50,307 nucleotides of DNA from a bacterium (GTDB lineage: Bacteria; Patescibacteriota; Minisyncoccia; Phycocordibacterales; Phycocordibacteraceae): the NCBI GenBank assembly GCA_021789225.1, contig JAJYJQ010000002.1:1-50307 (forward strand), in the 5' to 3' direction. Numbering within the stretch: position 1 is the first letter of the stretch; each line of letters starts with the position of its first letter. Shown here in pieces: positions 1 through 50,307 of the stretch. The notes below the pieces were generated by a model. The model saw only the letters and a program-made list of their open reading frames with translations. It made no database searches and was not told the origin of the DNA. The translations under genes and the position numbers were made by a program.

Positions 1-141
1 ATCTATTTCTCTGATGAAATAACGCCGCCCGAGCTGTATCGCATCGTGACGCGTGACCTGGGCGACCTTGAGCAGTTTGCGCGTGCGGCAATCGAAGCGG
101 TCCAATCGCCGGAACGGTTTGGGCTCACGGCAGAGGAATAG
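1..141 (+). CDS. 3' end of unidentified upstream gene (partial)
   Basis: Frame 1 is open from the window edge to TAG at 139-141 (...ELYRIVTRDLGDLEQFARAAIEAVQSPERFGLTAEE*). No recognisable motif. Confidence 0.35.
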   Translation: MYFSDEITPPELYRIVTRDLGDLEQFARAAIEAVQSPERFGLTAEE

Positions 142-152
142 ACGGTAAGGCC

Positions 153-815
153 ATGAATCAGAATACTCAGCTCGCGGTCATCTTCGACATGGATGGGGTC
201 CTCATCGACTCGACCAAATACATTTGGGAGTCGTTCAACCAAATGGTGCAGCCGTTCGGTGTGCATTTTGATGTGGCGGCAATAAAAAAATATCTCGGCA
301 CGTCGCTTCGCGACGCGATTGCTTTATGGAAAGAAGACTACGGTATTGATGTGGGCGAACCGAGCGAGTTTTCGCCGAAATCGCACAGTATTGCGATGAA
401 GTTGATGGAAGAAAATGCGGCGCCGAATCCGGGAGTACTCCAGCTATTGCAAGATCTAAGGAAGAATGAGGTGCCACTAGGCATCGGCACCTCCTCATAT
501 GCCTGGCGCGCGGAAGAATTGCTCTCAATGGTCGGCATTCGCGACTATTTCGACGTGCTCGTGACGGCCGACGATGTTTCCGAGCACAAGCCAAATCCGC
601 ATGTGTTTCTCGAAGCTGCGCGCCAGCTCGGCGTTGCACCGGCGCATTGCGTGGTTATTGAAGATGCAGCGTCTGGCATCCAAGCCGCACAAAATGCCAG
701 CATGAAATCAATCGGCTATCTGACAGAATGGAATGACGCCAACGAGCTCCGCGCCGCCGACCGCACCATCCGCTCATTTGACGAGCTTTCGTATGACGTC
801 CTTGCACGGATATAG
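153..815 (+). CDS. HAD-superfamily hydrolase, subfamily IA (beta-phosphoglucomutase/phosphatase-like)
   Basis: HAD motifs occur in order: DMDGVLIDS (I), GIGTSS (II), HKPNPHVF (III), VIEDAASGIQAA (IV). Confidence 0.85.
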   Translation: MNQNTQLAVIFDMDGVLIDSTKYIWESFNQMVQPFGVHFDVAAIKKYLGTSLRDAIALWKEDYGIDVGEPSEFSPKSHSIAMKLMEENAAPNPGVLQLLQDLRKNEVPLGIGTSSYAWRAEELLSMVGIRDYFDVLVTADDVSEHKPNPHVFLEAARQLGVAPAHCVVIEDAASGIQAAQNASMKSIGYLTEWNDANELRAADRTIRSFDELSYDVLARI

Positions 816-887
816 ACATTCATACTAGCGTTACCATATAAATAGAGAAGAACTTGCTGCGCACGTAGAGCGGTATAGGATGCTCGT

Positions 888-2141
888 ATGGAACGGACGC
901 ATCCATCGCTAAAGAAATTACCGGACGTGCCGGGGGTGTACCTGTTTAAGAAAGGTAGGACGGTACTGTATGTGGGAAAGGCGACGTCGCTGCGCGATAG
1001 GGTTCGGAGCTATTTCGATGACGACCTTATCGCGACGCGGGGGCCGCGCATCGTGGACATGGTGACGAAAGCCGACCGAGTTGCATTTGAGACGATGCCG
1101 ACCGTGCTCGAAGCGCTCGTGCGCGAGGCGGCGCTCATCAAGAAATATCAGCCACGGGCGAACGTGGAAGGGAAGGACGACAAGACCTTTCTCTACGCCG
1201 TCATTACGAAAGAGGAGTGGCCGCGCGTGCTCACCGTGCGCGGGAAAGATCTTAACGAATCCCGCACAGCCTTTCTTCAAGGTTCGACCTTGAAGAAAGC
1301 AAGCGTGGAGGTGAGTTATGTGTTCGGGCCGTTTCCCTCTGGGCCGCAGCTGCGCGAAGCGCTCCGGCTCATACGCCGCATCTTTCCTTTTTTCGATACC
1401 CAGAAACCGGTTAGTGAGGGCGGGAAGCATCAGCGCGCCAAGATAGAATTCAACCGGCAGATCGGGCAGTATCCGCGCGAGATGGAAAAAGCCGCGTATC
1501 GGCACTCTATCCGCAACGTCGCACTTTTTCTCGATGGCCGTGCGAAAGAGCTCCGCAAGATGCTCGTGCGCGAGATGACGCGCGCTGCGCGCGAGGAGCG
1601 GTTTGAGGATGCAGCGGAAATAAAACGCGAACTGTTTGCGCTCGACCACGTGCAGGACGTGTCGCTCATCAAAGAGGAGCGCGAGGAGGCACTTGAGGGC
1701 TTCGCCGGCGCGCGCCTCGAAGCATACGACGTCGCCCACCTCGCCGGTACGAACGCCATCGGCGTGATGACGGTGGTAGAAGACGGCGCGCCGGATAAGC
1801 GCGCTTATCGCACGTTCCGTATCCGTGGCGCGGGCAACGACGATATCGCCTCTTTGCGCGAAGTGCTTTCGCGCCGCTTGCCACACACCGAGTGGCCGCT
1901 CCCTGCAGCATTTGTGGTGGACGGTGGCAAAACGCACAAAAAGGCAGCAGAGGCAGTGCTTGCCGAGGCGGGTGTTGCGATTCCCGTAGTGGCGGTGGTG
2001 AAAGATGAGAAGCACCGACCGCGCGAGGTCATTGGCGCGCGCCGCGCAGGTGTTTCCGAAGCCGACGCCGTCCTTGCCAACTCTGAAGCCCACCGCTTCG
2101 CCATCGCTCGCCACCGTGCTGCGCGTCGTTTGACCAAGTAA
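888..2141 (+). CDS. uvrC: Excinuclease ABC subunit C, short form lacking the C-terminal (HhH)2 domain
   Basis: GIY-YIG N-terminus (PGVYLFKK..VLYVGKATSLRDRVRSYF), UVR motif (RFEDAAEIKRELFALDHV) and UvrC endonuclease region (EAYDVAHLAGTNAIGVMTV). Only 417 aa. Confidence 0.8.
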   Translation: MERTHPSLKKLPDVPGVYLFKKGRTVLYVGKATSLRDRVRSYFDDDLIATRGPRIVDMVTKADRVAFETMPTVLEALVREAALIKKYQPRANVEGKDDKTFLYAVITKEEWPRVLTVRGKDLNESRTAFLQGSTLKKASVEVSYVFGPFPSGPQLREALRLIRRIFPFFDTQKPVSEGGKHQRAKIEFNRQIGQYPREMEKAAYRHSIRNVALFLDGRAKELRKMLVREMTRAAREERFEDAAEIKRELFALDHVQDVSLIKEEREEALEGFAGARLEAYDVAHLAGTNAIGVMTVVEDGAPDKRAYRTFRIRGAGNDDIASLREVLSRRLPHTEWPLPAAFVVDGGKTHKKAAEAVLAEAGVAIPVVAVVKDEKHRPREVIGARRAGVSEADAVLANSEAHRFAIARHRAARRLTK

Positions 2142-2482
2142 TGAAGACATGGTATTTAGTAGCAGGCTCGCAATTCGGCCATGCCGATTGCTCATTCAAA
2201 CCAATCGCAGGGGAGGTGCACATGATCAGCAGTATGTATCTGTGGATGTTTCTGGCGCTGACTCCTGTGAAGGTTGTCAGCACCTCGCAGACTGCGGATG
2301 TCGGAACCGAGGTCGCGCTACTCAATTTGAGGCAGCACATCTTGGATAGGGCCGACAAAATTTGTCGGGATTACCTGGATGCCCAAATAGAAGGATTTCC
2401 AGAGTTCCCCGAATGGAAGAAAGGGGCGCTCGTCAGGGCCTGCAAGCAGTATCTGCTGGTCGGGAGGAGGTCTCGTTTTTAA
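2141..2482 (+). CDS. hypothetical protein (weak call)
   Basis: 113-aa ORF whose ATG overlaps the uvrC stop by 1 nt and which is followed by a hairpin terminator. No motif recognised. The internal Met MISSMYLWMFLALTPV looks signal-like. Confidence 0.25.
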   Translation: MKTWYLVAGSQFGHADCSFKPIAGEVHMISSMYLWMFLALTPVKVVSTSQTADVGTEVALLNLRQHILDRADKICRDYLDAQIEGFPEFPEWKKGALVRACKQYLLVGRRSRF

Positions 2483-2504
2483 TCCCGATCCCATTCATAC
2501 CGAA

Positions 2505-2538
2505 GCGCCGACGGGCCATCCTGCCGGCGCTTTTGTGT
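2505..2538 (+). terminator. Rho-independent terminator candidate
   Basis: GCGCCG...CGGCGC stem followed by TTTTGTGTTT. Confidence 0.55.
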
Positions 2539-2553
2539 TTGTCAGGCGCAAAC

Positions 2554-2582
2554 TTGACAGACCGCAAAGTTCGTGATAGATA
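2554..2582 (+). promoter_or_regulatory. sigma70-like promoter candidate
   Basis: TTGACA (2554-2559), 17-nt spacer, TAGATA (2577-2582), about 50 nt upstream of the 2634 ATG. Confidence 0.45.
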
Positions 2583-2633
2583 GTAACCAGACTATGGTCC
2601 GGCCACGCTGGTCGGTTCTTCAATCAAACAGAG

Positions 2634-3152
2634 GTGAAGAATATGAAAAAAGCTCTTTTCACGATTGTGTTGCTTGCGATCCTATTTCCCATCCCAGCTT
2701 TGGCAGACGGCCCGCACCTCTACTTCGGTAAAGGAGGTGTCATGGTGGTCGGCCCGAACGGAGATCCGCCTACAGAGCAAGAGCTCAATGCGGCGGAATA
2801 CCTCATCGGCCAATGTCGTAAATTCGCTTATGAACAGAAGGTGCCGCGCATTGACGAAGGGCGATATTCCTATGTAGTCGACCAGTGTCTCGGAATGATG
2901 CAGGGCTTAGGCTTCGACGGTGCCCAAAAATCCGATACCCATTTGGAGCCCTGGCATGAAACGTATGAGCAAGCCGTAGGAATTTGCTCTGAATATGCCG
3001 AGCAACGAGGCCAGCTTGCGGCAGTGTCTGCAGCAGAGATGGTGGCCATTTCTGACATGTCGAAATCTAAAGCCCGAGCGTTCGTTACCTACCAGCGTCT
3101 GATCATGACCGCAATCGCGCACTCTCAATGTATGGCAACAGAGGAGAAATAA
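2634..3152 (+). CDS. secreted hypothetical protein
   Basis: N-terminal signal peptide MKNMKKALFTIVLLAILFPIPALADG. GAGG-type RBS upstream. Cysteine-containing mature part. No family recognised. Confidence 0.6.
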   Translation: MKNMKKALFTIVLLAILFPIPALADGPHLYFGKGGVMVVGPNGDPPTEQELNAAEYLIGQCRKFAYEQKVPRIDEGRYSYVVDQCLGMMQGLGFDGAQKSDTHLEPWHETYEQAVGICSEYAEQRGQLAAVSAAEMVAISDMSKSKARAFVTYQRLIMTAIAHSQCMATEEK

Positions 3153-3174
3153 GACCGTAACAACACTTGAAATG

Positions 3175-3212
3175 GCCGGCAGTGTACCCTGAGTATGCTG
3201 CCGGCTTTTGTA
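3175..3212 (+). terminator. Rho-independent terminator
   Basis: GCCGGCAG...CTGCCGGC stem followed by TTTTGTATTTG. Confidence 0.7.
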
Positions 3213-3241
3213 TTTGTACGTAGCGCGTTTATACTTTCCAC

Positions 3242-4207
3242 ATGCAAACCATCGTGGGGGTGTTGCGAGGCGGGCCGAGCAGGGAGTATGAGGTCTCGCT
3301 CAAGACGGGGGCGGCGATGCTCGGCGCGCTTTCGAAAGAGCGTTTCGACGCGCGCGACATTTTCATAGACAAAGCGGGCGTGTGGCACCTGGCTGGGCGT
3401 GCAGTCGAGCCCGAGCGCGTGCTCCGGCAGCTCGATGCGGTGCTCATCGGACTGCATGGCGAATACGGTGAAGACGGGGAGGTGCAGAAAGTGCTCGAGC
3501 GCCATGGCGTGCCCTATGTCGGCGCGGATTCATTCTCCTCGTATGTTGCGATGCACAAGGCGCTCGCCAAGGCGCGGGCGCGTGAGGCGGGCTTGAAGAC
3601 GGCGCGCGACATGCTCGTCGAGCCGGCCAACGAGATACCGGTCATTGCCGCAGAGATCGTGCGCACGCTCGCGCAGCCGGTCGTGGTGAAGCCGGTGCGG
3701 TGGGGCTCTTCGGTGGGGATTTCCGTGGTGGCGGGGTATGCGCCGCTCGTGCGTGCGCTCGAGGCGCTGCGCGAGGCAGGTGCGGAGCAGATCATCGTGG
3801 AGGAATTTATCCGCGGTACGGAGGCGACGGTCGGCGTGGTCGAAGGCTTGCGCGGCGAGCCGCTTTATACGCCGCCGCCGGTCGAGATCGTCCCGCCCGA
3901 GAAGGCCGGCTTCTTCTCGTATGATGCGAAATATTCTGGCGCGTCCCAAGAGCTTTGCCCGGGCCGTTTCTCGAGGGCCGTCTCGGACGAGCTCATGCAT
4001 TCGGCGCGCACCATGCATCAGACACTCGGCCTGCGCCACTACTCGCGCAGCGATTTCATCGTTTCTCCGCGCGGCATCTACTACCTCGAAACCAACACTC
4101 TCCCCGGTCTCACGAGCGAATCGCTCCTGCCCAAGTCTCTCGCGGCTGTCGGCGTCGCCATGCCCGACTTCCTGGAACATCTGGTCAATTTGGCTCTGGC
4201 GCGGTAA
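3242..4207 (+). CDS. ddl: D-alanine--D-alanine ligase
   Basis: Typical Ddl N-terminus (VGVLRGGPSREYEVSLKTG), LHGEYGEDGEVQ, and an ATP-grasp C-terminal half (YYLETNTLPGLT). Confidence 0.9.
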   Translation: MQTIVGVLRGGPSREYEVSLKTGAAMLGALSKERFDARDIFIDKAGVWHLAGRAVEPERVLRQLDAVLIGLHGEYGEDGEVQKVLERHGVPYVGADSFSSYVAMHKALAKARAREAGLKTARDMLVEPANEIPVIAAEIVRTLAQPVVVKPVRWGSSVGISVVAGYAPLVRALEALREAGAEQIIVEEFIRGTEATVGVVEGLRGEPLYTPPPVEIVPPEKAGFFSYDAKYSGASQELCPGRFSRAVSDELMHSARTMHQTLGLRHYSRSDFIVSPRGIYYLETNTLPGLTSESLLPKSLAAVGVAMPDFLEHLVNLALAR

Positions 4208-4219
4208 GCTGTCCACGTT

Positions 4220-4240
4220 GGGCCGTTAGCTCAGTTGGTA
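4220..4240 (+). other. 5' fragment of tRNA-Cys (nt 1-21), orphaned
   Basis: GGGCCGTTAGCTCAGTTGGTA is identical to 4315-4335 of the intact tRNA-Cys gene. Confidence 0.9.
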
Positions 4241-4269
4241 TGCAAAGCATACTGCTTCGGCGCTCGGCG

Positions 4270-4417
4270 CAAATGAAAGTAGTTGTTCTTTAAATCACGT
4301 TTAGGACTCTTGGTGGGCCGTTAGCTCAGTTGGTAGAGCACCTCATTTGCAATGAGGGGGTCGCAGGTTCGAATCCTGTACGGTCCACCAAGCGCCTTAG
4401 GCAACTACTTTCATTTG
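4270..4417. repeat. perfect 16-bp inverted repeat bracketing the intact tRNA-Cys
   Basis: CAAATGAAAGTAGTTG (4270-4285) is the exact reverse complement of CAACTACTTTCATTTG (4402-4417). Confidence 0.95.
4315..4390 (+). tRNA. tRNA-Cys (anticodon GCA), CCA encoded
   Basis: Cloverleaf: acceptor GGGCCGT/ACGGTCC, D-arm GCTCAGTTGGTAGAGC, anticodon stem CCTCA/TGAGG with loop TTGCAAT, T-arm GCAGGTTCGAATCCTGT, terminal CCA. Confidence 0.9.
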
Positions 4418-4432
4418 GCCTCGCTTCTCGCA

Positions 4433-4488
4433 GTAGAGCACCTCATTTGCAATGAGGGGGTCGCAGGTTCGAATCCTGTACGGTCCAC
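4433..4488 (+). other. 3' fragment of tRNA-Cys (D-loop GTA through discriminator)
   Basis: 56 nt identical to 4333-4388 of the intact gene. Followed by TA instead of CA. Confidence 0.9.
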
Positions 4489-4492
4489 TAGT

Positions 4493-5098
4493 ATGAATGA
4501 GGTGTCGAAGCTGAAAGAGACAATCAACACCTACAAAGACTCTGCGGAGGCATTAGCACGAAAGTTCGACAGTATGGGGGTGCGGGAGGGTGATGTTCGG
4601 GAGGTGTTTGAGCTGCTACCTCAGAACCCGGACGTGCTTGAAATCGGTTGCGGAAACGGCAGAGATGCATCGGAGATCCTCAAGCACACAAGCAGTTATC
4701 TTGGCATTGACGTTTCTCCACAGCTGATCGCGCTTGCGCGAGAAAAGAATCCGCAAGGAACATTCGAGATCGCTGATGTCGAACAGTATGCGTTTCCACA
4801 CAACTTGGATGCTATTTTCGCATTTGCCTCCCTTATCCATTTGCCCAAAGAAAGTTTTCAGCGAGTACTTGATGCGTGTCGCGAAGCTTTGAAACCCGGA
4901 GGAGTTCTGCGCCTTTCGATGAAGCGTGCGGATATATACACCGAGACAACCAAGGAGGATGAGTTCGGTACGCGCACCTATTATCTTTACTCGGAAAAGG
5001 ATATCGAAGAGGCGGCAAAGGGGTACAGAATTCTTAAAAATGGTACACAGATCGTAGGGAAACAGGTTTGGTTAGAGGTGCTGCTTCAGAAAATATAG
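4493..5098 (+). CDS. class I SAM-dependent methyltransferase
   Basis: Motif I VLEIGCGNGRDA and post-I LGIDVS. The start is placed at ATG 4493 because the longer ORF (from 4352) reads through tRNA sequence. Confidence 0.75.
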   Translation: MNEVSKLKETINTYKDSAEALARKFDSMGVREGDVREVFELLPQNPDVLEIGCGNGRDASEILKHTSSYLGIDVSPQLIALAREKNPQGTFEIADVEQYAFPHNLDAIFAFASLIHLPKESFQRVLDACREALKPGGVLRLSMKRADIYTETTKEDEFGTRTYYLYSEKDIEEAAKGYRILKNGTQIVGKQVWLEVLLQKI

Positions 5099-5101
5099 AA
5101 C

Positions 5102-5518
5102 ATGAGAATCTTCCTCATTTGCAGCAAGGTGTTTTACGACAAGGTACCGGCAATACAGAAAGAGCTGGAGACGGCGGGGCACGAGGTTGTGCTACCGAAT
5201 TGTTTTGATGATCCGGGAACCGAAGCGCGTTACAAGGAGACGAGTGCTGTAGAACATGCAAAATGGAAAGGCGAGATGCTTCGGCACAGCACGGATGTCA
5301 TCGAGAATAGCGATGCGGTGCTCGTGTTGAATTTCGACAAGAACGGCATGAAGAATTACATCGGCGGGGCTACTTTTCTGGAAATGTACGACGCGTTTCG
5401 CCTTGGCAAGAAGATTTTCCTGTACCGCAATGTGCCGGAAGGCATGCTTGAGGATGAGATCCTCGGTTTCGAGCCCATCATTCTCAATGAGCGCCTGCAG
5501 CACCCCGATCTTCTGTAG
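5102..5518 (+). CDS. nucleoside 2-deoxyribosyltransferase-like fold protein
   Basis: 138 aa with a flavodoxin-like pattern: MRIFLICS..., DAVLVLNF, GGATFLEMYDAFRLGKKIFLY. This resembles the NDT/YtoQ-type family. Assigned from motif memory only. Confidence 0.4.
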   Translation: MRIFLICSKVFYDKVPAIQKELETAGHEVVLPNCFDDPGTEARYKETSAVEHAKWKGEMLRHSTDVIENSDAVLVLNFDKNGMKNYIGGATFLEMYDAFRLGKKIFLYRNVPEGMLEDEILGFEPIILNERLQHPDLL

Positions 5519-5541
5519 TACGATAGGGTTGCATTCTCACT

Positions 5542-5970
5542 ATGGCTGATGCATACGAAACATTCCACGTCGGCATCAATGTATTTGTGGTGCGAGATGG
5601 GATGGTGCTTTTGGGTAAGCGGAAGAACGCATATGGTGCGGGAACGTGGGGTTTGCCAGGTGGTCATCTTGAGGTGGGCGAGGCGATGCGCGACGCAGCT
5701 GCGCGAGAGCTTATGGAGGAAACGGGGCTGCGTGCAAAAAGCTTCGAATTCTCTAATGTCGTTAACGACGGGAACAGGAGCGATGGTCGGCACCGCCTGC
5801 AGATAGGTTTCATCGTCCATGGGGTGGAGGGCGAGCCTGTGGTGCGAGAGCCTGATAAATGCGAGGAGTGGAAGTGGTTCAGCATGAGTGCGTTGCCGCA
5901 AGAGCTTTTCCCGCCGCATATCGTGCAGATAGAAAATTTCCTGAGGGGAGCACCTTTTGCCGATGCGTAG
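5542..5970 (+). CDS. Nudix hydrolase
   Basis: Canonical Nudix box GGHLEVGEAMRDAAARELMEETGL. Confidence 0.85.
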   Translation: MADAYETFHVGINVFVVRDGMVLLGKRKNAYGAGTWGLPGGHLEVGEAMRDAAARELMEETGLRAKSFEFSNVVNDGNRSDGRHRLQIGFIVHGVEGEPVVREPDKCEEWKWFSMSALPQELFPPHIVQIENFLRGAPFADA

Positions 5971-5982
5971 CCTTGCGCGGGC

Positions 5983-6432
5983 GTGATACCATGGATGCAT
6001 ATGGAAGAAATCAAAGAACCGAAGAATGCGCATTTTGAGTGGACGCCGGACATGACGGTGGGGGAGGAGATGATCGACTCGCAGCACCAGCGGCTCCTGG
6101 CGCAGCTCAACAAAGTGATAGACGCCATGATTTATGGCGAAGCGTCGCAGGAGGTTGCATCTGCGGTTGCGTTCTTCGGACAGTATGCCGACGAGCATCT
6201 TGCATACGAGGAAGCCTACATGGATCGACGCGGGTATGCGGCTATCGAAGAGCATGAGAAGTGGCATCAAGAATTTCGTGATACGTACGCGGATTTCAAG
6301 CAGAAGCTCGAAGGGCACGTGACGCCTGACAACCTCCTCATTGAGATGGAGGTGTACCTCGGCAGCTGGTGGACGAACCACATCCTCCACGAGGACAAGA
6401 AATACTACGAGGCGCTCGGCCCGGCGATGTAG
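5983..6432 (+). CDS. hemerythrin-like metal-binding protein (bacteriohemerythrin)
   Basis: FEWTPDMTVGEEMIDSQHQRLL..., HLAYEEAYM, H..F and NHILHEDKKY give the His/Glu ligand pattern of the hemerythrin HHE domain. The start is uncertain (GTG 5983, ATG 5995 or ATG 6001). Confidence 0.75.
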   Translation: MIPWMHMEEIKEPKNAHFEWTPDMTVGEEMIDSQHQRLLAQLNKVIDAMIYGEASQEVASAVAFFGQYADEHLAYEEAYMDRRGYAAIEEHEKWHQEFRDTYADFKQKLEGHVTPDNLLIEMEVYLGSWWTNHILHEDKKYYEALGPAM

Positions 6433-6457
6433 GGGCCGAGCGGGTGCTTATAAAGAT

Positions 6458-7249
6458 ATGGAGGAATATCTTGCCTTTGCAAAATCGCTTGCAGAAGAAT
6501 CTGCTGAGATAGCTAGGAAATATTTCAGCTTTGAAATTGATAGCACCTGGAAAGAGGACGATACCCCCTTAACAAAAGCTGACACGGAAATAAATGATCT
6601 GGTTATAAGGCGAATAAGCGAAAGATATCCGGAACATAGCGTCTACGGGGAAGAAGGGAGTTCCAAAAAAGAAAATTCAAAATACATCTGGGTTTGTGAT
6701 CCGATAGATGGAACGATGGCTTTTTCCTGCGGGTTGCCGATATTTGTTTTCTCCATCGCGTTAGTTGATCTCTCAAATGGCCTGCCTATTTTAGGTTTGG
6801 TAAATGATCCAATAATGAGAAACATGTATTGGGCATATAAGGATGGTGGGGCGTACAGGAATGGCAAGAGGATATCAGTGCTGCACAATAACGATTTTAA
6901 AAACACCTATCTGAATACTGGCGCTTCGGGAAGAGCAGTTGGTTTTTCAAACTTGCCGTTGATCAAGACGTTGAGCGAAAAGAAATGTGCCGTGATGAAA
7001 TACCCTTCTTTTATTTACGGCGGCATTCAAGTTGCCAACGGGAAGTATGTCGGGGCTGTATTCTATGCGAAGCCTGGTCATGATGTGGCTGCTTTGAAAA
7101 TCATTACAGAAGAAGCCGGTGGCAAGGTCACCGACTTAAACGGAAATGAAAGGAGATACCATGAGGATGGCCTTGGCTGTATCGTTTCCAATGGAATTTT
7201 ACATAAAGAAATACTGGACATTGTGCAGAGCGGTAAATTAGCTGGCTAG
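6458..7249 (+). CDS. inositol monophosphatase family protein
   Basis: YGEEGS and WVCDPIDGT motifs. The start is placed at ATG 6458, because the longer ORF from 6341 overlaps the hemerythrin gene. Visibly AT-richer than its surroundings. Confidence 0.8.
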   Translation: MEEYLAFAKSLAEESAEIARKYFSFEIDSTWKEDDTPLTKADTEINDLVIRRISERYPEHSVYGEEGSSKKENSKYIWVCDPIDGTMAFSCGLPIFVFSIALVDLSNGLPILGLVNDPIMRNMYWAYKDGGAYRNGKRISVLHNNDFKNTYLNTGASGRAVGFSNLPLIKTLSEKKCAVMKYPSFIYGGIQVANGKYVGAVFYAKPGHDVAALKIITEEAGGKVTDLNGNERRYHEDGLGCIVSNGILHKEILDIVQSGKLAG

Positions 7250-7310
7250 GGTTTGAGGAGTGAGTTGGTGGAAAAAGCGGCTGAGTTCTGCTATGCTCAG
7301 CGCATCGCAC

Positions 7311-7384
7311 GGGCGATTAGCTCAGTTGGTTAGAGCGCACGCTTCACACGCGTGAGGTCACAGGTTCGAATCCTGTATCGCCCA
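7311..7384 (+). tRNA. tRNA-Val (anticodon CAC)
   Basis: Acceptor GGGCGAT/ATCGCCC, anticodon stem CACGC/GCGTG with loop TTCACAC, T-arm ACAGGTTCGAATCCTGT. Confidence 0.9.
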
Positions 7385-7385
7385 C

Positions 7386-7456
7386 CGGGCTGTGGTATAG
7401 TGGTATTACGTACGCTTCGGGTGCGTATAACCCGGGTTCGATTCCCGGCAGCCCGA
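7386..7456 (+). tRNA. tRNA-Pro (anticodon CGG)
   Basis: Acceptor CGGGCTG/CAGCCCG, anticodon stem TACGC/GCGTA with loop TTCGGGT, T-arm CCGGGTTCGATTCCCGG. Lies 1 nt after tRNA-Val. Confidence 0.85.
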
Positions 7457-7461
7457 CTCGA

Positions 7462-7505
7462 AACCCAAAACCCGCGACTGCTTACGCAGTCGCGGGTTTT
7501 GGGTT
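7462..7505. terminator. bidirectional terminator hairpin (perfect 20-bp stem)
   Basis: AACCCAAAACCCGCGACTGC-TTAC-GCAGTCGCGGGTTTTGGGTT lies between the + strand tRNAs and the converging minus-strand gene. Confidence 0.85.
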
Positions 7506-7512
7506 ATGCGCG

Positions 7513-8244
7513 CTATGGTCGGAGACTGCCAAGCAAGCCCTCCAACACGCTTTCTGGATACAGATCGCCTGGATAGATTTCGATAAGTTTAAATCCAAGC
7601 TTCTCGGCGAGCTCGCGTTTCTTCCTGATGTTTAGATCGTATGCTCGTTTTGCTCCCGCAAGGCCGAAGAACTCAATAAGCGTATCGCTTCCGATCTTAA
7701 AATCTGCGGTAAAACGCGTCTTCCCGTATCGAGTATGGCGCTCATGCGCTATGCCTTCTCTGGAAAGCAAATCGTCTATGATTTTCTCCGAGAACGAATC
7801 ACACACGTGGCCGTCAGCTGCGGTGAATTTCCTAGCGAAAAGGACCGGATTTGTCTCAAAACCCGCCTTCTTTATGGCGTTATTCCAGCTTCCAAATCTT
7901 GCTTGGTAGATATCCCACGCATTGAATTCGTTTTTCAAAGGAATTCGGCCGGTGCGCTGATAGAAATCCCTAATCTCATCCAGGAGTTCTTCGTCAGTGT
8001 ATTTCTTAACGAATTGATGGGGTCGTAAGCGTATCTTTATAGATTCTCTTTCCGAATTGCCTATCGGGCTGCGCTTGTTCCGGCGCGCCTCTACGGATTC
8101 TTTTTGCGCGGCAGTAAGGCCGATTCCTTTCGTCCACAGATGAGCCGTGCTCAAACTGATGTGCAAGGTTCTCGCTATTTCTCGGTGGGTTTGCCCACTT
8201 TGTCGGAGATGAATAGCTCTAGTTCTCTCTTCTCTCGGACGCAT
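7513..8244 (-). CDS. homing-endonuclease-like protein: N-terminal HTH, homing-endonuclease-associated repeat, C-terminal PD-(D/E)xK-like nuclease
   Basis: HTH (HREIARTLHISLSTAHLW). Repeat YTDEELLDEIRDFYQRTGRIPLKNEF...ARFGSWNNAIKKAGF. C-terminus ADFKIGSDTLIEFFG...RKKRELAEKLGFKLIEIY resembles Vsr/DUF559-type restriction-endonuclease folds. Confidence 0.65.
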   Translation of the reverse strand: MRPREERTRAIHLRQSGQTHREIARTLHISLSTAHLWTKGIGLTAAQKESVEARRNKRSPIGNSERESIKIRLRPHQFVKKYTDEELLDEIRDFYQRTGRIPLKNEFNAWDIYQARFGSWNNAIKKAGFETNPVLFARKFTAADGHVCDSFSEKIIDDLLSREGIAHERHTRYGKTRFTADFKIGSDTLIEFFGLAGAKRAYDLNIRKKRELAEKLGFKLIEIYPGDLYPESVLEGLLGSLRP

Positions 8245-8315
8245 ACGTTAATTATAGCAGCCGAGAATACCTACGAGCGGCGTAACGTGGTATGCTGGCG
8301 TTCGTGCGGGCGGCC

Positions 8316-8455
8316 GTATCCTGCAGAGCCAGGATACTGTCCCTCGTTCCGGAGAATAAATGCAAATAATTTTGCATTTATTTCCTCCACTCGGGCCGTA
8401 AGCAGAGCTTTCGGCCACTCATTCCGTTCGAATAACACACGCGAGTGTGTTATTC
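8316..8455 (+). other. structured non-coding spacer with three strong hairpins
   Basis: H1: GTATCCTG/CAGGATAC (8316-8337). H2: GGAGAATAAATGCAAA/TTTGCATTTATT(TC)CTCC (8351-8388). H3: GAATAACACAC/GTGTGTTATTC (8430-8455). In addition, CTCCA-N-TCGGGCCGTA occurs at both 8386-8400 and 8460-8474. Confidence 0.6.
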
Positions 8456-8465
8456 TCACTCCAAT

Positions 8466-8536
8466 CGGGCCGTAGTATACCGGTAGTATTTACGCATGGG
8501 GTGCGTAAGAACCGGGTTCGATTCCCGGCGGCCCGA
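8466..8536 (+). tRNA. tRNA-Pro (anticodon GGG)
   Basis: Acceptor CGGGCCG/CGGCCCG, anticodon stem TACGC/GCGTA with loop ATGGGGT, T-arm CCGGGTTCGATTCCCGG. Confidence 0.85.
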
Positions 8537-8559
8537 CTTGATTCTTGTATACTGTCCGC

Positions 8560-9246
8560 ATGGCGCATCATGCGTATGTGATAGCGGGGGAGCGAGAGGC
8601 GGCGGTCGCGCGCGCGGTTGAGTTTTTGGCGCGCGAGCACGGCCTCGCGGCGGAGGCGAACCCCGACCTCATTATCCGCAAGCATAGTCTTTTTTCGGTC
8701 GAGGATGCGCGCGCACTTGGCGCGCTCGCGATGCTTGCGCCCGTTACGGGAGAGACGAAAGCTATCGTGCTTGCGATGGATCGTGTGTATCACGAGGCGC
8801 AGAACGCACTCCTGAAACTGCTCGAAGAGCCGCCCGCAGGAACCATAATCATTCTCGCGGTGCCGCAGATCGCGATGCTTTTGCCGACGGTGCGTTCGCG
8901 CGTACTGCTGCTGCCAGGCGCCCAGGTGCACGCGCAAGAGATTTCAGAAGAAGCGCAGGCGTTTCTCGATGCGACGAAAGAAAAGCGGGCGGCGCTCATC
9001 AAGAAGCTCGCGACCGGCAAAGACGAAGACGCACGCCGCGCGAACCGTGATGCGGCGATCCGTATCATCGATGGTGTGGAGCGGGCGGCGTATGCAGCGT
9101 ATGGCGCGGAAGAGGAGCGCGCGAAGCGCGAAGCGCTTCGCGCGCTTTTGGCCGACATCGAAATACTCCGCGGCTATCTGTACGATCGCGCCGCGCCCGT
9201 GCGCATGATCCTGGAGCATCTTTCGATCGTGTTGCCGAAGTTCTAG
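8560..9246 (+). CDS. holB: DNA polymerase III delta-prime-like subunit
   Basis: HAYVIAGE start and the clamp-loader box NALLKLLEEPPAGTIIILA followed by PTVRSR. Confidence 0.75.
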   Translation: MAHHAYVIAGEREAAVARAVEFLAREHGLAAEANPDLIIRKHSLFSVEDARALGALAMLAPVTGETKAIVLAMDRVYHEAQNALLKLLEEPPAGTIIILAVPQIAMLLPTVRSRVLLLPGAQVHAQEISEEAQAFLDATKEKRAALIKKLATGKDEDARRANRDAAIRIIDGVERAAYAAYGAEEERAKREALRALLADIEILRGYLYDRAAPVRMILEHLSIVLPKF

Positions 9247-9257
9247 CTCACAGAGGT

Positions 9258-9482
9258 ATGTACCTGAAAGTCATCGTCACGCCCGGGGCACGCAAGGAGC
9301 GTGTGGAAGAAAAGGAAGACGGGTCACTCTTCATTTCTGTGCGCGAGCCGGCATCAGGAAACCATGCAAACACACGCGTGCGCGAGCTTGTGGCGCTCCG
9401 CCTGGGCGTGCCAGCCTCGCAGGTGCGGATACTGACAGGGCACCATTCACGGTCTAAAATGTTGAGTATTACTACTCCCTAA
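9258..9482 (+). CDS. DUF167 (YggU) family protein
   Basis: 74 aa with the pattern LKVIVTPGARKERVEE...ISVREPASGNHANTRVRELVA typical of UPF0235/DUF167. Confidence 0.65.
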   Translation: MYLKVIVTPGARKERVEEKEDGSLFISVREPASGNHANTRVRELVALRLGVPASQVRILTGHHSRSKMLSITTP

Positions 9483-9493
9483 CCGACGCATCT

Positions 9494-9856
9494 ATGAACA
9501 TCATTTTCAAAGTCACCCCCGATGCATTGCTCGAAGACGTGCAGCGCCTTGCAGATGAGCACTTGAGGCCGCTTGAGCGCGTGCTCGCGGAAAAGGCTCA
9601 GCGCGCAGAGCTTACGCTCGATGTGATGCGCGACACGAAGCAGCAGTCCGGCAACGTATTCAATGCGTCAGGCAATTTGGTAGTTGAGGGCGCAGTGTTT
9701 CATGCGCGAGCGCGAGGGGATTCGATCGAGCTTGTGCTCGACAAAGTGCGCGACGACCTCGTGCGTGAGGTGCGCACATCAAACGGCCGTGCGAAAAGTC
9801 TCCTGCGTCGCGGCGGCAAGGCGGTCAAATCGTTCCTGCGTTTCGGGAGGCGGTAG
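9494..9856 (+). CDS. ribosome hibernation factor (HPF/RaiA)-like protein
   Basis: Size and central pattern (NLVVEGAVFHARARGDSIELVLDKVRDDLVREV) match the HPF beta-alpha-beta-beta-beta-alpha core. Confidence 0.5.
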   Translation: MNIIFKVTPDALLEDVQRLADEHLRPLERVLAEKAQRAELTLDVMRDTKQQSGNVFNASGNLVVEGAVFHARARGDSIELVLDKVRDDLVREVRTSNGRAKSLLRRGGKAVKSFLRFGRR

Positions 9857-9886
9857 TGGGGCAGCCGGAGTGGCGGAGTAAAAAAC

Positions 9887-9922
9887 GCGGCGGGCCTTTT
9901 GCCCGCCGCGCGGCTTCTTTTC
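9887..9922 (+). terminator. terminator candidate
   Basis: GCGGCGGGC-CTTTT-GCCCGCCGC stem, with the T-rich tract slightly displaced. Confidence 0.5.
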
Positions 9923-10091
9923 ATGGTCCAATTCTTCACTTTACGAGAATCATCAAAGGCGATAGATTTGTAATTGAAAGAGCGACTCGATTGCCATACA
10001 AAAGTTCCTTAAGGAGGTGGTGCGGGGAATAAGTGAGATCGGAATAAGCAAGCTGGTTCAATCGAAATCAAAATGACCAAAGGAGGTCAAA

Positions 10092-10619
10092 ATGAGAACG
10101 AGACTTCTTGTCTCCACGCTGTTGTCGGCGCTTCTTCTCTTTGCCTGTATGGGAACAGCCTTCGCTGGCTGGCATGACCTGACGCAGGCTCAAAGAAATC
10201 AAGCCATTATCAACGAGGCCAATAGCTACAGCAATGGTTCTTACGGCGGCCAATGCAAGGTCTGGGTGCAAAATGTCGTGTATGACGCATCCGGTAGTTC
10301 CGTTTGGTTGCCGACCAATGCCGACAATTGCTCGTGGAATTACAGTCCGTACGCAGTCGCGCGGTGTGGTCTCCTGGACTGGGTTTCTGCTGGTGAAATC
10401 ATACAAATGCAGCTCAGCAGTGCTTATGGCAGCGGACCGCACACTTTGATTGTCACGAGCAATAATGGCAGCCAGATCACCGTCAAGGAAAGCAACTGGT
10501 GCTCCGGCAATTGCGAGACGGTCAGGATCGCGAACGTTAACCTATCAGCAGTTCTACGATATGGTAGATTGCTACACTATCTACTACGTCCAGTAAACAG
10601 CATCACGTCCTACAAATAA
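10092..10619 (+). CDS. secreted papain-like (CHAP/NlpC-P60-type) cysteine peptidase/amidase candidate
   Basis: Signal peptide, then a candidate Cys nucleophile in GGQCKVWVQN and a His in GSGPHTLIV, followed by KESNW. The AAAGGAGG RBS is strong. The C-terminal 30 aa are of doubtful frame (see findings). Confidence 0.4.
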   Translation: MRTRLLVSTLLSALLLFACMGTAFAGWHDLTQAQRNQAIINEANSYSNGSYGGQCKVWVQNVVYDASGSSVWLPTNADNCSWNYSPYAVARCGLLDWVSAGEIIQMQLSSAYGSGPHTLIVTSNNGSQITVKESNWCSGNCETVRIANVNLSAVLRYGRLLHYLLRPVNSITSYK

Positions 10620-10646
10620 GCGAGGGTTTCGACCCTCGCTTATTTC
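10618..10646 (+). terminator. Rho-independent terminator
   Basis: AAGCGAGGG-TTTCGA-CCCTCGCTT followed by ATTTC. Confidence 0.65.
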
Positions 10647-10662
10647 ACGTATACTGCTGCAT

Positions 10663-11427
10663 ATGCGCCACAGCAAAAAGACATTCTTGCTAGTGCTGTT
10701 GCTCGGGATGATTCTGGTGATTGTAAGCGCGGTTTATCTCGACCAGAGTGCCAATGTGCAAAAGATGTCGGCTTTTGAAAAAGTCGAGGCGGTGGTCAGC
10801 AAGCAAACCCAAGTGAACGCCTCTCAGAGCACAGCTCGTTTTATATGGATTGAGAATGGCTATTCTATCTCGGTTCCAGCAACGGATAGTTTTTACATAA
10901 GGAAGCAGAACGGTCCAGCTTTGGAACCAGACGCTGTGCCGAGGCTTTTTGAACGGGAAATTTCCAGCATCAAGGATGTTTTAGGTGATGAAAGTTTCGC
11001 TTTAAACGAAGAAAATTCCTCGAAAGATTTTTCCGACCGAACTTTTTACGATTACGTTCAGGCGTATCAAAAAGGCAATGAGTTGTGCATGTTAAAAATC
11101 AACCCTGATGACGTGGGCTATTACCAACTGGATTTTTCTTGCGGAGATTCTCTCCAGCAAGCGTACGAAGAACAGCTTCCGTTCCTTGAGGTCTTGGGAT
11201 TGAAAGACAAACACGCGACTGTTACCGTGCAAAATCAAAAAGGCGAGTACTACGAAATCGGCATCGGCAACGTGCGCGCCGGCTCAGATGCTGTTATCAA
11301 AAGAGAGGACGGCGTGTACAGAGTTTTGTACATCGGGCAAGAAGCGCCTTCGTGCAATCTGATTGAAAAGGAACAGATACCGTCTGAGGTGTTGCGTTCT
11401 ATGGGTGGAGATAGGGTGTGTCAGTGA
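10663..11427 (+). CDS. membrane-anchored hypothetical protein
   Basis: N-terminal TM anchor (FLLVLLLGMILVIVSAVYL) and an AT-richer body. No family recognised. Confidence 0.55.
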   Translation: MRHSKKTFLLVLLLGMILVIVSAVYLDQSANVQKMSAFEKVEAVVSKQTQVNASQSTARFIWIENGYSISVPATDSFYIRKQNGPALEPDAVPRLFEREISSIKDVLGDESFALNEENSSKDFSDRTFYDYVQAYQKGNELCMLKINPDDVGYYQLDFSCGDSLQQAYEEQLPFLEVLGLKDKHATVTVQNQKGEYYEIGIGNVRAGSDAVIKREDGVYRVLYIGQEAPSCNLIEKEQIPSEVLRSMGGDRVCQ

Positions 11428-11440
11428 GTGAGAGTAAACC

Positions 11441-12307
11441 CTACTCCGCCACCCAGCCTGCGCGGAGGAGGTCGGCGAAGTCTTGTTCGTTTTTGCCTTC
11501 GGGGGTGATGCGCTCGGGGATGAACGTTTCATTCTCGAAGCGCGCACGGGCGATCTTCACGCGGATGCGTTTGCCCTCGCGGTTTGCAAAAAAGTAGGTG
11601 CCCGGGTTTTCGATGTAGGCGCGGTAGGTGTTCCAGTTTGTATGTGCATCGCCGGCGAGCGTGAGCAAACCGTCTTCTTTTTTAATCTTTGGCGCGTACG
11701 TGGCCTGAGTGGCGTCCTGAGGTGCACCGTCGAGCGAGCCGCTTACAAAGGCCGGCAAAATATCTGCAAGCAGCTTCGCGCCCTCGGTGATGAGGCGCGG
11801 TCGCAGCTCGCGGGCCGTCTCGTCTGGTGCTATGGAAACGCCGCGCACGGCGAGCACGTCACCCGCATCCACCTCGCGCACCATCTTTTGTATGGAAACG
11901 CCGGTCACGGTGTCGCCGTTTTTCAGTGCCGCTTCGACTGGGGAGGCGCCGCGATATTTGGGCAGGAGGGAATAGTGAATGTTTATGACGCCGTGCGGGA
12001 AACGCGCGATGAGCTCCTCGGGAAAGATCTTGCCGTACGCGACGACGACCGCGAACGCGCAGCCGTATGAGGCGATGGTGTCGAGCGCAGCAGCATCGAG
12101 CTTCTCGGGTGTTTCCACCGGCACGTCGTGTGCGAGCGCCCAGGTCTTCACCTCGGAGGGGGTGAGGATGTGGCCGCGTCCGCGTGGCGCGTCTGGGTTG
12201 GTGACGATGAGTGCAGGCGTGACGCTGCGCTCCGCCAGCAGCTCGAGCGTGTCGCGCGCGACCGAAGGCGTGCCAAAAAAAGCGAACTTAGGAAGCGTGC
12301 TCGCCAT
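11441..12307 (-). CDS. fmt: methionyl-tRNA formyltransferase
   Basis: FFGTPSVA..., NPDAPRGRG, NIHYSLLPKYRGASPV. The start is placed at the Met of MASTLPKF, because the longer ORF overlaps def. Confidence 0.9.
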   Translation of the reverse strand: MASTLPKFAFFGTPSVARDTLELLAERSVTPALIVTNPDAPRGRGHILTPSEVKTWALAHDVPVETPEKLDAAALDTIASYGCAFAVVVAYGKIFPEELIARFPHGVINIHYSLLPKYRGASPVEAALKNGDTVTGVSIQKMVREVDAGDVLAVRGVSIAPDETARELRPRLITEGAKLLADILPAFVSGSLDGAPQDATQATYAPKIKKEDGLLTLAGDAHTNWNTYRAYIENPGTYFFANREGKRIRVKIARARFENETFIPERITPEGKNEQDFADLLRAGWVAE

Positions 12308-12836
12308 GGCGTTCCTTGGCATCTCCCTCAGGGATGAATTCATAGAGGTCGAGCGCGTGGTCGATGAAAAGTGTGCCGTCGAGGTGGTCGGTCTCGTGCT
12401 GGAATATTTGCGCGAGGATACCGCCGCCGCCGCGCGTGAAGTGGGAGCCGTCCTCGCGCTGGGCGGAGATGGTCGCGCGCTCATGGCGGAGCGTGTGGCC
12501 GTAGATGCCGCGTACGGAGAGGCAGCCTTCCTCCATCTCGACGCGGCGGCGCGAGGTCTTCAGGATTTTCGGATTGATGTACACGCCGACATCCGGAGTT
12601 GTGCGTGCTTCCTCGGGCGCGCTCGGCGGCAGGATGCGGTCGTAGCGGACGATAAAGATGCGGTAGGGGAGGTCGATCTGCGGCGCAGCGAGCGCCACGC
12701 CGTCGGGCGCGCTGTCGAGCGCCGCAGTCATGTCTTTGAGCATGCGCGCAAGCTCAGGGCTCCCGAAGAGCTCTTTCGGCACTGGCTGGGCGATGTCGCG
12801 CAGCACGGGCGTTCCTTCCTGGACTATTTCTTTCAT
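12288..12836 (-). CDS. def: peptide deformylase
   Basis: GVALAAPQI, EEGCLSV and HETDHLDG motifs. def-fmt order with a 20-nt overlap. Confidence 0.9.
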   Translation of the reverse strand: MKEIVQEGTPVLRDIAQPVPKELFGSPELARMLKDMTAALDSAPDGVALAAPQIDLPYRIFIVRYDRILPPSAPEEARTTPDVGVYINPKILKTSRRRVEMEEGCLSVRGIYGHTLRHERATISAQREDGSHFTRGGGGILAQIFQHETDHLDGTLFIDHALDLYEFIPEGDAKERHGEHAS

Positions 12837-12983
12837 TGTGCCGACTATAGCACGCGTCTCGCATTTCGCACCGTTTTTCGCTTTCTCCACAAAGCGCGCA
12901 AAAGGCGATTGACCCGCTTCCAGAAAGACGTACAATAAATCATGCCTCAGCATATAGCCTCGGGGGCGTTAAAAATACCTTTT

Positions 12984-13352
12984 ATGAAGAAAACACTCAC
13001 CGCACTCACTACTCTCGCGACGTTCTCGCTGCCGCTCCTGGCCGCAGCCCAGACCGTGGTCACCAACCTCTCGCAGGCCGGCGGATTCGTGATCAACATC
13101 ATCAACGGCGTTCTCGTGCCGGTTCTCTTCGCCATCGCCTTTATCGTGTTCATCTGGGGTGCGTTCAAAGCATTCATCTTGGGCGCAAATGACAATGACG
13201 CGAAGGAGAAGGGGAAGAACCTCATGCTCTGGGGCCTCATCGGTTTCTTCGTGATGGTCTCGGTGTGGGGTCTCGTGAACATCCTTACCGGTTCGGTCGG
13301 TCTCAACAACTCCGTTACCCTCCCGAATTCGGGTGTAAACATCGGCCACTAA
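12984..13352 (+). CDS. small secreted two-TM protein with VirB2/TrbC-pilin-like topology
   Basis: Signal peptide MKKTLTALTTLATFSLPLLAAAQ, TM1, a charged loop (GANDNDAKEKGKN), then TM2. Paralogous to 13439-13717. Confidence 0.5.
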   Translation: MKKTLTALTTLATFSLPLLAAAQTVVTNLSQAGGFVINIINGVLVPVLFAIAFIVFIWGAFKAFILGANDNDAKEKGKNLMLWGLIGFFVMVSVWGLVNILTGSVGLNNSVTLPNSGVNIGH

Positions 13353-13376
13353 CCGATCCCTTGTCCCCGAGAAAAA

Positions 13377-13404
13377 CGCGCCAGGCCCCGAGGGGCCTGG
13401 CGCG
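13377..13404 (+). terminator. GC-rich hairpin (terminator candidate, no T-run)
   Basis: CGCGCCAGGCCCC-GA-GGGGCCTGGCGCG, a perfect 13-bp stem. Confidence 0.45.
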
Positions 13405-13438
13405 TCTGCTATACTAAAGGAGAAGTATTGAAAAAGAT

Positions 13439-13717
13439 ATGAATTTCGACTCGCTGTTGCACGGCATCATCGTACAAATCATTAATCCGGTCATCTTGCT
13501 CCTCTCGGGGACGGCTTTTATCGTATTCATCTGGGGCGTGTTCCAGTTCGTAAAGAATGCGGGGGATGAATCGAAGCGCGCGGAAGCGCAGAAATCGATC
13601 CTCTGGGGGATCGTCGGTCTCGTCATCATCTTCGGGGTGTACGGCATCTTGAACGTGGCGACCTCGACCTTCGGCCTCGACCGGGTGGAGCCGATCACGC
13701 ACCAGCCCGGCTCCTAG
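13439..13717 (+). CDS. small two-TM protein, paralog of 12984-13352
   Basis: Shared core FIVFIWG.F.F....D......K..LWG..G.......G..N.....GL. Confidence 0.5.
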   Translation: MNFDSLLHGIIVQIINPVILLLSGTAFIVFIWGVFQFVKNAGDESKRAEAQKSILWGIVGLVIIFGVYGILNVATSTFGLDRVEPITHQPGS

Positions 13718-13849
13718 AGCCTGTCTGAAAACCTCTCCCTGCGTCGCTTCCCAGGGCACACGCGGGTGTGCTAGAGTATCGGCATGCGCGAACGTGCTTC
13801 CGCGTGGTTTATTTTTTAATCTACGTACGAGGCACACGCTGCAGTTACT

Positions 13850-14596
13850 ATGCATTCAGGCATCGAAGTCATCCTTAAAGCCGAGCAGCTGGGAACGCTG
13901 TTCGGACTCCCCATCACTAACAGCCTGATCATGACGTGGATCGTCGGTGCGATCCTCATCATCGGTGCGTATTTCATCGGCCGCAGCTTCTCGCTGAAGC
14001 CGAATAAACTCCAGGCCGGTCTCGAATGGATTTTTTCGAGTGCGACTGACTACGTAGCAGAGCTTCTCGAGAGTGAGACGCTCGCGCGCAGGCTCATGCC
14101 GCTCCTCACGACGGTCTTCCTGTTCATCCTTCTTTCCAATGAGCTCGAATTCTCTCCCGGTATCGGCTCGCTCGGGCTCATGCGCGAGGGAGTCTTCATG
14201 CCGCTCCTGCGCGCGCCGACCTCCGACCTGAACACGACGCTCGCGCTTGCGGTCATTGTGGTCATCGTCATCGAAATGACCGGCGTGCTCACGCTTGGCG
14301 TGCTAAAGTACGGGAAGAAATACCTTAACTTCAGTTCGCCGATCGGGTTTGCGGCGGGGCTCATCGAGCTAGTGAGCAACCTTGGCCGCCTCATCTCGTT
14401 CTCGTTCCGTCTCTTCGGCAACATCTTCGCGGGGGAGGTGATGGTCGCGGTCGCCGGCTACTTCTTGCCGTACGTTTTGCCGGCACCGCTTATGGGATTC
14501 GAGATGTTCATCGGTGTCATCCAGGCGCTGGTGTTCGTGATGTTGACACTGTTCTTCGTGAAGCTTTCCATCATGGAGCCGCACGAGGCGCACTAG
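13850..14596 (+). CDS. atpB: F0F1 ATP synthase subunit a
   Basis: SFSFRLFGNIFAGEVM motif with the essential Arg, and multiple TM helices. Confidence 0.9.
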   Translation: MHSGIEVILKAEQLGTLFGLPITNSLIMTWIVGAILIIGAYFIGRSFSLKPNKLQAGLEWIFSSATDYVAELLESETLARRLMPLLTTVFLFILLSNELEFSPGIGSLGLMREGVFMPLLRAPTSDLNTTLALAVIVVIVIEMTGVLTLGVLKYGKKYLNFSSPIGFAAGLIELVSNLGRLISFSFRLFGNIFAGEVMVAVAGYFLPYVLPAPLMGFEMFIGVIQALVFVMLTLFFVKLSIMEPHEAH

Positions 14597-14662
14597 CCGT
14601 TTGGCAGTGCCTTCGTGCGGCTTCGGGATGTTGAGGTCTCGACGACCTCTCCGAAGCATTAA

Positions 14663-14914
<252 letters not shown>

Positions 14915-14934
14915 GGACGGACCGGTGCCGCCGT

Positions 14935-15378
14935 ATGTCGCATCTTCTCGAAGCATTCGGGCTCAATGGCAAACTCCTGCTCGCGCAGGTGGTGAACATG
15001 GGCATCCTGCTCGCGGCCCTCACGTATTTCCTCTACAAGCCGCTCATGCGCTCGCTCGACGCGCGCCAGAAACTCATGGCGCAAGGTGTCGAGGATGCCC
15101 AGCGTGCAGCAGAGAAGCTCGCGACCGCAGATGATGCAGCCACGAAGCGCGTCACGGACGCGGAGAGTCAGGCGGAAGGTATCGTGCTCTCGGCACGCGA
15201 AACGGCGCAGGCAGAGCGCACCCGCATCGTGAAGGAGGCGGAAGATCGCGCGACGGCGCTCATGACGGACGCCGAAATGCGCGCGAAAGAGAACGCCGCC
15301 AAGACGATGCGCGAGAGCGAGAAGGAAATCGCCCGACTCGCGATCCTCGCGGCAGAGAAGACGCTCCGCGCCAAATAG
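14935..15378 (+). CDS. atpF: F0F1 ATP synthase subunit b
   Basis: N-terminal TM followed by a long charged Ala/Glu/Arg helix. Position in the operon supports the call. Confidence 0.8.
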   Translation: MSHLLEAFGLNGKLLLAQVVNMGILLAALTYFLYKPLMRSLDARQKLMAQGVEDAQRAAEKLATADDAATKRVTDAESQAEGIVLSARETAQAERTRIVKEAEDRATALMTDAEMRAKENAAKTMRESEKEIARLAILAAEKTLRAK

Positions 15379-15380
15379 CT

Positions 15381-15770
15381 ATGGCGACCGCTCCGCAGCT
15401 TGCTCGCTACTACGCCCAGGCGCTCACGCGTGTCGCTGCGGCGCCGGGTGCAGACGGATCGGCGCTCGCGAAGAATCTCATCGCGCATCTGCGCGCGACC
15501 GGCCGCATGAAGCTTTTGCCGCACATCGCACGTTCTCTCAAGGAGGCACATGCTCGCCAGGGAACGCTCTCGGGCGTGGTGGAAGTCGCGCGGGAAGAGG
15601 AGCGAGACACGGCGCTTGCCGAAGCTGCGGCTGCCGGGGTCCACGCCAAGACGGTCGCGGTAAATCCGGCGCTCGTGCGCGGCTGGCGTGCGCGCTCGGC
15701 AGGTACGCTCATCGACCGTTCGGCCAAACGCTCGCTCATCGAACTTTATCAACGCATTACTAGTGCCTAA
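15381..15770 (+). CDS. atpH: F0F1 ATP synthase subunit delta (OSCP), short form
   Basis: Operon position and the C-terminal pattern VAVNPALVRGWRARSAGTLIDRSAKRSLIELYQRI. Only 129 aa. Confidence 0.7.
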   Translation: MATAPQLARYYAQALTRVAAAPGADGSALAKNLIAHLRATGRMKLLPHIARSLKEAHARQGTLSGVVEVAREEERDTALAEAAAAGVHAKTVAVNPALVRGWRARSAGTLIDRSAKRSLIELYQRITSA

Positions 15771-15780
15771 TCACTGAGTC

Positions 15781-17346
15781 ATGGAGAGCATTATCAAGAA
15801 CATCGAAAAAGAAATCGCGGCGTTTGCGCCGACGGAACACGCAGAAGAGACCGGCATCGTGCGCGCGGTCGGTGACGGCATCGCCGAGATCGACGGTCTC
15901 GACACGGCGGTGCTTTCAGAGATGGTGCTCTTCGATCCGACGTTCGATCGGACCCTCGAAGACGCGCTCAAGGATCCGGAGCCGATCTACGGGCTCGTGC
16001 TCAACCTCGAAGAGGACGGTGTGCGTACCGTCATTCTCGGGGATGCGACGCGTGTCTATGAAGGCATGCTCGTGCGTCGTCTCGGCCGCCTGCTCTCCAT
16101 TGCGGTCAGTGATGCGATGGTCGGTCGCGTGGTCAACGCGCTCGGTGAGCCGGTGGACGGCAAAGGGCCGATCGCGGGCACGACGATGCGCCCGATCGAG
16201 CGCGAAGCGTACGGCGTCATCGACCGCGCGCCGGTCAACGTGCCGCTCCACACCGGCGTGAAGGCGGTGGACGCGATGATTCCGATCGGCCGCGGCCAAC
16301 GCGAGCTCATCATCGGCGACCGCGGCACCGGCAAGACGGCGATCGCGATTGATGCGATCTTGAACCAGAAGCACGAGCCGAAGGAATCGCGCCCGATCTG
16401 TATCTACGTGGCCGTGGGGCAGAAGGAGTCGAAGACCGCCAAGCTCGTCGCGGAGCTCTCTGAGAAGGGCGCGATGGAGTACTCCATCATCGTGACGGCA
16501 CCGGCCTCTGCGTCGGCAGCGCTCCAGTTCCTCGCGCCGTTTGCGGGCGCAGCGATCGGCGAGCACTTCATGGAGCAAGGAAAGGACGCGCTTGTCGTGT
16601 ACGATGACCTCTCCAAGCAGGCGGTCGCGTATCGCCAGATGTCGCTTCTCTTGCGCCGCCCGCCAGGCCGCGAGGCGTACCCGGGCGACATTTTCTATCT
16701 GCACTCGCGCCTGCTTGAGCGCGCGGCGAAGCTCTCGAAAGAGAAGGGTGGTGGCTCGCTCACCGCGCTGCCGATCATCGAGACGCAGGAAGGCGACGTC
16801 TCGGCGTACATCCCGACGAACGTGATCTCCATTACGGACGGCCAGATCTTCCTCCAGACCCACCTCTTCAACAAGGGTATGCGTCCGGCTATCGATGTGG
16901 GTATCTCGGTCTCGCGTGTGGGTTCTTCCGCGCAGACGAAAGCGATGAAGAAAGTCGCAGGCAAGATCAAGCTCGAGCTTGCACAGTTCCGCGAACTCGA
17001 AGCCTTCATGCAGTTTGCCTCGGACCTCGACGCGGAGACGAAGCAGCGCATCGACGCTGGTCGCCGCATGACGGAGGTTTTGAAGCAGGGCCGCGGCGAG
17101 CCGATGCCTTTCGAAATGGAGGTAGCGATCATCTTTGCAGCGGTCAACGGCTACTTCGACTCCTTCTCGCCGGAGGAGACGAGCGCAGCCGAGGCGAAGC
17201 TGCACAGCTTCCTCGAGCGCGAAGCGGCGGGCGTCCTCACCGCGATTCGCGAGTCCAAGGACATCCGCGAAGAGACAGAGGCATCGCTCCGCGAAAAGCT
17301 CGACGCGTTTGTCGCGCGACATAAAGAGTCCGAAGAGTCAGTATAG
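15781..17346 (+). CDS. atpA: F0F1 ATP synthase subunit alpha
   Basis: Walker A GDRGTGKT plus GREAYPGDIFYLHSRLLERAA. Confidence 0.95.
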   Translation: MESIIKNIEKEIAAFAPTEHAEETGIVRAVGDGIAEIDGLDTAVLSEMVLFDPTFDRTLEDALKDPEPIYGLVLNLEEDGVRTVILGDATRVYEGMLVRRLGRLLSIAVSDAMVGRVVNALGEPVDGKGPIAGTTMRPIEREAYGVIDRAPVNVPLHTGVKAVDAMIPIGRGQRELIIGDRGTGKTAIAIDAILNQKHEPKESRPICIYVAVGQKESKTAKLVAELSEKGAMEYSIIVTAPASASAALQFLAPFAGAAIGEHFMEQGKDALVVYDDLSKQAVAYRQMSLLLRRPPGREAYPGDIFYLHSRLLERAAKLSKEKGGGSLTALPIIETQEGDVSAYIPTNVISITDGQIFLQTHLFNKGMRPAIDVGISVSRVGSSAQTKAMKKVAGKIKLELAQFRELEAFMQFASDLDAETKQRIDAGRRMTEVLKQGRGEPMPFEMEVAIIFAAVNGYFDSFSPEETSAAEAKLHSFLEREAAGVLTAIRESKDIREETEASLREKLDAFVARHKESEESV

Positions 17347-17350
17347 CGTC

Positions 17351-17878
17351 ATGAAGGTGGTCATCGGCACGCAGAATAGGGCGAAAGTAGCCGCGGTGGA
17401 GGAGATTCTCCGCGACTATCCGCACTTGGCTGCTGCCGAGATAGACGCGCGTGCGGTAGCCTCAGACGTTTCCGACCAGCCGCTCTCGCTCGAAGAGACC
17501 GTGCGCGGCGCATGCAATCGCGCAAAGAACGCGTTTGGCGATTGTGACTACGCTATTGGTATGGAAGGCGGCTTCATGCAGGTTCCGAATTCCAAGAGCG
17601 GATACATGAATGTGAGCGCGTGCGCGGTTTTTGACGGAGAGAACATGCACGTCGGGCTCTCGCCCGCATTCGAAACGCCAGATGCCGAAGTAATGCGTCT
17701 CGTTGTTGAAGATGGGCTCAATTTCACCGAGGCCGGCAATCGCACTGGTATGACGAACGATGCCGAGATTGGCAAACATGGCGGGCTTATCGGCCTCCTC
17801 ACGAAAGGAAAGATAGATCGCAAGGAGTACGTGAAGCAGTCGCTTCGCATGGCGCTTATTCACATCGACCAGGCATAA
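17351..17878 (+). CDS. inosine/xanthosine triphosphatase (YjjX/DUF84 family) non-canonical NTP phosphatase
   Basis: MKVVIGTQNRAKVAAVEE..., SDVSDQPLSLEET..GA.NRA, DYAIGMEGG. The start is placed at ATG 17351, 4 nt after the atpA stop. Confidence 0.7.
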   Translation: MKVVIGTQNRAKVAAVEEILRDYPHLAAAEIDARAVASDVSDQPLSLEETVRGACNRAKNAFGDCDYAIGMEGGFMQVPNSKSGYMNVSACAVFDGENMHVGLSPAFETPDAEVMRLVVEDGLNFTEAGNRTGMTNDAEIGKHGGLIGLLTKGKIDRKEYVKQSLRMALIHIDQA

Positions 17879-17885
17879 AAACCGT

Positions 17886-18728
17886 ATGGCACTGACAGAT
17901 ACCAAAGGAAAAATAGTGGCGACGCAGCTTCCAGACATCGATCTGAGCGCGTTTCCTGCAGAGCGAGAGTGTGCGCTCGCGGATGTCTGGCGCTACAGCA
18001 TGTTTGAGACCATGTTGTATCGATCGAATAACTTGATGCATGCTCGCCGGGTGCTATGGATCGTTGAAGAACTCATCCCGCTTCTTGCGCCGAATCTCGT
18101 ACTCGATAGCGAGAAAACGCGCACAATGGCGCTCGTGCATGATGATATGGAGATTGTTATCGGCGATATTCAGGCGGGGCACAAGGCGCAGATGAACAAG
18201 GAGCAGCTTGCACAGCTCGATGCGACCGAGGAAGCAGCCATCAACGAATTAGCATTGCGGTACCCGAAAACCGTAAACGGCTACTCGTACCGCGATCTGC
18301 TGCATGAGGAGCGCAAGAAAGGAAGTGTTGAAGCGCAGCTGGTCTCTTATGCAGATAAGCTGGATGCATATAACGAAGCGCTCCACGATGTGCTTGGGGG
18401 AAATCTCAGTCTGCTGACGTCCGTCATCTTCTACACGCGTTTCTTTGCACAGGTGAAAGATCGGTTGCCACTCCTGGTGCCAGGACTTGACGGTGCCGCT
18501 CCGTCACCATTTGTCTATCCCTTCATCCAGTCCCCGAAACCGGAAGAGGGTCCCGTGACGCATGCGGCGTACCAGGAGTTTTCGGGTAAGCCTCATACGA
18601 AAGAGTCGATTCGTAAGGACAGCGTTCGCTTTCCGTTCTACGATGCGTGGAAAAAGCTAGTGCTCACGCGCGGTGGTGACGAGGGTGAGCGCTGGCTTAT
18701 TGAGCAACATGAATCACTTCCGGCATAA
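17886..18728 (+). CDS. HD-domain phosphohydrolase (YfbR-like 5'-deoxynucleotidase family)
   Basis: NNLMHARRVL ... ALVHDDMEIVIGDI gives the H...HD...D pattern. The N-terminal 14 aa (MALTDTKGKIVATQ) copy the AtpG N-terminus. Confidence 0.65.
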   Translation: MALTDTKGKIVATQLPDIDLSAFPAERECALADVWRYSMFETMLYRSNNLMHARRVLWIVEELIPLLAPNLVLDSEKTRTMALVHDDMEIVIGDIQAGHKAQMNKEQLAQLDATEEAAINELALRYPKTVNGYSYRDLLHEERKKGSVEAQLVSYADKLDAYNEALHDVLGGNLSLLTSVIFYTRFFAQVKDRLPLLVPGLDGAAPSPFVYPFIQSPKPEEGPVTHAAYQEFSGKPHTKESIRKDSVRFPFYDAWKKLVLTRGGDEGERWLIEQHESLPA

Positions 18729-18731
18729 CGT

Positions 18732-19643
18732 ATGGCACTGAAAGACATCAAATCGAAGATCCAGGCGACGCAGCGCACCCACAAGGTGACGAAGGCGATG
18801 GAGGCGGTCTCGGCGGTGAAGATGCGCAAGACGCAGCAGGCAGCGCTCGCCGGGCGCCCCTATGCGCGCGCGGCGCTCTCGATACTCGCGCGCCTCTCGG
18901 GCAGCGTGCACCTCTCGGAGCATCCACTGGCAGAGGAGCGCAATGTGAAGCGCGCGGCGCTCGTTATCATCACGAGCGACAAAGGGCTCGCCGGCTCCGT
19001 GAACAGTGGCGTCATCAAGGCGGCGGTCGAGGCGCTCGCCGAGAGTCTGCCGCGCGAAGAGGTGACCGTGTATGCCTTCGGCAAGAAAGGTGAGGAGTAT
19101 TTTGCACGTCGCGGGTATCGTGTGGCCGAGGCGTTTGAGAACAAGCGCGACGATGTGCCGCGCTCGGTCGTGAAGCGCTTCACCAAGGATCTGACGGAAG
19201 CATTTGCTGCGGGCGAGTACGACGAAGTGCTCGTCGCATACAGTCGCTTCCGCTCCACCTTCGAGCAGGTGCCCACCGTGCACCGCCTGCTCCCGCTTTC
19301 GCTCGAGAGCGTGACGCAGCTCGTGCAGGACATCGTGCCGCAGAAAGGGAAGTGGAGTGAGCTGCGTGCGCCCGCTTCGCCGATGGAGTACCTGGTCGAA
19401 GGCGCGTATGAGGACGTGTTGGATGCGGTCATCCCGCGCCTCGTCTCGGCGTCGCTGTATCACCTCCTGCTTGAGTCGAAGGCCTCCGAGCACTCGGCGC
19501 GTATGGTGGCGATGAAGAACGCGAGCGACAAGTCGAAGGAAGTGACCCAAGACCTTACGCGCAAATACAACAAGGCGCGCCAGGCGGCGATCACGCGCGA
19601 GGTCTCCGAGATCGTCGGCGGCCGCGAGGCGCTCGCCACGTGA
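18732..19643 (+). CDS. atpG: F0F1 ATP synthase subunit gamma
   Basis: MALKDIKSKIQATQRTHKVTKAMEAVSAVKMRK and the C-terminal ITREVSEIVGG. Confidence 0.95.
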   Translation: MALKDIKSKIQATQRTHKVTKAMEAVSAVKMRKTQQAALAGRPYARAALSILARLSGSVHLSEHPLAEERNVKRAALVIITSDKGLAGSVNSGVIKAAVEALAESLPREEVTVYAFGKKGEEYFARRGYRVAEAFENKRDDVPRSVVKRFTKDLTEAFAAGEYDEVLVAYSRFRSTFEQVPTVHRLLPLSLESVTQLVQDIVPQKGKWSELRAPASPMEYLVEGAYEDVLDAVIPRLVSASLYHLLLESKASEHSARMVAMKNASDKSKEVTQDLTRKYNKARQAAITREVSEIVGGREALAT

Positions 19644-19648
19644 GATAG

Positions 19649-21094
<1,446 letters not shown>

Positions 21095-21103
21095 TATTCA
21101 GGT

Positions 21104-21352
21104 ATGGCAAAGGCGTTTCATCTCACCATCGCACGCATCGGCGAAAACGTCTTTGATGACGAGGCGGTCTCGCTCACGCTTCCTGGCTCAGAAGGCATGA
21201 TGACCGTGCTCGCCGACCACGAGCCGTTCATTTCCGAGCTCGCCGTGGGAGAGGCACGCTTCGAGGCGGCCGATGGCAAGCACTACCACATCCCTGTGCG
21301 CGAGGGCGGCGTCATCGAGATTTCACACAACCAAGCGACGGTGTTGCTGTAG
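21104..21352 (+). CDS. atpC: F0F1 ATP synthase subunit epsilon, N-terminal beta-sandwich only
   Basis: Operon position and the pattern LTLPGSEGMMTVLADHEPFISEL. The 82 aa end where the helical hairpin would begin. Confidence 0.8.
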   Translation: MAKAFHLTIARIGENVFDDEAVSLTLPGSEGMMTVLADHEPFISELAVGEARFEAADGKHYHIPVREGGVIEISHNQATVLL

Positions 21353-21392
21353 CAGCGAGTATCAGGGGCTATAATCTTCTTGGCACAAGGAT

Positions 21393-22022
21393 ATGACCAA
21401 GGAAGAAATCCTCAACAAGTCAGATACGGAGATTCTTGCTATAGCCCGGCAACTACGCGTTGCGTACGGGCTTAAGCGCACGCTCCGATACGCGACCAAA
21501 CGCGATGAAAACGAGCACTCGGAATCGGTTGCTGAACACGTGTTCGCGCTCATGTTTTTGGCGGAGTTCTTCCTTCCTCTTGAAGAGGCGAACGAATCCT
21601 TCGATGTACGAAAACTCCACCAAATCTTACTCTTTCACGATTTCGGGGAGATAAAACATGGAGATCTTCCATATCACTGGAAGACCGAAGAGGATAAAAA
21701 GAAGGAGATTGAGGCTGCGGTCGAGATATTCCAGTCCCTGCCAGCTTCGATGCGTGAAGAATCTTTTGCTCGATGGAGCGAGTATGAGAAACGGGAAAGC
21801 GACGAAGCGCGTTTCGCGTATGCGCTCGACAAAGTCGAGCCTCTATTTGAGCTTATGGATCCTGTAAACGAGCAGTCCATGAAGCGACTCAAATTCTCAT
21901 ACGAGGATCACATTGGAGTAAAACGACGAGCAACCGAGGCGTTTCCGGTCATGCGCAAGTTCGTCGAGGTAATAACACACAGCATGGTTAATCGCGAGGT
22001 GTTTTGGAAGAACGCGATGTAG
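21393..22022 (+). CDS. HD-domain phosphohydrolase (YfbR-like 5'-deoxynucleotidase family)
   Basis: ESVAEHVF ... LLFHDFGEIKHGDLP ... YALDKVEP. Confidence 0.7.
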   Translation: MTKEEILNKSDTEILAIARQLRVAYGLKRTLRYATKRDENEHSESVAEHVFALMFLAEFFLPLEEANESFDVRKLHQILLFHDFGEIKHGDLPYHWKTEEDKKKEIEAAVEIFQSLPASMREESFARWSEYEKRESDEARFAYALDKVEPLFELMDPVNEQSMKRLKFSYEDHIGVKRRATEAFPVMRKFVEVITHSMVNREVFWKNAM

Positions 22023-22071
22023 TTCCTGGTTTTCAGACATACTCTATATTCGAAAGGCTATACTGCCTCTC

Positions 22072-22530
22072 ATGGCCGACGAGAATGAAAACGGAGAAAT
22101 GTACGAGACGCCGTTCGTGCGGCGTGCGGTCCCACACTACTACGGCGACACGGTGCGCACGCTCATGGTCACTGCCGCGGTGTTCATATTCATTGCCGAG
22201 ACGCTCTGGCGCTCCATACCGCTTTCGCTTTCCGGCACCATCATCGCCATCATCGTCCTCACGGTCTTTGCGGGTCTAACGAATCCGAACATCCGCTGGG
22301 TGCATTATGTGAACATGCTGATTGCGGCCTGGGGAACATTCATTTTCGGGCGTGAGGCGCTCGTGGGGTATGGTGATGGCCGCCCATTGTTTGAATTCGG
22401 CTTTCTCTCGAACGAGATATTGGCAGTCATCTCGGTGCTCATGCTATATTTCGCCATCAAAACGGTTCGTGGCATGGCGCTCCGTCGGCGCCTTCGCAAA
22501 GAAGCTGAAGAGCGGAGAAAGAGAAGGTGA
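22072..22530 (+). CDS. integral membrane hypothetical protein
   Basis: Four predicted TM segments and a basic C-terminal tail (RRRLRKEAEERRKRR). Confidence 0.55.
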   Translation: MADENENGEMYETPFVRRAVPHYYGDTVRTLMVTAAVFIFIAETLWRSIPLSLSGTIIAIIVLTVFAGLTNPNIRWVHYVNMLIAAWGTFIFGREALVGYGDGRPLFEFGFLSNEILAVISVLMLYFAIKTVRGMALRRRLRKEAEERRKRR

Positions 22531-22584
22531 TTGCGAGCAGTCGCGTGCCGGAAGTCGTGTGGTGTGCTATAAAGTGAGGCATAT

Positions 22585-22818
22585 ATGTCCGTACAAGATT
22601 TCCTTTTGCGTCAATACGCGAAATACAAGATGAAAGACGTGCCGGAGGCGCAGCGCGAGATGCTGCTCCCCATGATCGAGAAGAATCCGGAACTTTTCAA
22701 GAAGATCGGTGAGGAGATCGAGCGCCGTGTGAAAGGTGGGGAGCCGCAGATGAAGGCGGCGATGGAAGTGATGAAAAAGTATCGCGAAGAGCTCGCGACT
22801 TTGATGCAACAGCCATGA
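22585..22818 (+). CDS. small hypothetical protein
   Basis: 77-aa helical, Lys/Glu-rich ORF. Its stop overlaps the next start (ATGA). Confidence 0.45.
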   Translation: MSVQDFLLRQYAKYKMKDVPEAQREMLLPMIEKNPELFKKIGEEIERRVKGGEPQMKAAMEVMKKYREELATLMQQP

Positions 22819-23348
22819 CCGCCTCATTTCTCGCATCGAGTGTCATCGTCCTTGTGGTGGTGCACCTCATCGCGACCTTGCTCGGTGCCGGGAGCATCAC
22901 GGTCGCCGAGTGGCAGTATTTTCGTGCACTCATGGACGGCCGCATCGACGCGGGCGAGCGCGCACACTTGAATGCGCTCTTCTTCTCGCTTCGCTACGCG
23001 CTTGTTCTGATGGTGCTTGCCGATGTCGTGCTTTCTGTCGCCCTCTACGCGCTGCCTGGCGCACCGGCTATCACGCTCACGGCGCCCTACTGGCTGGAGA
23101 TGGTGCTCACCATTCTCCTTATCGGAGCATCGTGGTTGCGTTTCCATGGGCGCATCCCGTTTTGGGCCGGTTCAGCCATCGCGTTTACGGGCTGGTGGTA
23201 CCTTGCCGGGCTTGACCTCGGCTTCCTCCCGGTCGCCGGTTTCGGTTCGGCGTTCGTCGGGTTCATCGTATCGGTCGCGCTCATCGCGGTGCTTTTCCGC
23301 TACGCGCGTTTCCTTGTGCGTGCACGAGTAGAGCACCAGAACGCATAA
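22815..23348 (+). CDS. integral membrane hypothetical protein
   Basis: Five hydrophobic segments. Tightly coupled to the flanking genes. Confidence 0.55.
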   Translation: MTASFLASSVIVLVVVHLIATLLGAGSITVAEWQYFRALMDGRIDAGERAHLNALFFSLRYALVLMVLADVVLSVALYALPGAPAITLTAPYWLEMVLTILLIGASWLRFHGRIPFWAGSAIAFTGWWYLAGLDLGFLPVAGFGSAFVGFIVSVALIAVLFRYARFLVRARVEHQNA

Positions 23349-23349
23349 C

Positions 23350-24447
23350 ATGTTGAAGATAGGTATCGTCGGGCTGCCGAATGTCGGCAAATCAACACTA
23401 TTCAACGCGCTCACAAAGGCGAGCGTGCCTGCGGAGAATTATCCTTTCTGTACTATCGACCCGGCGGTCGGTGTGGTGGGCGTGCCTGATGAGCGACTCG
23501 ACAAGCTCGCGGTGCTCTCGAAGAGCGAAAAGGTGGTGCCGGCAGCAATCGAATTCGTGGACATCGCAGGGCTCGTGAAAGGTGCTTCGGAAGGCGAGGG
23601 GCTTGGCAACCAGTTCCTCGCGCACATTCGCGAAGTGGATGCCATTCTTGAAATGGTGCGCTTCTTTGACGACCCGGACATTACGCACGTGCATGGCGAT
23701 GTAGACCCGGTGCGTGATATCGAGATTATCAATCTCGAGCTCGTGCTCGCTGACCGCGAACAAGTCGCGCGTCGCCGTGAGAAGCTGGTGCGCGACATTC
23801 GCGCGGGTGTGAAGGAAGCGAAAGCCGAAGACGAGGCGCTCGTGAAAGTGGAGCAGACGCTTTCGGCAGGGAAGCTCGCGCGCGAGGCAGCACTTACGGA
23901 AGATGAGCTGCGTGTGGTGAAGCACTTGAATCTTCTTACGCTCAAGCCGATCCTCTACAGTTTCAATGGAAAGTCAGGCGGGCACAATCTGGACGAGCTT
24001 GCCGACGGTCGCGCGAAAGCGGCGTACGAGCTCGTCGAATCGCTCGGCTCAAAATATGTGCATGTGGATGCGGCGACCGAGCGCGAGCTCAATGATGTTG
24101 CCGACGAAGACAAGGGCATGTTCCGCCAGGAGTTTGGCGTGCAGGCGGATGGTCTCGCGGAGCTCATTCGCGGGGCATATGAGACGCTCGGGCTCATCAC
24201 CTTCTTTACGACCGGCAAGGACGAGACGCGTGCGTGGACCATAAAGCGCGGTTCGACGGCGCCCGAAGCCGGTGCTGCCATCCACAACGATTTCAAAGAC
24301 AAGTTCATCCGTGCTGAGGTCGTCCCCTACGACAAGCTTCTCCAAACCGGTTCCTGGGGTGCTGCGCGTGAGCAAGCACTCCTGCGCACCGAGGGCAAAG
24401 ACTACATCGTCGCCGACGGCGACGTCATGGTGTTTTTGCATAGTTAG
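23350..24447 (+). CDS. ychF: ribosome-binding ATPase YchF
   Basis: GIVGLPNVGKSTLFNALT G1 motif, DIAGLV, and a C-terminal TGS-like region (RAWTIKRGSTAPEAAGAIHNDF). Confidence 0.95.
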   Translation: MLKIGIVGLPNVGKSTLFNALTKASVPAENYPFCTIDPAVGVVGVPDERLDKLAVLSKSEKVVPAAIEFVDIAGLVKGASEGEGLGNQFLAHIREVDAILEMVRFFDDPDITHVHGDVDPVRDIEIINLELVLADREQVARRREKLVRDIRAGVKEAKAEDEALVKVEQTLSAGKLAREAALTEDELRVVKHLNLLTLKPILYSFNGKSGGHNLDELADGRAKAAYELVESLGSKYVHVDAATERELNDVADEDKGMFRQEFGVQADGLAELIRGAYETLGLITFFTTGKDETRAWTIKRGSTAPEAGAAIHNDFKDKFIRAEVVPYDKLLQTGSWGAAREQALLRTEGKDYIVADGDVMVFLHS

Positions 24448-24457
24448 TTTGCCGGTA

Positions 24458-24622
24458 GGAGCCGGGCACGTGTCTCGAAGAGGGCGCTCGCTCGCCCAGC
24501 GGCTCGCTCCCTATGCTCCGGCGTCCTTGTTTTGGCATCGCGGCAAAGCCGCAAGCCTAGAAATGCCAAAACACCATGCAAGGACCCCTCCGCAACCCTC
24601 TTCTCGACACATACCCGGCTCC
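24458..24622. repeat. about 165-nt extended imperfect hairpin (nested inverted repeats)
   Basis: Outer arms GGAGCCGGGCACGTGTCTCGAAGAGGG (24458-24484) and CCCTCTTCTCGACACATACCCGGCTCC (24596-24622). Inner pairs GTCCTT/AAGGAC and GTTTTGGCAT/ATGCCAAAAC. Confidence 0.7.
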
Positions 24623-24633
24623 CGCCAGCGGAT

Positions 24634-24661
24634 TTGACAATTCCAGGGTGTGCTGTATGGT
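24634..24661 (+). promoter_or_regulatory. sigma70-like promoter candidate
   Basis: TTGACA (24634-24639), 16-nt spacer, TATGGT (24656-24661), upstream of the AAGGAGG RBS and ATG 24693. Confidence 0.45.
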
Positions 24662-24692
24662 AATTTTCGGAAGAATTAATAAGGAGGCATAT

Positions 24693-25289
24693 ATGAAAAA
24701 TCGTTGGGGCAAAGTCCAAAAGCGCCTTGCCCAATCGGTGGGCGTGGACGAGGCAACATTCGAAGCTCCGTTCAAAATGGCGCGTCAGCAAGGCCTGCTG
24801 CTACTCCATGGTTGGCTTGTCGCTTTGACTGAAGACGAACGCAAGTACGCCATCTGGTTCATCGAGCGCAATGCGGAAGCGGAGAAACTGCAACGCAAGG
24901 TCATGGGTACCTTCTTGGGGAATGTCACGAAGTCAATCATCACGATTCTGTGGTGGCATTTCAAGAATGCCCTTGGTATCAAACAGAGGAATGTTGATGA
25001 ACGTGATCTAAATCGACCATGGAACGAGAAGCGTCACGATTATGACAACGATTGGTACCGTTATCTTGACGAGACGGATCGGCTCAAAGTCATGCGCTTC
25101 GGACAGCTTGCTCCAGAAAGTATGGCGCATGTCGAAGAGGTGATCGATGCGTTCACTCGCGATGCATTCTTCAACTGGGGCCGAGCCGTGGAATTTGGCG
25201 AGAAGATATCGAAGAATTATGTGGAAGAAAGAATAGGTCTTCTCAAGAAGTGGCTTGCCAACCCAGAAGGCGAACCGCCAACGCCGTAA
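24693..25289 (+). CDS. hypothetical protein (AT-richer orphan)
   Basis: The strong RBS AAGGAGG lies 6 nt upstream of ATG 24693, and a terminator follows. No family recognised. Confidence 0.6.
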   Translation: MKNRWGKVQKRLAQSVGVDEATFEAPFKMARQQGLLLLHGWLVALTEDERKYAIWFIERNAEAEKLQRKVMGTFLGNVTKSIITILWWHFKNALGIKQRNVDERDLNRPWNEKRHDYDNDWYRYLDETDRLKVMRFGQLAPESMAHVEEVIDAFTRDAFFNWGRAVEFGEKISKNYVEERIGLLKKWLANPEGEPPTP

Positions 25290-25316
25290 ATTGAACATTC
25301 AATCTGCCTTCGGGCA

Positions 25317-25354
25317 CGAGCCTGTACACTGCGTGTGCAGGCTCGAATCTTTTT
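25317..25354 (+). terminator. Rho-independent terminator
   Basis: CGAGCCTGTACAC-TGC-GTGTGCAGGCTCG (13 bp including one G-U pair) followed by AATCTTTTT. Confidence 0.8.
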
Positions 25355-25434
25355 GGGAACGCGCGCGGCGGAGCCGCGCGCGTGGGCGGAGGGCTGGTTT
25401 ACGTTCTGTTTTGGGGGTGTAGTATATAGAACAT

Positions 25435-26013
25435 ATGGAAAACACCACCGCACCGGGGCAGGGGGAGGTCTCGCCGAAACATCCGAAATTTGTCCGCTGG
25501 GCGCTGCTTATTGGTATTGTGGTCGTTTTGAACGTGTTCTTCTTTGTGGTGCAGCAGATTATTTTCCCCGCGCCAAAGTACGAGAATTACTGCCCGCAGC
25601 CGGTCAAGCAGGCGCAGACGGCGACCGAATGCGAAACTGCTGGTGGCGTGTGGACGGAGTATCCGCCGCAACAGGTGCCCGCACCTTCCGAGGCGATAAA
25701 ACCCATTCCTGGTGGTTACTGCGACTACTACACGAAATGCCAGCCGAAATATGAGGCGGCACGTCAGCAGCACAATCTCTACGCGTTCGTCCTTATGACG
25801 GTGCTTGGCATCGTCGCGCTCGTCATTGGCGTGGTGCCAATCGGCTCGTCTATCGTCTCGTCCGGTCTCTCGTATGGCGGCGTGGTCGCGCTCGTCATCG
25901 GTGCGATGCAGTACTGGGGCGATGCGGGGCAGTGGCTGCGGCTTGCTATCTCGGCGATAGCGCTCGCGGCGCTCATCTGGATCGGCGTGCGCCGTTTCCG
26001 CGACGAGCACTAG
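25435..26013 (+). CDS. integral membrane hypothetical protein
   Basis: N-terminal TM, a Cys-containing extracytoplasmic segment, then three C-terminal TM helices. Confidence 0.55.
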   Translation: MENTTAPGQGEVSPKHPKFVRWALLIGIVVVLNVFFFVVQQIIFPAPKYENYCPQPVKQAQTATECETAGGVWTEYPPQQVPAPSEAIKPIPGGYCDYYTKCQPKYEAARQQHNLYAFVLMTVLGIVALVIGVVPIGSSIVSSGLSYGGVVALVIGAMQYWGDAGQWLRLAISAIALAALIWIGVRRFRDEH

Positions 26014-26021
26014 GTGCACTT

Positions 26022-28847
<2,826 letters not shown>

Positions 28848-28857
28848 ACCCAAACCT

Positions 28858-29280
28858 ATGGCAATCATGTGGAACAAGATTACGTGGTACTCGCAGGTGG
28901 TGGCGGTGGTACTCGCGCTTGGCATATTCGGGGTGGGGTTTTGGCTCGGCCGGTACTCTGTGCAGCTCGGCGGGCCGACGGTGCGGCTCGTGTCGCCAGC
29001 GGCGACCTCGACAGAGCTCGGGGAATCGGTCGTGAATGACGTAACCTTCTCGTGCGATGGCAGCAAGACCATCCGCTCTATTTTTCACCCGCACGATGTG
29101 CAGCTTCTCTTGAGCGATGGCCGCAATCTTACCGTGCCACAGGCAATCTCTGCTTCGGGCGCGCGCTATGCCACGCAAGACGAGTCGTTTGTCTTTTGGA
29201 CGAAAGGCGACACAGCATTCATCACCGAAGGCCCGGCCACGACGTACGAGAACTGCGTCCTGATGCCACAGCCGGAATGA
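28858..29280 (+). CDS. MliC/PliC-family lysozyme inhibitor-like protein, membrane anchored
   Basis: N-terminal TM, then the two MliC signature blocks SASGARY and FWTKGD between flanking Cys residues. Confidence 0.65.
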   Translation: MAIMWNKITWYSQVVAVVLALGIFGVGFWLGRYSVQLGGPTVRLVSPAATSTELGESVVNDVTFSCDGSKTIRSIFHPHDVQLLLSDGRNLTVPQAISASGARYATQDESFVFWTKGDTAFITEGPATTYENCVLMPQPE

Positions 29281-29321
29281 TCTTCAAGGTCGAACCTTGA
29301 AGTGAAGAATCTTGAAGTGAA

Positions 29322-29353
29322 AGCAGCGCGGGCTACGCCCGCGCTGCTTTTTT
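29322..29353 (+). terminator. Rho-independent terminator
   Basis: AGCAGCGCGGGC-TAC-GCCCGCGCTGCT followed by a T-run. It overlaps the 3' end of the converging dedA gene. Confidence 0.8.
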
Positions 29354-29995
29354 GCGCTTGAGCATCCGCACGAAGAACGGTATGAACGAAATCACGACGA
29401 TGCTGAAAGAAAGTGGGAGGAGATAGTGTTGGGCGTCCGGTATGGTGCGGCCGAGGAAGTAGCCGAGCCCGGTCATGAGCGGCACCCACAAAGCGGCGCC
29501 GATGATGTTTGCGCGTACGAAGCGGTGATAGGGCATCTTGCTGATGCCGGCCATCGGCGGCGTGATGGTGCGCACGATCGGTACGAAGCGCGCTAGGATG
29601 ACGGCGCGCGTGCCCCAGCGCTCATAAAAGCGCTCGGTGCGGTGGATGTGCTCGGCCTTCACGAGCCGTGGGTAGCGGCGTAAGAGCGGCTCGCCCGTGC
29701 GCCGGCCGATCCAATACCCGGCGGAGTCGCCGAGGATGGCCGCGAGGACAGCGAGAATGAGGAGTGAAAACGGATTCAGGACACCATTTGCGGCGATGAG
29801 GCCAGATGCAAAAAGCAGGCTGTCGCCCGGGAGAAAGGCGCCTAGCAAAATGCCCGACTCGGCGAAGATGATGACGGCAACGCCGAGCGCGCCCGCCGTC
29901 ATGACGATGGCGGAAGGGTCGAGCACGATGGTGCGAAGAAACTCAAGCATAGCGTCTATTAGACCATATCGCGCACACTTTCGAAAATCGGACAT
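29333..29995 (-). CDS. DedA/SNARE-associated family membrane protein
   Basis: LPGDSLLFASGLIAA and RFVPIVRT motifs. An alternative start is the Met of MLEFLRT at 29950. Confidence 0.8.
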   Translation of the reverse strand: MSDFRKCARYGLIDAMLEFLRTIVLDPSAIVMTAGALGVAVIIFAESGILLGAFLPGDSLLFASGLIAANGVLNPFSLLILAVLAAILGDSAGYWIGRRTGEPLLRRYPRLVKAEHIHRTERFYERWGTRAVILARFVPIVRTITPPMAGISKMPYHRFVRANIIGAALWVPLMTGLGYFLGRTIPDAQHYLLPLSFSIVVISFIPFFVRMLKRKKAARA

Positions 29996-30006
29996 AGCAT
30001 GTCCGA

Positions 30007-30039
30007 CAGCATGTGGGACGTTGCACGTCCCACATGCTG
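30007..30039. promoter_or_regulatory. perfect 14-bp-arm palindrome in a divergent intergenic region (operator candidate)
   Basis: CAGCATGTGGGACG-TTGCA-CGTCCCACATGCTG, with TATAAT at 30055-30060 just downstream. Confidence 0.5.
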
Positions 30040-30066
30040 GGGATGTGCATAGGGTATAATGGTCGC

Positions 30067-30408
30067 ATGATTCACACCTTGCTTCACTGGGTCGTGGCAG
30101 CGATCGCTATCGGCGTAGCGGCATACCTCGTGCCTGGCGTCCATGTAACGCTCGTGGGTGCGCTCGTGCTTGCCGTGGTGCTCGCACTTATCAATCTCTT
30201 CATCCGGCCGATCATTTCCATCCTCACGCTGCCGCTCTCGATACTCACGCTCGGCCTCTTCTCGCTCGTGGTTAATACGCTCCTCGTGATGCTTGCAGCG
30301 GCTATCGTGCCGGGCTTCTCTGTGGCTGGTTTCTGGTCGGCGTTCTTCTTCGCGATCCTCCTCGCCCTCATTAACACCCTATTTGGCGTTCGCTTCCTGC
30401 GGGTGTGA
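30067..30408 (+). CDS. DUF360 / phage-holin-4-like membrane protein (YvlD family)
   Basis: WVVAAIAIGVAAYLVPGVHV..., LINLFIRPIISILTLPLSILTLGLF..., four TM helices, 113 aa. Confidence 0.65.
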   Translation: MIHTLLHWVVAAIAIGVAAYLVPGVHVTLVGALVLAVVLALINLFIRPIISILTLPLSILTLGLFSLVVNTLLVMLAAAIVPGFSVAGFWSAFFFAILLALINTLFGVRFLRV

Positions 30409-30452
30409 GTTTTTGTTCGCCAAGAGTTCTCTCCTGATACAATGGTTCGCAT

Positions 30453-31127
30453 ATGGCATTGCGTCAGAAAAAGGAGGAGGCGATAAAGATGCGTAAAACA
30501 GGTGCAAGCTATAGTCAGATTAAAGATACATTGCACGTTAGCAAAAGTACGCTCAGCCTGTGGTTGCGCGACATGCCGCTTTCAGAGAAACGAATCAATG
30601 AACTCCGCGGTCGTAGCACCAGACGCATCGAACGATATCGAGAGACACGACGTAAAACGCGCGAAGCACGATTGGACGGCGTGCGTGCCCGCGTTGCCAA
30701 AGATATCGGTCGCCTAAGTAAGAGAGACACGTTTATCGCCGGATTGTTCTTGTACTGGGGCGAGGGTGGTAAAACAAAAACAGCAAGTACTACACTCTCG
30801 AATACGGACCCGGCCGTGCTGCTGTTCTTCGTAAGGTGGCTGCAACTGCTTGATGTGCCGAAAGATCGGCTACGTGTGCACGTGCATCTTTACGCAGATA
30901 TGGATGTAAACAAAGAATTACGCTATTGGTCACGCACGCTTGAGTTGCCGCTTAGTGCCTTTCGAAAACCGTATATCAAGCAATCGAACAGAAGCGAGCT
31001 CACCTACCCGCAGCGATTCTCGCACGGCACATGCAATCTGGTTTTTGAGAATCGTGACATCTCAGAATACGTGTTGTCAGCGCTCGACCACATTCGTTCC
31101 TTGTTTGCTGAGCGGGAAACGATATGA
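30453..31127 (+). CDS. LAGLIDADG-type homing-endonuclease-like protein with N-terminal HTH
   Basis: The HTH (YSQIKDTLHVSKSTLSLW) is paralogous to that of 7513-8244. A single LAGLIDADG-like motif FIAGLFLYWGEGGK is followed by LSNTDPAVLLFFVRWL. Confidence 0.5.
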   Translation: MALRQKKEEAIKMRKTGASYSQIKDTLHVSKSTLSLWLRDMPLSEKRINELRGRSTRRIERYRETRRKTREARLDGVRARVAKDIGRLSKRDTFIAGLFLYWGEGGKTKTASTTLSNTDPAVLLFFVRWLQLLDVPKDRLRVHVHLYADMDVNKELRYWSRTLELPLSAFRKPYIKQSNRSELTYPQRFSHGTCNLVFENRDISEYVLSALDHIRSLFAERETI

Positions 31128-31141
31128 TTCCATATATCCAC

Positions 31142-31213
31142 GCGCCTATAGCTCAATGGTAGAGCAACTGTCTTATACACAGTCGGCTCCAGGTTCGAGT
31201 CCTGGTGGGCGCA
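31142..31213 (+). tRNA. tRNA with anticodon UAU (formally tRNA-Ile2-type, AUA decoder)
   Basis: Acceptor GCGCCTA/TGGGCGC, D-arm GCTCAATGGTAGAGC, anticodon stem ACTGT/ACAGT with loop CTTATAC, T-arm CCAGGTTCGAGTCCTGG. Confidence 0.75.
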
Positions 31214-31284
31214 CAGCCTAGACATTTTCGTCTCGTGATGAATGTTATACTTCTTGAGCGGTACTCGAATAATCATCGAACTGA

Positions 31285-32019
31285 TTGCCTGTTATGAACA
31301 GCTATGACATAAATCGCCTCCCCAAAGACGGATATCTAGTGTTTCCTCTTTCAATGAGCCGGCTTGCAAATACGCAGAGTCCGGACGCATGTTATGAGAT
31401 GATCCAATATTTTGAATCCAAAGTAAGCGAGGTCGGCATCGATTTGGTTCTTTTGTATACCAACGGGCTTTATTACAACAACACGGAGTCTGCGCTTGAT
31501 GTTCGGAAACGAACCAATGGCCAGATGCTTGCTCATCGGAACGCGATTTATAAACGCATAGTCAAGGAACGGAAGTATATCACGCAAGCGGTACATTTCC
31601 TTCCCTGGGACTACACGATTCTAGACGCACCACGTTTTGATGATTTCTTTCAGATTCTCAAACGCGCCGGCGAAACAGACTTGGTTTTCAGAGAGCTGCT
31701 TGAACAGGGTCTTGCCGGGCGTGAAGCAAGTGAAGCTAATCTCAACTTCCTCATCGAGGAGATTGTAATTACGCATCTCATCAGGGAACAGATGATTTCA
31801 TTCCCCAAAACACTCGTAAGGAAGGATACGTTTAGATTGGTGGTGTATCCAGGCTCTCACTTTGAGGCTGATAAATATCAATATCAGCATCATTTGCTTC
31901 CAACGAACTCGGAGTGTGTGAACCCTTATCGTGCGGCACATTATGACTTCTCAGTGAAAACGCTGACTGACTTTATAAAAGAGCCGCAGACCAAAGGGAA
32001 GGCGTTATCTGCAAAATAG
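31285..32019 (+). CDS. AT-rich orphan protein; possible cyclodipeptide-synthase-like fold (speculative)
   Basis: 244-aa intact ORF, clearly AT-richer than its neighbours. Colinear blocks resemble CDPS signatures (see findings). Confidence 0.6.
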   Translation: MPVMNSYDINRLPKDGYLVFPLSMSRLANTQSPDACYEMIQYFESKVSEVGIDLVLLYTNGLYYNNTESALDVRKRTNGQMLAHRNAIYKRIVKERKYITQAVHFLPWDYTILDAPRFDDFFQILKRAGETDLVFRELLEQGLAGREASEANLNFLIEEIVITHLIREQMISFPKTLVRKDTFRLVVYPGSHFEADKYQYQHHLLPTNSECVNPYRAAHYDFSVKTLTDFIKEPQTKGKALSAK

Positions 32020-32022
32020 TGT

Positions 32023-34221
32023 TCATTCCCCGTGCAGGTCGGATTCGCGCAGGCGCGCGAGCGTAGCGAGCGCGGGGTGGGTGGTGAGGTCGGGGTCGCG
32101 CTTGATGAGGGCGGCAGCTTCCGTGCGCGCGGCCTCGACCAGCTTCACGTTGCGTAGGGCTTCCATCGCCACGTCTGAGACACCCCACTGGCGCGCGCCG
32201 TAGAGCTCGCCAGCGCCGCGCAGCGAGAGGTCGTATTCGGCGAGCTCGAAGCCGTCTTTCGCTTTCGTGAGTGCGGTGAGGCGCGCGCGGGTTTGCTCAC
32301 CGTACGATTCGGGCAATGCGAAGCAGTACGCCTGGTGTGAGGAGCGGATCACGCGCCCGCGCAGCTGGTGGAGCTGCGCCAGGCCGAAACGCTCCGCACC
32401 TTCTATCAAAATCACCGTCGCGTTCGGCACGTTCACGCCCACTTCCACCACCGAGGTGGCAACGAGTATCTGCGTCTGTCCGTTCGCGAATTTTTGCATC
32501 GCGGTCTCTTTCTCCGCGGGTGTCATCTTGCTGTGGAGGATGCCGATGGTCGCTTTCGGGAAGACTTCTTTCGCGAGGCGCGCCGCCTCGGCTTTCACGG
32601 ACTTTGCCTGGAGCGCGAGCTCTTTGGTGGGGTCGGGTTCGTCGATGCGCGGGCATATGACATAGGCCTGCCGTCCTGCTGCAAGCTCTGTGCGCACGCG
32701 CTCATAGGCTGCTTCGCGTTTCTCCGGCCCGAGCACCTCAGTGATGACCGGCTTCCTCCCGAGTGGCATCTGGTCGAGAAGGGTGAGGTCGAGGTCGCCA
32801 TAGATGGTGAGCGCGAGTGTGCGCGGGATCGGTGTGGCGGTCATAGAGAGGAGGTGAGGCGTGAGGCCGTCTTTGCGTGCGAGCTCCTGGCGGTGCACTT
32901 TGCCGAAGCGATGTTGCTCGTCGATGATGGCGTACGCGAGCGTCTTGAACGAAAGCGATTTCTGCACGAGCGCGTGCGTGCCGATGACGATAGGAATCTC
33001 GCCATTTGCCACCCATTTCTGAAATTGCGACCGCGAGATGTGCGTAGACTTTTCGCGCGTGATCTTCGAGGGGAACTTGCGGCATTCGCTGCCGGTGATG
33101 AGGCCAATCTGGATGGGATGGTCTTTGAAAAAGGAGATGAAGGTCTCGAAGTGCTGCTTCGCGAGGATTTCAGTGGGGCAGAGATAGGCAACCTGGAGCG
33201 TGCCGGCTTTGCGCCCCGGTGGGCGCGAGGTGGCGACGAGATAGGCGGTCGCGGCGGCAACGGCGGTCTTGCCGCTGCCGACATCGCCTTCGAGGAGCCG
33301 CATCATCGGGTGTGGTCTTTCGAAGTCGTCGACGATCGCATCGATGGCGCGTTGCTGTGCTTTGGTTGGCGGGAAAGGGAATGAGGCGATGAAGTCGGCG
33401 AGTGCTGCGCGGTTTACGGTCACGGGGAGCGCGTTTTCGCGCGCCGCCGCTTCGCGGCGGCGCGCCATCATGAGCTGGATCGTAAACACCTCTTCGAATG
33501 CGAAGCGCTTCCGTGCCGCCTCGCTGTTTTCGCGCGTGCGCGGTAGGTGCATCCATACGAGCGCAGTCGCGAGCGTGGGGAGGTGATACCGCGTGAGCAG
33601 CTCGGAGGGAATCGCGTCCTCCATTCGCTCGTGCACGCCACTTGCGATGCACTTTTTCACCGCATGATAGAGCCAGAGTGAGGAGATGCCTTTGCTCTCG
33701 GGATACACCGGGTACAACGCCTGCTCTGAAGTAGTAAGGTTAGACCTTACTACTTCGTTTCCGGTTGCCGTGTTGAAGAGGTTGTCATGTACATCGTCGG
33801 GTTTCACCGGCGTGCGCTCGATGTCTGGGTTTGCGAGGTACGGTTTCTCGGCCGTGCCGGCCATGCGCCCGGTCGCTTTCACCACCATGCCGTCGGCGAG
33901 ACTCTTTGCGATGTACGGCTGCGAAAACCACATCACTTTCACACGACCAGACGAGTCCTCAAGCCATGCCTCAGCGATGGGTCGGCGACTCTTCCATGCT
34001 TTACGCGTTTCCGGTTTTCGGATGGTGCCGTATAGTGTCACGTCGGCACCGGGCGTGGCGGCTGCGATGGTTCCTGTGGGCCCCGCGTTCTCATACCGTG
34101 CAGGGAAGTGGTACAGCAAGTCGCGCACCGTCACGATGCCGAGTTTCCGCAACGCCGTCTTCTGATCCGCCCGCAGCCGCGGAAAATGCGCCGAAATAAG
34201 ATCACCGGGGTTCATGGGCAC
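32023..34221 (-). CDS. recG: ATP-dependent DNA helicase RecG
   Basis: Wedge domain followed by helicase motifs GDVGSGKT, DEQHRFG and QLHQLRGRVIRS. Confidence 0.95.
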   Translation of the reverse strand: MPMNPGDLISAHFPRLRADQKTALRKLGIVTVRDLLYHFPARYENAGPTGTIAAATPGADVTLYGTIRKPETRKAWKSRRPIAEAWLEDSSGRVKVMWFSQPYIAKSLADGMVVKATGRMAGTAEKPYLANPDIERTPVKPDDVHDNLFNTATGNEVVRSNLTTSEQALYPVYPESKGISSLWLYHAVKKCIASGVHERMEDAIPSELLTRYHLPTLATALVWMHLPRTRENSEAARKRFAFEEVFTIQLMMARRREAAARENALPVTVNRAALADFIASFPFPPTKAQQRAIDAIVDDFERPHPMMRLLEGDVGSGKTAVAAATAYLVATSRPPGRKAGTLQVAYLCPTEILAKQHFETFISFFKDHPIQIGLITGSECRKFPSKITREKSTHISRSQFQKWVANGEIPIVIGTHALVQKSLSFKTLAYAIIDEQHRFGKVHRQELARKDGLTPHLLSMTATPIPRTLALTIYGDLDLTLLDQMPLGRKPVITEVLGPEKREAAYERVRTELAAGRQAYVICPRIDEPDPTKELALQAKSVKAEAARLAKEVFPKATIGILHSKMTPAEKETAMQKFANGQTQILVATSVVEVGVNVPNATVILIEGAERFGLAQLHQLRGRVIRSSHQAYCFALPESYGEQTRARLTALTKAKDGFELAEYDLSLRGAGELYGARQWGVSDVAMEALRNVKLVEAARTEAAALIKRDPDLTTHPALATLARLRESDLHGE

Positions 34222-34239
34222 AGTATAGACCGGTTTGCG

Positions 34240-35340
34240 CTACAGCACCCAAAAGAGCAGGCTGCCGAACACGGGCAGAAGGAACAGATACCTAAGTGAT
34301 GTGACGAATATGAGACCGATGCCGTAGACGAGCACGCGCGCAAGTGTTACGGGTATCTCACGGAAAACAATAAATTCTGCGGGCGCTTCATTCTGCTGCG
34401 CATAGTCATATACGAGTGCATTAAATGGGATGAGTAGGAGTGCGCCAAAGAACCCCTCAAGGAGTGTCAGTACATAAAACGGTATAGTGCCATGCACATA
34501 AAAGAATCCTGTCCAAATGGCCATGGTGATTACGGTTCCCGCGCGCAGAATATTCGTGCGCTTCAGACGATCAGCATAGTGCCCGATGAGGAGTATGAAC
34601 AGGGCGCTTCCGAAGCTTGCAAGCGTGCCCACGAACCCGACAGAAAGAATACTCCCGAACGTGAGGAAGATGATGATTGGCAGTACGATACCGCCAAGCT
34701 CCTCACGAAGGTTCTCGCCTATTTCTGCAAAGATGTAACGCGGATAGTTGCGAGCAAGTGCTATGAAGCGCTTCATCTTGAACTGCATGGGCGGACGATT
34801 TTCAGGGAGATACAAGAGCGATAATGAGGTTGCGAGATAGAGGACGATCGTGAGTATGAACAAGAGCGAGAATCCGCCTCTCGTCACTATGAATGCGCCG
34901 ATAAGTGGTGAAGCGACAGCGACAAATTTTGGCAGTGCATACAGCTTGCCAACAGCGCCGCCCATCTCTTTTTTCTGTGCCTGCATCACGAAGAACATAT
35001 GGAGCGGGTACCAATAAAAGGCGACTGTCGCTGCGCTTGTTACAGCGATAACCCACAGTGGAATGCTTATGTGCGGCAAAACATACAGGAGGCCGAAGTA
35101 GGCGAGCTGGAGCGGGAAGTAAGCGAGTAGTGTCCGCTTAAGTCCTAGATGCTCTGAGACGATGCCTGCGAGGATAAAGAGGAAGAGTATCGCGACGTAG
35201 AGTGTCAGATAATAGGTAAAAACCTGCGCCACCGAATAATGAAGCGTCAGGAGGTAGATGGGGATGAAGATACCGATGAACGACCCGGCGAGGCCGTTGA
35301 GCGAGTGCATCAGATAAACGGCTTTGATGCTGTTTCGCAT
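34240..35340 (-). CDS. MFS-type transporter
   Basis: About 12 hydrophobic segments, 366 aa. Lies in an operon with the Nudix gene and recG. Confidence 0.65.
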   Translation of the reverse strand: MRNSIKAVYLMHSLNGLAGSFIGIFIPIYLLTLHYSVAQVFTYYLTLYVAILFLFILAGIVSEHLGLKRTLLAYFPLQLAYFGLLYVLPHISIPLWVIAVTSAATVAFYWYPLHMFFVMQAQKKEMGGAVGKLYALPKFVAVASPLIGAFIVTRGGFSLLFILTIVLYLATSLSLLYLPENRPPMQFKMKRFIALARNYPRYIFAEIGENLREELGGIVLPIIIFLTFGSILSVGFVGTLASFGSALFILLIGHYADRLKRTNILRAGTVITMAIWTGFFYVHGTIPFYVLTLLEGFFGALLLIPFNALVYDYAQQNEAPAEFIVFREIPVTLARVLVYGIGLIFVTSLRYLFLLPVFGSLLFWVL

Positions 35341-35343
35341 AAG

Positions 35344-35781
35344 CTAATCGCGCTGCACGGCTTCGCGCACGCGGTCGAAGACGGTGGCAAACCAGAGGCG
35401 GTCGTGCGTGTTGCCGATGTGCTCGGCTGCGGTGCGGTAGGGTATCCACTGGGCGGCTTCCATCTCCATGCTCGGCGCGAGCGCTGTGCCTGACTCTGCA
35501 GCAAAGAGGAACATATGAATTTCTTTCTGCTCGGTCTCACTGAGCGAGCCGTCTTTCATGATGCGCGGTCGCGTGTACGTGCCGAGGTCGCCGATGAATT
35601 CAAGATTTGCGAGGCCGGTCTCCTCGTGTATCTCACGGCGCGCCGCTTCCTCGTCGCTCTCGCCTGGGTCCACATGACCTTTCGGAAAGAGCCAGGCGCC
35701 ATCGCCACCCTGCCTGCGCACGAGCGCGATGTCGCCACGGTCGTTTAATACGATGCCGCCAGCCGTCCGTGAAATATGCAT
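35344..35781 (-). CDS. Nudix hydrolase
   Basis: Nudix box GHVDPGESDEEAARREIHEETGL. Confidence 0.85.
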   Translation of the reverse strand: MHISRTAGGIVLNDRGDIALVRRQGGDGAWLFPKGHVDPGESDEEAARREIHEETGLANLEFIGDLGTYTRPRIMKDGSLSETEQKEIHMFLFAAESGTALAPSMEMEAAQWIPYRTAAEHIGNTHDRLWFATVFDRVREAVQRD

Positions 35782-35933
35782 GTAACCAGTATAGCGCCCG
35801 GATGGTTCCTATAGATAGGAGCTCTTTCGCCCATGCGCCTCCCGGCGCATGGGCTTGCACCTGGGTACGAGGAGACGAGTACATCCGTCTCGCGGTTTCT
35901 CACGATACCGCTTAGCCATCACCGATACGTCCT

Positions 35934-36110
35934 ATGTCTCGCGCGCTTGGCCTCGGTCTCATGATTCTCGTGCTCAAGGTGCTTGTTCCCGAGATCTTTG
36001 ATTCAATCACTCAGACGATTCTGCTCGCACTGCGCGGTGCACAAGTTTCACTCGCAGCCGCAACCAAACTCGCTGCCGCTGCAAACAACTTTGTGCCACC
36101 TCCGCACTAG
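35934..36110 (+). CDS. small membrane protein candidate (58 aa, below the ORF-track cutoff)
   Basis: ATG 35934 to TAG 36108-36110 (MSRALGLGLMILVLKVLVPEIF...), followed by the hairpin terminator at 36129-36149. Confidence 0.3.
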   Translation: MSRALGLGLMILVLKVLVPEIFDSITQTILLALRGAQVSLAAATKLAAAANNFVPPPH

Positions 36111-36128
36111 CATTCGTCCCTTTTTCAC

Positions 36129-36149
36129 AAACCGGCCTGTCCGGTTTTT
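36129..36149 (+). terminator. Rho-independent terminator
   Basis: AAACCGG-CCTGT-CCGGTTT followed by TT. Confidence 0.6.
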
Positions 36150-36174
36150 GTGTTTGCTGTGCCATACTATCCGC

Positions 36175-36354
36175 ATGAGTCGCAAATCATTTATCTGGGG
36201 CGGGCTCTTCATCGGCTCGACAATCGGCGGGATGCTGCCGAGCCTGTGGGGAAGCGATATGCTCTCCATGAGCTCGGTCTTCCTCACCGCCGTGGGCGGC
36301 TTCGTGGGTATCTGGGCCGGATTCAAACTCGCCTCCGCGCTCGGAGTGGATTAA
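36175..36354 (+). CDS. small glycine-rich two-TM membrane protein
   Basis: MSRKSFIWGGLFIGSTIGGMLPSLWG...FLTAVGGFVGIWAGFKLA. The start is placed at ATG 36175. Confidence 0.45.
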   Translation: MSRKSFIWGGLFIGSTIGGMLPSLWGSDMLSMSSVFLTAVGGFVGIWAGFKLASALGVD

Positions 36355-36426
36355 CGCCGCGAAGCGCAACGCGTCGGTAACGACAAGCATTTGAGAAGAT
36401 ACAAAAATACGGTAGGATGGCCGTAC

Positions 36427-36513
36427 GGAGACGTGGCTGAGTGGCCGAAAGCGCCTCACTGCTAACGAGGTAGGGCGTAAAAACCCTCGTGGGTTCGAAT
36501 CCCACCGTCTCCG
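36427..36513 (+). tRNA. tRNA-Ser (anticodon GCU)
   Basis: Acceptor GGAGACG/CGTCTCC, anticodon loop CTGCTAA, long variable arm (GTAGGGCGTAAAAACCCTC), T-arm GTGGGTTCGAATCCCAC. Confidence 0.9.
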
Positions 36514-36567
36514 CAGGAGGTTTAGCAGGATACCTAGGGAATCAAGCTTGCTTGATGTGTTCGACAG

Positions 36568-36593
36568 GCATGAGCGTCAATCTCATGCTTTTT
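36568..36593 (+). terminator. Rho-independent terminator
   Basis: GCATGAG-CGTCAAT-CTCATGC followed by TTTTT. Confidence 0.7.
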
Positions 36594-36615
36594 ACGTGTA
36601 GAGCCCCGTACACTT

Positions 36616-37695
36616 ATGCACATGCGGACACGAAGTGGGACTCGACCAGATATCTATACGATCGGCCATTCCAATCGATCGCTGCGAGAGTTCGTAGCCT
36701 TGCTTACGGCGCATGGCATCGGGCAGATCATAGATGTGCGCACCGTCCCACGGTCGCGACATAATCCGCAATTCAATGAGAAGCGTCTTGCGTTATCGCT
36801 AAAGAAGCACAACATTCGTTACGTGCGTCTAGAATCGCTTGGCGGATTCCGCCACGCGAAGAAGGATTCGAAAAACACGGGGTGGCGGAACCTCTCGTTC
36901 CGAGGATTTGCCGATTACATGGCAACGGAAGAATTTAATGAGGGTCTTGCCACACTCGAGTCGCTCGCGAGGAAGCGTAGGAGCGCTGTCATGTGCGCCG
37001 AGGCGCTGCCATGGCGCTGCCACCGGTCGCTGATTGCTGACGCGCTCACCAAGCGCCGCTGGGACGTCTTTACTATTATGAGCCCTTCGAATGCGCCGAA
37101 GCACAAGCTGACGCCCTTCTTGAAGGTGAAGAACGGCGTGCTTACGTATCCGGCCGAAAAGCAAAATACAGGCATGATTCGGTACCGATACAAAGGAGCG
37201 AAATTGCTGTTCGTGGGCATCAATCCGCACCACGGATCGTACGCGCGCGGCATACCGTTCTCGAACAACAAACTGTTCTGGTACCTGCTTGCGCATTCGG
37301 GTATCTTGCCCGAATCGCGTGACGAACTGCGCGACGATAACATACTGCGGCGTGTGTATCGTTCTCGTTTCGGCGGTGGCGAGGGGCTTGGATTCGTCAA
37401 TATGGTGGACCGTCCATCTCATGACGTGACTGAGCTTAAACCTGGCGAGGAAATACGCGGACGATCGCGACTGCTGCGTGCCATCAGAAACGAGTGTCCG
37501 AGAGTCGTATGCTTTATCGGGAAGATCGCGTACGAGAAATTCAGCGGCTCAAAAGCATTCGACTTTGGCTGGCAAGCAAATATCGGCGACTCGCGCGTCT
37601 TCGTCATGCATTTCCCGCAACATGGTCCGGCAGCCGTGCGCGTCCGGGAACTACGAATTGCGGCGAAAGCTGCACGAATACCGCTATACAGATAG
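36616..37695 (+). CDS. DUF488 domain fused to a Mug-type (family 2) uracil/mismatch DNA glycosylase
   Basis: N-terminal half: IYTIGHSNRSLREFVALL...DVR..P.S...AVMCAEALPWRCHRSLIADAL (DUF488). C-terminal half: LLFVGINPHHGSYARGIPFSNNKLFWYLL, GFVNMVDRPS, IGKIAYEKF, VFVMHFP (colinear with E. coli Mug). Confidence 0.8.
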   Translation: MHMRTRSGTRPDIYTIGHSNRSLREFVALLTAHGIGQIIDVRTVPRSRHNPQFNEKRLALSLKKHNIRYVRLESLGGFRHAKKDSKNTGWRNLSFRGFADYMATEEFNEGLATLESLARKRRSAVMCAEALPWRCHRSLIADALTKRRWDVFTIMSPSNAPKHKLTPFLKVKNGVLTYPAEKQNTGMIRYRYKGAKLLFVGINPHHGSYARGIPFSNNKLFWYLLAHSGILPESRDELRDDNILRRVYRSRFGGGEGLGFVNMVDRPSHDVTELKPGEEIRGRSRLLRAIRNECPRVVCFIGKIAYEKFSGSKAFDFGWQANIGDSRVFVMHFPQHGPAAVRVRELRIAAKAARIPLYR

Positions 37696-37740
37696 ACACC
37701 CCTTCAGCACCAACAACGTGTGTTTGATAAAATAACGCGT

Positions 37741-38328
37741 ATGAGCTACAGCACCGTTATTCTGGCGAGTTGGGGATTGTTCATGCTTGTGTGGGCTGTC
37801 GGCGCGTTCAATGTGAAGCGCGACATCGCGGGCGGCGCACAGTGGCGCTATGTGGCATTTCGTCTCGTTGGTGTGGTACTCGTCGTGTTTGCGGTGACGC
37901 GCATCTTGACCGGCGCGGCGCGTTACACAAAAGCCGGTGCGGTGCTTGGCACGGGTCTGTTTACTCCGCCGCTCGCGCTCGGCTGGGGTGGGGCGGCGCT
38001 CACGGTGCTCGGCGTGCTTTTTGCGATCTGGGCGCGCGTGCACCTCGGCCGCAACTGGAGCTCGGTGCCCTCCGCCAAAGAAGGCCACGAGCTTGTGACA
38101 AGCGGGCCATACCGCTTCGTGCGCCACCCCATCTACACGGGCGTTATCCTTGCGACCTTCGGCGCGGCTCTTTCCGGCAGCGTCTTCGGTATCGGCATCT
38201 TTCTCATCGCTGCTGTAGTGACCTCGCGGCGCATCTCCATCGAGGAACGCATCATGTGCGACCTCTTTCCGGACACCTATCCCGCATACCAAGCACGCAC
38301 GAAGAAGCTCATCCCGTTCGTGTGGTGA
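37741..38328 (+). CDS. isoprenylcysteine carboxyl methyltransferase (ICMT)/phospholipid methyltransferase family membrane protein
   Basis: LVTSGPYRFVRHPIYTGVILATFG motif and multiple TM helices. Confidence 0.75.
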   Translation: MSYSTVILASWGLFMLVWAVGAFNVKRDIAGGAQWRYVAFRLVGVVLVVFAVTRILTGAARYTKAGAVLGTGLFTPPLALGWGGAALTVLGVLFAIWARVHLGRNWSSVPSAKEGHELVTSGPYRFVRHPIYTGVILATFGAALSGSVFGIGIFLIAAVVTSRRISIEERIMCDLFPDTYPAYQARTKKLIPFVW

Positions 38329-38342
38329 TATGGCCGCAGCGT

Positions 38343-38708
38343 ATGGATGACTACACGGCAGACGATGTGCAGGAAGCGCTTCGACCAATAGCTTCACTTA
38401 TCAGTAAATCTGAAAAGGCACAGCAGAAACTGGCTCCGGGAACATGGCAGCACACGATGCTGGGAGACAATCTCAGGGCGCTACGCATTGCATCTGCCCT
38501 GATGGACAAGGAAACGGGCGATGCGGATACCTTCACGCGGGATGACGTGCGAGCAGCTCTCCGCGCGTTTGCTTCGATGCTGCGCAAGACCGAGGAAGCT
38601 CAGGCAAAATTCTCGCCGGGAACTTCCCAATACACGCTGCTGCGAAATAGGCTCAAGGCGTTGCGTGTCGCTTTGTCCCTGCTAGAGAGAAAAGGGACCG
38701 AGGGCTGA
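38343..38708 (+). CDS. hypothetical protein built from two tandem ~55-aa repeats
   Basis: DDVQEALRPIASLISKSEKAQQKLAPGTWQHTMLGDNLRALRIASALMDKE aligns with DDVRAALRAFASMLRKTEEAQAKFSPGTSQYTLLRNRLKALRVALSLLERK. Confidence 0.55.
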   Translation: MDDYTADDVQEALRPIASLISKSEKAQQKLAPGTWQHTMLGDNLRALRIASALMDKETGDADTFTRDDVRAALRAFASMLRKTEEAQAKFSPGTSQYTLLRNRLKALRVALSLLERKGTEG

Positions 38709-38740
38709 AAGTCACTGGGCCATCATGCTAAGCTGGGCTC

Positions 38741-39320
38741 ATGGTTGAAAACACAAGTTGCATAATCGTGCATGGTTGTCCGTCGGATGCGGAAAAGGCC
38801 ATGAACCCCGAGACGCGTACCTACGATAAGCACTGGCTCCCGTGGTTGAAAAGGAATCTCGTTGCTGCCGGGATAAAAACGGAAACGCCGCTTATGCCCG
38901 AGCCGTGGGCGCCAGACTACCAGAAGTTTAAGTCGGAATTTGAAAAACTTGAGGTCGATGAGAATACGATCTTGGTCGGGCACAGCTGTGGCTCTGCCTT
39001 TCTTGTTCGTTGGTTAGGAGAAACGAAGAAAAAGATTGCTAAGCTCATCTTAGTCGCTCCGTGGAAGATTCCAGATGAAGGGGACGATCTCAGGCAAGCG
39101 TTTTACCTGTACCCGATTGACGAAGACATAAAATCGAGAGTCGGAAGGATTGTAATGTTCACTGCCGATGATGAGGAAGACGAAGGGAAAGAAAGTCTGA
39201 GAATCTTTCACGACGTGCTGGGTGGGGGAGGTTATCGAGCTCAAAGGACACGGACATTACACGTTCACCGATATGAGAACGGAGGAATTTCCAGAGTTGT
39301 TGGATGTGGTCCTGAATTGA
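38741..39320 (+). pseudogene. RBBP9/YdeN-type alpha/beta serine hydrolase, frameshifted at a G5 run
   Basis: GHSCG nucleophile elbow. After GGGGG (39224-39228) the conserved tail EVIELKGHGHYTFTDMRTEEFPELLDVVLN*, which includes the catalytic-His motif, continues in the +1 frame to TGA 39318-39320. Confidence 0.7.
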
Positions 39321-39435
39321 CTCGCATTGAAAGCAACGGCGATTCTCGGGTAAAGGCAAGCAGCGCAGGCGTTCTTCATCGGTATCTCAACGGGCCGGCG
39401 CTATGGTGGTGCGATACCCATAACACTCCCGGCGT

Positions 39436-39834
39436 ATGAGCAATCGACCTATACATTTCGAGATTCAAGCCGATGATGTCGATCGGGCGAAGAAATTCTA
39501 TGAGGATGCGCTCGGGTGGACGATAGAAAAGGCGCAGATGTCTGGTGACGGCATGGACTATTGGATGATCATGACCGGCGAAGGTCCCGGCATTAACGGC
39601 GGGCTGTATAATCGAGCGGACAACGAACGAAAATTTCAGAGCTTCGATTGCACCATTTTGGTCGATGATATTGATTCCGTGATTGCTGCCATTAAGGCGA
39701 ACGGCGGCGAAATCCAACCGTGGGAAGGAAAAGAGAAGTGGGAGATGAAGGGGCTGGGGTGGTTCTCGCGCGCGCAAGACACTGAAGGGAATGTGTTCGG
39801 CCTTCTGCAGGCGACCGAGTGGAAGCCGGGCTGA
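39436..39834 (+). CDS. VOC (glyoxalase/bleomycin-resistance) family protein
   Basis: IHFEIQADDVDRAKKFYEDALGW ... GWFSRAQDTEGNVFGLLQ. Confidence 0.75.
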   Translation: MSNRPIHFEIQADDVDRAKKFYEDALGWTIEKAQMSGDGMDYWMIMTGEGPGINGGLYNRADNERKFQSFDCTILVDDIDSVIAAIKANGGEIQPWEGKEKWEMKGLGWFSRAQDTEGNVFGLLQATEWKPG

Positions 39835-39959
39835 GCGCTCTCTCGGCTACTTGTGGCCACTGTAATCTCAGCAGGGATTCGCTTCGGCGGATCCCTTGGT
39901 TTTTCAAGGAGCGGTATCGGGTATAATGAACCCACTATTTATTGATTCAGAGAGACAGT

Positions 39960-40271
39960 ATGAACGGATTTATTGATTTTATGAGGTCGAAGGGGATCGT
40001 CGGCTTGGCGACCGGTTTCATCTTGGGCGGTGGTATCTCAAAAATCACCGCGTCCTTGTCGAACGACATCATCAACCCGCTCGTGGGTGCGGCATTGCCA
40101 GGAGTGACAGGCGATCTTTCAAATGGAATGATCACCGTGCACGGTGCGAAGGTGATGTGGGGAAGTTTCGCGATAAACGTAATTGATTTCCTCATGATCG
40201 CGCTCGTCGTGTACTTTGCAGTGAAGAGGTTTGGTCTTGAGCGGTTGGATAAGAAAGAAGACGCTCAGTAG
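39960..40271 (+). CDS. mscL: large-conductance mechanosensitive channel
   Basis: MNGFIDFMRSKGIVGLATGFILGG...DIINPLVG...NVIDFLMIALVVYF. TATAAT at 39922-39927. Confidence 0.9.
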   Translation: MNGFIDFMRSKGIVGLATGFILGGGISKITASLSNDIINPLVGAALPGVTGDLSNGMITVHGAKVMWGSFAINVIDFLMIALVVYFAVKRFGLERLDKKEDAQ

Positions 40272-40286
40272 GCCCGGATCTTCCGT

Positions 40287-41495
40287 ATGTTCCTCTTTCC
40301 CACACGCGAGCGGTATCGCGCCATCGACGATAATTACAAGCTCGCGCTCGTGCGCCTGGTCTTCTCCTTCGGGACATCGGCCGTGGGGACCGTGTGGAGC
40401 TTGTACATGCACGCGATCGGTTTCTCTGATTCGACGGTCGGGTACATCACGGGTGGGGCAGTATTCCTCTCCCTCGTACTCACGCTTGCGAGCACGCCGA
40501 TACTGGAGTTCTTTCAGGCGCGTCGGCTGCTGATTTTTAGCCTGTTACTGTATACCGTGTCCTATGTGCTCGCCGGGCTCTCGACGAGCAAGGTGCTCTT
40601 CGTGCTCGTGGCGGTTGGCACCGCGATAGCGGTCGCGATCCGGACCGAGAGCTTCGCCATCCTCTTCCGAGACACGACCTCACGCGAGAAGCTTTCGCAG
40701 CGCGAGGGGCTTATGTATGCGCTGGTGAACTTGGGGTGGCTCGTCACGCCGGTATTCGCCGGCTTTTTGCTTGCGCGGTATGGGTTCCCGGTCGTCTTCT
40801 TCTTAAGTGCAGCCATGTTTTTCGTCTCGATGCTGATGCTAGTGTTCAGCGACATGCTGCGCGCACGAAAAACGTTCAGCAGTATCGATACGGATCCGTT
40901 CGTGAGTATCAAGACCTATCTGGCGCGGAGAGAGATGTGGTATCCCTATGCGGTCAAATTCGGTCTTAATGCTGCAAGCGGATTTGTCCTCGTCTACCTG
41001 CCGATTTTCCTCGTCGAGCGCGGCGCGTCGCCCGCGTATATCGGCGCGATGATCAGCATCATGGCTGCCGTGCATGTCCTCTTTGATTTCAAGATTGGCA
41101 AGATTGCCAGGCCACAACAGTTCAAATCGTTCTTCGTGTTCGGATTCGTCTCAAGTGCGGTGTTGCTGGTGTGGGCAAGTTTCATCCAGAATCCGGACGT
41201 GCTCTTGGCGGTGGTGCCGCTCGCGGGCGTCGCGACCCTCTTCGTCGAGCCGTTGCAGGATACATTCTTCTTCTCGCTCATAGAGAAAAGCGAGGACGAG
41301 GAGCGGCTGTATCCGGTGTATAGCACGGCGGCGCAGTTGGGCGGCTTCGTCGCGAAGGTGCTTGCGGCGACGGTGCTGCTCTTCGCGTCGGAACAATTCG
41401 CATATATTGCCATCGCGCTTGTGCTTTTTGCGATTGCAGGTATCGTGGCGCGCATGCGCACCCAGGAAGTGCTCGTGCCGGCGGCTGTCCGCTAA
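40287..41495 (+). CDS. MFS-type transporter
   Basis: 402 aa with about 12 TM segments. Lies directly upstream of the panD triad. Confidence 0.65.
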   Translation: MFLFPTRERYRAIDDNYKLALVRLVFSFGTSAVGTVWSLYMHAIGFSDSTVGYITGGAVFLSLVLTLASTPILEFFQARRLLIFSLLLYTVSYVLAGLSTSKVLFVLVAVGTAIAVAIRTESFAILFRDTTSREKLSQREGLMYALVNLGWLVTPVFAGFLLARYGFPVVFFLSAAMFFVSMLMLVFSDMLRARKTFSSIDTDPFVSIKTYLARREMWYPYAVKFGLNAASGFVLVYLPIFLVERGASPAYIGAMISIMAAVHVLFDFKIGKIARPQQFKSFFVFGFVSSAVLLVWASFIQNPDVLLAVVPLAGVATLFVEPLQDTFFFSLIEKSEDEERLYPVYSTAAQLGGFVAKVLAATVLLFASEQFAYIAIALVLFAIAGIVARMRTQEVLVPAAVR

Positions 41496-41567
41496 GCTCG
41501 CGCAATCGGCGAGCTCGCGCGTTCATGAATCTTTCACGATGTGGGTGCGTATCATCACGGTACGCAT

Positions 41568-41960
41568 ATGCAGATACTCGCGTGTACCGCAAAGATTCAC
41601 CGGGCGACCGTCACCGAGGCGGACTTGAACTACGTCGGCTCCATTACTATCGATGAAGCGCTCCTGGAGGCGAGCGGCATCCGGCCTTTCCAGATGGTGC
41701 AGATCACGAACGTAGCGAACGGCACGCGCTGGCGCACGTATGCCATCGCCGGCAAGCGAGGGAGCGGAGACATGTGCTTGAACGGTCCGCCCGCGCGTCA
41801 TTTCCAGAAGGGAGATGTGATCATCGTGCTCGCGGAGGCGCTGGTCGATCCTTCGGAATTCGCCGCTATGAGTCCGGTCGTGGTGTTTGTCGATGAGCAC
41901 AACCATGTGACGACGGTGCAAAGACACCGCGCGATACCGATTCGCGCGACACGCGCATGA
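41568..41960 (+). CDS. panD: aspartate 1-decarboxylase (pyruvoyl-dependent)
   Basis: KIHRATVTEADLNYVGSITIDE includes the Gly-Ser self-cleavage site. GDVIIVLA is also present. Confidence 0.9.
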   Translation: MQILACTAKIHRATVTEADLNYVGSITIDEALLEASGIRPFQMVQITNVANGTRWRTYAIAGKRGSGDMCLNGPPARHFQKGDVIIVLAEALVDPSEFAAMSPVVVFVDEHNHVTTVQRHRAIPIRATRA

Positions 41961-42946
41961 ATACGTCTGCCGTATTTACGGGCCCGAACGCACTTGCGAC
42001 GTTTCTGCAACCAGAAGCGAACGCGCCGACGCCGCTCGTGGAGCTTCCGCGTACATTGAATGCATTCGCGCACGAGGGCGTGCGCATCTTCGCGAAGCTC
42101 GCGTACCTTTCGCCGCTCTTCACGAGCAAACAGCTCGCGGCGCGCCACCTCCTGCAGCGTGCGAAAGACGAGGGGCGCTTGAACGGCGTGCACACGCTCG
42201 TCGAGAATTCGTCGGGGAACATGGCAGCGAGTCTCATCGTGCTCGCGCGGCAGTTCGGCATCTCGCGCGTGGTCGTGGTGGTGCCGCGCGATATTGCGCC
42301 GGGGAAGCTTGAATTGCTGCGCGTGCTTGGTGCGGACATCGAATTTCATACGGCAGCATCAGGGAGTGAGAGCGGCGTGGCGCACGCGCAGAAGCTCGGC
42401 CGGCAGCGCGGGTGGCTCAACCTCGGGCAGTACCAGAACGAGGCGAACCCGGAAGCGTATGAGCGCTATCTGGCGCCGCAGGTGTGGGAGCAGACGGGCG
42501 GGAAGCTCTCGGTCTTTTGTGCGGGGCTTGGTACCACGGGCACGCTCCTGGGGTCGAGGCGGTATTTGAAAGAGCGGTCGCCTGCGATAGCGGTCCTGGG
42601 TGTCGTGCCGCGCCATGACGCGGTGCCGGGCGTGCGGAGCGCGCGCCGCCTCGAAGAGGTCGCGTTCGCGTGGGAAGACGCGATCGATCATCGTATCGAG
42701 GTGGAGCCGAAAGAGGCATTCAAGGCGAGCCTTGCGCTCTGCCGCTCTGGCATCCTCGCGGGGCCGAGTTCGGGCATGGCGCTCGCTGGGCTTCGGGAGA
42801 TGCTTGCGGCGCACAAGGTGGCGGGCACGCTCGATACGTTTCGCAATGCGGCGGGCGAGGTGGTCGCCGCGTTCGTGTGCCCGGACTCGGCCCTCTTGTA
42901 TTTGGAAAAATATTCGACGCACCTCGACCCGGAGGATTTCCAATGA
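41957..42946 (+). CDS. PLP-dependent beta-substituting enzyme of the cysteine synthase/SbnA (fold type II) family, divergent
   Basis: TPLVEL, a Lys in SPLFTSKQLAA at the position of the canonical S-x-K-D-R motif, ENSSGNMAASL, GLGTTGTLLG, AGPSSGMAL. ATGA overlap with panD. Confidence 0.7.
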   Translation: MNTSAVFTGPNALATFLQPEANAPTPLVELPRTLNAFAHEGVRIFAKLAYLSPLFTSKQLAARHLLQRAKDEGRLNGVHTLVENSSGNMAASLIVLARQFGISRVVVVVPRDIAPGKLELLRVLGADIEFHTAASGSESGVAHAQKLGRQRGWLNLGQYQNEANPEAYERYLAPQVWEQTGGKLSVFCAGLGTTGTLLGSRRYLKERSPAIAVLGVVPRHDAVPGVRSARRLEEVAFAWEDAIDHRIEVEPKEAFKASLALCRSGILAGPSSGMALAGLREMLAAHKVAGTLDTFRNAAGEVVAAFVCPDSALLYLEKYSTHLDPEDFQ

Positions 42947-43665
42947 GTATGTCCTCGACAATTTTCACCCCGAATGGTTCGCGTGCGCTCGCGATGCGTG
43001 TGGGCGGCGTTTCTTATCTCCGGCTTCCGGTACGCACGCGCCGCATCACAGAGCAAGACGACCTTTTCGCATTGCTCGGGGAGTATGTCGCGCCGCACGT
43101 GGAGTCGGGGGATGTCATTTTCGTAAGTGAGAAGGCGGTCGCGCTCACGCAGGGGCGGGTGGTGCGCATTAACGCGGTGCAGGTTTCAGCGCTTGCGCGC
43201 ATCCTCTCGGGCCACGTGCGCAATCATGTGGGGACGGCGCAGTTCCGCGGCTTCGGGCATGGCACGGCGCCTGCGATGCAGCTCGTGATCGAGGAGGCGG
43301 GCGTGCTGCGCGTTTTGGTTGCGGCGACCGTCGCGGCGGTGACACGACCGTTCGGTATCCACGGCGCGTTCTATGTGCTCGTGGGGAAGCGCGCGAAGTC
43401 AGTGGACTGCCCGATGTCGTTTGATATCGAGCCGTACACCGCGTATGCGAAGCGGCCGCCACTCGACCCACGCGGCGTGGCAAAAAAGATTCACTCGGTG
43501 CTCGGCGTGGAGGCGGTGGTCGTGGACGCAAATTATCTGGGCGCGTTCTCGCTGGGGAAGTCGAGCGCGCGTATCACCGAGCGGTTCATCCGCGCCGTGC
43601 TCAAAGATAACCCGGCCGGCCAAGCCGACGAGATGACGCCGTTCCTTATCATCCGGAAGGAGTAG
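42943..43665 (+). CDS. CofE-like (F420-0:gamma-glutamyl ligase family) amide ligase
   Basis: GDVIFVSEKAVALTQGR ... VVVDANYLG ... LKDNPAGQADEMTPFLIIR. This order and spacing are as in the PF01996-type family. ATGA overlap with the upstream gene. Confidence 0.6.
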   Translation: MSMSSTIFTPNGSRALAMRVGGVSYLRLPVRTRRITEQDDLFALLGEYVAPHVESGDVIFVSEKAVALTQGRVVRINAVQVSALARILSGHVRNHVGTAQFRGFGHGTAPAMQLVIEEAGVLRVLVAATVAAVTRPFGIHGAFYVLVGKRAKSVDCPMSFDIEPYTAYAKRPPLDPRGVAKKIHSVLGVEAVVVDANYLGAFSLGKSSARITERFIRAVLKDNPAGQADEMTPFLIIRKE

Positions 43666-43738
43666 AGGTATGAAGAGGGCGGCAGGTTGTGCGTTGCTCA
43701 CCAGCGCTCACTCGCCCAGCCGCTCTCCTGCGTGCGAA

Positions 43739-44389
43739 CTAATGCGCGAGGGCGAGCGGGATGATGCAGGTGGCGCCGGCGGCGGTGAGCGCGTCGATGG
43801 CAGCTTGCATGGTGGCGCCGGTGGTGACGACGTCGTCGAGGAGAAGGTAGGTGAGGGTGGGGTCGAGCGGGTGCGCGGCGCCGAAGGCGCCGCGCATGTT
43901 GCGGATACGCTCTTGCCGCGAGAGTGTCGTTTGCGAGACAGTGTCACGCGTGCGCACGAGAATGTCGGTCGCAAGCGAGAGATCGCTCTCGCGCAGGGCG
44001 CGCCGAGCGATTTCTTCTGCCTGGTTGTAGCCGCGCTCGGCGCGCCGCGCATTCGAGAGCGGAATCGGCGTGAGCACGGCGCGGCCGAACCCTTCCTCCG
44101 CCTGCCACTCCGTCAGGTAGTCCTGGAGCGCACTGCCCAAGAGCGAGAATGCGCGTTCGCTCCGATGGTATTTCGCTTCGTGCATGAGTGCGCGCACCTG
44201 CGGGTCGGCGAACGAGAGGAGGGCGGTCGCTTCGGGGCGGCACACGCGGATGAGCCGAGGCGAGCTGCGCGCAAGGAGCGTGTCTTCGGTGAACGCGCGC
44301 ACCTGCCGCTCATCCGGGCGCGGCGGGAAGAGTAGATCAAGCACGATGGTGGCGAGACGGCGCATAGCTTCATGATAAGATACTCGCAT
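43739..44389 (-). CDS. comF: ComF-family phosphoribosyltransferase-domain protein
   Basis: RGYNQAEEIAR and the PRTase motif LLLDDVVTTGATM. The N-terminal Cys-rich finger is absent. An alternative start is at 44365. Confidence 0.8.
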   Translation of the reverse strand: MRVSYHEAMRRLATIVLDLLFPPRPDERQVRAFTEDTLLARSSPRLIRVCRPEATALLSFADPQVRALMHEAKYHRSERAFSLLGSALQDYLTEWQAEEGFGRAVLTPIPLSNARRAERGYNQAEEIARRALRESDLSLATDILVRTRDTVSQTTLSRQERIRNMRGAFGAAHPLDPTLTYLLLDDVVTTGATMQAAIDALTAAGATCIIPLALAH

Positions 44390-45485
44390 GAGTTTCTTCT
44401 CGGATATGTTCGGGAAAAAGAGTCAGGCACACAGTGCGCTCGGCATCGATGTCGGCTCCTCTTCGCTCAAGGTGGTGCAGCTCCGGAAGGAACGCGGTGC
44501 GGTCGTGCTGGAGACGTACGGAGAGCTTGCACTCGGTCCCTATGGCGGCGTCGAGGTGGGGCAGGCGACCGACCTGCCGGCCGATGTCATCGCCAAGACG
44601 CTCACGGACCTCCTGCGCGAAGCGAACGTGACAACGAAAGACTGCGGCGTGTCGATCCCTTCCGCACGGTCGCTCCTCACCTTCGTTACACTGCCGCGCC
44701 GCGACAGCCCGGAGGAACAGAAGACGATCATCGAGCTTGAGGCGCGTAAGTACATCCCCGTGCCGGTTTCCGAAGTGCAGCTGGATTGGTTCACCTTGCC
44801 TCCGAGCACTGCAGCTGAAGAAGAATCGGCGACGCCGCCCGCGACGGTCGATGTGCTCCTCGTGGCGGTTCATAACAATGAAATCCAGCTGCTGAACGAA
44901 GTCGTCCGCCAGTCCGGGCTCGCGGCGACGTTCTTCGAAATCGAGATTTTCAGCACGATCCGCTCAGTGGTGGATGAACCGGTGAAGCCGGTGATGGTGA
45001 TTGATGTCGGCGCCGCATCTACGAAAGCGTACGTCGTGGAGCGTGGCGTGGTCGTGCTCTCGCACTCGATACCGCATGGCGGCCAAGACGTGACGCGCGC
45101 AGTCGCGACCTCGTCGGGCATCGACATTGCGCATGCGGAGCACGCCAAGAAAGAAAAGGGATTCTCGGATGGGGAGGGTGAGGCACGGGTCACGGCGACG
45201 GAAACGACGTTCTCCATCATCTTTGAAGAGGCGAAACGGGTCTTGTTCCAGTTCGAGCACGAGCACCATCGCTCCGTGTCGGTCATCGTGCTCACGGGCG
45301 GCGGCGGCGTCACGAAAGGGCTCGGCGAGTATGCGCAAAAATTCTTCTCCATCGAGACACGCGTCGCGGATCCTTTCGCAAAGACGCAAGCGCCCGCGTT
45401 CATTCGCCCGGTGCTCAAAGAGATCGGTCCGGAGTTCTCCGTGGCGGTCGGCGTCGCGCTCCGGAAGCTCGAGGAATTCGGCTAG
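44388..45485 (+). CDS. pilM: type IV pilus assembly protein PilM (actin-like ATPase)
   Basis: LGIDVGSSSLKVVQL..., VIDVGAASTKAYVV, VLTGGGGVTKGL. Confidence 0.85.
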   Translation: MSFFSDMFGKKSQAHSALGIDVGSSSLKVVQLRKERGAVVLETYGELALGPYGGVEVGQATDLPADVIAKTLTDLLREANVTTKDCGVSIPSARSLLTFVTLPRRDSPEEQKTIIELEARKYIPVPVSEVQLDWFTLPPSTAAEEESATPPATVDVLLVAVHNNEIQLLNEVVRQSGLAATFFEIEIFSTIRSVVDEPVKPVMVIDVGAASTKAYVVERGVVVLSHSIPHGGQDVTRAVATSSGIDIAHAEHAKKEKGFSDGEGEARVTATETTFSIIFEEAKRVLFQFEHEHHRSVSVIVLTGGGGVTKGLGEYAQKFFSIETRVADPFAKTQAPAFIRPVLKEIGPEFSVAVGVALRKLEEFG

Positions 45486-45514
45486 CAGCGCGGCGGCCTT
45501 CGGCCGCCGCGCTG
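45486..45514 (+). other. GC-rich intra-operon hairpin
   Basis: CAGCGCGGCGGCC-TTC-GGCCGCCGCGCTG, a perfect 13-bp stem with no T-run. Confidence 0.6.
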
Positions 45515-45570
45515 GCTGTGCATAACTTTGGTAGGAGCCGGCGCTCTGTACACGTATACTGAAATCATCT

Positions 45571-46278
45571 ATGGATGTCCCCTCGCAAGTGCCGACATCG
45601 TTCGTACCGCACGCGCCGCTCCGCCCGACCGCGCCGGCGCGCCCGACGCATTTCGATGTCGGAGGCGCGTTCTCGCTTATCGCGATCGGCGCGCTCGTGC
45701 TCGCGATGCTCGCGAGCGTGGGCGTGTTCGCCTATGAGCGCGTTCTCGAAGGGCAGCTCGCGAGCGCTCGCGCCTCGCTCGCTACGGCGGAGCAGTCGCT
45801 CGACCCGGCGACGGTGAGCAGTTTCCTCCGCTTGCGCGATCAGCTCGGGTCTATCCGCTCGCTGCTCGACGGCCACATCACGCTCTCACGCTTCTTTGAT
45901 ACGCTCGAGACGACCACGGTCGAAGGGGTTTCATTCAACACACTCAAGATGACCATGCAGAGCGACAAGAGCGCGGTGATGAGCGCAGGCGGCGTCGCGC
46001 GGAATTTCAATGCGCTCGCCGCCGAGTCGCACGCCATCGGCGAGAGCGGGAGTGTCACGCGCGTAGCGTTCTCGAACCTCTCGGTTAATAAGGACGGCTC
46101 GGTAAACTTCACGCTTGACGCGGTGGTCGCGCCCGAGCTTGTCGAGAATTTCCGCGCGGTCGCCGCGTCTGGAGGTAGCGTAACCGCCATACCGGCCGTT
46201 TCAGCCGCATCAACGACGCCAACGTCACCTGTACCGGATATGAGCAATCCGGCTGCGCGCACGAAACCAACGCCATGA
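45571..46278 (+). CDS. pilN: PilN-like pilus assembly protein
   Basis: Single TM (FSLIAIGALVLAMLASVGVFAY), then a coiled-coil and periplasmic-type domain. Position between pilM and pilO supports the call. Confidence 0.55.
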   Translation: MDVPSQVPTSFVPHAPLRPTAPARPTHFDVGGAFSLIAIGALVLAMLASVGVFAYERVLEGQLASARASLATAEQSLDPATVSSFLRLRDQLGSIRSLLDGHITLSRFFDTLETTTVEGVSFNTLKMTMQSDKSAVMSAGGVARNFNALAAESHAIGESGSVTRVAFSNLSVNKDGSVNFTLDAVVAPELVENFRAVAASGGSVTAIPAVSAASTTPTSPVPDMSNPAARTKPTP

Positions 46279-46811
46279 ACGGAAAACTCATCCCCAGCAT
46301 AGCGGGCATCATCGCTCTCGGTCTGTACTTCGGGTACGTGCAGCCGACGTTCTCGTCGGATATCGCGTCGCTTCGGCAACAGATTGCGAGTGAAAATGAT
46401 TCGCTTGCCGCTGCGAAAGAGTATGCGTCGCGCGCAGCGAGCCTGGATGCGGAGCGCTCTCAGATTCCTGCCGCCTCGCTCGCGAGCGCCGAGACGATGC
46501 TCCCGGGCTCGGTCGATACGGTCAAGCTTGTGTTCGATCTCTCGGCGCTTGCAGCGCGTTCCGGATTCTCACTCACCAATTTCAATGTCTCTTCACTGCC
46601 ATCCAAAACGCCGGGAGACCAGGGCGGGCCCGTGTACCAGCCGGTCGTCGTGGTGGTGTCTGGCACGGGAACGTACAACAGCTTCCGGCAGTTTCTCGAT
46701 GGCGTGGAGCACAGCTTGCGTATCATCGACGTGACCGAGCTCTCCATAAAGAGCGCGTCGGGTACGTATTCATATCAGGCGACGCTGCAAGCGTATTGGC
46801 TTCCGAAATAA
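46275..46811 (+). CDS. pilO: PilO-like pilus assembly protein
   Basis: N-terminal TM, a coiled-coil (IASLRQQIASENDSLAAAKEY), a ferredoxin-like C-terminal domain, and an ATGA overlap with pilN. Confidence 0.6.
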   Translation: MNGKLIPSIAGIIALGLYFGYVQPTFSSDIASLRQQIASENDSLAAAKEYASRAASLDAERSQIPAASLASAETMLPGSVDTVKLVFDLSALAARSGFSLTNFNVSSLPSKTPGDQGGPVYQPVVVVVSGTGTYNSFRQFLDGVEHSLRIIDVTELSIKSASGTYSYQATLQAYWLPK

Positions 46812-46812
46812 T

Positions 46813-47097
46813 ATGAAAAATACCACCACGTTCATCATCATCGGCATCGTCGTCGTACTTGTCGGCGGGTATTTCTATATGAGCGGCACGAGCGGGTCAG
46901 AGCTTCCGGTCACGGTGTCTGCGTCCGCGGACTCGACCTCCACCCCCTCACAATTCGAAAGCTTGGTCGCGCAGGTGACGCCGCTCTCATTCGATACGAG
47001 TATCTTTTCGGACCCGCGTTTTGAGGCACTGCACGACATGACGACACCGTTTACGCCAGTGACGGTCGGGCGCACCGACCCATTTGCGCCGATCTAG
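46813..47097 (+). CDS. small single-TM protein of the pilus cluster
   Basis: MKNTTTFIIIGIVVVLVGGYFY. Position between pilO and pilB. Confidence 0.45.
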   Translation: MKNTTTFIIIGIVVVLVGGYFYMSGTSGSELPVTVSASADSTSTPSQFESLVAQVTPLSFDTSIFSDPRFEALHDMTTPFTPVTVGRTDPFAPI

Positions 47098-47113
47098 AAA
47101 TTGAGTACGCTCC

Positions 47114-48901
47114 ATGAACACGCTAGACCTATTGGTACAGCAGGAGCTCGTGAAGCCGGAGGACCGGGGAGCGATCGAGCGGGAAGCACGCGCGCCAGGC
47201 GGGTCGCTCGATACTGCGCTCGCCAAGTACGGCATCACGCCTGAGACAGCGCTCAGCACAGCCGCAGAGCACTACCACATCCCCTATCGCTTGCTCGGGG
47301 AAACGCGCGTCCCGGGAGCGGCGCTGAAGCACATCCCCGAGGACTCGGCGCGGCACTACCATTTCGTTCCGCTCGGTCTGGCCGATGGGGCGCTTGAGGT
47401 CGGCGTGACGGACCCGGATAACATCGAGGCGCTCGACGCGCTCCAGTTCATCTCGGCGAAGAGCGGCATGCCGTACAAACTCTATCTCGTCTCCGAGGCT
47501 GACTTCAAGAAAGTGATCGATGAGTACCAGAATCTCACGGGTGAGGTGGGCGAAGCCCTTTCCGAGCTCGAGACCGACACGGTCGCTGCCGCGCGCGAGG
47601 CGGAAGCGGCGGCGGAGACGGAAGCCGAAGTGGAGTCGCTCGCGTCGGCGGAAGGGAAGTCTGAGGAGAACATCAAGGCGGACGCACCGGTCACGAAGAT
47701 CGTCGCCACCATCCTCCGGTACGCGGTCGAGGGAGAGGCGTCCGACGTGCATATCGAGCCCTCGCCAACCAAGACGCGCGTGCGTTTCCGCATGGATGGC
47801 GAGCTGCACACCTCGCTTGAGCTGCCGGCGAAGGTGCATCCGGCAGTGGTGGCACGCATCAAGATCCTCTCGCAGATGCGTCTCGATGAGAAGCGCAAGC
47901 CGCAGGACGGGCGCTTCTCGGCGACGGTCTCCGGACGGCGTATCGATTTCCGCGTCTCGACCTTCCCGACGCAATCCGGCGAGAAGGTCGTGATGCGTAT
48001 CCTCGACCAGCAGAAATCCATGGAGACGCTCGAGTCCATCGGGCTCGAAGGCTCCGTGCTCGAGACCGTGCGCTCCTTCGCCGAGCAGCCCTATGGCATC
48101 GTGCTCATCTCCGGCCCGACCGGCTCGGGTAAATCGACGACACTCTTCTCGATACTTTCCGAGGTTGACCGCGAGACGCGCAACGTCGTCTCGCTCGAAG
48201 ACCCGGTCGAGTACAACATCGAGGGTGTCGCACAGTCGCAGGTGCACCCGGAGATCGGCTACACCTTCGCGAACGGCCTCCGCTCAATCCTCCGCCAAGA
48301 CCCGGACGTGATCATGGTCGGCGAGATTCGCGACAAGGAGACAGCGCAGCTTGCCGTGCAGGCAGCGCTCACTGGCCACCTCGTCTTTTCGACAATCCAC
48401 ACCAACACGGCCGCCGATGCGATCCCGCGCCTCATCGACATGGGGGTCGATCCGTACCTCATCGCGCCGACTTTGATCGCGGTGATGGGGCAGCGCCTCG
48501 TGAGGAAGCTCTGCAAGGGCGCCGGGAAGCCGTTTCCGGTCACGGAGAGCATCCGCTTGCTGCTCGACAAAGAATTCGCGGATCTGCCGGAGAAATATCG
48601 CGCGACGATGCCGCAGTTCAAAGAGTTCTATCGCGCGACGCCGACGCCTGACTGTCCGAACGGTACGCGCGGCCGCACCGCGGTCTTCGAGATTCTCAAG
48701 ATGGACAAGGAGCTCGAACACATCGTGCTGACCGACCCGACGGTCGAGAAGGTATACACTGCCGCGCGCGAGAAGGGCATGTTGACCATGCGCGAGGATG
48801 CTATCATGAAGGCGCTCGCAGGAAAGATCCCGTTCGAAGAGATCGGCACGCTCGGCGGCGGAATGCTCCTTCCCGAAAGCGAAGAAACTACTGGAAATTG
48901 A
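47114..48901 (+). CDS. pilB: type IV pilus assembly ATPase PilB (GspE family)
   Basis: N-terminal GSPII_E_N-like domain, Walker A GPTGSGKSTT, Asp and His boxes, and the tetracysteine-region remnant CKGAGKPF...CPNG. Confidence 0.9.
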   Translation: MNTLDLLVQQELVKPEDRGAIEREARAPGGSLDTALAKYGITPETALSTAAEHYHIPYRLLGETRVPGAALKHIPEDSARHYHFVPLGLADGALEVGVTDPDNIEALDALQFISAKSGMPYKLYLVSEADFKKVIDEYQNLTGEVGEALSELETDTVAAAREAEAAAETEAEVESLASAEGKSEENIKADAPVTKIVATILRYAVEGEASDVHIEPSPTKTRVRFRMDGELHTSLELPAKVHPAVVARIKILSQMRLDEKRKPQDGRFSATVSGRRIDFRVSTFPTQSGEKVVMRILDQQKSMETLESIGLEGSVLETVRSFAEQPYGIVLISGPTGSGKSTTLFSILSEVDRETRNVVSLEDPVEYNIEGVAQSQVHPEIGYTFANGLRSILRQDPDVIMVGEIRDKETAQLAVQAALTGHLVFSTIHTNTAADAIPRLIDMGVDPYLIAPTLIAVMGQRLVRKLCKGAGKPFPVTESIRLLLDKEFADLPEKYRATMPQFKEFYRATPTPDCPNGTRGRTAVFEILKMDKELEHIVLTDPTVEKVYTAAREKGMLTMREDAIMKALAGKIPFEEIGTLGGGMLLPESEETTGN

Positions 48902-48910
48902 TTTCACACT

Positions 48911-49297
48911 ATGGCGACCTACAACGTGTTCCTTGTTGACGACGACCGATTCTTGCTCGATATGTACGCGCTCAAGTTCCGCAAGGCGGGGCATGTCGCG
49001 ACCGCATTCCACTCGGGTGAAGAGATGCTCGCAGCGCTTCGCAAGAAGCCGCAGATCGATGCGGTATTGCTCGATATCATCATGCCGGGCATGGACGGCT
49101 TCCAGCTCCTCGAGGCGATACGCAAGGAAGGGCTCGCCGAAGGCGCGAAGATTATCGTCCTTTCGAACCAGGGCAATGACAGCGACATCGAGCGCGCGCA
49201 GAAATTCGGGATAGACGGCTACATCGTGAAGGCGTCAGCCATCCCCTCCGAGGTTTTGGAGAAGACCGTACAGATAATCGAGAAACGAGCCGCATGA
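48911..49297 (+). CDS. stand-alone response-regulator receiver (CheY-like)
   Basis: VFLVDDD, phospho-acceptor context LLDIIMPGMDG, and ...VLSNQ...GYIVKA. Confidence 0.85.
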   Translation: MATYNVFLVDDDRFLLDMYALKFRKAGHVATAFHSGEEMLAALRKKPQIDAVLLDIIMPGMDGFQLLEAIRKEGLAEGAKIIVLSNQGNDSDIERAQKFGIDGYIVKASAIPSEVLEKTVQIIEKRAA

Positions 49298-50307
49298 GTA
49301 CGACCGCCCCGAATCTTGCCGCGCTCCTCGATACCGTCGTCGCGGAAGGCGCGTCGGACTTGCACATCACGGCCGGGCAGCATCCGCTCGTCCGCATTTC
49401 CGGGTCGCTCATCCCGCTCACGCAGCACCCCGTCCTTACCGCAGCAGACACGGAGGCGATGCTGCAAAGCATCTTGCCGAAGGAACGCTGGGATACGTTC
49501 CGGCAGAATCAGTCGATAGACTTTTCCTATGCGCACAAAGAGAGTGCCCGCTTCCGCACGAACGGGTATGTCGTGCAGGGAAGCGTTACGATCGCGATGC
49601 GCCTCATCCCGCACGAGATTCACACGCTCTCTGAATTGCACTTGCCCTCGGTCCTCGAAGTGTTCGCGCAGCGGACGCAGGGATTCTTTCTTGTCGTGGG
49701 CCCGGTCGGGCAGGGGAAGTCGACGACGCTCGCCTCCCTCATCGAGACCATCAATGCGACGCGCGCCGAGCATATCCTCACCATCGAAGACCCGATCGAG
49801 TACCTCTTCGAGCCGAAAAAGTCGCTCGTGCATCAGCGTGAGGTGCATATCGACGCGCTCGATTTCCACTCGGCGCTCCAAAGCGCCTTCCGCGAGGACG
49901 TGAATGTCATCATGGTCGGCGAGATGCGCGACCTGGAGACCATCTCCTCGGCGGTGACCGCCGCAGAAACCGGCCACCTCGTCTTCTCGACTTTGCACAC
50001 GAACAATGCGGCGCAGACCATCGACCGCATCATCGACATGTTCCCGGCGAATCAGCAGGGGCAGGTGCGCGTGCAGCTTGCGAACTCGCTCGCCGGCATC
50101 TTCTCGCAGCGCCTCATCCCGCGCATCTCAGGCGGGCTCATCCCGGCCTACGAGCTTCTCATCAACAACAGCGCGGTGGCGAACCTCATCCGCGAAGAGC
50201 GCACGCACGAGATTTCGACGGTCATCCAGACCTCGTCGCAGGAGGGCATGATCGATATGGATCGCTACCTCTCCGAGCTCGTCCAGAAAGGCGAGGTGAC
50301 GAGATCG
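49294..50307 (+). CDS. pilT: twitching-motility ATPase PilT (3' partial, runs off the window)
   Basis: The ORF is open from ATG 49294 (ATGA overlap with the receiver gene) to the window edge. ASDLHITAG, Walker A GPVGQGKSTT, EDPIEY, MVGEMRD, TGHLVFSTLHTN. Confidence 0.9.
   Translation, partial: MSTTAPNLAALLDTVVAEGASDLHITAGQHPLVRISGSLIPLTQHPVLTAADTEAMLQSILPKERWDTFRQNQSIDFSYAHKESARFRTNGYVVQGSVTIAMRLIPHEIHTLSELHLPSVLEVFAQRTQGFFLVVGPVGQGKSTTLASLIETINATRAEHILTIEDPIEYLFEPKKSLVHQREVHIDALDFHSALQSAFREDVNVIMVGEMRDLETISSAVTAAETGHLVFSTLHTNNAAQTIDRIIDMFPANQQGQVRVQLANSLAGIFSQRLIPRISGGLIPAYELLINNSAVANLIREERTHEISTVIQTSSQEGMIDMDRYLSELVQKGEVTRS

Follow-up and report, generated by a model that had tools for sequence, protein, structure and literature searches.

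A tRNA-Ala gene split in its D-loop by a probable small tRNA-carrying insertion, with counterparts in other tRNA genes of Patescibacteria-like genomes

Downstream of ddl in the 50,307-nt stretch of DNA analysed here (the window), we find a tRNA-Ala(UGC) gene whose D-loop is interrupted by a short segment carrying a complete tRNA-Ala(UGC) gene of its own. With moderate confidence, we interpret this locus (W, as distinct from the comparison loci, which bear L-numbers) as a compact, protein-less cassette that was inserted into its cognate tRNA gene; on this view the inner tRNA does the work and the outer halves are left over as relics. Since cassettes of this kind also interrupt tRNA-Ile and tRNA-Thr genes of related bacteria, the locus most likely represents an insertion that replaces a tRNA, of a type not described before, and not an intron of a bacterial tRNA gene; the full-text literature searched mentions neither nested tRNA genes nor any interrupted tRNA in Patescibacteria.

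All features of W lie on the forward strand. The outer 5' fragment (4220-4240) comprises nt 1-21 of tRNA-Ala(UGC), ends in the D-loop at GGTA and is 100% identical to 4315-4335, beginning 13 nt past the ddl stop codon (4207), where relatives keep an intact gene. The outer 3' fragment (4433-4488) comprises nt 19-74 of that tRNA, after which the sequence reads CTA instead of CCA; Rfam recovers it as a partial tRNA match (31.6 bits) at 4423-4479. The first-pass annotation had described both pieces as copies of parts of the inner gene, and the copies are indeed exact, covering its first 21-22 nt (4219/4220-4240) and the 56 nt from nt 19 to 74; the GTA overlap that it noted between the two pieces is also present, with the outer tRNA broken in the D-loop between nt 21 and 22 and the GTA ambiguity spanning nt 19-21. 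Between the fragments, the insert of about 192 nt consists of a left arm of 74 nt, the complete inner tRNA-Ala(UGC) and a right arm of 42 nt, for a non-tRNA part of 116 nt and no coding capacity beyond the tRNA. The inner gene (4315-4390), with its CCA encoded, is detected by ARAGORN, scores 72.6 bits as an Rfam tRNA and is presumed to be functional. Both programs give the loop UU-UGC-AA, and the acceptor stem carries the alanine determinant G3:U70, so the initial call of tRNA-Cys(GCA) has to be replaced by tRNA-Ala(UGC), the GCA having come from an anticodon read one base out of register. The picture of a tRNA split in its D-loop by about 192 nt bearing its own complete copy thus holds for the geometry but not for the isotype. 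A 248-aa methyltransferase gene model that starts inside the inner tRNA is an over-extended ORF call.

The arms carry a series of short elements that recur in other loci. A junction hairpin, GTATGC-AAA-GCATAC (4238-4252), can be read directly from the sequence; in it, the final three nt of the 5' fragment, together with the nt that opens the insert, pair with 4247-4252, also within the insert. An equivalent hairpin occupies the same place in L002, L065, L070 and L028/L069. W, L002, L065, L070 and L075 all carry the left-arm motif CGCTCGG (4261-4267 in W) at a distance of 20-27 nt from the junction, and L024 has it as CGCTCCGG; pairing is possible between its GCT and A9-G10-C11 in the 5' fragment, while the GG extends the stalk. 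The perfect 16-bp inverted repeat that had been reported to bracket the inner tRNA is real, with stalk arm S (CAAATGAAAGTAGTTG, 4270-4285) complementary to S' (CAACTACTTTCATTTG, 4402-4417). Inside it, the 3' part (about 4302-4314) of the inner leader (4286-4314) pairs with the trailer (4391-4401) and lengthens the acceptor stem, forming an inverted repeat, I2, at 4302-4321/4380-4399. The right-arm junction segment GCCTCGCTTCTCGCA (4418-4432) holds the conserved CCTCGCTT (4419-4426), a motif of the form C(C)CTCG(C/T)TT located 7-9 nt ahead of the 3' junction in W, L002, L065, L070 and L075, with CCTCACTT as the L024 version; its GCTT, 9 nt before GAGC, could mimic the 5' strand of a D-stem. The tRNA fragments and the 16-bp repeat are far beyond chance in blastn-short comparisons against the 50-kb window (E = 9e-28, 7e-7, and 3e-4 to 6e-4), and the same program found neither similarity of the arms to local flanks or other parts of the window nor a second copy of either arm there.

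The outer tRNA-Ala of W occupies the ordinary gene position of its relatives. Among loci with uvrC-ddl synteny, one plain tRNA-Ala(UGC) lies 12-85 nt past ddl in L004, L005, L006, L082/83 and L084/85, and L086 has a plain tRNA-Ala(UGC) as well, with one extra gene intervening after ddl. The first-pass annotation had held that a single plain tRNA in relatives would speak against the arrangement; these loci do have one, yet a Kaiserbacteria MAG, available as two assemblies (L002/L003) and with a Ddl 74% identical to that of W, has the same insert at the orthologous locus. Its layout runs from a 5' fragment through a homologous left arm, an intact tRNA-Ala and a homologous right arm to a 3' fragment, behind which stands a further right-arm and fragment unit with a 100-nt tandem period, evidence of unequal crossing-over between repeats. 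Tandem amplification of tRNA fragments is likewise seen in L033, L028/L069 and others. The inner tRNAs of W and L002 are 97% identical and differ solely by a compensatory change of the 31:39 pair. A Ddl tree joins L002 to the empty-site lineage P0003 (77%) and leaves W outside ((P0002, P0003), P0006), a patchy distribution of the cassette from which repeated gain or precise loss follows. In W, about 2.8 kb of genes separate tRNA-Ala from tRNA-Val, the two being adjacent in L006, L084 and L086, and the divergence between L082 and L083 starts exactly at the tRNA 3' end; the 3' end of tRNA-Ala is a rearrangement hotspot in this clade.

Parts of the cassette are strongly constrained. Between W and L002, ddl third codon positions are 31% identical, and 25% identical at four-fold sites, so host divergence is saturated, yet the outer fragments remain 90-93% identical, an identity for which selection on the outer tRNA, instead of gene conversion, could be responsible. 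The segments x1+S (x1 being the left-arm part between the 5' fragment and S) and S'+y1 (y1 being the right-arm part between S' and the 3' fragment) are 89% and 94% identical. In the 16-bp stem, for which covariation had been proposed as a test, 14 of 16 positions are kept in L002 and there is one compensatory G-C to T-A change. The inner leaders are 45% identical with their pairing retained, through compensating changes that include CCA to CTA with a leader G to A, and L065, L070 and L075 have a different sequence at the stalk position with complementarity preserved. The leader/trailer duplex of W has z = -5.2, compared with -1.9 to +1.3 for five other tRNA genes of the window; values range from -3.5 to -5.9 in W, L002 and L065, reach about -2 to -2.7 in L070/L075, and are about 0 in ordinary tRNAs of the same genomes and in 13 tandem-tRNA controls. 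As these ordinary and tandem controls are unpaired, the stalk is not a general trait of tRNA genes in these genomes. In line with the suggestion that a transcript would bring the outer halves together, the predicted minimum free energy fold pairs them (-119 kcal/mol, z = -6.7 against shuffles). Counts of G.U versus A.C pairs gave 27/7 for the sense strand and 22/6 for the antisense mirror control, with similar duplex energies, so this apparent asymmetry is algorithmic and uninformative on RNA-level selection. In keeping with a single transcription unit, terminators are found past the outermost 3' fragment in L002 and L078 and not inside the unit, and neither a promoter nor a terminator was predicted within the unit of W.

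The same nested layout is found in loci from other metagenomes, splitting tRNA-Ile(GAU) in L024/L078, an identical unit from two different samples, and tRNA-Thr(CGU) in L065, L070 and L075. Common to the Ala, Ile and Thr cassettes are the hairpin at the junction, the motif CGCTC(C)GG, a stalk of complementary strands and, ahead of the 3' junction, CCTCGCTT. They break at nt 21/19-22, the same D-loop position; as the other family members were found by a pattern demanding intact TAGCTCAGTTGGTA followed by a non-G, ascertainment accounts in part for this shared break point and for the D-arm portion of the 5' fragment being intact. Across five or six independent loci, arm X measures 63-74 nt and arm Y 42-49 nt (121 nt for Y of L024), the inserts end on the right with AGTA, GGTA or TATA, and their longest terminal inverted repeat is 2-4 nt. 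The neighbours of all family members are housekeeping genes, and no transposase, integrase or homing endonuclease was associated with any cassette in the neighbourhoods examined. A LAGLIDADG gene upstream of L024/L078 was considered as a cassette enzyme and rejected, being encoded in a 16S rRNA intron and unrelated to the HNH-repeat ORF of the window. An exact left-junction scan of 185,579 GTDB species genomes returned the Kaiserbacteria MAG and two chance matches only, and the exact right-arm pattern had no match in JGI metagenomes. In viral contigs, the structural pattern matched ordinary tandem tRNAs only and the left-arm signature gave 58 chance matches within coding DNA; phage and plasmid records had no significant similarity to the left arm. 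With no second copy in the window and no viral, phage or plasmid copy, free form or donor form in the collections scanned, the case for mobility is drawn from the distribution of the cassette.

Differences between inner and outer tRNAs indicate that the inner gene is not simply a local copy of the outer one. In L070, pair 4:69 is A-U in the outer acceptor stem versus G-C in the inner, and three anticodon-stem pairs also differ, while in L024 the outer acceptor differs from the inner at four positions and contains two mismatches; in L070/L075 and L024, the inner tRNA is a different isodecoder from the outer one. The outer halves are also often decayed, being defective in four of the six family members: the L002 outer tRNA has C1.C72, an A3-U70 pair with which alanine identity is lost, and a D-stem mismatch; L024 has the acceptor mismatches above; the T arm and anticodon stem are destroyed in L075; and the 3' half is no longer recognisable in L065. 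Fully intact outer halves are found in W (100%), and the outer tRNA of L070 also looks intact. Since the arms are conserved in loci with a defective outer tRNA, their conservation does not depend on a working outer tRNA.

Taken together, these patterns suggest a DNA-level event brought about by a mobile or transferable unit. A non-coding hairpin cassette would have entered the resident tRNA-Ala(UGC) gene past ddl at the position that encodes the D-loop, with junction microhomology of 2-5 nt, placing the inner tRNA at the tip of a long stalk made up of the leader/trailer pairing and the 16-bp S/S' helix. The inner tRNA is probably transcribed from the old transcription unit and probably freed by the usual processing of tRNA ends, possibly once RNase III has cleaved the stalk. 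The disrupted original gene would survive as the outer halves, yielding no functional tRNA, so that only the inner tRNA would function, and similarity between outer and inner copies would be kept by gene conversion or unequal crossing-over between direct repeats. A family with homologous arms would in this way have entered at least three tRNA genes (Ala-UGC, Ile-GAU and Thr-CGU) in Patescibacteria-like genomes. The conserved arms may fold or insulate the orphan fragments, guide processing or serve the insertion reaction, and the cargo could always match the split tRNA owing to selection against lethal mismatched insertions or to conversion by the outer halves.

Among the explanations offered at first, intron-like re-joining of the outer halves is not supported. 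At the RNA level, the whole unit would be transcribed, the stalk would be cut (e.g. by RNase III), the inner tRNA released and the outer tRNA either re-ligated or used as two pieces held by the acceptor and D stems, with both tRNAs functional and the arms acting as processing signals. That the outer acceptor strands pair and a long stalk forms in the minimum free energy fold, that the outer tRNA is perfect in W and apparently intact in L070, and that the junction-proximal arms and the outer fragments are so well conserved between W and L002 all agree with such an intervening sequence, as does insertion at D-loop positions 20-21, the variable part of the D-loop; structural RNA genes here do take insertions, as the 16S intron in L078 attests. 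We nevertheless consider it improbable, because the outer tRNA is defective in L002, L024, L075 and L065 with the arms still conserved there, and because the hallmarks of known splicing are missing. A cmscan of 3500-5500 at E <= 1 returned tRNA matches and one chance match, with no group I (Intron_gpI) or ribozyme family, and a group I intron is further set aside by the location in the D-loop rather than the anticodon loop, by the lack of an Rfam core and by a non-tRNA insert of just 116 nt. U at exon position -1 is never combined with a terminal intron G in W, where an intron ending in CGCAG leaves an exon ending in G19 and an exon ending in U20 leaves an intron ending in U, and the L070/L075 inserts end in ACTTA(TA), without G. 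A scripted search for bulge-helix-bulge motifs, covering both mirror geometries and all junction registers, found none in W, L002, L024, L075 or L065, and its lone match, in L070, is absent from the close relative L075, leaving no motif common to the junctions. Within the 50-kb window, a small part of the genome, no RtcB, splicing endonuclease, ligase or Y1 (HUH) transposase is encoded.

Remnants of one or more larger, integrase-bearing and tRNA-carrying integrative elements, whose body was later deleted to leave att-like fragments and short arms, would explain the partial tRNA duplications, a known signature beside integrated DNA (PMC9897764), and would match the archaeal case in which a 5' fragment precedes the new copy of the tRNA (PMC3293823) and the rearrangement hotspot at the 3' end of tRNA-Ala. 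This origin is nonetheless unlikely: both fragments share a single D-loop break position, the arms make one complementary stalk around the tRNA, independent deletions would not give small homologous arms at five or six loci, and no integrase remnant was found at the loci examined. Two independent recombination scars, as proposed in the first-pass annotation, fit poorly on the same grounds of a shared break position and arms that form one conserved unit. A purely local rearrangement without foreign DNA, in which slippage or template switching duplicated the gene and made palindromic arms, gains from the identity of inner and outer sequences in W, the tandem amplification of fragments in L002, L033, L028/L069 and others, and junction microhomology of a length (2-5 nt) typical of template switching; it is distinctly unlikely in our estimation, given that the arms are homologous across different tRNA genes and organisms and unlike the local flanks or the rest of the window, and that L070/L075 and L024 each combine two distinct isodecoders, one inner and one outer. 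Closest to the insertion model that we favour is the earlier idea of an element bounded by terminal inverted repeats with a GTA target duplication, whose core, a small tRNA-carrying insertion into a tRNA, stands; the 16-bp repeat, however, is internal, 29 and 15 nt from the insert ends, and GTA represents junction microhomology, which amounts to 2, 3 or 5 nt across the family. An assembly artefact from repeats or strain mixtures might be suspected for a repeat-bearing locus on a single MEGAHIT contig, but its probability is close to negligible, as neither repeat, at 21 and 56 nt, reaches the length of the assembler's final k-mer (k = 141, from the contig name k141) and homologous architecture recurs across independent assemblies, samples and assemblers (L002/L003, L024/L078, L070, L075, L065).

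The cassette shares individual features with several known systems. Fragments of tRNA genes occur as att-site duplications of integrative elements in Thermococcales (PMC9897764) and at the Caldiarchaeum tRNA-Thr locus (PMC3293823). As in those elements, an intact tRNA stands beside orphan fragments, incoming DNA restores a working gene and relatives differ by presence or absence, and direct tRNA repeats flank the insert in W, exact over 21-22 nt and 56 nt. Whereas integrative elements span kilobases, bring a recombinase and duplicate one side, W has 116 non-coding nt plus a complete tRNA with both sides duplicated, and the cassette splits the D-loop and forms a conserved stalk. The crossover of integrative elements usually falls in the anticodon loop, the T loop or the 3' end. 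Bacterial 23S and 16S rRNA intervening sequences (IVSs), found in Salmonella, Leptospira, Campylobacter and others, are removed by RNase III without re-ligation. The cassette resembles them as a protein-less, extended helix with inverted repeats in the loop of a structural RNA, sporadic among relatives; in contrast to an rRNA host that functions in pieces and a geneless tip, its host is a tRNA, its tip a complete tRNA, and the host halves decay in several lineages.

In Archaea and in the red alga Cyanidioschyzon, tRNA genes may have non-canonical introns or be split or permuted (PMC4033280, PMC3218864, PMC3728597). Interruption outside the anticodon loop, the D-arm included, and leader/trailer pairing that unites the pieces are points of likeness, but those introns rely on a bulge-helix-bulge and a splicing endonuclease and contain no inner tRNA, whereas W is bacterial and lacks the motif. 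Group I introns are the only well-established interruptions of bacterial tRNA genes (bioRxiv 10.1101/2020.01.27.920355). They occupy the anticodon loop, self-splice, and have a core of 200+ nt, a U at -1 and a terminal G, and W has none of these features. In being small, non-coding and hairpin-rich, the cassettes are reminiscent of PATEs and MITEs. Elements of the IS200/IS605 type integrate 3' of a particular short sequence and duplicate no target bases; the inserts here follow GGTA, as the search pattern demanded, and finish in TA on the right, and of the hairpin pair of this type the left-junction hairpin is present, while a comparable right-end hairpin was not found. Unlike PATEs and MITEs, they have a terminal inverted repeat of at most 4 nt, no fixed duplication and no multiple copies in the window, and to our knowledge no PATE or MITE is known to carry a tRNA gene matching its target.

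Genes for tRNAs are classic landing sites for mobile DNA, with known invaders that are kilobase-sized, bring their own recombinase and rebuild no more than part of the tRNA. Here, an essential tRNA gene of single-copy type in a reduced genome is split by a non-coding unit of about 190 nt, which makes up for the damage with a whole replacement gene on a conserved stalk, a design seen again in Ile and Thr genes. A bolder and rather unlikely proposal is that Patescibacteria harbor a new, self-contained kind of genetic unit, a protein-less 'tRNA intervening sequence' whose arms are either RNA processing signals or recognition hairpins for an insertion machinery: in an RNA version, one transcript would release the inner tRNA and also give an outer tRNA, either re-joined or in two pieces, and in a DNA version, a single-strand or hairpin-dependent machinery would home into tRNA D-loops and bring a replacement gene. 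For annotation, such loci yield spurious tRNA pseudogenes and over-extended ORF calls. If the RNA-level version were true, no interruption of a bacterial tRNA other than a group I intron would have been resolved at the RNA level before, and if the arms are RNA processing signals, the locus would extend the unusual rRNA-gene insertions of CPR bacteria to tRNA. If the cassette is mobile, it would represent a minimal, self-compensating element and a route for the horizontal exchange of tRNA alleles among Patescibacteria.

The window carries an intact tRNA gene lying between the two halves of a second copy, as the first-pass annotation had described, and the gene is not the tRNA-Cys(GCA) named there: ARAGORN, an Rfam score of 72.6 bits, an anticodon loop of UU-UGC-AA and an acceptor stem with G3:U70 identify the inner gene (4315-4390, + strand) as tRNA-Ala(UGC), the last two features leading us to reject the cysteine identity. 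The outer 5' fragment (4219/4220-4240, +) is identical to the first 21-22 nt of the inner gene and the outer 3' fragment (4433-4488, +) to its nt 19-74, with the trinucleotide GTA common to both pieces, and the window's outer tRNA is perfect. Within the intervening ~192-nt cassette, the reported inverted repeat is indeed a perfect 16 bp (4270-4285 and 4402-4417) and flanks the inner gene as two stalk arms. With the whole 50-kb window as the blastn-short target, the repeats scored E = 7e-7, 9e-28 and 3e-4 to 6e-4, and no second copy of either insert arm turned up there. The suggested folding analysis gave -119 kcal/mol for the 281-nt region (z = -6.7 relative to dinucleotide shuffles), with a minimum-energy structure in which the outer acceptor strands pair and a long stalk stands below the inner cloverleaf.

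The window belongs to a MEGAHIT contig of 66 kb in a metagenome assembly deposited at ENA. Its genes are those of an ordinary small-genome chromosome, including uvrC, ddl, ATP synthase, LeuRS, RecG and type IV pilus genes, and none of them codes for an integrase, a transposase, an RNA ligase or a splicing endonuclease; the proteins nearest to its Ddl are labelled by their sources as Kaiserbacteria, Paceibacterota or Patescibacteria. The gene order uvrC-ddl-tRNA-Ala(UGC) is conserved among relatives. Comparison of this locus, also proposed in the first-pass annotation, gave a divided answer: the nested layout recurs, with clearly homologous arms, in the Kaiserbacteria MAG HyVt-514 and a re-assembly from the same kind of sample (L002/L003), while the other relatives have a single plain tRNA-Ala, located 12-85 nt past the ddl stop in L004, L005, L006, L082/L083 and L084/L085 and separated from ddl by one extra gene in L086. 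The window's outer 5' fragment begins 13 nt past ddl, and thus the outer, split gene holds the position of the relatives' ordinary tRNA-Ala. On a neighbor-joining Ddl tree, L002 groups with P0003 (77% identity), a relative with an empty locus, and the window falls outside ((P0002, P0003), P0006). The two insert-bearing lineages are therefore not sisters on this single-gene tree, which implies either two gains of the cassette at the same gene or one gain and two precise losses, the latter being easy because recombination between direct repeats regenerates the plain gene.

Between the window and L002, third codon positions of ddl are only 31% identical and four-fold sites 25%, and are therefore saturated. 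The cassette and its flanks are far closer in the junction-proximal left arm with its stalk strand (89%), the opposite stalk strand with the right arm (94%), the inner tRNA (97%, with one compensatory pair changed) and the outer 5' and 3' fragments (90 and 93%), as compared with 45% in the inner leader and 62% in the trailer, where pairing is nonetheless kept (for example, trailer CCA to CTA with leader G to A). Since no second copy exists to convert them, the arms are probably under purifying selection, or else the cassettes' common ancestor is much younger than that of the hosts; the contrast between arms and leader would show selection even if that ancestor were recent. In both the window and L002, the outer fragments carry the same lineage-specific 31:39 allele as the inner copy they enclose, as gene conversion or unequal crossing-over would predict. 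That such exchange happens is shown by L002, which has one additional right-arm and 3' fragment unit forming a 100-nt tandem repeat, the product expected from unequal crossing-over between the 56-nt repeats.

The exact left junction occurs in one of 185,579 GTDB species genomes, HyVt-514, and the exact right arm is absent from JGI metagenomes. A structural pattern (TAGCTCAGTTGGTA, then non-G, 60-90 nt, then TAGCTCAGTTGGTAGAGC) retrieved 69 metagenome loci, about 25 of them ordinary tandem tRNA genes and about 40 in which an intact tRNA is preceded by an orphan 5' fragment from the same isoacceptor. Five are nested just as in the window: L024 = L078 (tRNA-Ile GAU) and L065, L070 and L075 (tRNA-Thr CGU). 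In each, the 5' fragment ends at nt 21 and the 3' fragment begins at nt 19-21, a common breakpoint that is partly ascertainment because the pattern demanded a 5' fragment ending in GGTA and intact over 14 nt; L002 was found independently of it. These five and the window have in common a left-junction hairpin involving the fragment's GGTA, CGCTC(C)GG at 20-27 nt within the left arm, an A-rich stalk arm with its complementary partner, a leader/trailer pairing that extends the acceptor stem, and C(C)CTCG(C/T)TT 7-9 nt ahead of the right junction. The motif pair is confined to these cassettes among the ~140 loci compared, and no leader/trailer complementarity was found in ordinary tRNA genes of the same genomes or in 13 tandem-tRNA controls; the stalk is specific to cassette tRNAs. 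The L024/L078 cassette (reverse strand) is found in the spacer that follows a 16S rRNA gene. An intron in the 3' region of this gene codes for a LAGLIDADG endonuclease and gives a borderline Rfam group II D1-D4 match at the ORF start; the terminator past the cassette is duplicated ~170 nt further on.

Inner tRNAs are canonical in all members, and outer tRNAs are not consistently so. That of L070 appears whole, yet it and its inner copy are distinct isodecoders (acceptor pair 4:69 A-U in the outer vs G-C in the inner; three anticodon-stem pairs differ). L024 has two acceptor mismatches, and L002 has C1.C72, a D-stem mismatch and A3-U70, the last removing the alanine determinant; both T arm and anticodon stem are destroyed in L075, and in L065 the 3' half is unrecognizable. 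We conclude from this comparison that the inner tRNA was not copied locally from the outer one and that the outer one is not maintained. In L070 (tRNA-Thr; reverse strand, ~928-1560 of the reversed locus), a second layer has decayed further: an older, degenerate 5' fragment (GCCATCTTAGCTGTTTTGGTA) stands upstream, and downstream of the first nested unit come another right arm and a decayed 3' fragment. Serial insertion could account for this, as could unequal crossing-over on both sides. In L002 and L078, terminators come after the outermost 3' fragment and the unit itself contains none, and no promoter was predicted inside the window unit, consistent with expression of the inner tRNA from the old transcription unit.

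Other arrangements were seen among the metagenome loci. A perfect palindrome of 20 nt, CCTGCCTGCCGGCAGGCAGG, in some cases enlarged by extra bases inside it, lies exactly between nt 21 and 22 of truncated upstream pseudo-copies of tRNA-Thr (CGU, UGU, GGU), Ala-UGC, Lys-CUU and Ile-UAU, each with an intact copy just downstream (L012, L026/L058, L040/L061, L052, L030/L044, L035, L046), and looks like a second, hairpin-only insert at the same D-loop position. L033, L028/L069, L015, L039 and L060 hold tandem arrays of 5' tRNA fragments, a short hairpin after each, upstream of an intact tRNA and with no 3' fragments downstream; L033 has at least four units with a period of 76 nt, and the period in L028/L069 is 42 nt. 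Nested cassettes in L030/L044 (tRNA-Ile UAU; outer pieces nt 1-37 and 34-68) and L012 (tRNA-Thr CGU) break near the anticodon loop rather than the D-loop. Their leader/trailer stalk is strong (z = -3.8 and -6.6) but the CGCTCGG/CCTCGCTT motifs are missing, and thus the "replacement tRNA on a stalk" design is not confined to one family or breakpoint.

When units of the cassette family were folded with a tetraloop in place of the inner tRNA, the D-arm part of the 5' fragment was recurrently locked into a local hairpin closed by A9-G10-C11 paired with the GCT of CGCTCGG, whose GG runs on into the stalk; the right-arm GCTT, 7-9 nt ahead of the 3' fragment's GAGC, could form a D-stem-like hairpin. 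Such hairpins may act as insulators that keep the orphan fragments from mispairing with the identical inner tRNA, with the stalk offering a long duplex to RNase III, or could equally be recognition structures for a DNA insertion reaction. A strand-asymmetry test (G.U vs A.C) gave 27 to 7 in the sense strand, a result that fits RNA- and DNA-level constraint alike because the ratio was 22 to 6 in the antisense control, whose duplex energies were equal.

The surroundings hold further features. An ORF at 7513-8244 (-) contains HTH_23 and the PF18780 "homing endonuclease associated repeat", though no recognizable nuclease domain. It sits between tRNA-Pro(CGG) and tRNA-Pro(GGG), which are only ~96 nt apart in L006, and is a second sign of mobile DNA in the tRNA cluster. 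The tRNA-Ala 3' end is a rearrangement hotspot: five genes (4493-7249; methyltransferase, hypothetical protein, NUDIX, hemerythrin, inositol monophosphatase) split tRNA-Ala from tRNA-Val, which adjoin in L006, L084 and L086, and L082 and L083, with identical Ddl proteins, part exactly there. The source gene model at 4352-5098 (+; 248 aa) starts within the inner tRNA and continues across right arm and 3' fragment alike; the likely true start is an in-frame ATG at 4493, ~48 residues ahead of the methyltransferase domain. tRNA-Val(CAC) and tRNA-Pro(CGG) (7311-7457) have no spacer between them, as is also the case in L005; in the window their ARAGORN coordinates share one base, 7386. The tRNA-Ile at 31142-31214 has the anticodon UAU, uncommon in bacteria and also found in L030, L037 and L044, and LeuRS (25932-28847, +) has a NUDIX match (residues 444-539) inserted past its editing domain.

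Several explanations of the cassette were weighed. An assembly artefact, one of the alternatives raised initially, is very unlikely given homologous architectures in independent assemblies. Purely local duplication is contradicted by arms that are homologous across Ala, Ile and Thr loci and by the differences between inner and outer sequences. A strict D-loop intron is not supported: Rfam detected no group I core or other ribozyme, a bulge-helix-bulge motif is absent, a U as the last exon base and a G as the last intron base are mutually exclusive, and most members have a defective outer tRNA. In the window, whose outer halves are perfect, there is a small chance that RNase III cleaves the unit as it does an intervening sequence, so that the outer tRNA remains in two pieces.

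Remnants of larger integrative elements would agree with the general literature, in which tRNA gene fragments are linked to such elements (PMC9897764, PMC3293823), but this origin leaves unexplained both the common breakpoint and arms that are uniformly compact, homologous and self-complementary. Membership tests placed the cassette outside TIR transposons and MITEs, contrary to the earlier idea of a TIR-bounded element, and outside group I introns, protein-spliced introns and integrase-bearing islands. Set against IS200/IS605-like elements, it has a hairpin at the left junction, and none comparable was found at the right end. Full-text literature searches returned no description of nested tRNA genes or of Patescibacteria tRNA interruptions. 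On balance, we lean modestly toward a DNA insertion and its relics, in which a compact, protein-less cassette would have entered the D-loop of its cognate tRNA gene and replaced the tRNA. Such a cassette resembles an rRNA intervening sequence in shape and, in function, a tRNA-targeting integrative element pared down to the logical minimum, destroying a tRNA gene while supplying its replacement.

Follow-up and report, generated by a model that had tools for sequence, protein, structure and literature searches.

A recurrent panD, CysM-like and CofE-fold gene trio as a candidate biosynthetic module in Paceibacteria

In the gene clusters for staphyloferrin B (SbnA, SbnH and NIS synthetases) and EDDS (aes), a CysK-like enzyme and a decarboxylase are encoded together with ligases and an exporter, and SbnA couples O-phosphoserine with the amine of glutamate. 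Homoglutathione (gamma-Glu-Cys-beta-Ala), together with glutathione, provides a precedent for a thiol peptide containing cysteine and beta-alanine. These two compounds are also the two amino-acid-derived parts of pantetheine, and the only textbook pathway known to us that uses both is that of CoA. Among proteins of the CofE fold, true CofE accepts the small amino acid glutamate as the incoming amine, while FolC2 stands in for FolC in Chlamydia. The logic of the staphyloferrin B and EDDS clusters is repeated in a trio of genes from a Paceibacteria (CPR) bacterium, encoding the decarboxylase PanD, a PLP enzyme and a CofE-fold ligase. The enzymes of the trio rather likely belong to a single pathway, in which beta-alanine is consumed by a route other than that of PanC known from textbooks. 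The more specific reading preferred here, to which we assign a probability of roughly 0.3, is that the trio forms one Paceibacteria biosynthetic module, producing an amide conjugate of two self-made amino-acid building blocks.

The window analysed is the whole stretch of 50,307 nucleotides in which the trio lies. The panD gene (41568..41960, plus strand), coding for a 130-aa proenzyme (PF02261 Asp_decarbox, 1.5e-43), is followed by genes for a fold-type-II PLP enzyme of 329 aa (41957..42946, plus strand; PALP, 2.2e-49) and a CofE-fold protein of 240 aa (42943..43665, plus strand; PF01996, 41.4 bits versus a gathering score of 25). The start of panD is placed at ATG 41568, where its homologues begin, rather than at the upstream GTG 41541. 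The pairwise overlaps of the original prediction were found again when the coordinates were reread from the sequence: ATGA serves as stop and start both between panD and the PLP gene (41957-41960) and between the PLP and ligase genes (42943-42946), which indicates that the three genes are co-expressed and would permit translational coupling. Upstream of panD lies a gene for a 402-aa MFS transporter (40287..41495, plus strand; Pfam MFS_1, 5.5e-30), preceded by mscL, coding for a large-conductance mechanosensitive channel (39942..40271, plus strand; Pfam MscL, 3e-16), which ends 15 nt 5' of the MFS gene with no terminator detected in between. The 72-nt gap between the MFS stop and the panD start likewise contains no convincing terminator. 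A terminator-like hairpin with a 10-pair stem, including six G-C pairs, then TGGTTTTTCA (39873..39896, plus strand), sits with its T-run 3' of a glyoxalase-family gene and 5' of mscL and is probably the upstream boundary of the transcription unit. Given this hairpin and the lack of a convincing terminator between the MFS gene and panD, the unit may read mscL-MFS-panD-PLP-ligase, and mscL may share a transcript with the MFS gene. The downstream boundary is a convergent comF-family gene outside the module (43739..44389, minus strand; TIGR00201 ComF, 2e-20, below the curated cut-off of 233.6 bits; Pribosyltran). Its synteny with a following pilM is repeated in loci L002 and L003, and in L001 is seen only as an unlabelled ORF call. 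In related loci mscL is not conserved beside the trio, and an MFS orthologue (63% identity) is found 5' of the trio in just one other genome (locus L002/L095). Both genes were therefore rejected as conserved parts of the module; the distance of 72 nt given for the transporter was correct, while its link to the trio is weak.

The linkage of the three genes was surveyed in 79 Parcubacterial loci carrying the ligase gene, with flanks of up to 10 kb and neighbours counted at a distance of at most 8 kb. ORFs in the related GC-rich loci were called by a codon-position GC score, greedy longest-ORF calling having lost genes. Within 8 kb of the ligase gene, PanD is encoded in 51 loci, a CysK-family PLP enzyme in 47 and both in 43 of the 79, so that the trio is kept as a unit well beyond the window, as the original prediction requires. 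Flanks of at least 7 kb to either side are available for 31 of these loci; 22 of the 31 contain both partners, and six have no PanD gene nearby. The trio occurs in 10 different gene orders and spans no more than 3 kb in 19 cases. The tightest pair is PanD-PLP, adjacent on the same strand in 28 loci; the ligase gene adjoins the PLP gene in 17 loci and the PanD gene in 15. Every pair is directly adjacent somewhere, including start/stop overlaps. An apparent PanD-ligase fusion (P0089, 379 aa) was rejected, its additional N-terminal sequence resulting from a mis-called start. The module is undescribed in the papers found by a literature search on panD or F420 ligase in Parcubacteria, Patescibacteria and CPR and on related themes.

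All trio-bearing loci come from one class, Paceibacteria, and shared ancestry thus contributes to the linkage. It could even be proposed that these are three unrelated housekeeping genes in inherited synteny, namely an ordinary PanD, a cysteine synthase and a protein with a separate CofE-like job, such as FolC2-like folate glutamylation, for which the replacement of FolC in Chlamydia offers a precedent. In Clostridia, too, genes of the ligase family are frequent, standing alone in the manner of housekeeping genes, with neither PanD nor the PLP enzyme nearby. Passive synteny does not, however, predict 10 gene orders, adjacency of all pairs and start/stop overlaps, and with TIGR04132, the FolC2 model, the ligase reaches 20.5 bits where 350 are required; this explanation is considered quite unlikely.

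The first protein is, to judge from its sequence, a bona fide, orthodox pyruvoyl-dependent L-aspartate 1-decarboxylase making beta-alanine, in agreement with its initial description as a genuine PanD with a Gly-Ser processing site. It passes the equivalog cut-off of TIGR00223 (131.1 bits versus 106), and its best PDB match is PanD of Mycobacterium tuberculosis (2c45, E 6e-25). The self-cleavage site Gly24-Ser25 is intact both in the translation and in the alignment with 2c45, and all the catalytic and substrate residues K9, H11, Y22, R54, T57, Y58 and N72 are retained.

The Paceibacteria module keeps this PanD with no visible pantothenate pathway. Pfam scans of 28 window ORFs revealed no pan, coa, cysteine-regulon or F420 families, the remaining ORFs (e.g., ATP-synthase and pilus genes) being read by eye only. 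Searches by tblastn with PanB, PanC, CoaBC, CoaD and CoaE of Escherichia coli matched neither the window nor any of 96 CPR loci (1.18 Mb of local neighbourhoods), while PanD gave 62 hits. No F420 biosynthesis genes are among the frequent neighbours in the 79 loci. The earlier statement that pan, cysteine-regulon and F420 genes are missing nearby thus holds within this scope. One possible reading is a shortcut to CoA or pantetheine, with the ligase replacing PanC in the condensation of pantoate with beta-alanine or joining beta-alanine and cysteine non-canonically; in that case the module would serve cofactor synthesis and yield no new metabolite. The composition of pantetheine, and the standing of CoA as the only textbook pathway we know to consume both compounds, fit such a role, and the adjacency of the PanD and ligase genes in 15 loci resembles panC-panD clustering. 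CofE joins a lactyl (2-hydroxy-acid) carboxylate to an amino acid, to which the joining of pantoate and beta-alanine would be chemically parallel; PanC is not found near any examined locus, and in archaea it has already been replaced by a non-homologous enzyme. On the other hand, PanB, CoaBC, CoaD and CoaE are equally missing from the neighbourhoods searched, the source of pantoate is not evident, and neither the Clostridial members of the ligase family nor the AsnB and amidase fusions described below suit a PanC role. The shortcut is accordingly regarded as unlikely.

The second protein had been described as CysK-SbnA-like. Its scores are far below the cut-offs of all curated CysK, CysM, SbnA, CBS and cysteate synthase models, with 115.7 bits against the SbnA model TIGR03945 (cut-off 350) and a best cysteine-synthase score of 145.7 bits versus 344 (TIGR01136/01138/01139, NF008735). 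Identity to CysM and CysK of E. coli is 27-30%. Residues K58, S86-G87-N88, Q158, the GTTGT loop (G192-T196) and S271 are invariant relative to both, and the short loop VPGVR aligns with IPGIRR of E. coli CysM, including a conserved Arg. By these motifs the enzyme is classed as CysM-like, not SbnA-like, and the SbnA part of the previous description was abandoned. Extra conserved segments are present at the N terminus (PLPLVELP) and the C terminus (YLxKYSTHLDPxDF). The lysine context SPLFTSKQLAA, singled out as unusual in the original prediction, does lack the SVKDR of CysK and CysM but is normal within the subfamily, the consensus of which is LPLLNIKSLPA.

The closest solved structure is that of a PALP+rhodanese protein from a fungus (8h4q; E 4e-54, residues 6-324); the literature search found no paper on the function of the fungal 8h4q/8h4h protein. 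The same fusion occurs in bacterial members of the subfamily, including those of Paceibacterota and Saccharimonadales. The rhodanese domains fused to these relatives carry the loop C-x-x-G-x-[KR]-S of the sulfurtransferase type and are predicted to be catalytically competent. The CysM-type loop and the rhodanese-fused relatives make sulfur chemistry likelier than SbnA-type addition of an amine. Subfamily genes of other phyla adjoin ArsR/ArsA/ArsD or a Fur-like regulator, which fits a thiol-supply role. The Acidobacterial orthologue adjoins a Pyridoxal_deC gene in 19 loci. The product of that gene was considered as a group-II substitute for PanD and dropped, being closest to aromatic-amino-acid decarboxylases (7xin, 6e-70; 4obu, 1e-67) rather than to PanP/CSAD. 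Such pairing of the PLP subfamily with unrelated genes in other phyla, e.g., in Acidobacteria, counts against the preferred reading of the trio. A taurine route, consisting of cysteate synthase and a decarboxylase, was rejected as unlikely, with the cysteate synthase model giving 92 bits versus 600 and PanD being orthodox.

Metal transporters are encoded next to the PanD-PLP pair in Parcubacteria: a VIT1 gene comes after it in 12 loci (from ORF clustering; with a 4-nt overlap in L165), and a P1B heavy-metal ATPase gene flanks it in 15, which counts in favour of the preferred reading. These neighbours, the MFS gene and the tightness of the PanD-PLP pair would suit a metallophore pathway of the SbnA type. 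Beta-alanine would, through its amine, be the nucleophile that the PLP enzyme adds to aminoacrylate. The resulting N-(2-carboxyethyl)-2,3-diaminopropionate would be extended by the ligase, and MFS or VIT1 would carry the final product across the membrane, an aminopolycarboxylate chelator comparable with staphyloferrin B or EDDS precursors. The reaction of SbnA and the composition of the staphyloferrin B and EDDS clusters lend this scheme a precedent. It is nevertheless very unlikely, considering the low score with the SbnA model, the lack of an SbnB-like gene in the window and related loci, and the CysM loop and sulfurtransferase-type rhodanese fusions, which point to sulfur nucleophiles.

The third protein was placed in the CofE family by the original prediction, and this was upheld at the level of fold. 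The match to PF01996, above the gathering score, spans only the N-terminal two thirds of the protein, and the curated models TIGR01916 (18.7 bits, cut-off 180.65) and NF009809 (17.7 versus 274) are far from reached. Because the alignment to PDB CofE by sequence alone is short and weak (about 60 N-terminal residues, E 0.15-0.5), a fold search was needed. Foldseek of the AF2 model (pLDDT 86) against the PDB returned CofE as the sole match (2phn, 7uld, 2g9i; E 1e-9, TM 0.57, probability 1.0). Local motif matches to CofE comprise PPLDPxGxAxK and D-x-N. In the ITDTN motif of CofE the Asp is kept (D195), while the Thr, a presumed metal ligand, is an invariant Ala (VDANY), which counts against the preferred reading of the trio. 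An additional insert, RNHVGTxxFRGxGHGT, is conserved. The protein is presumably an NTP-dependent amide ligase from a branch of the CofE fold that is independent of F420, and F420 synthesis is not known from these organisms.

The ligase family comprises 1132 representative clusters. Of 150 superfamily representatives, 27 are fused to an AsnB-type domain and four to a MurNAc-L-Ala amidase (Amidase_3); one fusion to an M20 peptidase was also found. The vasohibin-like protease CPR-C4 is encoded convergently next to the ligase gene in 23 loci, and PAP2, GH130 and an unassigned secreted '3D' protein are encoded around the ligase gene in Parcubacteria. The 3D domain and a neighbouring putative polysaccharide deacetylase were recognised by reading the sequences alone, as were the DacB-like, VanY-like and LCP-like genes around the Clostridial ligase gene. 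These fusions and envelope genes suggest that the ligase could modify a carboxylate, attaching the beta-alanine made by PanD to a peptidoglycan precursor or stem peptide, to some other polymer of the envelope, or to the C terminus of a protein or peptide. In relatives the AsnB-type domain would amidate such a carboxylate and the peptidase would remove the added group, while another unusual amino acid, e.g., a lanthionine-type diamino acid or cysteine, would come from the PLP enzyme. The AsnB homologues AsnB1, LtsA and AsnH amidate mDAP or D-Asp in peptidoglycan, and in Selenomonas a decarboxylase produces cadaverine that becomes attached to the D-Glu of peptidoglycan through an amide bond. However, the fused proteins are distant members (130-190 bits versus about 400 bits for the closest representative), the substrates of which may differ, and in locus L259 the AsnB-fused gene lies directly 5' of gatCAB, indicating asparagine metabolism rather than the cell wall. 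Beta-alanine is not a peptidoglycan constituent known to us, the PLP gene as the tightest partner of PanD is left unexplained, and the window contains no CPR-C4, 3D, PAP2 or VIT1 genes. Envelope or peptide modification is thus possible, albeit doubtful.

Under the preferred reading, that of a module making an amide conjugate, three steps are envisaged. PanD would cleave itself at Gly24-Ser25, generating the pyruvoyl group, and convert L-aspartate to beta-alanine, as its family membership and residue conservation suggest. The PLP enzyme would turn O-phospho- or O-acetyl-serine into an aminoacrylate that reacts with a sulfur nucleophile, giving L-cysteine or an S-substituted cysteine. The ligase, by its fold, would spend GTP or ATP on converting a carboxylate to an acyl phosphate and condense it with an amine; by analogy with CofE, the amine would be beta-alanine, and the carboxylate would be that of the compound made by the PLP enzyme. 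Our guess at the product is a thiol dipeptide of the cysteinyl-beta-alanine type, i.e., the C-terminal half of homoglutathione. Its role could be that of a precursor or of a small buffer for thiols or metals, and the upstream MFS transporter may export it in this genome. The AsnB and amidase fusions speak against this explanation, as they point to aspartate/asparagine metabolism or cell-wall substrates, not cysteine. Together with the stand-alone Clostridial genes, they make a soluble small conjugate one of several possible products. Of the compact conjugate pathway in the original prediction, it is the conservation of the three genes as a unit that is supported. A wider proposal is unlikely: the Paceibacteria ligase would join self-made beta-alanine and cysteine, giving either a low-molecular-weight thiol of CPR or beta-alanyl-cysteine for pantetheine and CoA, bypassing PanC and CoaB, and the superfamily of this ligase, considering its fusions to AsnB and MurNAc-amidase and the neighbouring CPR-C4, would be a general system for adding small amino acids to terminal carboxylates.

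CPR bacteria have very few biosynthetic genes, and the presence of the module in most of the sampled Paceibacteria suggests that it is probably important to them. A large CofE-fold family (more than 1100 representative clusters in CPR, Clostridia and other phyla) gains a testable role other than in F420 synthesis, and the CPR-C4 protease, solved but functionally orphan, gains the ligase gene as a conserved genomic partner. Should the product prove to be a thiol or part of a cofactor, this would bear on redox and metal buffering and on CoA supply in CPR. As each of the three proteins is small and soluble, reconstitution should be straightforward.

Overall, the trio resembles the staphyloferrin B and EDDS systems in logic rather than in components: the families are not orthologous, SbnB is missing, decarboxylation falls to a pyruvoyl PanD, and amide formation to a CofE-fold ligase instead of an NIS synthetase. 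The ligases of homoglutathione and glutathione synthesis are ATP-grasp enzymes or GshA, none of which is encoded here, and the thiol dipeptide of the trio is a proposal only. With CofE of A. fulgidus (2phn/7uld) and FolC2 of Chlamydia the window ligase shares the fold and PF01996; it differs in its low identity (about 21%), in missing the TIGR01916 and TIGR04132 cut-offs by a factor of at least 10, in the additional insert and the Thr to Ala replacement in ITDTN, and in having no F420 or folate genes nearby. The PLP enzyme shares fold type II, the catalytic Lys, the SSGN loop, the Gln, GTTGT and the Ser with CysM/O-phosphoserine sulfhydrylase, while lacking KDR after the Lys, carrying added terminal segments and scoring below curated cut-offs. 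It has the subfamily motifs of the fungal 'cysteine synthase-like protein B' (8h4q, 8h4h), unlike which it has no rhodanese domain. The window PanD belongs to the same family as PanD of E. coli and M. tuberculosis (TIGR00223), with the same Gly-Ser site and the same residues, whereas instead of clustering with panB and panC it has a CysM-like enzyme and a CofE-fold protein as its constant partners.

The reading frames originally predicted for the MFS transporter, PanD, PLP-enzyme and CofE-like genes were borne out on reading the sequence. A 72-nt spacer separates the upstream MFS gene (40287-41495) from panD (41568-41960). The start ATG of the PLP-enzyme gene (41957-42946) overlaps the panD TGA in the ATGA at 41957-41960, and that of the CofE-like ligase gene (42943-43665) overlaps the PLP-gene TGA likewise (ATGA at 42943-42946). 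Further upstream lies mscL (39942-40271), located downstream of a terminator-like hairpin with a T-run (39873-39896). Since the interval between the MFS gene and panD contains no convincing terminator, one transcript may extend from mscL through the ligase gene. A small hairpin without a T-run (GCTCGC / 7-nt loop / GCGAGC; 41496-41514) directly follows the MFS stop codon in the 72-nt spacer 5' of panD. The ligase gene is followed by a convergent comF-family gene, then by pilM and more pilus genes. Pantothenate, CoA, cysteine-regulon and F420 genes were not detected in Pfam scans of 28 window ORFs. By its best database hits, the contig falls within Paceibacteria/Parcubacteria of the CPR.

PanD scores 131 bits against an NCBIfam equivalog cut-off of 106, and among solved structures M. 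tuberculosis PanD is nearest to it. As read from the sequence, it retains the Gly24-Ser25 processing site and residues K9, H11, Y22, R54, T57, Y58 and N72. Because the equivalog score is exceeded and the processing site and catalytic residues are intact, the initial assignment as a bona fide PanD is upheld and its probable product is beta-alanine. In one related locus (L163:6693-7511), two tandem PanD-like segments, 35% and 43% identical to PanD of the window, were joined by the ORF caller into one 272-aa frame, which may represent a duplicated or fused PanD.

The PLP enzyme possesses the complete beta-replacement residue set (K58, S86-G87-N88, Q158, the GTTGT loop and S271) and scores far below each of the curated cut-offs for CysK, CysM, SbnA, CBS and cysteate synthase. 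In an alignment with the E. coli enzymes, its loop VPGVR is of the short CysM type with a conserved Arg and corresponds to IPGIRR of CysM, whereas CysK carries a longer loop that the PLP enzyme lacks. Distinctive motifs at the N- and C-termini mark the coherent subfamily to which it belongs, whose members come from Acidobacteriota, Alpha- and Gammaproteobacteria, Actinomycetota and CPR. The nearest solved structure (8h4q/8h4h, E 4e-54) is a PALP-rhodanese protein kept across filamentous ascomycetes, for which a literature search found no function paper. Bacterial subfamily members with a rhodanese fusion carry the sulfurtransferase-type loop C-x-x-G-x-[KR]-S. The CysM-type loop, the relationship to 8h4q/8h4h and these fusions point to sulfur chemistry rather than SbnA-type amine addition, so the SbnA-like label of the original prediction was abandoned; an SbnA-type metallophore as the product is very improbable.

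Members of this subfamily occur in several other genomic settings. In Alphaproteobacteria, the gene is co-transcribed with ArsR, divergently from a MIP-PatB-ArsD-ArsA operon. This arsenic-island setting, for which the literature search turned up no description, was seen in marine Alphaproteobacteria (loci L029, L035, L037, L039, L042 and L045, e.g. L045:2751-8427), the operon comprising genes for an aquaporin (MIP), a PatB-family C-S lyase, ArsD and ArsA. In Saccharimonadia, Paceibacterota and Gammaproteobacteria, a PLP-rhodanese fusion gene lies 3' of a CbiA-type NTPase gene. These fusions (Paceibacterota, Saccharimonadales, Gammaproteobacteria) are 460-500 aa long, with a conserved C-terminal Cys besides the sulfurtransferase-type loop in the rhodanese domain; the upstream NTPase is of the CbiA/MinD P-loop type (L044:5923-8464, L049:5531-8383, L050, L052), and a Fur-family regulator is located beside the fusion in three loci (L033, L049, L052). 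In Acidobacteriota, the orthologue adjoins a group-II decarboxylase gene resembling those of aromatic-amino-acid decarboxylases (19 loci), sometimes together with genes for an Asn-synthase-like protein and a YeiH-family transporter (Acidobacteriota loci L019-L028, e.g. L023:5100-7993, L026). In Acidobacteriaceae, the Asn-synthase-like gene (620 aa) is directly 5' and the YeiH-family protein, a putative sulfate exporter, is encoded close by. In Kaiserbacteria-type Parcubacteria, the gene downstream of PanD-PLP encodes VIT1, or a P1B heavy-metal ATPase gene lies opposite the pair; the short VIT1-family transporter gene overlaps by 4 nt at L165:11212-12779, and the P1B gene faces PanD-PLP at L101:6986-8791 (TIGR01525, 442 vs 346). 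Taken together, the ArsR, rhodanese/Fur, decarboxylase and VIT1/P1B settings suggest a role for the subfamily in supplying cysteine or sulfur, controlled by metals or metalloids.

The Pfam F420_ligase match of the third protein is confined to its N-terminal two thirds, and the similarity of the protein to solved CofE is barely detectable by sequence. In a PDB search, its AlphaFold model (pLDDT 86) retrieved CofE structures alone (E 1e-9, TM 0.57), a result which, with the Pfam match, agrees with the earlier CofE-family placement. The structural matches thus assign the protein to the CofE fold, while the scores for TIGR01916 (18.7 vs 180) and TIGR04132 (20.5 vs 350) show it to be an orthologue of neither CofE nor FolC2.

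The ligase family comprises 1132 representative clusters; its gene is solitary in 80 loci from Clostridia, where no PanD or PLP gene lies close to it. Among the best 150 representatives, an N-terminal AsnB module is present in 27, a MurNAc-L-Ala amidase in four and TPR repeats in four; PlsY, an HD domain, adenylate kinase, an M20 peptidase and a GNAT domain each occur once as a fusion partner. Because one conserved residue set is common to all members, including the fused ones, they constitute one family. The AsnB module is a glutamine-dependent asparagine synthase (GATase_7 and Asn_synthase) preceding a C-terminal CofE-like domain (P0394, P0426, P0473, P0405 and others; one named member is from Nomurabacteria), and one such gene (L259:6266-8941) lies directly 5' of gatC-gatA-gatB. 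The Amidase_3 fusions (P0460, P0474, P0486, P0495), from Bacillota and Spirochaetia MAGs, have no obvious signal peptide; at L263:8001-9647 the gene is followed by a Polysacc_synt flippase-type gene. The amidase and AsnB fusions, along with envelope-type neighbour genes, underlie the main alternative, in which the ligase couples beta-alanine to a carboxylate of the cell envelope or of a peptide; we regard it as rather doubtful.

Conservation of the trio was assessed in 79 Parcubacterial loci with the ligase gene, with flanks of up to 8 kb, many ended by contig ends. Of these, 51 contain PanD and 47 a CysK-family PLP gene, with 43 containing both, so the trio is conserved; where both flanks reached 7 kb or more (31 loci), the corresponding numbers were 25, 22 and 22. 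The genes occur in 10 orders, with 19 trios spanning no more than 3 kb. Direct adjacency was seen for every pair (same-strand PanD-PLP in 28 loci, ligase-PLP in 17, ligase-PanD in 15), and start/stop overlaps are common. Because the linkage outlasts repeated rearrangement, it argues for selection rather than inherited synteny; that these are unrelated housekeeping genes is improbable. Relative to the window protein, the PLP partners are either 45-67% or about 30% identical, and all of them keep the CysM-type features. The proposed link to the MFS transporter is weak, since just one further genome has that gene beside the trio.

A 219-aa unannotated neighbour of the ligase gene in related loci, though not in the window, is a homologue of the vasohibin-like cysteine protease CPR-C4 (PDB 7ob6, E 1e-50; L123:3898-4557, minus strand, also L122, L151, L165 and others). 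It occurs near the ligase gene in 36 of the 79 loci, directly adjacent and convergent in 23, and in 11 the two genes share 4 nt at their ends. Its gene neighbours had previously yielded no functional clue (PMC9108980); the pairing of this peptidase with a CofE-like gene is suggestive.

Several other features were observed in the window. An HD-domain (YfbR-like) gene (17886-18728) lies between genes identified by eye as those for ATP synthase alpha and gamma, and a second HD gene, HD_3, is directly 3' of the epsilon gene (21393-22022). Two HTH_23 proteins are encoded beside tRNA genes (7513-8244, minus strand; 30453-31127, plus strand), one bearing a homing-endonuclease-associated HNH repeat. 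GC content dips at 30-32 kb (0.50 vs 0.57-0.62), and a tRNA-Ile predicted by ARAGORN at 31142-31214 has the anticodon TAT, which few bacteria use. A single ORF (36616-37695) combines DUF488 and uracil-DNA-glycosylase-superfamily domains.

The firmest inference, with a probability of roughly 0.65, places the three enzymes in a single pathway that uses beta-alanine outside the PanC route. E. coli PanB, PanC, CoaBC, CoaD and CoaE had no match in 1.18 Mb of related loci plus the window. To our knowledge, CoA is the sole pathway requiring beta-alanine and cysteine together, which favours a CoA shortcut; this explanation is nevertheless unlikely. In the pathway outside the PanC route, PanD would produce beta-alanine, the CysM-like enzyme would produce cysteine or an S-substituted cysteine, and the CofE-fold ligase would activate a carboxylate with NTP to form an amide, beta-alanine being the incoming amino acid like glutamate in CofE. 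By this analogy, the full mechanism could tentatively yield a cysteinyl-beta-alanine-type thiol. The literature search found no paper on the trio, on PanD in CPR bacteria or on a non-F420 CofE branch. The parts of the trio come from known enzyme families, while their combination and proposed product are new.
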